Source: Candidatus Fermentibacteraceae bacterium (GTDB taxonomy: Bacteria > Fermentibacterota > Fermentibacteria > Fermentibacterales > JCC-6). Taken from it: a stretch of 28,494 nt of DNA. Positions 1 through 28,494 of this stretch are shown in pieces. The stretch is taken from positions 1 through 28,494 of the forward strand of contig JAWLEP010000032.1 of assembly GCA_041686025.1 (NCBI GenBank), given 5' to 3'. Numbering within the stretch: the stretch's first letter is position 1; each line of letters opens with the position of its first letter. The notes beneath the pieces are model-generated. The model was given only the letters and a program-made list of their open reading frames with translations. It was not told the DNA's origin and searched no databases. Position numbers and translations under genes: made by a program.

Positions 1-92
1 TTCGGGCAGCGCTCCCGCAGGCTTCGCCGGCTGACTCAGTAGGCTCCGAACCCTAACCGTCCATCCGGCAAAGACAAAGGCCGGGGCGGGTA

Positions 93-121
93 TTGTCCGC
101 AACAGAACCTGTGGGTAGAGT
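93..121 (+). promoter_or_regulatory. Putative sigma70-type promoter for the split-AOR/Nuo-like operon
   Basis: TTGTCC (93-98), 17-nt spacer, TAGAGT (116-121), in an AT-richer patch about 70 nt upstream of the first start codon. Confidence 0.45.
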
Positions 122-191
122 AATATACTGACAATCAGCGATGAGCCGGCCGAGGTGAAGCCGTCTGCTTCAAGAGAACCGGGGGATGCGC

Positions 192-977
192 ATGGCCGAG
201 ACAAAGAAGGCCCTGGACATATTGAAGGCCCAGAAGGTGCTGGGGGAGTTCAGCTACGAGCCCGCAAGGGCCGAGAAGGGGTACACGGGGGAGATACTCA
301 GGGTGGACCTCTCGGAGCCCTCCTTCAGGATCGTGCCCGTAACCGACCGGATGAAGGATCTGTTCGTTGGGGGACGGGGGTTCGACCTGCTGATGGCCTG
401 GCAGGAGGTCACTGCCAGGACCAAGTGGGACAGCCCCGAGAACCCAATCTGCATAGCGTCGGGTCCGCTGGGAGGCACCACCTCCTTCCCGGGGGCCGGG
501 AACACCGCAATCGCGACCATATCCCCGGCCACCGGATCCGTGGTCGATTCCAGCACCGGCGGTCACTTCGGGCCGCTGCTGAAGTTCGCCGGCTTCGACG
601 GGCTGGTCTTAGTGGGCCAGGCCGAAGCGGACGTCATCGTCAGCATAGACGGCGTGGCCGGACTGGTGACTCTGGAGGAGAGCCCGCTTCTGTCCATCGA
701 TACTCACCTGGCGGTGCGTGAGCTCTCCGAAATGTATACAGAAGAAGGCGAAGAGCGACACCCCCTCTCCACCGTAACCGCAGGAAGGGGCGCTGAGAAC
801 AGCTGGATGGGCTGCCTGAACCTCTCCTGGTGGGACCCGGGACGAAGAACCATGCGCGTCCGTCAGGGAGGCCGCGGCGGCGCCGGCACCGTATTCCGCC
901 GCAAGGGCCTGAAGGCCCTGGTGGTGAAGGCTCCCCGCACCGCTCCCGAGCTCGTCCTGGAGGGGGAGGGTGATTAG
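192..977 (+). CDS. Aldehyde:ferredoxin oxidoreductase (AOR/WOR family), N-terminal domain only
   Basis: AFOR_N motifs GYTGEILRVDLS, FVGGRGF, SPENPI..SGPLGG, SPATG..DSSTGGHFGPLLKFAGFDGL and GRGGAGTVF.RKGLKALVV. The ORF stops right after domain 1. ATG 192 chosen from the GGGGGA RBS (alternative ATG 186). Confidence 0.9.
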   Translation: MAETKKALDILKAQKVLGEFSYEPARAEKGYTGEILRVDLSEPSFRIVPVTDRMKDLFVGGRGFDLLMAWQEVTARTKWDSPENPICIASGPLGGTTSFPGAGNTAIATISPATGSVVDSSTGGHFGPLLKFAGFDGLVLVGQAEADVIVSIDGVAGLVTLEESPLLSIDTHLAVRELSEMYTEEGEERHPLSTVTAGRGAENSWMGCLNLSWWDPGRRTMRVRQGGRGGAGTVFRRKGLKALVVKAPRTAPELVLEGEGD

Positions 978-1434
978 TGTGGAGAGCAGGGACATGGTCG
1001 ACAGAATCGTCGAAAGGTGGGGCCACGACCCCGAGTACGTCACGGAGATGCTGCAGGACATTCAGGATGAGTACCGCTGCATACCCCGGGAGTCCCTGGA
1101 CAGAGTGGCCCGGCTGACGGGGGTTCCCGTGGGAAGGCTCCTCCACCTGGCAACTTTCTACTCCAGCCTGAGCCTCGACCCCAGGGGTGAGCATCGGATA
1201 CAGGTGTGCATGGGCAGCTCCTGCTTCCTGGCGGGAGCACCGGAGCTGATTGGTGCCCTGGAGAGGGCGCTGGGCATCGAAGAGGGGGAGACCACGGAAG
1301 ACGGGCGATTCTCCCTGCAGCGGGTGAGGTGCCTGGGCTGCTGCGGGACCGGACCCGCAGTGGCGGTAAACGGCGAGGTTGTTGGATCCGTGAGACCATC
1401 GGAGGTCGAAGACCTCCTGGCGCGTTTCCAGTAG
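970..1434 (+). CDS. NuoE/HydC-like [2Fe-2S] thioredoxin-fold subunit
   Basis: LQDIQDEYRCIP, ATFYSSLSLDPRGEH, CMGSSC...CLGCC. The GTG start overlaps the end of the upstream gene. Confidence 0.92.
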   Translation: MISVESRDMVDRIVERWGHDPEYVTEMLQDIQDEYRCIPRESLDRVARLTGVPVGRLLHLATFYSSLSLDPRGEHRIQVCMGSSCFLAGAPELIGALERALGIEEGETTEDGRFSLQRVRCLGCCGTGPAVAVNGEVVGSVRPSEVEDLLARFQ

Positions 1435-1450
1435 GAAGGGGCTTGCGATC

Positions 1451-3319
1451 ATGACGCTGGAGGAGCTGAAGGATCTGCAGGAAAAGGCCCGGAAGCGGCG
1501 CCAGGGCTACGAGAAGGTAATCCTGGTCTGTACGGGCTCGGCCTGTGCCGCCAGGGGCTCTTCAGACCTGGAGGACAGGCTGGAGGGCGAGCTGATAAAG
1601 AGGGACCTCTCCAGCGACTGCCTGGTGGTGGCCGGCGGCTGTCTGGGGCTGTGCTCCGAGGGGCCGCTGCTGTTGATACAGCCGGACGGCATTCTCTACA
1701 CCAGAGTGGCCGAGGACGACCTGAGGGACATCATCTCCCAGCACCTGCAGGACGGCAAGCCGGTGGAGAGGCTGATGTACCGAAGCGGCGAGAAGATATG
1801 TCCCCGGATGGAGGACATCGCGTTCTTCGGCCGCCAGCAGCCGGTGGTCCTGGAGAACCGGACCTTCTCCAACCCAGAGAGCCTGGACGACTACCTGGCC
1901 GCGGGAGGATACAGGGCCCTGGCCAGGGCCCTTGCGGACATGTCCCGCGAGGAGGTGGCGGATGCCGTGGCAGCCTCGGGCCTGCGGGGCCGGGGGGGCC
2001 AGGACGTCCCCACCGGCATGAAATGGCGCAGGTGCCATGAGGCAGCCGGAGAGGCCGGGGAGATTCCCTTCATCGTCTGCAACGCCGACGACAGCGATCC
2101 CGGCGGGTTCAAGGACGCCAGGATTGTCGAATCCGACCCCCATGCGCTCCTGGAGGGCCTTCTTATCGGGGCCTACGCCATCGGAGCCCGGGAGGGCTTC
2201 GTCTACATCCGCGGGGAGTATCCGCTGGCGCTGAAGAGGCTCGGCCGGGCCATCGAGCAGGCCAGGGACAGGAACCTCCTGGGCGAGAACATTCTGCAGA
2301 CGGGATTCAGCTTCGACGTGCTGGTGCGCAGGGGAGCGGGGGCATTCGTCTGCGGCGAGTCCTCGGCCCTGCTGGCCGCCCTGGCGGGTCTGCCGCCGGA
2401 GGCCCACGACCTGTACGTAGACCCCACGGAGAGGGGCTTCCGGGGAAGGCCCACGGTGATAAACAACGTCGAGACCCTGGCCAACGTACCCAGGATACTG
2501 GACAGGGGACCGGATTGGTTCGCATCCATCGGCGCCGGCGAGGTCTCGGGGGATTCCGTCTCCGGCAGCACCGGAACCAGGGTGCTGGGCGTCTCGGGAG
2601 ACGCGGCCAACACCGGCCTGGTGGAGGTGCCCATGGGCACCCGGCTGCGGGAGCTGGTCTTCGACGTGGCCGGAGGCGCAGCCGGTAACGCGGGGCTCAA
2701 GGCGGTCCAGGTGGGAGGACCCACCGGGGCAGTGCTGCCCGAGAGCGGTCTGGACATCGAGCTGGAGGCCGATGCCCTTGCGGGGGCGGGAGTCTCCCTG
2801 GGCTCGGGGATGGTGACCGTGATGGACCGGGACACCTGCATGGTGCGATACGCCCGGTACTGCACGGACCTGCTTCTGGAGGAATCCTGCGGCAAGTGCG
2901 CCCCCTGTCGCGAAGGCCTGGCGGCCATGTCCGCCATACTGGGCAGGATCACCGGCGGCGCCGGCAGCACCGAGGACCTGGGCCTCCTGGAGGAGCTGGG
3001 CAGCACCATGAGCGAGTGCAGCATCTGCGGGCTGGGCAGGCGGGCGGCGGTTCCGGTGCTGAGCACCATGCGCAGCTTCCCCGAGGAGTACGCGGCCCAC
3101 ATCGATGAGGGCCGCTGTCCGGCAGGGCAGTGCACCGAGCTGATCCGTTTCGAGATCGAGGAGGGAAAATGCACCGGCTGCACCGCCTGCGCAGAGGTCT
3201 GTCCCACGGACGCCATCTCCGGTGAGCCCGGTGAGACCCACGTAATCGACGATCAAGCATGTATCCGCTGCGGAATGTGCAGGGATGTCTGCAGGTTCGA
3301 CGCCGTGGAGGTGCGCTGA
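1451..3319 (+). CDS. NuoF/HydB-like flavoprotein (N-terminal 2Fe-2S, FMN/NAD(P) domain, SLBB, 4Fe-4S, C-terminal 2x[4Fe-4S])
   Basis: CTGSAC...CLGLC; SGLRGRGG; CNAD..DPG; GAGAFVCGE; INNVETLAN; GGPTG; ESCGKCAPCREG...CGLG; H...CPAGQC; CTGCTACAEVCP; CIRCGMCRDVC. Confidence 0.95.
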   Translation: MTLEELKDLQEKARKRRQGYEKVILVCTGSACAARGSSDLEDRLEGELIKRDLSSDCLVVAGGCLGLCSEGPLLLIQPDGILYTRVAEDDLRDIISQHLQDGKPVERLMYRSGEKICPRMEDIAFFGRQQPVVLENRTFSNPESLDDYLAAGGYRALARALADMSREEVADAVAASGLRGRGGQDVPTGMKWRRCHEAAGEAGEIPFIVCNADDSDPGGFKDARIVESDPHALLEGLLIGAYAIGAREGFVYIRGEYPLALKRLGRAIEQARDRNLLGENILQTGFSFDVLVRRGAGAFVCGESSALLAALAGLPPEAHDLYVDPTERGFRGRPTVINNVETLANVPRILDRGPDWFASIGAGEVSGDSVSGSTGTRVLGVSGDAANTGLVEVPMGTRLRELVFDVAGGAAGNAGLKAVQVGGPTGAVLPESGLDIELEADALAGAGVSLGSGMVTVMDRDTCMVRYARYCTDLLLEESCGKCAPCREGLAAMSAILGRITGGAGSTEDLGLLEELGSTMSECSICGLGRRAAVPVLSTMRSFPEEYAAHIDEGRCPAGQCTELIRFEIEEGKCTGCTACAEVCPTDAISGEPGETHVIDDQACIRCGMCRDVCRFDAVEVR

Positions 3320-5274
3320 TGGCCAGGCGAACGATGTGCAAGGTGGAGATAGACGGCAGAGAGGTGGAGGTCCCCCGCGGGGCCACCGTCATGGAGGCGG
3401 CCCGCAGGGCGGGAATCGGCATACCCGCGCTCTGCAGCGAAGAGCTGGCGGAGCCCTACGGCGCCTGCAGGCTGTGCATGGTGGACGCCGATGACGGCGG
3501 CGGCAGGCGGCTGGTGGCGGCATGCACCTTCCCTGTCCGGGGGGACATGAAGGTGGAGACCTCCTCGGAGCGGGCGGTATCCCACCGCAGGATGGTCACG
3601 GAGATGCTTCTGGCCCGGTGGCCCGAAGCGGAGGCCCTGTTGGAGCTGGCCCGCTCCCAGGGACTGGAGGCCCCGCGGTTCGAGAATCCCCGGGAGGACC
3701 GCAGCCCCCACCCCTGCATCCTCTGCGGGCTTTGCGTCAATGTATGCAGGGACCTGGTGGGCCGCAGCGCCATCCACTTCTCCGGCCGCGGCGCACACCG
3801 GAAGCTGGAGCTGCCGGCGGCGGGGGACGACATCTGCACCGGATGTGGAGTATGCGTTGCGGTCTGTCCAACCGGCGCCCTTGCTCTCCGAAACGATCCC
3901 AACAACCCCCATGATGGAGAGACTGTACGCCGGGCGGGCATGGAGATCACCCGGGAGATCGCCCGCTCCCGCGGCAGACAGTCGCGGCTGCGGGAAGCAG
4001 GGACCGTACACCTCGCCGGCAGCATGAACCGCAGCGGGAGGCTTCCGGTGATGAACCACCGCATGGGCTCCCACGAGGATGCGGCCGGAATCTCGGCCGA
4101 TGCCTTCGAAGGGAAATTCGACGCCGGGATGCCCGACGACTGCTGGCTGGGATGCACGCTCTCCTGCCGCAAGGGTGTCTCCGGCTTCATGCCGAAGACC
4201 GGTCCGTACAAGGGGGACGAGGTCCTGGTGGAGGGGCCGGACTACCGCGCCGCGGCAGGGGCGGCGAACATGGGCGTGTTCGACCCGGAGTTCGTCATGG
4301 AGTACAGCTTCTACTGCACCACCTACGCCATCGACGTCATCTCCTTCTCCGCCTCCGCCGCCTTCGCCATGGAGTGCTTCGAGGAGGGCATACTGGACGC
4401 CGAGAGCACCGGGGGGATGGAGCTTCACTTCGGGGACGCCGACGCCGCCCTGGACCTGCTGCACGCCACCGCCGGGTCCAGGGGCTTCGGGCGGATAGCG
4501 GGCAAGGGCATCCGCTTCATGAAGTTCTACTTCGAGGAGCACTACGGCGCCGACCCGGCCTTCCTGGACGACATCGGCATGGAGTGCAGGGGCCTGGAGT
4601 ACCCCCAGTGCTGCACCGCCGAGTCTCCGGCCCTGCAGGCGGCCTGCGGGGCCGCCTCCGGAGGCTACCTGCAGGACGGTGACTGGCCCCTCATGGCCGG
4701 CCTTGGCGAGGAAGCCGGACAGGACCCCGAGGCGCTGGCGCAAGCCGTCCACAGCAGCCAGCTCTGGGCCAGCTGGTTCGGTCTGGCCGGCCTCTGCGCC
4801 CTGCCATGGACCTCCATGGACCCGGAGAGGGCCCCGGAGCGGGTGGAGAGCTACAGCAGCCTCTTCGAGGCGGTAACCGGCAGGGAGGTCTCTCCGGTGG
4901 ATCTTCTGAAGATGTCAGAGAGGGTCCACAACTTCCGCCGGGTCTTCGACCTGCGCATGGGCCACGGCACCCGGGAAGAGGACAGGGTGCCCTATCGGGC
5001 ACAGGGTCCGGCCACGGAGTCCGAGTACGAGTCCCGCAGTGACCGCTACGACCGCCAGCTGAAGGATGAAGCCGGCATCGATCCCGCCGGCATGTCCACC
5101 GCCGAGAGGCTGGCGGCGCTGAGGAAGCACAGGGAGGAGCTATACTCCGATCTTCTATCCGCCCTGTACAGGCTGAGGGGTTGGAACGGGAAGGGGGAGC
5201 CCACCGCCGGGAAGCTGATCAGGCTGGGCATCGACTTCCCCGAGGTCCTGGACGTTGTAAAGCCCGGCGGCTGA
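3319..5274 (+). CDS. Fusion of a NuoG/HydA-N-like FeS module ([2Fe-2S] + 2x[4Fe-4S]) with AOR/WOR C-terminal domains 2-3
   Basis: ATG 3319 overlaps the upstream TGA (TGATG). N-part: IDGREVEV, IPALC..YGACRLCMV..LVAAC, CILCGLCVNVC, CTGCGVCVAVCPTGAL. C-part: AGTVHL, LPVMNH, CWLGCTLSC, EGPDY, AFAMECFEEG, GLAGLCALPW, LYRLRGWNGKGEPT (AFOR_C). Confidence 0.9.
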   Translation: MARRTMCKVEIDGREVEVPRGATVMEAARRAGIGIPALCSEELAEPYGACRLCMVDADDGGGRRLVAACTFPVRGDMKVETSSERAVSHRRMVTEMLLARWPEAEALLELARSQGLEAPRFENPREDRSPHPCILCGLCVNVCRDLVGRSAIHFSGRGAHRKLELPAAGDDICTGCGVCVAVCPTGALALRNDPNNPHDGETVRRAGMEITREIARSRGRQSRLREAGTVHLAGSMNRSGRLPVMNHRMGSHEDAAGISADAFEGKFDAGMPDDCWLGCTLSCRKGVSGFMPKTGPYKGDEVLVEGPDYRAAAGAANMGVFDPEFVMEYSFYCTTYAIDVISFSASAAFAMECFEEGILDAESTGGMELHFGDADAALDLLHATAGSRGFGRIAGKGIRFMKFYFEEHYGADPAFLDDIGMECRGLEYPQCCTAESPALQAACGAASGGYLQDGDWPLMAGLGEEAGQDPEALAQAVHSSQLWASWFGLAGLCALPWTSMDPERAPERVESYSSLFEAVTGREVSPVDLLKMSERVHNFRRVFDLRMGHGTREEDRVPYRAQGPATESEYESRSDRYDRQLKDEAGIDPAGMSTAERLAALRKHREELYSDLLSALYRLRGWNGKGEPTAGKLIRLGIDFPEVLDVVKPGG

Positions 5275-5305
5275 CCTACACGGCCGCCTCTCGACGGAGG
5301 TTGAA

Positions 5306-6400
5306 ATGAGAGTCTGTCTTCTCCTGGCGGCGCTGGCCGCCGCGGCCGCCCCCTGCTACGAGGTGGTGGACGCATCCCGCATAGACCCCTACTCCCCCGA
5401 CGAAGGGGACTTCCTGACGGTTGACCTCCCCAGGCTGGAGAGGCAGGCCCGGGAGGCCTACCTCGCCGGCGATTTCGAGGAGGCGGCCCGCTACTACCTG
5501 GCCGCGCTTCGATACGACGTGTCCGATGCGGGCAACATCTACAACCTGGCCTGCTGCTACGGCCTCCTGGGCGAGGCGGAGCTGGCCGCCCGCTACCTGG
5601 CCCTGTCGGTGGAGGCCGGGTTCGCCAACCTGGGCCACATCCAGTGGGACCCGGACCTGGACCCGGTAAGGGAGGACCCGGCGTTCTCGGCAGCCATGGA
5701 CACCCTCTCGACGCAGATACTGACCCGGAGGCGCGAGCTGGGGACGCTACTCTACATGGAGTCGAAGACCCTCCTGCCGTGCCGGGTGCATACACCCCCG
5801 GGATACGACTCCTCCGCCGCGCTGCCGCTGGTGGTGGGACTGCACGGCTACGGCAGCAACCCCGACGACTTCTCCGGCCTGTGGAGCGTGTTCGAGGAGC
5901 CGGAGTTCATCTTCGCCGCCCCCAGGGCCCCCTTCGAGATGGAGGGAGTGGATTTCCGGGGGTACAGCTGGATGATGGGCGAGCCGGGCACCGCGACCTT
6001 CGACAGGGCGGCGCCGGTTGCCGAGGAGTACATACTGGCAGCGGTGGGCGATCTCACAGAGCGCTACCCGGTCTCCAGCGTCTATCTGATGGGGCATTCC
6101 CAGGGCGGGGGCCTCACCTACGAGACAGGCCTCCGCAACCCGGACGTCTTCGACGGGCTGGTGGTGAACGCCGGCTGGCTGGACAGGGAGTGGATCCCCG
6201 ACGAGGTGCTGCAGGCCGCCAGCGGGTTGCCGGTACTCATCATCCACGGAACCAGGGACCGGTCGGTGGAGTTCGAGGCGGCCCTGGAGGCGGAGCGGGT
6301 GCTGGAGGGCTTCGGCTACGACGTTACCCTCTTCGACTTCGAAGGCGCCCACAGGGTGCCGGCGGAGGGCCTGCACACCATGCAGGAGTGGATGGAGTAG
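5306..6400 (+). CDS. Secreted TPR-containing alpha/beta hydrolase (phospholipase/carboxylesterase-like)
   Basis: GGAGG RBS; signal peptide; TPR-like YNLACCYGLLG..A..YLALSVEAGF; LHGYG oxyanion motif; GHSQG nucleophile; HGTRD; GAH. Confidence 0.85.
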   Translation: MRVCLLLAALAAAAAPCYEVVDASRIDPYSPDEGDFLTVDLPRLERQAREAYLAGDFEEAARYYLAALRYDVSDAGNIYNLACCYGLLGEAELAARYLALSVEAGFANLGHIQWDPDLDPVREDPAFSAAMDTLSTQILTRRRELGTLLYMESKTLLPCRVHTPPGYDSSAALPLVVGLHGYGSNPDDFSGLWSVFEEPEFIFAAPRAPFEMEGVDFRGYSWMMGEPGTATFDRAAPVAEEYILAAVGDLTERYPVSSVYLMGHSQGGGLTYETGLRNPDVFDGLVVNAGWLDREWIPDEVLQAASGLPVLIIHGTRDRSVEFEAALEAERVLEGFGYDVTLFDFEGAHRVPAEGLHTMQEWME

Positions 6401-6417
6401 TCCCGGAACCCGGCCCG

Positions 6418-6780
6418 TTACTCCCCGCCGGCCAGCAGCTCCGCCGCGGCGTCCACGTCGATCTCCCCCGCCTCCAGCTTCTGCAGGACCACCATGGGGT
6501 CGGGGCCCGGTGGTCCCTCCTCCAGCGCGGCGAACATCTCCTCCATCCGCTGCCTGGCAGTGGGATAGGATACGCCCAGCTCCCCCTGCACTGCCCGGAC
6601 GTTTCCCCGGGCCCTCAGGAAGGCGTCGAAGATCCTCCGGTGCTCCCCGTCCAGCCGGCAGGCGGGACAGAGGTCGAAGTCACCGGTCACCTCCGTTCCG
6701 CAGACCGGGCACTCCAGCCGCACCACCCTCATGGAGGCGCCGCAGGAGGGACATCGCGGAGGTACCCTTCCCTCATCCAT
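6418..6780 (-). CDS. DUF2089 family protein (Zn ribbon + HTH)
   Basis: CPSC...CPVCGTEVTGDF, FLRARGNVRAVQGELGVSYPTARQR, C-terminal L.AGEIDVDAAAELL. Confidence 0.88.
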   Translation of the reverse strand: MDEGRVPPRCPSCGASMRVVRLECPVCGTEVTGDFDLCPACRLDGEHRRIFDAFLRARGNVRAVQGELGVSYPTARQRMEEMFAALEEGPPGPDPMVVLQKLEAGEIDVDAAAELLAGGE

Positions 6781-7699
6781 CCTCTCGCCTCTTCACGGAT
6801 ATGTTCCCGCCCAGCGTCTTCACCGAGAGCGAGGAGCCGGCTCCGCCCTCGCAGCTCAGGGTCCCCCTGCTGGCACCCGGGCCGCCCTTGAGGTCCACCC
6901 TGCCCAGGGACTCGTCGATGCTCACTTCGCCCCCCATCGTCTTCGCGCTCAGCGAAGAGACCGCGCCGGTGGGCAGGCTGACCGATATGTCGCCCCCCAT
7001 GGTCTTGGCCGCGCAGGCTCCCGAGAGCTCTCCGGAAACCCCCAGCAGTATGGAGCCCCCCATGGTCTTGGCGGAGAGGGCGCCCTGGACGTCCTCCATG
7101 GAAATGCCGCCCCCCAGGGTCTTCACCGAAAGCTCCCGCGACATCCCCGAGGCGCTGACGTCGCCGCCGGTGGTCCGCACCTCCACCGGGGCCGAGGCCG
7201 GAACGCCGGCCTCCAGGAGGCCGTCGCCCCATACCACGACGATCATCTCCTCGTCGCCCATAACCTTCAGGCTCTCCATATCGCCCCCCACCTGGAGCGT
7301 GCTCTCCCCGTGCCCCTGCAGCGCGAGGTTTCCGCCCTCCCGCCTGCGGGTGCGGAAAACCAGCCTGCACCCCTCCGGGACCTCTATGGGGCCGGCGGAA
7401 TGGTCTATGACCTCCAGGTCCTCGTACACATCGGTGTCGAAGGAGTCGCCGGAGTCGATGTCGATTGTGGACACGGCTGACTCCACGGCGTTCCGCACCG
7501 CCGGGCCTATGCCGGACAGCGCCGAGAGCACCGACTCGAACCCCCGGGAGTGCCGCGGGGGCCTGGGGGCCCTCCCCCGGGCCTGCTGCCTTCCCTCCCC
7601 TGCGCCATTCTCCAGGGCCGACAGCAGCTTCGCGCCGTCATCGGCCGAGATCTTTCCCTCGGCCACCATCTCCAGGATCTTCTTCCTCTCTTCGTCCAT
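6773..7699 (-). CDS. SHOCT-like domain + DUF4097 beta-repeat protein
   Basis: MDEERKKILEMVAEGKISADDGAKLLSAL (SHOCT-like) followed by repeated (K/R)T(M/L/T)GG(D/G/S/E/N)(I/V) units. ATG 7699 has an AAGGA RBS. Overlaps the DUF2089 gene, a common pairing. Confidence 0.85.
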   Translation of the reverse strand: MDEERKKILEMVAEGKISADDGAKLLSALENGAGEGRQQARGRAPRPPRHSRGFESVLSALSGIGPAVRNAVESAVSTIDIDSGDSFDTDVYEDLEVIDHSAGPIEVPEGCRLVFRTRRREGGNLALQGHGESTLQVGGDMESLKVMGDEEMIVVVWGDGLLEAGVPASAPVEVRTTGGDVSASGMSRELSVKTLGGGISMEDVQGALSAKTMGGSILLGVSGELSGACAAKTMGGDISVSLPTGAVSSLSAKTMGGEVSIDESLGRVDLKGGPGASRGTLSCEGGAGSSLSVKTLGGNISVKRREDG

Positions 7700-7736
7700 G
7701 ACCGTTCCTTTCATTGTGCGTTTCCGTGACGCACAT

Positions 7737-7764
7737 ATAGTAACTGTATTTGCTATATTGTCAA
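7737..7764 (-). promoter_or_regulatory. Putative sigma70 promoter for the DUF4097-DUF2089 operon
   Basis: Minus strand TTGACA (7764-7759), 16-nt spacer, TACTAT (7742-7737). Confidence 0.6.
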
Positions 7765-7972
7765 GTCTACTTGCCAGAATTGAAAGGGGACGGAGGTATT
7801 TTAACTCAAATACGCGAGTAATCGACTCCGCGCCTATCGACAGGAGTCTTTGAGGTCCGAATGGAACCGCATGATCATCCATCTGTTGTAATTCCTAGAC
7901 AAGTAGTAAGTCATGCAGTAGTTATAGTCAGCAGGCTGGCACAGCTTCAAGCAAACCTTCCTGGAGGAAACA

Positions 7973-9544
7973 ATGGGCAAGCATCTTTTCGCGCTGCTCC
8001 TGCTGGGAGCGGTATTCGCCGTATCCGCAGACGCGCTTTTCAGCATCGACTGCGACACCCGCACCCTTACCGGCACCGAATGGGCCGAAGGGGCCAGAGT
8101 GGTTCACGTGGGCACCGACTACGTGGTACTGCTGGGAGACCCGCAGGCGTTCCCCCAGGAGCGGGTGACGGTGCTGGACGAATCCGCAGCAGACCTGCGG
8201 GACTACCGTCTGGCTACCCTGCGAAGCGAGTCGGGCATCGCCTCGCTGGAGAGGCTGGGGGAGGTCGTTCTGCACAGGGGCAGGACCGTGATACTCCGTC
8301 TCGAAGCCCCCGAGGCCGACATCCCGCCGGTGATGGAAGGTGTTCACTTCATCCAGCCCCTGGAGGAGCGGAGGATATCCGCCCCGGTCCCCCTTCCCGG
8401 GACCGACCGCGGCTACGACGACGCGGTGGCGGACATAGTCGCCTCCGTGGAGGAGGACAGCATCCTGGCCATCACCCAGCACCTGGAGGACTACCAGACC
8501 AGGTACTCCAGCACCGACAACTACGACTCAGCCTGCAACTGGATGGAGACCAGGTTCGAGGCCTACGGCCTGGCGGCCGAGCAGCAGACCTTCTCCATGG
8601 GGAGCTACGACTGCCAGAACGTGATAGCCGAGCAGCCGGGGGTGGAGGACTCCACCAAGATCTACATCGTATGCGGGCACCTGGACTCCACGTCCCCCTC
8701 CCCCACCACAAACGCCCCCGGAGCCGACGACAACGGCAGCGGCTCCACCGGTGTCCTGGAGGCGGCCAGGGTGATGTCGGGCTACGACTTCAAGTACACC
8801 GTCCGCTACATCGCCTTCGGCGGCGAGGAGCAGGGGCTCTACGGCAGCGACTACTACGCCGGGCAGGCCGCCGCCGCCGGGGACGACATACTGGGAGTCG
8901 TGAACATGGACATGCTCTACTACGGGCCCTCCGGCGACGACCGGCTCTGGGTTGTCTACGACACCCAGTCCACCGGTCTGGGCCTGGCCATGGACGCCAT
9001 CACCGATACCTACGTTCCGGCCCTGGAGAAGGACGTGGAGCACAACCCCGGCATGACCTACAGCGACCACTCTTCCTTCTGGAACGAGGGCTACTCGGCC
9101 CTGCTGAACATCGAGGTGGAGGTCTACGGCAACCCCTACTACCACCAGACGTCGGACATACTGGACAACTACCTGGAGTACTTCCCCTTCGGCACCAACT
9201 GCATCAAGGGCGCCATCGCCACGGTGGCGTACCTGGCCGAGCCGGTGGAGCAGGGAGTCTCGGGAGACGAGTCAGCGGAGACCGCCGCCGGGGGACTCAG
9301 CGTGGGCCTGGCCCCCAACCCGGCCTCCGAATCGGTTACCGTCAGCCTGTCCCGGACCCTGGGCGGTTCGGCGGTGATTGAGGTCTACGACCTCTCCGGC
9401 CGGTGCGTTCTTCGCCAGGACGTAGAGGCGGAGGGTTCGGCCGCCTTCTCCATCGGCGCCGGGAGGCTGCCGGTGGGCGTGCACCTTCTTCGGGTGAGCG
9501 ACGGCGAGAGGACGGCAACCGCGAAGCTGGTGGTCACCAGGTAG
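7973..9544 (+). CDS. Secreted M28 family zinc (amino)peptidase with T9SS/Por-type C-terminal sorting domain
   Basis: GGAGG RBS; signal peptide; GHLDS, GADDNGSG, GEEQGL, NMDM, SDH, YYHQTSD; tail PNPASE...EVYDLSGRCV...LPVGVHLLRV...KLVVTR. Confidence 0.92.
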   Translation: MGKHLFALLLLGAVFAVSADALFSIDCDTRTLTGTEWAEGARVVHVGTDYVVLLGDPQAFPQERVTVLDESAADLRDYRLATLRSESGIASLERLGEVVLHRGRTVILRLEAPEADIPPVMEGVHFIQPLEERRISAPVPLPGTDRGYDDAVADIVASVEEDSILAITQHLEDYQTRYSSTDNYDSACNWMETRFEAYGLAAEQQTFSMGSYDCQNVIAEQPGVEDSTKIYIVCGHLDSTSPSPTTNAPGADDNGSGSTGVLEAARVMSGYDFKYTVRYIAFGGEEQGLYGSDYYAGQAAAAGDDILGVVNMDMLYYGPSGDDRLWVVYDTQSTGLGLAMDAITDTYVPALEKDVEHNPGMTYSDHSSFWNEGYSALLNIEVEVYGNPYYHQTSDILDNYLEYFPFGTNCIKGAIATVAYLAEPVEQGVSGDESAETAAGGLSVGLAPNPASESVTVSLSRTLGGSAVIEVYDLSGRCVLRQDVEAEGSAAFSIGAGRLPVGVHLLRVSDGERTATAKLVVTR

Positions 9545-9561
9545 GAGCGGCACACAGATCG

Positions 9562-9597
9562 GGGCCGGGTCTCCCTCCGGAGGCCCGGCCCTTTCTT
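9562..9597 (+). terminator. Rho-independent terminator of the M28 peptidase gene
   Basis: GGGCCGGGTCTCC-ctcc-GGAGGCCCGGCCC hairpin followed by TTTCTT. Confidence 0.75.
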
Positions 9598-9616
9598 CAT
9601 CCGTACGGTACTGAGC

Positions 9617-9648
9617 TAAAGAAGCCGCCGTTTCCGGCGGCTTCTTTA
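9617..9648. terminator. Second, bidirectional terminator-like hairpin
   Basis: Perfect 14-bp inverted repeat TAAAGAAGCCGCCG-tttc-CGGCGGCTTCTTTA, with a U-rich 3' arm on both strands. Confidence 0.7.
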
Positions 9649-9812
9649 CGGGTAGTGGGGAGGGACGCCCTTTCCGCAGGGGTCGGCTGCCGGTAAGGAG
9701 GCGGCGCCCCTCCCCGGAGGGGTCTCCCCTCTGGAGGGAAGAGAGGAGACAGGCAGATGATCCGGATCTCTCACCCTGCATCGGGCAGACCGTCAATCAT
9801 CCAACCCGATAT
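9617..9812 (-). ncRNA. Candidate structured small RNA (unassigned)
   Basis: Consecutive hairpins whose mismatches become G-U pairs only on the minus strand, ending at the terminator 9648-9617. No credible ORF and no match to an RNA family I can recognise. Confidence 0.3.
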
Positions 9813-9846
9813 CTATATACCCGAAGTCTCCAGTTTGTTCCCCCCC

Positions 9847-9875
9847 TTGAAAGGGTCCGGATTTCGGGGTACAAT
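9847..9875 (+). promoter_or_regulatory. Sigma70 promoter for the PUR-domain gene
   Basis: TTGAAA (9847-9852), 17-nt spacer, TACAAT (9870-9875); AAGGAGG RBS downstream. Confidence 0.75.
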
Positions 9876-9915
9876 ACTAATAGGTGAACTGGTGTTCAGC
9901 GAAAGGAGGAAGGCT

Positions 9916-10380
9916 ATGCAGACCGGCGCAAACCGATCCACCGTCCACTCCGGAAGGCACATGTCGGGGAAGGTGTGCTACTTCATCGACGTGCGCCAGG
10001 CGGTCAACGGCCGCTACTACATGGTGCTCACCGAGTCCCGGCGGAAGGGCGACCAGGGCTTCGAGCAGTCCCGGGTGATGGTCTTCGAGGAAGACATCAG
10101 CGGCCTGCTCGAAGAGGTCGACCGGGCCGGCGAGGAGGCCCTCCGCGCCATCGAGGACAGGGGCGAGCTCCCGGGAGACTCCATCAAGAAGGAGCACCCC
10201 CGCGCCTTCTCGCGCTGGACCGAGGAGGACGAGGAGACCCTGCGCTCGCGGTTCGAGAACGGCAGCCAGGTGGAAGCGATAGCCAGGGTGCTGGGCAGAA
10301 CCGAGCAGGCCATACTGGCCAGGCTGGAGAAGATGGGGCTGATAGACGAGACCCCCGAGAAACAGGCGGCCGAGGCCTAG
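9916..10380 (+). CDS. PUR-family (DUF3276-like) ssDNA/RNA-binding domain fused to a C-terminal HTH/Myb-like module
   Basis: GKVCYFIDVRQAVNGRYYMVLTESRR...QSRVMVFEEDI (PUR repeat); HPRAFSRWTEEDEETL...IARVLGRTEQAILARLEKMG. ATG 9916 follows a strong RBS. Confidence 0.8.
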   Translation: MQTGANRSTVHSGRHMSGKVCYFIDVRQAVNGRYYMVLTESRRKGDQGFEQSRVMVFEEDISGLLEEVDRAGEEALRAIEDRGELPGDSIKKEHPRAFSRWTEEDEETLRSRFENGSQVEAIARVLGRTEQAILARLEKMGLIDETPEKQAAEA

Positions 10381-10433
10381 ACCTGCGCTGACCCGACTTC
10401 CGCCAGGAGGAGGAGGACGGCGGAAGGCCGGGG

Positions 10434-10886
10434 TCAGACCCCTTCCACCTCGCAGTCGCACACCGCAGCCAGCTCGGAGATCCAGCCCTCCACGTCCTTC
10501 ACGGACCAGGCCACGGCATCCGTTCCCCCGGCACCGTCGTCGTACTCCACCCGAAGAAGCGGTCTCATCACCGATTTGTGCAGATGGCTCTTTACCTTTG
10601 CCAGCTTGCTGATCCTGTGCAGGTCGATGACCATCTCCCGCCTGGGAAGCAGCATCTCGAAGACCAGCTGTCCGGGGGTGAGCACCAGTACGCCGTTGCC
10701 GCGAATCTGCGCCTGCCCCTTCGACTCCACGCCGAAGAAGCTGGCTCTCCGGTCGCTGCGGATGATCTCTCTCCCCGCCAGCCGCTGCCTGAGGTCCTCT
10801 ACCGCCCTCTTCCTGAGCCAGGAGAGGGTTACAAACACGGCCACCAGGGCCAGCAGGCCCGGCAGGGCGTAGCGCAGCCAGCTCAT
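10434..10886 (-). CDS. Membrane-anchored hypothetical protein (possible PH/GRAM-like fold)
   Basis: GGAGGT RBS and ATG 10886; N-terminal TM helix; ASFFGVESKG..QIRGNGVLVLT..QLVFEMLLP. Confidence 0.7.
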   Translation of the reverse strand: MSWLRYALPGLLALVAVFVTLSWLRKRAVEDLRQRLAGREIIRSDRRASFFGVESKGQAQIRGNGVLVLTPGQLVFEMLLPRREMVIDLHRISKLAKVKSHLHKSVMRPLLRVEYDDGAGGTDAVAWSVKDVEGWISELAAVCDCEVEGV

Positions 10887-11033
10887 TGTCACCTCCGCAC
10901 CGAAGATGCAGGGCACCCACGCCGAAGACCAGCCCTCCAGGTGACCTTAAGCCGTCCTTAATTCCCGTTTAACACCTCTCCCCTAGGCTGTGGCTGGAGC
11001 CTGCAGGACCACTGACAACCGCGGGAGGAGCCC

Positions 11034-11801
11034 ATGGGCTGGCCGGTTCACAGGACAATCAGGGAGATCTCGAAGACGCTGGAGGAGCTGAAGCTGGCCG
11101 ACAGCGAAGATTCCCCGCAGCAAGGGGCAGCCCGGGAACTGCCTGCTTTTCTTCGAGGCGACCACAGCCGTCTGCGCGAGATCCTGGGGAACATCCCGGC
11201 CGCGGTGGCTGCGGCTCTCATGGTCTGGGACCCTTTCTCACTGGGCCAGAGCGGCTCCGGCCCCTTCGCGGTGCTTCTGACCTCATCGCTTCAGGGATAC
11301 AGGGGCCGGCTTGACGATCCCAGGTTTCCCTCCGGCAGGACCCTGGCGGAGGCCGGGCTCAGCCTGAAGGGAAGCAGCGTCCTGGCTCTCCCGGCCGCCA
11401 GCGCCCTCGGCCCGTCCGCAGGGACCGCGAGCCAGGTCCTGCAGGGACGCCGCGGCAACCGGGAGGTAAGGAGCGGGGCGCACGTACTCCCGGACGGGCG
11501 GGTACTGCTGCGCACGGGGATAAGCGCGACGCCCCCCTGCTTCTCCTGCGAGGTGGTGGACGGCCACCTGCTCAGCACCAGCACCCCCATGTCCCTCGAC
11601 GCCGAGTACCTCAAAGGCAGGACCGGACCGGGCAGGACCATCATAGTCAACGACGGCCGATGGCTGGTTATAGACCGGCTCCTGCCCGCCAGCTACCACG
11701 GGCGCAGGGCCATGCTCCTGCTGCGCCAGCTGCGCGACGTGGCCCTGGCGGAGAGGCTGGCCGCCGGCAGCGGCCGGCGGCGGGAGACGGCGTTCGTCTG
11801 A
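11034..11801 (+). CDS. Hypothetical protein
   Basis: GGAGGAG RBS before the ATG; 255-codon ORF filling the gap with plausible codon usage; no motif recognised. Confidence 0.55.
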   Translation: MGWPVHRTIREISKTLEELKLADSEDSPQQGAARELPAFLRGDHSRLREILGNIPAAVAAALMVWDPFSLGQSGSGPFAVLLTSSLQGYRGRLDDPRFPSGRTLAEAGLSLKGSSVLALPAASALGPSAGTASQVLQGRRGNREVRSGAHVLPDGRVLLRTGISATPPCFSCEVVDGHLLSTSTPMSLDAEYLKGRTGPGRTIIVNDGRWLVIDRLLPASYHGRRAMLLLRQLRDVALAERLAAGSGRRRETAFV

Positions 11802-11822
11802 TCCCCGTGGTACTCGGAAGTC

Positions 11823-11851
11823 TTGCCCCCGGCTTCCCGCAGGGGTATCTT
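11823..11851 (+). promoter_or_regulatory. Putative sigma70 promoter for the TauE/SafE gene
   Basis: TTGCCC (11823-11828), 17-nt spacer, TATCTT (11846-11851). Confidence 0.45.
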
Positions 11852-11893
11852 GATCCCTCGTACGCAGACTGGGACCCATCCCCTGGAGGACAG

Positions 11894-12631
11894 TTGGAGC
11901 CTCTGCGACTGCTTCTTCTCCTGGCGGCCGGATGCCTGGCCGGCTTCGTGAACATCTCCGCCGGCGGCGGGTCGCTTCTGACGCTGCCGGCGCTGATCTT
12001 CCTGGGCCTCCCTCCTACGGTAGCCAACGGGACCAACCGGATAGCCATACTGGGGCAGAACGTCGTCTCCATAGCCAGATTCCGCCATTCCGGGCTGTTC
12101 CAGCCGAAGCTGGGGCTCATGCTGGCCCTTCCGGCGGTGGCGGGAGCCCTGCTGGGTGCCGGCATCGCAGTCCGGATGGAGGAGACCCAGATGCGCACGC
12201 TGCTGGCGGTCGTCATGCTGGCGGTACTGGCGGCCATACTGCTGAAGCACAACCGCGAAGCCAGCGGCGTCACCCCCCGCAGGAAGGGGCTGCTGGCGGC
12301 CCTGTTCTTCCTGGTTGGGGTCTACGGCGGGGTCATTCAGGCCGGTGTGGGCTTTCTGATAATCATGCTGCTGCACAACCTCGGCGGACTTTCCATGGTG
12401 AGGACCAACAGCCTGAAGGTCCTGATAGTTGGCATATACACGGTTCCGGCCATCCTGGTGTTCCTGCACGGAGGCAAGATCTACTGGGTCCCCGCTGCCG
12501 TCCTCACCGCAGGCAACGCCCTGGGCGGATGGATGGGCACGGTCTTCAACGTCAGGAAGGGCGAGCGGTGGATTAAGCTCGTTCTGACGGCGGCCGTTCT
12601 GGGAAGCGTACTGAAGCTGCTGCTCAGCTGA
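11894..12631 (+). CDS. Sulfite exporter TauE/SafE (TSUP) family membrane protein
   Basis: TTG start after GGAGGA; AGFVNISAGGGSLLTLPAL..LGLPPTVANGTNR; GVYGGVIQAGVGF; about 8 TM segments. Confidence 0.9.
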   Translation: MEPLRLLLLLAAGCLAGFVNISAGGGSLLTLPALIFLGLPPTVANGTNRIAILGQNVVSIARFRHSGLFQPKLGLMLALPAVAGALLGAGIAVRMEETQMRTLLAVVMLAVLAAILLKHNREASGVTPRRKGLLAALFFLVGVYGGVIQAGVGFLIIMLLHNLGGLSMVRTNSLKVLIVGIYTVPAILVFLHGGKIYWVPAAVLTAGNALGGWMGTVFNVRKGERWIKLVLTAAVLGSVLKLLLS

Positions 12632-13949
12632 GGGGCCCCAGTACCCTCCGAAGCGAGTCCAGCCAGGGGCCGATGCTCTCCAGGGCCCTTCGTCCGTACT
12701 CAGTTCTGCGCTCCCGCTTCCGCATCCTCTTCTCTATGGGGGGAAAGAGGCCGAAGTTGATGTTGCTGGGCTGGAAGGTGCCCTTCCCCGGCCGGGTTGC
12801 GTAGGCCAGCAGGGAGCCCAGGGCCGTATCCCCGGGCGGCGGGTCCAGGTGCTCGCCCCGGAGGTCTGCTGCGGTGAAGGCCGCCGCCAGAAAACCCGAA
12901 GCGATGGACTCGATGTATCCCTCGACCCCGGTAATCTGCCCCGCCAGGCACACCTCCGGCCTGCTCCTCAGCCTCAGACTCCCGTCCAGCACCGCAGGGC
13001 CGTCCACGAAGGTGTTGCGGTGCATGGACCCGTACCGCAGGAACTCCGCTCTCTCCAGGCCCGGTATCATCCGAAACACCCGGCGCTGTTCGGGATAGGT
13101 GAGCTTGGTCTGGAAGCCCACCATGTTCCAGGCCGTCCCCGCCCGGTTCTCCATGCGCAGCTGCAGCACCGCGAAGGGCTGCTTCCCCGTGCGGGGATCG
13201 GTGATCCCCACCGGTCTCATGGGCCCGTGGGCCAGCGTCTCCCAGCCCTTCTCGGCAATGGCCTCCACCGGCATGCATCCGGCGAAGTGTATCTCCCGCT
13301 CGAACCGCTTCAGGGGCACCTTCTCCGCTGCCAGCAGCTCTTCCACGAAGGCCTCGTACCCCTCGCGGTAGAGGGGGCAGTTGAGGTAGTCGCCCTCTCC
13401 CACTGGCTCGTGCCGCGACTGCAGGAAGGCCACTGACCGGTCGATGCTCTCCGCGTCCACCACCGGGGCTATGGCGTCGTAGAAGTAGAGGCTCTCCACG
13501 CCGGTAAGCTCCACCAGACCGGAGGCCAGGGCTCCGGCGGTCAGCGGGCCCGAGGCGACTATTGCCCTGCCCGCCGGCACCTCCTCCTGCTCCCGTCTCA
13601 CCAGGTCGATGAGAGGCTCCCCCTCCAGCCTGCTCTGGACTTCGGCGGAGAAGAGGTCCCGGTCCACGGCCAGGGCCATGCCGGCGGGCACCGATGTGCG
13701 GTCGGCCACATCGATGAGGAGCGAGCCGGCGCGACGCAGCTCCTCCTTGAGGACCCCCGCGGCGTTGGAAAGCGACTGCGAGCGAAGGGAGTTGGAGCAC
13801 ACCAGCTCCGCGGCGCGGCCCGTGGTGTGGGCCGGTGTGCTGCCCTGGGGGCGCATCTCCACCAGCTCCACGGATATCCCCGCCCGGGCCAGCTGCCAGG
13901 CCGCCTCGCTCCCGGCCAGGCCGGCTCCCACAACGGTCACCTCGCTCAA
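12624..13949 (-). CDS. trmFO: Methylenetetrahydrofolate-tRNA-(uracil-54)-methyltransferase TrmFO (Gid)
   Basis: VVGAGLAGSEAAWQLA, AELVCSNSL, YFYDAIAP, YLNCP, VGFQTKL, RYGSMHRNTF, AGQITGVEGYIES, FQPSNINFGL. Probable TTG start at 13949 (AAGGGAG RBS); alternative 14000. Confidence 0.96.
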   Translation of the reverse strand: MSEVTVVGAGLAGSEAAWQLARAGISVELVEMRPQGSTPAHTTGRAAELVCSNSLRSQSLSNAAGVLKEELRRAGSLLIDVADRTSVPAGMALAVDRDLFSAEVQSRLEGEPLIDLVRREQEEVPAGRAIVASGPLTAGALASGLVELTGVESLYFYDAIAPVVDAESIDRSVAFLQSRHEPVGEGDYLNCPLYREGYEAFVEELLAAEKVPLKRFEREIHFAGCMPVEAIAEKGWETLAHGPMRPVGITDPRTGKQPFAVLQLRMENRAGTAWNMVGFQTKLTYPEQRRVFRMIPGLERAEFLRYGSMHRNTFVDGPAVLDGSLRLRSRPEVCLAGQITGVEGYIESIASGFLAAAFTAADLRGEHLDPPPGDTALGSLLAYATRPGKGTFQPSNINFGLFPPIEKRMRKRERRTEYGRRALESIGPWLDSLRRVLGPLS

Positions 13950-14005
13950 GGAGCTCCCTTCGATAGTATAGGGCAGGGACTCAGTACGATTTACCTCCAC
14001 CCGGA

Positions 14006-14338
14006 TTATACAACAGAGTCATCGGCGGCGTGACAGCGGCTCAGCCCATCCCACCCGGCCCCCGGCTCTCCGGGAAGAGGCCGTCGGCTGAGGGGGCGGC
14101 CGGCATAAGAGTGCACCGGAGGGACCATGATCCGCTGCATGCGGCGTATCATGGCCAGGTAGTGGACTATTCCCATGTCCCTGGTGACCCGGGAGAACCC
14201 GGACATGTCGGTGATCAGCACCGCTCCCCGGCCGCCGAAATCGGTCCAGACTCTCTCGCGGACCTCCCCGCGGGCGGGTTTCCCGGAATCCCAGTAGGGC
14301 TCCAGCAGCCTGTGAAGGCCCGGCCTGTCTGCCGTCAT
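14006..14338 (-). pseudogene. Truncated class III adenylate/guanylate cyclase domain (5' fragment)
   Basis: AVLITDMSGFSRVTRDMGIVHYLAMIRRMQRIMVPPVHSYAGR matches the first strand and helices of the cyclase domain. Similarity stops near 14098, before the second metal-binding Asp and the substrate motifs. Confidence 0.65.
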
Positions 14339-14403
14339 AGCGATTCCCTCCATGGGGACAATCCGGACATTGGGCCTCGGCCGCAAGGCCAGGCTGAAGC
14401 CGG

Positions 14404-15330
14404 TCAGTCAGACGACGACGCCGCCAGATGCTCCTCTCCACTCACCAGCTTCAGCTCTAAGGGCCTGCTGGCCTCGCCGAAGTAGAGGCTCTGATGGGGG
14501 AAGGGAATCTCTATGTCCTTCTCGTCGAAGGCGTACTTCAGCCTCCTGAGGTACTGCCTGCCAACCTCCCACTGCTTCACCGGCTTGGTCTTGAGGCGGG
14601 CCTTTATCACCACCGAGGAGGTATCGAACTTGTCGACGCCGAATATCTCCAGGTCCTCCAGTATCAGGTTGCCGAAGTGTTCGTCGTCCCGGAGCTCGGC
14701 GCCCACCTCCTCCATGACCGCCACCACCCGGTCGGTGTCCTCCTTGTAGGCCACGCCGATCTCGAAGATGTAGGCCGACCAGTCGTGAGTCATGTTGCTC
14801 AGAGAGCTGATGCTGCCGTTGGGGAAGACGTGCACCACGCCGCCGAGGTCGCGGAGGACCAGGGTGCGGAAGTTGACCTCTTCCACAAATCCGCCTGTTC
14901 CGTTGATGATGGCTACGTCACCAACCCGCACCTGGTCCTCCAGGAGCATGAACAGCCCCGAGATGATGTCCCGCACCAGGTTCTGGGCGCCAAACCCAAC
15001 TGCCAGGCCGACTACCCCCGCGCCGGCCAGTATGGGCCCGATGTCAAGGCCGATCTCCCGCAGAACGATCAGGAAGACGATGCCCCATAAGACAATGGAT
15101 ACGACCTGTCTCAGCAGCTTCATGATGGTGGATACCCTCTTGCCTACCTCGGACGGCGGCTCTCCCTCCCTCTCGTGCCTGCGGACCAGCCTGTTCTCCG
15201 TCCTGTCCATGGCCTTGCGCAGCGCCAGCCGCGTCAGCCAGGCCAGAGCCAGAATGAAGAGTATCTTCAACAGGTCCAGCAGCCTGTCCTGCCAGCCGAT
15301 CTCGTTGAGGAACTCAGTGAGCGCTTCCAT
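14404..15330 (-). CDS. Small-conductance mechanosensitive channel (MscS family)
   Basis: ILAGAGVVGLAVGFGAQNLVRDIISGLFMLLEDQVRVGD, G.VEEVNFRT, FPNGSI, IEIPFPH. Confidence 0.95.
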   Translation of the reverse strand: MEALTEFLNEIGWQDRLLDLLKILFILALAWLTRLALRKAMDRTENRLVRRHEREGEPPSEVGKRVSTIMKLLRQVVSIVLWGIVFLIVLREIGLDIGPILAGAGVVGLAVGFGAQNLVRDIISGLFMLLEDQVRVGDVAIINGTGGFVEEVNFRTLVLRDLGGVVHVFPNGSISSLSNMTHDWSAYIFEIGVAYKEDTDRVVAVMEEVGAELRDDEHFGNLILEDLEIFGVDKFDTSSVVIKARLKTKPVKQWEVGRQYLRRLKYAFDEKDIEIPFPHQSLYFGEASRPLELKLVSGEEHLAASSSD

Positions 15331-15380
15331 GGCTGTCGACTCCCTTCACGGCATCGTTCCGAGTTCGCTGAGGTGCCAGT

Positions 15381-15410
15381 TGTAACACAAACTGCGGTTT
15401 CTCGTCTGAA
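15381..15410 (+). promoter_or_regulatory. ECF sigma-type promoter upstream of the beta-propeller lipoprotein
   Basis: TGTAAC (15381-15386), 16-nt spacer, CGTC(TGAA) (15403-15410). Matches the B. subtilis SigX/SigM-type consensus TG(t/a)AAC-N16-CG(t/a)C. Confidence 0.55.
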
Positions 15411-15456
15411 TGGTAAAGGGGCAGGAATCGGACAGCATCGAAAGGCCTGGTGAGGA

Positions 15457-16632
15457 GTGAGATACTACATTCTGAAGGCAGCGTTCCCCATTGCCGCGGC
15501 CGCTGCCGTGGCGGTTTCCTGTGGAGGAGACCGAGGAGAGCCCCCTTCGACGACCGCGGGGCTTCCCTTATGCACCCTTTCCGTAGTGGACTCCATAGGA
15601 ATCGAGATGGGTGACTCCAACTACGTATTCGGCTCCATCGAGGGGCTGGGCCATACGCCGGCGGGGCGGATCGCCGTTCTGGACCGGGCCTCCGCCGACA
15701 TAAGGCTGTTCGATGCCGAAGGTCGCATGGTCCGGCGGATCTCCCGTCGGGGCAGCGGCCCCGGAGAGCTGATGAACCCCCTGGGATTGATCCTCTACCC
15801 CGACGGCAGAATGGGCGTCATCGACCCCTGGAGCGGCGGCATACTGGCCTACGACACATCCGGCGCCTTCCTGGGCGTGGAGGTGGAGGTGCAGTCCAAC
15901 GCCCACCTGAACCCGGTTGCCGTGGGGGAGAGCTCCTTTGTGGCAGGGAGGACCCGGGTGTACGTGGATGAGGACGACCAGCCGATTCTGGAGATCTACC
16001 TGGGCCGCTTTCCGGCCACCGCCGAGCCCGACGTGATCTACTGGCTGAAGCCCCTGCCCTTCGAGGTCGCCGAAGGCGCCGGCGACGTGGCCCAGAGGTA
16101 CTTCTTCTCCAACTCCTGGACCGCGGACCCCGCTACCGGCCGCGTTTACGCGGCCCCGTTCTCGGAGACCGACTACCGGATACTCAGGTTCGACCCCGAC
16201 GGCACCGAGCTGCCCCCGCTGGAGCGCGAGGTGGAGGCGGTGCGGAAGACCGAGGAGGAGATCGCCCGGGACGTGGAGTACGTGCAGCAGAAGCTGCGCA
16301 GCCTGGAGGGGGGAGACCCGGGCTACAGCGTGCAGGTGAACGACCCCTGGCCCTACAGGCTTCCGGTGGCCGACCTGGACGTGGATTCGGAAGGAAACCT
16401 CTGGGCGCTGAACGGGACCATGGAGGAGCCGGTCTTCGACATATGGAGCCCCGATGGCGAGCTGGCGGGAAGGGCGGTGCTGGTGGGGCTCGGATCGAAA
16501 CCCCTGTCCTGGGAGTTCACCATGGACGAGCATGGAATCCTGGCCTACGACACCGACCCGGTCCTCTGCCAGAGGGTCTACGTAATCGAGCAGACAGGCG
16601 GCAGCCTGCGGCTGCCGGGGAGTCAGCGGTAG
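15457..16632 (+). CDS. 6-bladed beta-propeller (NHL-like) lipoprotein
   Basis: GTG start after GAGGA; lipobox AVSC; DSIGIEMGDSNYVFGSI, RRGSGPGELMNP, DVDSEGNLW blade motifs. Confidence 0.8.
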   Translation: MRYYILKAAFPIAAAAAVAVSCGGDRGEPPSTTAGLPLCTLSVVDSIGIEMGDSNYVFGSIEGLGHTPAGRIAVLDRASADIRLFDAEGRMVRRISRRGSGPGELMNPLGLILYPDGRMGVIDPWSGGILAYDTSGAFLGVEVEVQSNAHLNPVAVGESSFVAGRTRVYVDEDDQPILEIYLGRFPATAEPDVIYWLKPLPFEVAEGAGDVAQRYFFSNSWTADPATGRVYAAPFSETDYRILRFDPDGTELPPLEREVEAVRKTEEEIARDVEYVQQKLRSLEGGDPGYSVQVNDPWPYRLPVADLDVDSEGNLWALNGTMEEPVFDIWSPDGELAGRAVLVGLGSKPLSWEFTMDEHGILAYDTDPVLCQRVYVIEQTGGSLRLPGSQR

Positions 16633-17111
16633 CGGTCGGTCCTGCCCGCCAGCACCGCATTCACCATCTCGTCCATGGCCTCCAGGAACCGCGAGCGGTC
16701 CTTCCTCTCGAAAGGGGGAGGACCGCCGCCCTCCATTATTCCCAGGTCCCGCAGGCCGGTCATCAGGTCCCTGGTGGCCACAGCCGCACAGATGTTCTCC
16801 GCGGTGAAGGGCCTTCCCCGCAGCCCCATGACCAGAGCGCCGGCCTCGATGCAGCGTCGGGCCAGGGGAATGTCGCCGGTGACCACGATATCGTTTCTGC
16901 CCACCGCTTCGGCGATCCAGTCGTCGGCCACCCCCTCGCCCTTCTCCACCACCCGAAGGGTGACCCAGCTGCCCGGCGGGACCCTCATCCAGGAGTTCGA
17001 GACCACCACCACCGGCAGCTCGTAACGCCGCGCAACCCTGTAGATCTCGGACTTCACCGGACAGGCGTCGGCGTCCACGTACACCACGGTATCCGGGGCG
17101 TCGCCGGTCAA
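16623..17111 (-). CDS. YaiI/YqxD (UPF0178) family protein
   Basis: VYVDADACPVK, ADDWI, DIVVTGDIPLA, GGPPPF...DRSRF. Confidence 0.92.
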   Translation of the reverse strand: MTGDAPDTVVYVDADACPVKSEIYRVARRYELPVVVVSNSWMRVPPGSWVTLRVVEKGEGVADDWIAEAVGRNDIVVTGDIPLARRCIEAGALVMGLRGRPFTAENICAAVATRDLMTGLRDLGIMEGGGPPPFERKDRSRFLEAMDEMVNAVLAGRTDRYR

Positions 17112-17112
17112 C

Positions 17113-18234
17113 TCAGCGCTCCAGCCGTCGGAAGAGCCTGAGAGCTCCCCGCCGGTAGTCCAGAGCCGCCAGCCTGCCGTCTCCCAGCTTCTGAGCGCTC
17201 CCCAGGGATGAATCGGGAAGGCAGTAGCTGTCCAGGTACTGCCCGCTCCAGGAGTACCTGTCTATCACGGTCACAGGCGCCTGCCCGCTGCCCCCCATCT
17301 CGCTGAGAAAGGTACCGTCGGACTGCAGATGGATGACGGTGTTCAGCTGACCCTCCGGGCCCACGAAGGCGCTGCTGGCCACCGGGAACATGTAGAAGCG
17401 CATCTCGTCCCCCGACTGCTCCATCCGGGGGGGCTCCGGCTGGTCGGGGAAGGTCCGGGAGCCCCGGTAGACGCAGGTCCAGCCCTCCGGCTCGTAGACG
17501 GCCAGTGTCCCCTGGTAGCGGTTGAACACCGCCAGTGTATCGCCGGGGCCTGCGCAGACCTTCAGCATGTCCATCATCCCGATGTTGTCGTACGCCCCGT
17601 CCACCACCGCCTCCCCGAAGGAGTGGACGATCCCGCTGTCCGGGTCCACCAGATGCAGGTGTCCGCCGGGCTGGCGCCTGGACGCAACCGCGAAACGGCC
17701 GCCTGCGAGCCCGCAGGCATCGTGGGGCAGCTGGATCTCCAGCGAACGGATGAACTCCCCGTCCCTGCCGAAGATCTCGAGCCTGCCCAGCACGGGATTC
17801 AGGGCGCAGACGTGGCGGGAGGAGACTGCAATGCCCCCCATTCTGCTGAAGCGCCCCGGCCCCTCCCCCTGGCCGCCCGCACGCCAGAGCACCTCCCCGT
17901 CGGCCCGCACCGCCACCACCTGGCAGGTGCTCTGGTCGGCCACGAAAAGGGTGTCTCCCGCCGCGCAGAAGGAATAGGGGTCGTAGAAGGGAGGGTCCAT
18001 TCCACCCCCCAGCGAGTCCGACGGGACGAAGAGCAGCCGGTCCGTACGTTCCTCCCACAGCCCCTCGTCGGAGGACTCGGCGTATTCGACCCACTTGACC
18101 ACAGTGTCCGCCGGCACCCCTCCGAGGCTGTCGGGCATCGTACTGTCGGCCGTCGCGTCGGGACCTTCCCGGCCGCAGGCGGCGGGCAGGACAATCAGCG
18201 CAGTCGTCAGAGCCAGGACCGCTAATCTCACCAC
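17113..18234 (-). CDS. 6-bladed beta-propeller (NHL-like) lipoprotein
   Basis: Probable GTG start 18234 after GGAGGG; lipobox PAAC; GGQGEGPGRF blade motif; IDRYSWSGQYLDSY. Confidence 0.78.
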   Translation of the reverse strand: MVRLAVLALTTALIVLPAACGREGPDATADSTMPDSLGGVPADTVVKWVEYAESSDEGLWEERTDRLLFVPSDSLGGGMDPPFYDPYSFCAAGDTLFVADQSTCQVVAVRADGEVLWRAGGQGEGPGRFSRMGGIAVSSRHVCALNPVLGRLEIFGRDGEFIRSLEIQLPHDACGLAGGRFAVASRRQPGGHLHLVDPDSGIVHSFGEAVVDGAYDNIGMMDMLKVCAGPGDTLAVFNRYQGTLAVYEPEGWTCVYRGSRTFPDQPEPPRMEQSGDEMRFYMFPVASSAFVGPEGQLNTVIHLQSDGTFLSEMGGSGQAPVTVIDRYSWSGQYLDSYCLPDSSLGSAQKLGDGRLAALDYRRGALRLFRRLER

Positions 18235-18285
18235 TTGGCACCCTCCCGTCTTCCGCACACTGCCGCTCTACGCGTGCGGCGCCAT

Positions 18286-19008
18286 CTACCTGTAGACCGC
18301 CTCGTCGACCGTCACCCGAAAGAACTCTCCGTCATCCTGGAAGCCGCCGCCGTCGAAGAACCAGCCGATGCGCAGCCTGGAGGGGATGAGTACACCGTCG
18401 AACGCCGATTCCTCCTCCACCAGGCCCCCGAAGTCAACGTACCTGTGCCCCTGCCCGTCGGGGTCGCCCCACCTGCGCATCCGAAGGCTTCGCAGCGACC
18501 CTCCCGGGCCTTCGGCCAGGTCCAGCCGGAGGTCCTCCCCGCAGACGGACAGCCGGGCCCTGGCCACATCGGGCTCCGGCCGGGTCCACCGCACACCGGG
18601 CCGGCACAGGGCCTGGGGAAGCCAGACCATCTCCGCCGCCATCCTGCCGGCGGCGGACCTGGTCACGTCGGGGCCGGACTCACCGACCAGGGGTATCAGC
18701 CCCAGCATCTTCCATCTCATCTCTCCGCGGCAGTCAAGAAGCCGGTCGTACCCCTCCACCGGCAGGCCCGCCATCCTCACGGTGGCCCTCCACACCATTC
18801 CCGCTTGCGCCGATATGACCTGGACCGCGCTGAAGGTCTTCCAGCCGCCCAGACGGATTCTGCCGTGCATGGACAGCCGTACGGCGGAGGCAGCGGTCCG
18901 GGCGTTCTTCAGCGAACGCGCCAGCCAGCTTCCGCAGTCGGGGGGAATGCGAACCGGCCCCCCGTCTGCATCGCGGGCGCTTTCCCACAGCTCCTCTTCG
19001 CCGCTCAT
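18286..19008 (-). CDS. DUF6544-like family protein
   Basis: VRLSMHGRIRLGGW..FSAVQ, GMVWRA, GYDR....GEMRWKMLGLIPLV, GRMAAEMVWLPQAL, RWGDPDG, GVLIPS..RIGW. Confidence 0.75.
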   Translation of the reverse strand: MSGEEELWESARDADGGPVRIPPDCGSWLARSLKNARTAASAVRLSMHGRIRLGGWKTFSAVQVISAQAGMVWRATVRMAGLPVEGYDRLLDCRGEMRWKMLGLIPLVGESGPDVTRSAAGRMAAEMVWLPQALCRPGVRWTRPEPDVARARLSVCGEDLRLDLAEGPGGSLRSLRMRRWGDPDGQGHRYVDFGGLVEEESAFDGVLIPSRLRIGWFFDGGGFQDDGEFFRVTVDEAVYR

Positions 19009-19134
19009 CACGGACAGCCGGCCACCTTCCCTTCATCCTGCACGGGCTCACCCTCCGGGCCCGCTTTACCGACGGCCGACTCACTACTAAGCCAAGCCGT
19101 GCCGGCCCGCAACCCTATATCCCCGCGGCCGAGG

Positions 19135-19163
19135 TTCACGCAGAACCCTACTTTTGCTAGATT
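19135..19163 (+). promoter_or_regulatory. Putative extended -10 promoter for the dehydrogenase-CDF-EFR1 operon
   Basis: TTCACG, 17-nt spacer, TAGATT, with TG one base upstream of the -10 (TGcTAGATT). Confidence 0.45.
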
Positions 19164-19189
19164 CCCATCTGTTCGGCGAAAGGCGGAGT

Positions 19190-20164
19190 ATGCTCAGGGT
19201 GTACATGCCGGGGGAGTGGAGCGAGGAGGCGCTTCGGGAGCTGGAGGCCGGCCTGGTCGAGGACGTGGAGCTTTCCGCAGGCGCCCCCCGGGCAGACGGC
19301 TACGAGATGCTGGTGTGCGGCCGTCCCGACAGGGAGATGCTGGAGGTGCCGTCGCTGCGCTGGTACGTGGTTCCCTGGGCTGGCCTTCCCGCTTCCACCC
19401 GGGAGCTGCTGGCCGACTTCCCCCATCTCGCGGTGCACAACCTGCATCACAACGCCCCCGCCGCGGCCGAGCTCGCCGTGGGGCTCCTTCTGGCGGCTGC
19501 CAAACGCATCGTCCTGGCCGACAGGAAGATGCGCGAGGGTGACTGGACCATACGCTATTCCCCCGAGAACGCCATGCTCATCGAAGGCAGCAGCATCCTG
19601 GTGGTGGGCATGGGCGAGATCGGCCGAAGGGTGGCCCGGACCTGCCGGGCCATGGGAGCAGAGGTGGTGGGCATCGCGCGCCACGTGGAGGATGGTGAGG
19701 TCCGCGAAGGGGTTCCCGTACTGTCGCCGGAGGCCCTGGACGGGCAGCTGCCGGGGATCGACGTCCTGGTCCTCTGCGTCCCCCTCACCGACGAGACCAG
19801 GGGCATGATCGACGCCCCAATGCTGGCCGCCATGCCCCGGCGGGCGGTGCTGGTGAACGTGGGGAGGGGCGGCCTGGTGGAGGAGGAGGCCCTGTACGGG
19901 GCCCTCCGGGACGGCGGAATCGGGGCCGCCGGTATCGACGTCTGGTACAGCTACCCCCGAAGCGAGGAGTCCAGGAGAGATACCCGGCCCTCACGCTTCC
20001 CCTTCGGCGAGCTGGACAACGTGGTGATGAGCCCGCACAGGGGCGGGGCCATGAACGTCTCCGAGCTGGAGCTGCTGCGGGCCCGGGAGCTGGCCCGTCT
20101 GATAAACGCGGCGGCCGGTGGAGACCCGGTGCCCCACCGCGTCGACCCGGAGCTGGGCTACTGA
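19190..20164 (+). CDS. D-isomer-specific 2-hydroxyacid dehydrogenase family protein
   Basis: VVGMGEIGR, VPLTDETRGMID, VNVGRGGLVEE, AAGIDVW, VMSPHRGG. ATG 19190 after GGAG. Confidence 0.92.
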   Translation: MLRVYMPGEWSEEALRELEAGLVEDVELSAGAPRADGYEMLVCGRPDREMLEVPSLRWYVVPWAGLPASTRELLADFPHLAVHNLHHNAPAAAELAVGLLLAAAKRIVLADRKMREGDWTIRYSPENAMLIEGSSILVVGMGEIGRRVARTCRAMGAEVVGIARHVEDGEVREGVPVLSPEALDGQLPGIDVLVLCVPLTDETRGMIDAPMLAAMPRRAVLVNVGRGGLVEEEALYGALRDGGIGAAGIDVWYSYPRSEESRRDTRPSRFPFGELDNVVMSPHRGGAMNVSELELLRARELARLINAAAGGDPVPHRVDPELGY

Positions 20165-21045
20165 TGACCCCGAAGAGGGTCACCCTCCTGGGCCTGGCCA
20201 CCAACGTGGGCCTGGCGGCGGTAAAGGTATCCGTGGGCCTGCTCACCGGGACCAGGGCGCTGCTGGCCGACGGCCTGCACTCGATCTCGGACCTGGCCAG
20301 CGACGCTGCCGTCCTGCTGGGACTGCGGTTCTCCGGCCGCCCGGCCGACGACGACCACCACTACGGCCACAGGAGGGTGGCCACGCTGGTCTCGCTGGCG
20401 GTGGGCCTCTCGCTTCTGGTCACTGCCGGCTGGATCATCTACGACGCCATTTCCTCCTACGGACAGCCCCACACGATCCAGGTGGGCCTGCTGCCGCTGC
20501 TGGTGGCCATCGGGTCCATGGTTCCCAAGGAGCTTCTCTACCATGTCACCAGGAGGGTGGGCCAGCGGGAGAAGGACCCCTCGGTGGTGGCCAACGCCTG
20601 GCACCACAGGACCGACGCCTTCACCTCCCTGGCCGCGGCCGCCGGAATCGCCGGGGCCACCTTCGGGGGCCGGCGGTGGGCCTTCCTGGACCGGTTCACC
20701 GCCGCCCTGCTGGCGGCCTTTCTGGCCGTCACCGCCGTCAAGCTGGTCCGGGACGCCGTATGCGAGCTCATAGACCGGGCCCCGGGGCGGGAGATGGTTC
20801 GGCGGATAGGAGATGCAATAGATTCCGTACCGGGCGTCCGCACCTCGCACAGGCTGCGGGTCCGGCAGATGGCCGGCTCGCTGACGCTGGACGTCCACAT
20901 TCTGGTGGACCCGGAGCTGTCCGTAGCCCAGGGACACAACATCGCCACCGCCGTCCAGGAGAAGGTCGATGAGTGCGAATGTGACATACTGGAAGCGGTG
21001 GTGCACGTGGAGCCGGACGACGAAGAGAACAGGTCGGAAGAGTAG
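20164..21045 (+). CDS. Cation diffusion facilitator (FieF/CDF) transporter
   Basis: ADGLHSISD, PADDDHHYGHRR, NAWHHRTD, DVHILVD, GHNIA, VHVEP. TGATG translational coupling. Confidence 0.95.
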   Translation: MTPKRVTLLGLATNVGLAAVKVSVGLLTGTRALLADGLHSISDLASDAAVLLGLRFSGRPADDDHHYGHRRVATLVSLAVGLSLLVTAGWIIYDAISSYGQPHTIQVGLLPLLVAIGSMVPKELLYHVTRRVGQREKDPSVVANAWHHRTDAFTSLAAAAGIAGATFGGRRWAFLDRFTAALLAAFLAVTAVKLVRDAVCELIDRAPGREMVRRIGDAIDSVPGVRTSHRLRVRQMAGSLTLDVHILVDPELSVAQGHNIATAVQEKVDECECDILEAVVHVEPDDEENRSEE

Positions 21046-21067
21046 ACTCCCTAACGAAAGGGGCACG

Positions 21068-21886
21068 ATGGGCAGCGCGATATACTGGTTCAGCGGAACC
21101 GGCAACTCCCTCCATGCCGCGGAGGGGATCGCGGAAGCCCTTGGCGACACCCGCCTGGAGCCCATGGCCCGGGCCGTAAGGGCGGGTCGGGTTCGCCCCG
21201 GGGAGGAACGCGTAGGCCTGGTCTTCCCCATGTACTTCGAGGGACTGCCAGAGATAGTCGAGCGGTTTTGCGAGAGGCTGGAGGTGCGCGAACGCTGCTA
21301 TCTCTTCGGCGTTATCACCAGCGGGGGAGGCCCGGCCTGGGCCGTCCACTCGCTCCGAAAGGAGCTGGACGGAAGGCTCGATGCCGGCTTCATGCTGCCC
21401 ATGGTGGGCAACTACGTACCGATGTACGATGTCCCCGATGCCGAAGGCGTCCGGAAGAAGCTGGCAAAGACAGCACAGAGGCTGAAGCAGATCTCGGGGG
21501 ACGTAGAGGACCGCCGGGAGGGCTTCCGGGGGGACACCCCCGTTCTGGGCTGGCTGCTGGACCGGGCGCTGCATCCCGGATGGCGCCGGCAGGTCCACGT
21601 CCGCGACAGGAACTTCAGGGTCACGGAGGCCTGCACCTCATGCGGCACCTGCCAGTCGGTATGTCCCGTGGACAACATACTCCTGGAGGATGGCGCGCCC
21701 GTCTGGCACCATCTCTGCCAGGAGTGCATGGCGTGCCTGCACTGGTGCCCGGAGCGGGCAATAGAGTACGGGGGGAAGACCGCAGACCGGGGCAGGTACA
21801 CGCACCCGGACGTAGAGCTGCAGGATATGCTGGCGCAGTCGCGGGCAGCCGGCGGCCGGGACCCTTCGGAGGGGAAAAAGGGGTAG
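21068..21886 (+). CDS. EFR1-family flavodoxin-like/2x[4Fe-4S] ferredoxin protein (copy 1)
   Basis: IYWFSGTGNS, GLVFPMY, MVGNY, CTSCGTCQSVCP, CQECMACLHWCP, RYTHP. Confidence 0.9.
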   Translation: MGSAIYWFSGTGNSLHAAEGIAEALGDTRLEPMARAVRAGRVRPGEERVGLVFPMYFEGLPEIVERFCERLEVRERCYLFGVITSGGGPAWAVHSLRKELDGRLDAGFMLPMVGNYVPMYDVPDAEGVRKKLAKTAQRLKQISGDVEDRREGFRGDTPVLGWLLDRALHPGWRRQVHVRDRNFRVTEACTSCGTCQSVCPVDNILLEDGAPVWHHLCQECMACLHWCPERAIEYGGKTADRGRYTHPDVELQDMLAQSRAAGGRDPSEGKKG

Positions 21887-21905
21887 AGAGACAAGGAGGA
21901 GGGGA

Positions 21906-22691
21906 ATGGCAACCATCTACTGGTTCTCCGGAACCGGAAACAGCTACCACGCCGCCCGGAGCATAGGAGACAGGATAGGCGACACCAGGCTGGTGAGAAT
22001 CACCGACAGTCTGGCGGACAGCGGGGAGAGGCTGGCCGATGACGTAGTGGGTTTCGTATTCCCCGTCTACGCCGGCGGCATGCCGGTGCTTGCAGCCGAG
22101 CTGCTGGAGCGGGCCTCGATAGAGGCCGACTACCTGTTCTGCGTGGCCACATATGCCGGCAGGTACGGCAACGCTCTGCGCCAGTTCGAGAAGCTGGCCG
22201 CCGATGCGGGGCAGCGCCCGGACGCGCTTTTCGACATCGTGATGCCCACCAATACCAAACTCAGTGTCGAGCCACGGGAGCCCGGCCCCAAGGCCTCGGC
22301 CAAGCTGGAGCAGTCGGAGGCGGCCCTGGAATCCGTGTCGGCCGGCATCCGCGACCGGGTAACACTGCTGGAGGGCAGGAGCGGCGGCCTCTACGGCCTG
22401 CTGACCCGCCTGGTCTACCCCCTCTTCTCCAAGGGGATACGGAAGGCGGACAACGCGTTCGGCGTCACCGACGACTGCACCTCGTGCGGCATATGCGCGA
22501 AGGTCTGCCCCACCTCCGACATCACCATCGAGGAGGCGGGCAGGCCGGTCTGGCACAACCGATGCGAGGGCTGCAACGCCTGCATCAGCTTCTGCCCCGA
22601 GCACGCCATCTACAAGGGCAGAAGGCCGGAGAAGCGCTACGGGTACAGGCACCCCGAGGTAACCGCCGGCTACCTGATCCGAAGCGAGTAA
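21906..22691 (+). CDS. EFR1-family flavodoxin-like/2x[4Fe-4S] ferredoxin protein (copy 2)
   Basis: IYWFSGTGNS, GFVFPVY, MPTN, CTSCGICAKVCP, CEGCNACISFCP, YRHP. Confidence 0.9.
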   Translation: MATIYWFSGTGNSYHAARSIGDRIGDTRLVRITDSLADSGERLADDVVGFVFPVYAGGMPVLAAELLERASIEADYLFCVATYAGRYGNALRQFEKLAADAGQRPDALFDIVMPTNTKLSVEPREPGPKASAKLEQSEAALESVSAGIRDRVTLLEGRSGGLYGLLTRLVYPLFSKGIRKADNAFGVTDDCTSCGICAKVCPTSDITIEEAGRPVWHNRCEGCNACISFCPEHAIYKGRRPEKRYGYRHPEVTAGYLIRSE

Positions 22692-22720
22692 GGGCCTGGG
22701 CATCCTGAGCCAGGAACCAT

Positions 22721-22735
22721 ACCTACTTGGTAGGT
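22721..22735. promoter_or_regulatory. Palindromic operator candidate upstream of the SHOCT gene
   Basis: ACCTAC-ttg-GTAGGT perfect inverted repeat abutting TATATA at 22736. Confidence 0.4.
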
Positions 22736-22778
22736 TATATAGCCAGTGAGACCATGACGGCATTTACGGAGGTGCGGG

Positions 22779-23018
22779 ATGTATCACTGGCACGGAATGG
22801 GTGACATCCCCCTGCTAGGGGGCTTTGGAATGGTAGTCTGGATTGTGCTGCTGGTGGGGCTTGTCTACCTGCTGGCCAGAATGTGGAGCAGGGGTGGTCC
22901 AGGTTCACATTCACCCGGCGGCGACAGCGCCAGGGAGATCGCCAGAAGGCGGTACGCCAGGGGCGAGATCGACCGCCAGGAGTACGAGAGGATACTGGAA
23001 GACCTCGCGAAGAGCTGA
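22779..23018 (+). CDS. Small membrane protein with SHOCT domain
   Basis: GGAGG RBS; His/Met/Gly-rich N-terminus, one TM helix, SAREIARRRYARGEIDRQEYERILEDL. Confidence 0.88.
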   Translation: MYHWHGMGDIPLLGGFGMVVWIVLLVGLVYLLARMWSRGGPGSHSPGGDSAREIARRRYARGEIDRQEYERILEDLAKS

Positions 23019-23135
23019 TTTCCGCTTGTGCAGGAGGGGGCTATGCTCCCCCCCGGAGAACGACCCCGCGGATAACCGCTTATCCCCCATCTATGAGACT
23101 GCGCTGTTCACCGAGTGCGGATACTGCCAGTTTCC

Positions 23136-23164
23136 TTGCGCCGACGTCCGGCGGGGATTAGGGT
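23136..23164 (+). promoter_or_regulatory. Putative sigma70 promoter for the glutaredoxin-FDR pair
   Basis: TTGCGC, 17-nt spacer, TAGGGT. Confidence 0.4.
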
Positions 23165-23212
23165 GGAGGGAGTCCGGGGACAGCTAATGGCCAATCCGAC
23201 TGGAGGTCGTGC

Positions 23213-23500
23213 ATGGACCTGACCCATGTGGAGGGGGAGGACAGGGGCAAGGTAGTGCTCTTCGCCCTCAGCACCTGCGTTTGGTGCCGAAAGACAAGGA
23301 AGCTGCTGGACAGCCTGGGGGTGGAGTACTCCTACGTCTACGTGGACAGGCTAAGCGGAAGCGAGAGAGCCGAGGCCGTAGAGGAGATGAAGAGGCACAA
23401 CCCGGTGGCCAGCTTTCCCACCGTGGTGGTGGACGACGAGAAGGTGGTGTCCGGGCACAACCCCGGCAGGCTCCGGGAAGCACTGGGGGTGGAGGAGTGA
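23213..23500 (+). CDS. Glutaredoxin/NrdH-like redoxin
   Basis: LFALSTCVWCRKT (CxxC), SFPTVVV (cis-Pro), GGAGG RBS. Confidence 0.92.
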   Translation: MDLTHVEGEDRGKVVLFALSTCVWCRKTRKLLDSLGVEYSYVYVDRLSGSERAEAVEEMKRHNPVASFPTVVVDDEKVVSGHNPGRLREALGVEE

Positions 23501-24000
23501 GCGTCGAGGAGAGGGCCGAGAAGCTCTACGACAGGCTGAAGAACCAGGCAGACCAGGGCGGCTACAACCTCAACCCCGACCGGGAGTTCACCATGCAGCT
23601 GATGGAGAGCCTGGTCACCAACATCGACCGCTACGGCTACATGGCCTGCCCCTGCAGGCTGGCCGACGGCGAGAGGCAGAAGGACCTGGACATCATCTGT
23701 CCCTGCGACTACCGCGACGCCGACCTGGTGGAGCACGGGGCCTGCTACTGCGGCCTGTACGTCTCCGACGAGGTCCGCGACGGCGAGCGGGAGCTGGGAG
23801 CGGTTCCGGAGAGGAGGCCGGCCGATCCCTCGCAGAGGCCCCAGAACAGGGATTCCGGCGGCCCCGCGGAGGTCTCCGGCGAGCTGTCGCAGCCGGTGCA
23901 CCGCTGCCGGGTCTGCGGCTACCTCTGCGCCCGGGAGGACCCCCCGGGCAAGTGCCCCATATGCGGCGCTTCAGCCGACCGCTTCGAGAGGTTCATGTAG
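23497..24000 (+). CDS. Ferredoxin:thioredoxin reductase catalytic-type subunit with C-terminal rubredoxin-like domain (FDR-like)
   Basis: GTG 23497 overlaps the Grx stop (GTGA); YGYMACPCRL, IICPCDY, GACYCGLY; C-terminal CRVCGY...CPICGA. Confidence 0.92.
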   Translation: MSVEERAEKLYDRLKNQADQGGYNLNPDREFTMQLMESLVTNIDRYGYMACPCRLADGERQKDLDIICPCDYRDADLVEHGACYCGLYVSDEVRDGERELGAVPERRPADPSQRPQNRDSGGPAEVSGELSQPVHRCRVCGYLCAREDPPGKCPICGASADRFERFM

Positions 24001-24088
24001 GTCGGCCACCGTGCCCCTCTACGGGCTGTCAGCATTGGCCCCCATGTTCGGCAGAGGCATTTCACAGGAGTTGGGAGGGCATCTCTCC

Positions 24089-25678
24089 ATGACCCGTTCA
24101 GGCCACAGGGCCTTCTTCAGATTTCTGGGGATTATGCTTCTGCTCTCGATGCTGCCTCTGGCCTCCTGCGAGAGACCCGGACATCGGCAGGATACGGCCG
24201 CAAGTCATCGCAGGCCCTCCAACCGGCAGCAGGACGTCGGCCAATCCGAGATCCCGGCCACGGACTCCGCCGCCGCGGCCACGGCCATGTCCACGGGCGA
24301 GAAGACCGAGGCCGGCAACGTCTGCTGGGAGGCCGGAGATCCAGGGGACGGCGCCCTTCGCAACCTGGGAGAGCGCTGCGACTCCCTGGGATGGGCGGTG
24401 GGGGTGGTATCAACCGTACCCTTCTGCCACGCCACGCCCGCCTGCTTCGTGGCCCACAGCCCCGACCGGAACCACTACTACGAGGGCTACGAGGGCCGCG
24501 AAGGTCCCGGCATATCCGAGGAGATGATCGAGGGAGGGCTGGCGGACCTGGTGGTGGGGGCCGGCCATCCGGCCTGGGAGAACCCGGACTGGGACACCTC
24601 GCGGGGACACATCTCACAGGCGGTCTACCAAAGCCTGGTCCGGGGAGACACGCGCTACCTCCTGGCCGAGCGAACCGCGGGCGCAGACGGGGCGGATCTG
24701 CTCGCAGAGGCGGTTGAGGGGCTGGACCCGGACGACGGGACGGGGGTGCTCGGCCTGTTCGGGGGGGCTGCCGGGTGCTTCGAGCCGCCGGTGCCGCTGG
24801 GAGAGGGCAATGGGGCCGTGGAGCCGGCCACCGGGGAGAACCCCGCGCTCTCCGAGGCCGCCATCGCGGCGCTGGACTTCCTGTCCCGCGACGACCAGGG
24901 CTTCCTGCTCATGCTGGAGCAGGGGGACATCGACTGGGCCAACCACAACAACGACTACCACTGGATGATCGGCTCGATGTGGGACCTGGAGGAGGCGGTG
25001 GACGGGGTGATGGGCTACATCGACACCTCGGCGGCCCTGAGCCCGGAGAACACGCTGGTTGTAGTCACCTCCGACCATTCCAACGGTTACATGCGTCTGG
25101 CCATGAACAACCCCCTGGGCAGGGGCGAGCTTCCGGCCATGGAGGGTGAGGGCCCCGACCGCCGCTACCCCAACGGGCAGGTGACCTGGGGCTGCACCGG
25201 GCACACCAACGAGCCGGTCACGGTTGCCGCCGCCGGCCCCGAGAGGGCCCTGGACCTGCTGCGGGTCTGCGAGGGCACGCCCCCGGCCCCCGGCGTGCCA
25301 AGCATCATCGACAACACCCACCTGTACGACGTACTCGCCGGGTGCGCAGACCTGGAGGAGCCGGTGAACCATCTGATACTGATCATCGGCGACGGCATGA
25401 ACCCCGAGCACGAGAGGGCCGCGGGGATCTACATCTACGGTGACATGGAGGGAATGGCCTGGCACGACGTGGATGCGTTCCCCTACCGGGCCCTCTGCAC
25501 AACCTGGGACATCGACACCTACAACCGCTACGCGCAGGAGGCGGATGCGCCGCTCTACGACGCGGAGAGCTACGACCCCGCCCTTGGCTACGACCCCCAG
25601 CGCGGAGGACGCCGGCCCCGGGAGGGGGACAGGGACTACTTCCTCACGCCGCTTCCCGCCCCGGCTGGCGGGGGCTGA
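24089..25678 (+). CDS. Alkaline phosphatase (PhoA family) lipoprotein, apparently circularly permuted
   Basis: Lipobox LASC; ATDSAAAATA (catalytic Ser), HATPA, EQGDIDWANH, TSDH, GHT; the ILIIGDGM motif lies near the C-terminus. Confidence 0.88.
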   Translation: MTRSGHRAFFRFLGIMLLLSMLPLASCERPGHRQDTAASHRRPSNRQQDVGQSEIPATDSAAAATAMSTGEKTEAGNVCWEAGDPGDGALRNLGERCDSLGWAVGVVSTVPFCHATPACFVAHSPDRNHYYEGYEGREGPGISEEMIEGGLADLVVGAGHPAWENPDWDTSRGHISQAVYQSLVRGDTRYLLAERTAGADGADLLAEAVEGLDPDDGTGVLGLFGGAAGCFEPPVPLGEGNGAVEPATGENPALSEAAIAALDFLSRDDQGFLLMLEQGDIDWANHNNDYHWMIGSMWDLEEAVDGVMGYIDTSAALSPENTLVVVTSDHSNGYMRLAMNNPLGRGELPAMEGEGPDRRYPNGQVTWGCTGHTNEPVTVAAAGPERALDLLRVCEGTPPAPGVPSIIDNTHLYDVLAGCADLEEPVNHLILIIGDGMNPEHERAAGIYIYGDMEGMAWHDVDAFPYRALCTTWDIDTYNRYAQEADAPLYDAESYDPALGYDPQRGGRRPREGDRDYFLTPLPAPAGGG

Positions 25679-25726
25679 GCCCGGGACGGGCAATCATGGC
25701 CTTCCGACGGAAGGCTACCAGCCGCC

Positions 25727-26065
25727 TCAACCTCCTCCGCCGCCGCCGCCTGAGTATCCTTCGAGGTCATCCAGGGTGATGCTCCAGACCAGGTCCGAGG
25801 TGACCACCACCGGGCTCCGGACGTAATCGTCACCGTCCTCGTCCACCGCCTTCAGGCTGTACAGGCCGGGGGCCAGTTCCAGGGAGAAGGAGCCCCCCTG
25901 CGCCATCACCGAACCGTCCAGCAGGTCCTCCCCCCACTCTTCGGAGGCGGCGGGCACCACGTAGACCTCGTGGATGTCCCAGCCGCCGGTGGCGTTCACC
26001 AGCTTGAGCCGAACCGCCCCGGACAGGGCAAAGACCGCCGCGACGCACAGAAGCGCGAATCTCAT
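25727..26065 (-). CDS. Small secreted beta-rich protein with poly-Gly C-terminus
   Basis: GGAGG RBS; signal peptide; LVNATGGWDIHEVYV.P...EWGEDLL..LKAVDEDGD; ends in YSGGGGGGG. Confidence 0.75.
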   Translation of the reverse strand: MRFALLCVAAVFALSGAVRLKLVNATGGWDIHEVYVVPAASEEWGEDLLDGSVMAQGGSFSLELAPGLYSLKAVDEDGDDYVRSPVVVTSDLVWSITLDDLEGYSGGGGGGG

Positions 26066-26160
26066 CTGCCATCCTCCGATTCCCGCAGGTAATGCCTTCG
26101 AAACAGATGCCTACCGAACATATAAGGTTTTTCGCCGCCGGTTCCCTCCCGCCGATTCAG

Positions 26161-26189
26161 TTGACGGCATCGATACGCTCAAAAATACT
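26161..26189 (+). promoter_or_regulatory. Putative sigma70 promoter for the S9 peptidase
   Basis: TTGACG, 17-nt spacer, AATACT. Confidence 0.4.
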
Positions 26190-26240
26190 TGCAAATAACC
26201 ACAAGGCTCAGCACTCCCCCAACCGCCATGGAGGTCGGTC

Positions 26241-28494
26241 TTGATCCCTGCCGCAGCAGCGTTGGCATTCGTCTGCCTTGCACCCGCCGCCGAGAGCGAT
26301 TCCGTTCCCCGCTACCGCTTCCCTCCCGATGAGCTGGTGGAGATAGTGGACGCGCCGCAGTCGCCCTGGGTCAGAATCTCGCCGGACAGGAAATGGATGC
26401 TCCTGATGGATCCGGTGGCAAATCCTCCCATCGAAGACCTGGCGGTGGAGGAGGAGGGTCTGGCGGGGCTGAGGATCGACACCGGCCGCAATGCCCCCGC
26501 CCGGCAGTGGTACTTCGACTCCGCCGAGCTCCGCAGCATCGACGGCGAAAGCGTGGGAACGCTGCAGGGAATCCCGGAGGGCTCTCGGCTCACCGGGCCG
26601 GAGTGGTCGCCCGACGGAACCGCCCTGCTTCTCGTCCGCATGACGCCATCGGGCGGGGAGCTGTGGCTGGCGGAATCGGCCACCGCCCGCGCCACGCGGC
26701 TCACCGGCCCTGCTCTCAGCCTGGCGGCCGGCGAGTTCCCCGTCTGGGCGCCGGACGGGGAGTCCATTCTGTGCTGCATGGTGCCCGACCAGCGGGGCGA
26801 GGCTCCCCAGCCTTCCCGGGTCCCGGCCGGTCCTGTGGTAAGGGAGACCCGGGGCGCCAGCGCCCCCGCCCGTACCTACGCCGACCTGCTGGAGACGCCC
26901 CATGACGGAAGGCTGTTCGACCACTACATGACCTCGGTCCTGTGCCGGGTGGGCGGGGACGGCTCGGTGGAGAGGCTTTTCGGCCCGGAGAAGATCTGGT
27001 ACTTCGCCCCCTCCCCCGACGGAAGCTACCTGCTGGTGGTCACACTGCACCGGCCCTGGTCCTACAGCGTGCCCGCCTACCGCTTCCCGCAGCGTGTCCA
27101 GATCCTGGACAGCTCGGGTAGCGTGGTAAGGACAGTGGCTGATCTGCCTCTGCAGGAGGAGATCCCCATTTCCTTCGGAAGCGTGGCTGCAGGCTCCCGG
27201 AGCTTCCAGTGGAGGTCCGATGCGGACGCCACGCTTTGCTGGGCGGAGGCCATGGACGGGGGCGACTCATCCGCGGACGCGGAGCTGCGGGACAGGATTC
27301 TAACGCTGTCCGCCCCCTTCGACGAACCGCCCGACACCCTGGCGAGGACGGAGCTGCGATACGGAGGAGTCCACTGGTGCAGCGACAGCCTGTCGCTGCT
27401 CTACGAGTGGTGGTGGCCCACGCGGACATCACGGATGTGGCTGGTGCCCCCCGCCAGGCCCGAGGGCCGCCGTCTGCTTCTGGAGTACAGCTTCGAGAAC
27501 GCCTACGAAGACCCGGGAGACCCTCTGATGCGTCGGGATTCCCGAGGCCGCGAAGTACTGGTCACGGACCCCTCCGGCGAGTCGATCTTCCTGCAGGGAG
27601 AGGGCGCCACGCCGGAGGGGGACAGGCCCTTCCTCAGAAGCCTCCACCTGGAGACGGCCGAGGTCGGCGAGCTGTTCCGCTCCCGGCCGCCCTGGTTCGA
27701 GCGCCCCGTCAAGTTCCTGGATGACTCGCTGGAGGTCCTCCTCACCAGGCGGGAGTCCGCCGACCGGCCCCCCAACTACTACGCCCGGGATCTGGAGTCC
27801 GGGAATCTCGACACACTGACCCGTTTCCCGCATCCCACGCCCCAGCTGGCCGGTCTGGAGAAGCGGCTGGTCACCTACGAGAGGGACGACGGACTCCCCC
27901 TGTCGGCAGTCGTCTACCTGCCCCCGGGACATTCGGCCTCCGACGGCCCGCTGCCCATGGTCATGTGGGCCTATCCCCGGGATTACGCCAGCGCCGACGC
28001 CGCAGGCCAGGTCCGCACGTCTCCGCATCGATTCGACCGGGTCGGCTGGTGGTCGCCCCTGGTGTGGCTGCTTCGGGGCTACTCGGTGATGATGGGCCCT
28101 TCGATGCCCATCGTGGCCGACAGTGCAGCGCAGCCCAACGACAGCTTCGTTCCCCAGCTGAGGGCCAACGCCCGGGCCGCTGTGGACCAGGCGGTGTCCA
28201 TGGGGGCGGCCGACCCGGAACGGATCGCCGTGGGCGGGCACTCCTACGGGGCTTTCATGACCGCGAACCTCCTGGCCCACACCGACCTCTTCGCCGCGGG
28301 AATAGCCCAGAGCGGGGCCTACAACAGGACCCTCACTCCCTTCGGCTTCCAGTCCGAGGACCGCTCCCTGTGGGAGGCGCCGGAGGTCTACTTCGAGATG
28401 TCCCCCTTCATGCACGCCGACGGTATCGACGAGCCGCTCCTGCTGATCCACGGCGACGAGGACAGCAACTCCGGCACCTACCCGATACAGAGCA
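26241..28494 (+). CDS. Secreted S9 family (prolyl oligopeptidase-type, glutamyl endopeptidase-like) serine peptidase, 3'-truncated by the window edge
   Basis: Absent from the ORF track, presumably because it runs off the end. TTG 26241 after GGAGG gives MIPAAAALAFVC...YRFPPDELVEIVDAP; WSPDG propeller motifs; in-frame GGHSYGAFM (28233), SGAYNRTLTPFGFQ and LIHGDEDSNSGTYPIQS. Confidence 0.92.
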   Translation, partial: MIPAAAALAFVCLAPAAESDSVPRYRFPPDELVEIVDAPQSPWVRISPDRKWMLLMDPVANPPIEDLAVEEEGLAGLRIDTGRNAPARQWYFDSAELRSIDGESVGTLQGIPEGSRLTGPEWSPDGTALLLVRMTPSGGELWLAESATARATRLTGPALSLAAGEFPVWAPDGESILCCMVPDQRGEAPQPSRVPAGPVVRETRGASAPARTYADLLETPHDGRLFDHYMTSVLCRVGGDGSVERLFGPEKIWYFAPSPDGSYLLVVTLHRPWSYSVPAYRFPQRVQILDSSGSVVRTVADLPLQEEIPISFGSVAAGSRSFQWRSDADATLCWAEAMDGGDSSADAELRDRILTLSAPFDEPPDTLARTELRYGGVHWCSDSLSLLYEWWWPTRTSRMWLVPPARPEGRRLLLEYSFENAYEDPGDPLMRRDSRGREVLVTDPSGESIFLQGEGATPEGDRPFLRSLHLETAEVGELFRSRPPWFERPVKFLDDSLEVLLTRRESADRPPNYYARDLESGNLDTLTRFPHPTPQLAGLEKRLVTYERDDGLPLSAVVYLPPGHSASDGPLPMVMWAYPRDYASADAAGQVRTSPHRFDRVGWWSPLVWLLRGYSVMMGPSMPIVADSAAQPNDSFVPQLRANARAAVDQAVSMGAADPERIAVGGHSYGAFMTANLLAHTDLFAAGIAQSGAYNRTLTPFGFQSEDRSLWEAPEVYFEMSPFMHADGIDEPLLLIHGDEDSNSGTYPIQS

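Follow-up and report, generated by a model that had tools for sequence, protein, structure and literature searches.

How can a tungsten oxidoreductase (WOR, AOR family) be built when its gene is divided by the genes of a Bfu cassette, and is it still an enzyme at the locus considered here? The question is raised by a 28,494-nucleotide stretch of DNA from Candidatus Fermentibacteraceae bacterium (contig JAWLEP010000032.1, analysed as a whole and referred to below as the window), where four forward-strand genes form an operon, with no gene for the polyferredoxin subunit WorS between them or directly after them in the mapped loci. It was initially proposed, from the sequence of the window alone, that this is a maintained four-subunit WOR–NAD(P)/ferredoxin complex; its layout, conservation, and selection are supported, but a working enzyme in this copy is not.

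Gene 1 (192..977) encodes WOR domain 1 alone, as had been predicted: the sole profile matched by its 261-aa product is AFOR_N (residues 33–246, profile positions 1–197 of 199), and the protein ends with a new C-terminal tail. Between the two AOR halves lie, again as predicted, a NuoE-like gene encoding BfuC (gene 2, 979..1434, 2Fe-2S_thioredx match) and a NuoF-like gene encoding BfuB of 622 aa (gene 3, 1451..3319, Complex1_51K, NADH_4Fe-4S, and Fer4 matches). The gene 2 frame is readable from GTG 970 (970–1434), but homologs and Shine–Dalgarno spacing make GTG 979 the more likely start. Gene 4 (3319–5274) begins with the BfuA Fe–S domain (3319..3891, Fer2_4 and Fer4) and ends with WOR domains 2–3 (3892..5274, AFOR_C, residues 207–638), so domains 2–3 sit within the BfuA chain while domain 1 is on a separate gene. 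The close packing of the four genes noted earlier was confirmed: genes 1 and 2 abut or overlap, depending on the choice of the gene 2 start, genes 2 and 3 are spaced by 16 nt, and genes 3 and 4 overlap as TGATG. No sigma-70-like promoter was found in window positions 1–6600, and a search for a Moco/Wco riboswitch gave no Rfam match in 11 sources.

The AOR sequence is resumed after the Fe–S module by NDPNNPHD (3892..3915), which matches the linker motif of single-chain homologs and starts 8 residues past the last Fe–S cysteine (C183). Alignment of the halves to full-length WORs reveals the expected clean break, with only about 6–7 linker residues replaced, and the junction position is identical in all split loci inspected. 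The module itself had been described as NuoG/HydA-N-like; one 2Fe–2S and two 4Fe–4S clusters are indeed present, but the ligands are those of A1, A2, and A4 without A3, resembling WorA instead. The domain compares with WorA (9mqx_A) at a TMt of 0.66 and bears neither the zinc finger nor the adaptor helix of that protein. According to predicted structures of gene 4 (pLDDT 82, pTM 0.73) and of a natural N-half::BfuC fusion (pLDDT 86.5, pTM 0.60, with a low-confidence linker), each fused chain is predicted to fold as its two known modules, which is as far as single-chain models go.

Misassembly can be ruled out as the source of this arrangement. Contigs of a DNA run from another study (X3) extend over 1–1672 (1 difference), 2970–3617 (1 difference), and 3825–4843 (4 differences) and bridge the junctions at 1434–1451 and 3319, as well as those at 960–990 and 3880–3920, where a coverage check had been advised; besides, the same layout exists in relatives from the phylum and in other phyla. 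RNA-library contigs (X11, X14, X17) span parts of the operon, and the fusion junction is bridged by one contig from X11 and one from X17, neither of which amounts to a demonstration of transcription. Gene 1 is the sole AFOR_N in this genome, and an intact paralog was not found there.

The four-gene order is widespread among uncultured anaerobes. Among 70 genomes of the phylum, 37 bear the Fe–S::AOR-C fusion in one frame, 19 have a single-chain-type match, one has a frameshifted split copy, and 13 have none. The gene order was verified in 13 relatives and 8 more loci, and the split layout also occurs under other taxon labels (10 of 80 loci of a genome scan); a first scan, queried with the window's own C-half, returned no matches. 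In 65 of the best 120 N-half homologs, the N-half is fused to BfuC, and this repeated natural fusion supports the assignment of the N-half as a putative subunit of the complex. The tail motif P-x-W is present in 53 of the 65 fused and 45 of the 53 standalone forms but in 0 of 97 single-chain proteins; gene 1 of the window has lost the tail Trp common to split forms.

The cassette proteins appear to descend from a single lineage, since in FastTree phylogenies the 24 cassette BfuB rows form one group against 57 other Bfu rows (support 97), as do the 25 cassette BfuA rows against 64 (support 96). The trees of the WOR halves show no clean single split clade, and one clade is not rejected (AU p 0.23). 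The common downstream gene, the lack of a genome clearly carrying both split and single-chain forms (G061 has two extra fragments), and the discordant WOR-half trees suggest that the cassette might have spread by recombination into resident WOR genes, which is left unproven by the AU test.

Among known systems, WorABCSL from Acetomicrobium mobile (Class IV, Type 2 Wor-Bfu; PDB 9MQX; PMC12318220) resembles the locus in having all clusters of BfuC and BfuB, a BfuA domain with A1, A2, and A4 but no A3, a GESSAL-type motif in BfuB (shared with WorB, 9mqx_B), and a WOR catalytic fold feeding A4. It differs in that the counterpart of WorL here is divided between two genes, with domains 2–3 joined to BfuA; WorS, the zinc finger, and the adaptor helix are all missing, and with them the nanowire; the WOR is a member of a remote group of ~720-aa proteins (23% identical to 9mqx_D by structural alignment); and this copy is devoid of the catalytic residues. 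In Type 1 Bfu enzymes (FeFe-HydABC, Nfn-Bfu, Fdh-Bfu, F420-Bfu), the catalytic domain is likewise joined to BfuA behind A4, but the available part of the source (PMC9304861) lists no Type 1 enzyme with a WOR, and here only two-thirds of the catalytic unit share a chain with BfuA while the remainder is encoded separately or attached to BfuC. Single-chain WORs of ~720 aa from this phylum and others (e.g., P0010, G017, and G029) are, in the case of the genome copies, 41–46% identical to the N-half and 39–47% to the C-half; they bear the same motifs and in family f3 precede the same esterase gene; in contrast to the split forms, they consist of one chain with neither an adjoining Bfu cassette nor a P-x-W tail.

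Is the enzymatic apparatus preserved in the window? Over all genes, changes affect 107 of 496 invariant positions, yet all 40 Fe–S/Zn ligands are kept. The BfuBC core ligands (B1–B5, C1) are complete (24/24, comprising 20/20 in BfuB and the four cysteines of the C1 [2Fe–2S] cluster), and the L2 [4Fe–4S] cysteines C275, C279, C283, and C493 are present in 29 of 29 aligned fusions. The C-half is changed at 44 of 135 otherwise invariant positions versus 0–7 in intact-site split relatives. Its GPEYE motif (4240..4248) reads GPDYR, so that the Glu311 equivalent is Asp and the equivalent of the catalytic Glu313 is Arg (residue roles according to the accessible part of PMC12096430); further on (4609..4674), the Tyr427 equivalent is Cys (4609–4611) and the His448 equivalent is Gln (4672–4674). 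Of the second-shell set Thr243/Glu313/Tyr427/His448, which is present in the aligned intact-site split relatives, the window has retained Thr. The N-half is changed at 4 of 46 invariant positions, three of them pterin-contact equivalents, an enrichment with a Fisher p of 0.009 for a provisional contact list; the substitutions at the contact equivalents read K104N (PfAOR Arg76), N121S (Asn93), K224R (Arg182), and A226G (Ala184).

The flavin subunit is affected as well. The nucleotide-binding motifs of BfuB are eroded, and its glycine loop (2000..2008, mapped by motif), equivalent to Gly67/Gly68/Phe70-71 of the NADH site (PMC11677225, as far as the source was available), reads Q-D-V, whereas G-G-F is found in 22 of the 23 intact-site homologs and A-G-F in the remaining one. 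In place of the signatures of bifurcating-type BfuB, Ala/Glu232, Met234, Phe367, and GGPSG (PMC7311640), the window bears Gly, Lys, the retained Phe, and GGPTG (mapped by motif); intact-site relatives bear DPGA[FY]MD (20/23) and GGPSG (23/23). The GES motif was not taken as a sign of NADP specificity, since it is identical in NAD-bound WorB.

Searches for MoaA, MoaC, MoeA, and TupA gave no match in this genome (G000) or in its two closest relatives, G001 and G006 (95, 93, and 95% complete drafts, respectively). G000 is 94.75% complete, and MoaC was found in 30 of the 36 other fusion-bearing genomes; in G002, G003, G005, G022, G056, and G071, a moa operon lies ~5 kb or less downstream of the split operon. 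Drafts can nevertheless miss it (3/34), because MoaC and MoeA gave no matches in the intact-motif genomes G042, G049, and G062 either (96, 80, and 90% complete), and neither did TupA in the intact-site G013, G018, G019, and G022. MoaE is uninformative, with no match in five genomes that include intact-site ones. A PF00994 match in G000 is presumably CinA, and the PF12849 match examined is PstS. With the tungsten second shell, pterin contacts, and NADH loop changed and the pterin genes not found, the initial proposal of a working WOR–NAD(P)/ferredoxin enzyme is not supported for this copy.

The proteins are, however, maintained. The four frames (1,685 codons in total) contain no stop or frameshift, while at least six stops accumulated in 500 of 500 neutral simulations. 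NG86 dN/dS is 0.26–0.42 against L062 and 0.13–0.40 against G001 (dS ~0.7–1.05); in these pairs, the adjacent esterase gene gives 0.23–0.24. Values of 0.13–0.42 indicate purifying selection and, in a widespread layout, are far from the solitary, neutrally drifting locus that would have spoken against the original prediction. Most intact-site pairs have lower values (0.01–0.13), which fits relaxation here, and the GC-rich intact-site pair L075/L080 has 0.14–0.45. Open coupled frames, taken previously as a sign of a maintained system, testify to the protein but not to its chemistry.

The best explanation, which we regard as probable, is that the operon is of a split tungsten-oxidoreductase/Bfu type, with intact relatives predicted to be WorS-less bifurcating enzymes and a copy in the window that persists as a cofactor-less Fe–S relay. 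The intact relatives likely form a WorS-less electron-bifurcating aldehyde oxidoreductase, a Type-1-like Wor-Bfu, because in most of them the full set of tungsten-site and flavin-site motifs, as well as the pterin genes, is retained; no description of such an enzyme was found in the literature searched, by a search that was in part poorly specific. In these relatives, the W-bis-pterin site would be completed by the docking of domain 1, whether standing alone or linked to BfuC, onto domains 2–3 of BfuA. Aldehyde oxidation would feed electrons through L2 directly into A4 and on through A2, A1, and B1/FMN to NAD(P)+ and, via C1 and B3/B4, to ferredoxin; the stoichiometry would be 1:1, without the WorS nanowire. 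In the lineage of the window, the losses may have begun with the pterin pathway and the pterin contacts of domain 1 (G006 already lacks the latter) and continued with the catalytic Glu, Tyr, and His and with the NADH loop, while selection would still act on the fold and Fe–S clusters of the four chains, whose most likely role would be that of an electron relay or buffer at the level of ferredoxin. This role, read from what is kept, is likely because catalytic and NADH-site residues are lost while every Fe–S ligand remains. It is possible, though we put it forward only tentatively, that the class as a whole assembles its W site only when BfuA, with its domains 2–3, meets BfuC, with domain 1 fused or bound to it, and that one lineage is now a selected pterin-free Fe–S complex.

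The main rival, unlikely but deserving serious attention, is slow decay, with the operon useless since the pterin pathway was lost, weakly constrained (e.g., against misfolding), and heading for deletion. A dN/dS several-fold above that of most intact-site pairs, the missing tail Trp, and the 13 phylum genomes without a WOR match are in line with it, as is the stepwise erosion from 10–11 changes in G006/P0007 to 39–49 in G000, G001, P0002, P0003, and P0005, with different substitutions at catalytic positions (the Glu313 equivalent is R or G, the His448 equivalent Q, R, or N). Against decay stand the uninterrupted 1,685 codons at such a dS from G001, the full set of metal ligands, and the N-half dN/dS of 0.13, below that of the esterase gene. 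It is improbable that this copy still functions as a tungsten-dependent aldehyde:NAD(P)/ferredoxin oxidoreductase whose pterin genes were lost only to assembly gaps: the open frames, the complete Fe–S ligands, the retained equivalents of Thr243, Tyr312, Lys76, and Tyr205, the intact-site genomes likewise without moa matches, and the activity of BamB and YdhV without second-shell residues (PMC12096430, accessible part) would agree with this, but the three related genomes without the four cofactor genes are also those in which the pterin contacts have disappeared along with the catalytic residues and NADH loop, and G001 has no moa genes although both flanks are assembled. Least probable of all is that the emptied pterin cavity and altered flavin site bind another substrate or cofactor in an active non-bifurcating oxidoreductase, since, despite changes common to five strongly degenerate C-halves (D305E, E308D, G441A, G442A), a BfuB Lys at the Met234 equivalent (a residue listed for non-bifurcating enzymes), and core FMN motifs largely kept in G000, the differing replacements at catalytic positions do not reveal a new active site in common, model confidence is lowest in the site loops, and the FMN motifs are further damaged in G001.

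The current WOR classification selects WorL/AOR proteins with N- and C-terminal domains in one chain (PMC13328260), a rule from which this locus departs, and the split group was missed because only one-chain proteins were taken. If the relay reading and its intact counterpart are true, no tungsten-linked bifurcating enzyme would be smaller than the WorS-less 1:1 Wor-Bfu, which would also offer a less complicated system for studying the Bfu mechanism, and the natural series would show the function of a Bfu complex after both catalytic ends are lost. This series, from the intact P0008/P0125 and G071 through G006 to G000/G001, makes the retention of a complex after loss of its cofactor pathway testable. 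If these genes are labelled aldehyde:ferredoxin oxidoreductase, the metabolic capacity of the genomes is overstated.

The four-gene operon at 192–5274 is a real, widespread and apparently undescribed variant of the Wor-Bfu enzymes. It lies in a genome (G000) of 2.70 Mb and 94.75% completeness, and the window begins at base 1 of contig C32. The names that its close homologs carry (Ca. Fermentibacteraceae, Aegiribacteria, Sabulitectum) suggest a place in Ca. Fermentibacterota. The predicted identities of all four genes agree with Pfam: gene 1 is WOR domain 1 (the N-half), genes 2 and 3 are BfuC and BfuB, and gene 4 is a BfuA-like Fe-S domain fused to WOR domains 2–3 (the C-half). Compared with single-chain homologs, gene 1 reaches the end of domain 1 and continues into a novel tail, and the linker motif in gene 4 marks the restart of the WOR sequence, 8 residues past the last Fe-S cysteine. 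At the split between domains 1 and 2, about 6–7 residues are replaced; the break maps near residues 205–209 of P. furiosus AOR (alignment to 1AOR, numbering by counting). Misassembly is countered by contigs from another study's run, which bridge every junction. Independent Fe-S::AOR-C fusion proteins are present in the database (P0002, 91% identity; P0003, 88%). A further database protein, P0001, has a C-half with 97% identity to that of the window but combines it with an FG-GAP repeat region; it looks like a chimeric assembly in that record.

The WOR classification, in its accessible part (PMC13328260), has five classes, none split, with members chosen by having both domains. No description of the split layout was found by full-text literature searching or in the available portions of PMC13328260, PMC9304861 (with its text supplement), PMC12318220, PMC12096430, PMC7311640, PMC6560083, PMC11677225, PMC10116835, and PMC5030696; it could be mentioned beyond these, in subscription journals, in figure supplements, or in the datasets behind the WOR classification.

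The same layout has been found in other genomes, both within the phylum and at loci labelled otherwise. The Fe-S::AOR-C fusion is present in one frame in 37/70 phylum genomes, a match of single-chain type in 19 (15 checked as one ORF), a frameshifted split copy in one, and no WOR match at E 1e-60 in 13. Both forms co-occur within two genera, and none of the 70 genomes clearly holds both. A genome scan, run with an alignment of 12 Fe-S domain sequences, gave 596 confirmed matches, and the best 80 of these comprise 16 split loci and 64 Bfu genes without fused WOR halves. Ten of the 16 are unlabelled or, going by bin labels that could be mistaken, lie outside the phylum (Deltaproteobacteria, Eisenbacteria, Thermoplasmatales, Cloacimonadota, Myxococcales, 'Rickettsiales'). 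Among the best 120 of 339 near-length gene 1 homologs, 65 carry a BfuC fusion, 53 are standalone N-halves, and the other 2 are fragmentary; the domain-1 Lys/Asn/Lys/Gln and the tail Trp are kept in all 63 fusions aligned (63/65). The split operon of G061 (L165:5121–10232) has intact motifs together with several frameshifts and a stop, i.e., sequencing errors or a fresh pseudogene.

In FastTree phylogenies of sequences sampled for their similarity to the split A domain, with six duplicate or near-duplicate loci omitted, split-operon BfuB proteins form one group, as do split-operon BfuA proteins; together with the common junction and tail, these groups point to a single origin for the cassette–WOR join. 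Split N-halves also cluster (support 95; FastTree, 255 N-halves), locus L079 excepted. BfuC-fused N-halves are interspersed among standalone ones in this tree, so BfuC fusion seems to have arisen secondarily and more than once. A smaller IQ-TREE run needs 3 changes, as does the C-half tree, where a single split clade was not rejected. The direction from whole to split is taken because the solved WORs matched are single chains. A predicted exported TPR and esterase gene (5306–6400) starts 31 nt past gene 4; it follows the split WOR in G000, G001, and G006, and the esterase gene also lies 3′ of the single-chain WOR in 7/9 genomes of family f3, which suggests that, on one side, the two forms go back to a shared ancestral locus. 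At L079 (2793–4127, labelled Thermoplasmatales), the N-half–BfuC fusion apparently arose separately from that of the main fused group, and several trees place the WOR halves of this locus with single-chain WORs.

Intact-site relatives keep the motifs GKS, DSNVGG, KQAGRGG, GPEYET, CDTYGxDTIS, EYSEY, and QHDEAW and the cysteines of the WOR [4Fe-4S] cluster L2, and most retain bifurcating-type BfuB signatures. Several of their operons adjoin moaA-moaC-moeA, and the split operon of G002 adjoins a tupA-like gene. In WorABCSL, BfuA receives electrons at cluster A4 from the polyferredoxin WorS; in Type 1 Bfu enzymes (PMC9304861), A4 is fed by the fused catalytic domain. The Fe-S::C-half fusion would put L2 beside A4 and so take the place of WorS. 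Among the nearest non-split relatives are BfuA domains that bear other C-terminal cargo, including a glycine-cleavage H-protein domain (L093:5998–7293) and polyferredoxins (L145:4366–6381, L087, and L105). In three loci (L035:4938–6800 of G019, L061:985–2847 of G013, and L071:4139–6001), a different thioredoxin-like domain, without two of the B5 cysteines, stands in place of the BfuB N-terminal domain, which suggests that the cassette has undergone domain exchange.

As read from its sequence, the window's operon is a catalytically hollowed yet maintained member. At positions at least 95–97% invariant in other homologs, it is changed at 4/46 (N-half), 6/38 (BfuC), 44/229 (BfuB), 9/48 (Fe-S domain), and 44/135 (C-half), against 0–1, 0–3, 0–4 (L083: 40), and 0–7 in the N-half, BfuC, BfuB, and C-half of intact-site split operons. 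The equivalents of Arg76, Arg182, and Asp338 are altered. So are those of Glu311, Glu313, Tyr427, His448, and Asn93, sites named in the available text of PMC12096430, and, in BfuB, the NADH-site positions Gly67/Gly68/Phe70-71/Glu95 (mapped by motif; site from the accessible portion of PMC11677225). All 40 Fe-S/Zn ligands are kept. The loss pattern is common to G001, P0002, P0003, P0005, P0121, P0122, and P0127; intermediate copies (G006, P0007, and P0126) have lost the domain-1 pterin contacts and kept the Glu and His. G000, G001, and G006 form one clade (support 99–100). An independent flavin-end loss is seen in the split operon at L083 (663–2486, labelled Cloacimonadota): the C-half is intact (0/135), but BfuB is eroded (40/229) and its NADEGD motif has an 11-residue deletion.

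MoaC, MoeA, MoaA, and TupA gave no hits in G000, G001, and G006, apart from one sub-threshold MoeA match in G006; G000 yielded no ortholog of the G002 moa proteins, and searches of it for xanthine-dehydrogenase-type and molybdopterin-oxidoreductase proteins gave no match. However, MoaC and MoeA were also missed in 3/34 other fusion-bearing genomes with motifs intact.

Between the window and L062 (88% identity), dN/dS for BfuB, Fe-S domain, and C-half is 0.26, 0.42, and 0.28 by NG86 and 0.12, 0.28, and 0.12 by YN00; against G001, NG86 gives 0.13, 0.30, 0.25, 0.40, and 0.33 for the five parts in order. Genes nearby range from 0.04 to 0.24 in these comparisons. Intact-site values are 0.01–0.13 in four pairs and 0.14–0.45 in one GC-rich pair; G022/G016 was partly saturated. 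A crude neutral simulation (0.75 changes/site, 500 runs) yielded a mean of 18 stops and a minimum of 6. On these results, the encoded proteins are maintained, with constraint that is probably somewhat relaxed. A retained Fe-S assembly fits the selection results better than a pseudogene. Elsewhere in the window (20969–24000), there are two 4Fe-4S dicluster genes and a ferredoxin-thioredoxin reductase beta/rubredoxin-like fusion.
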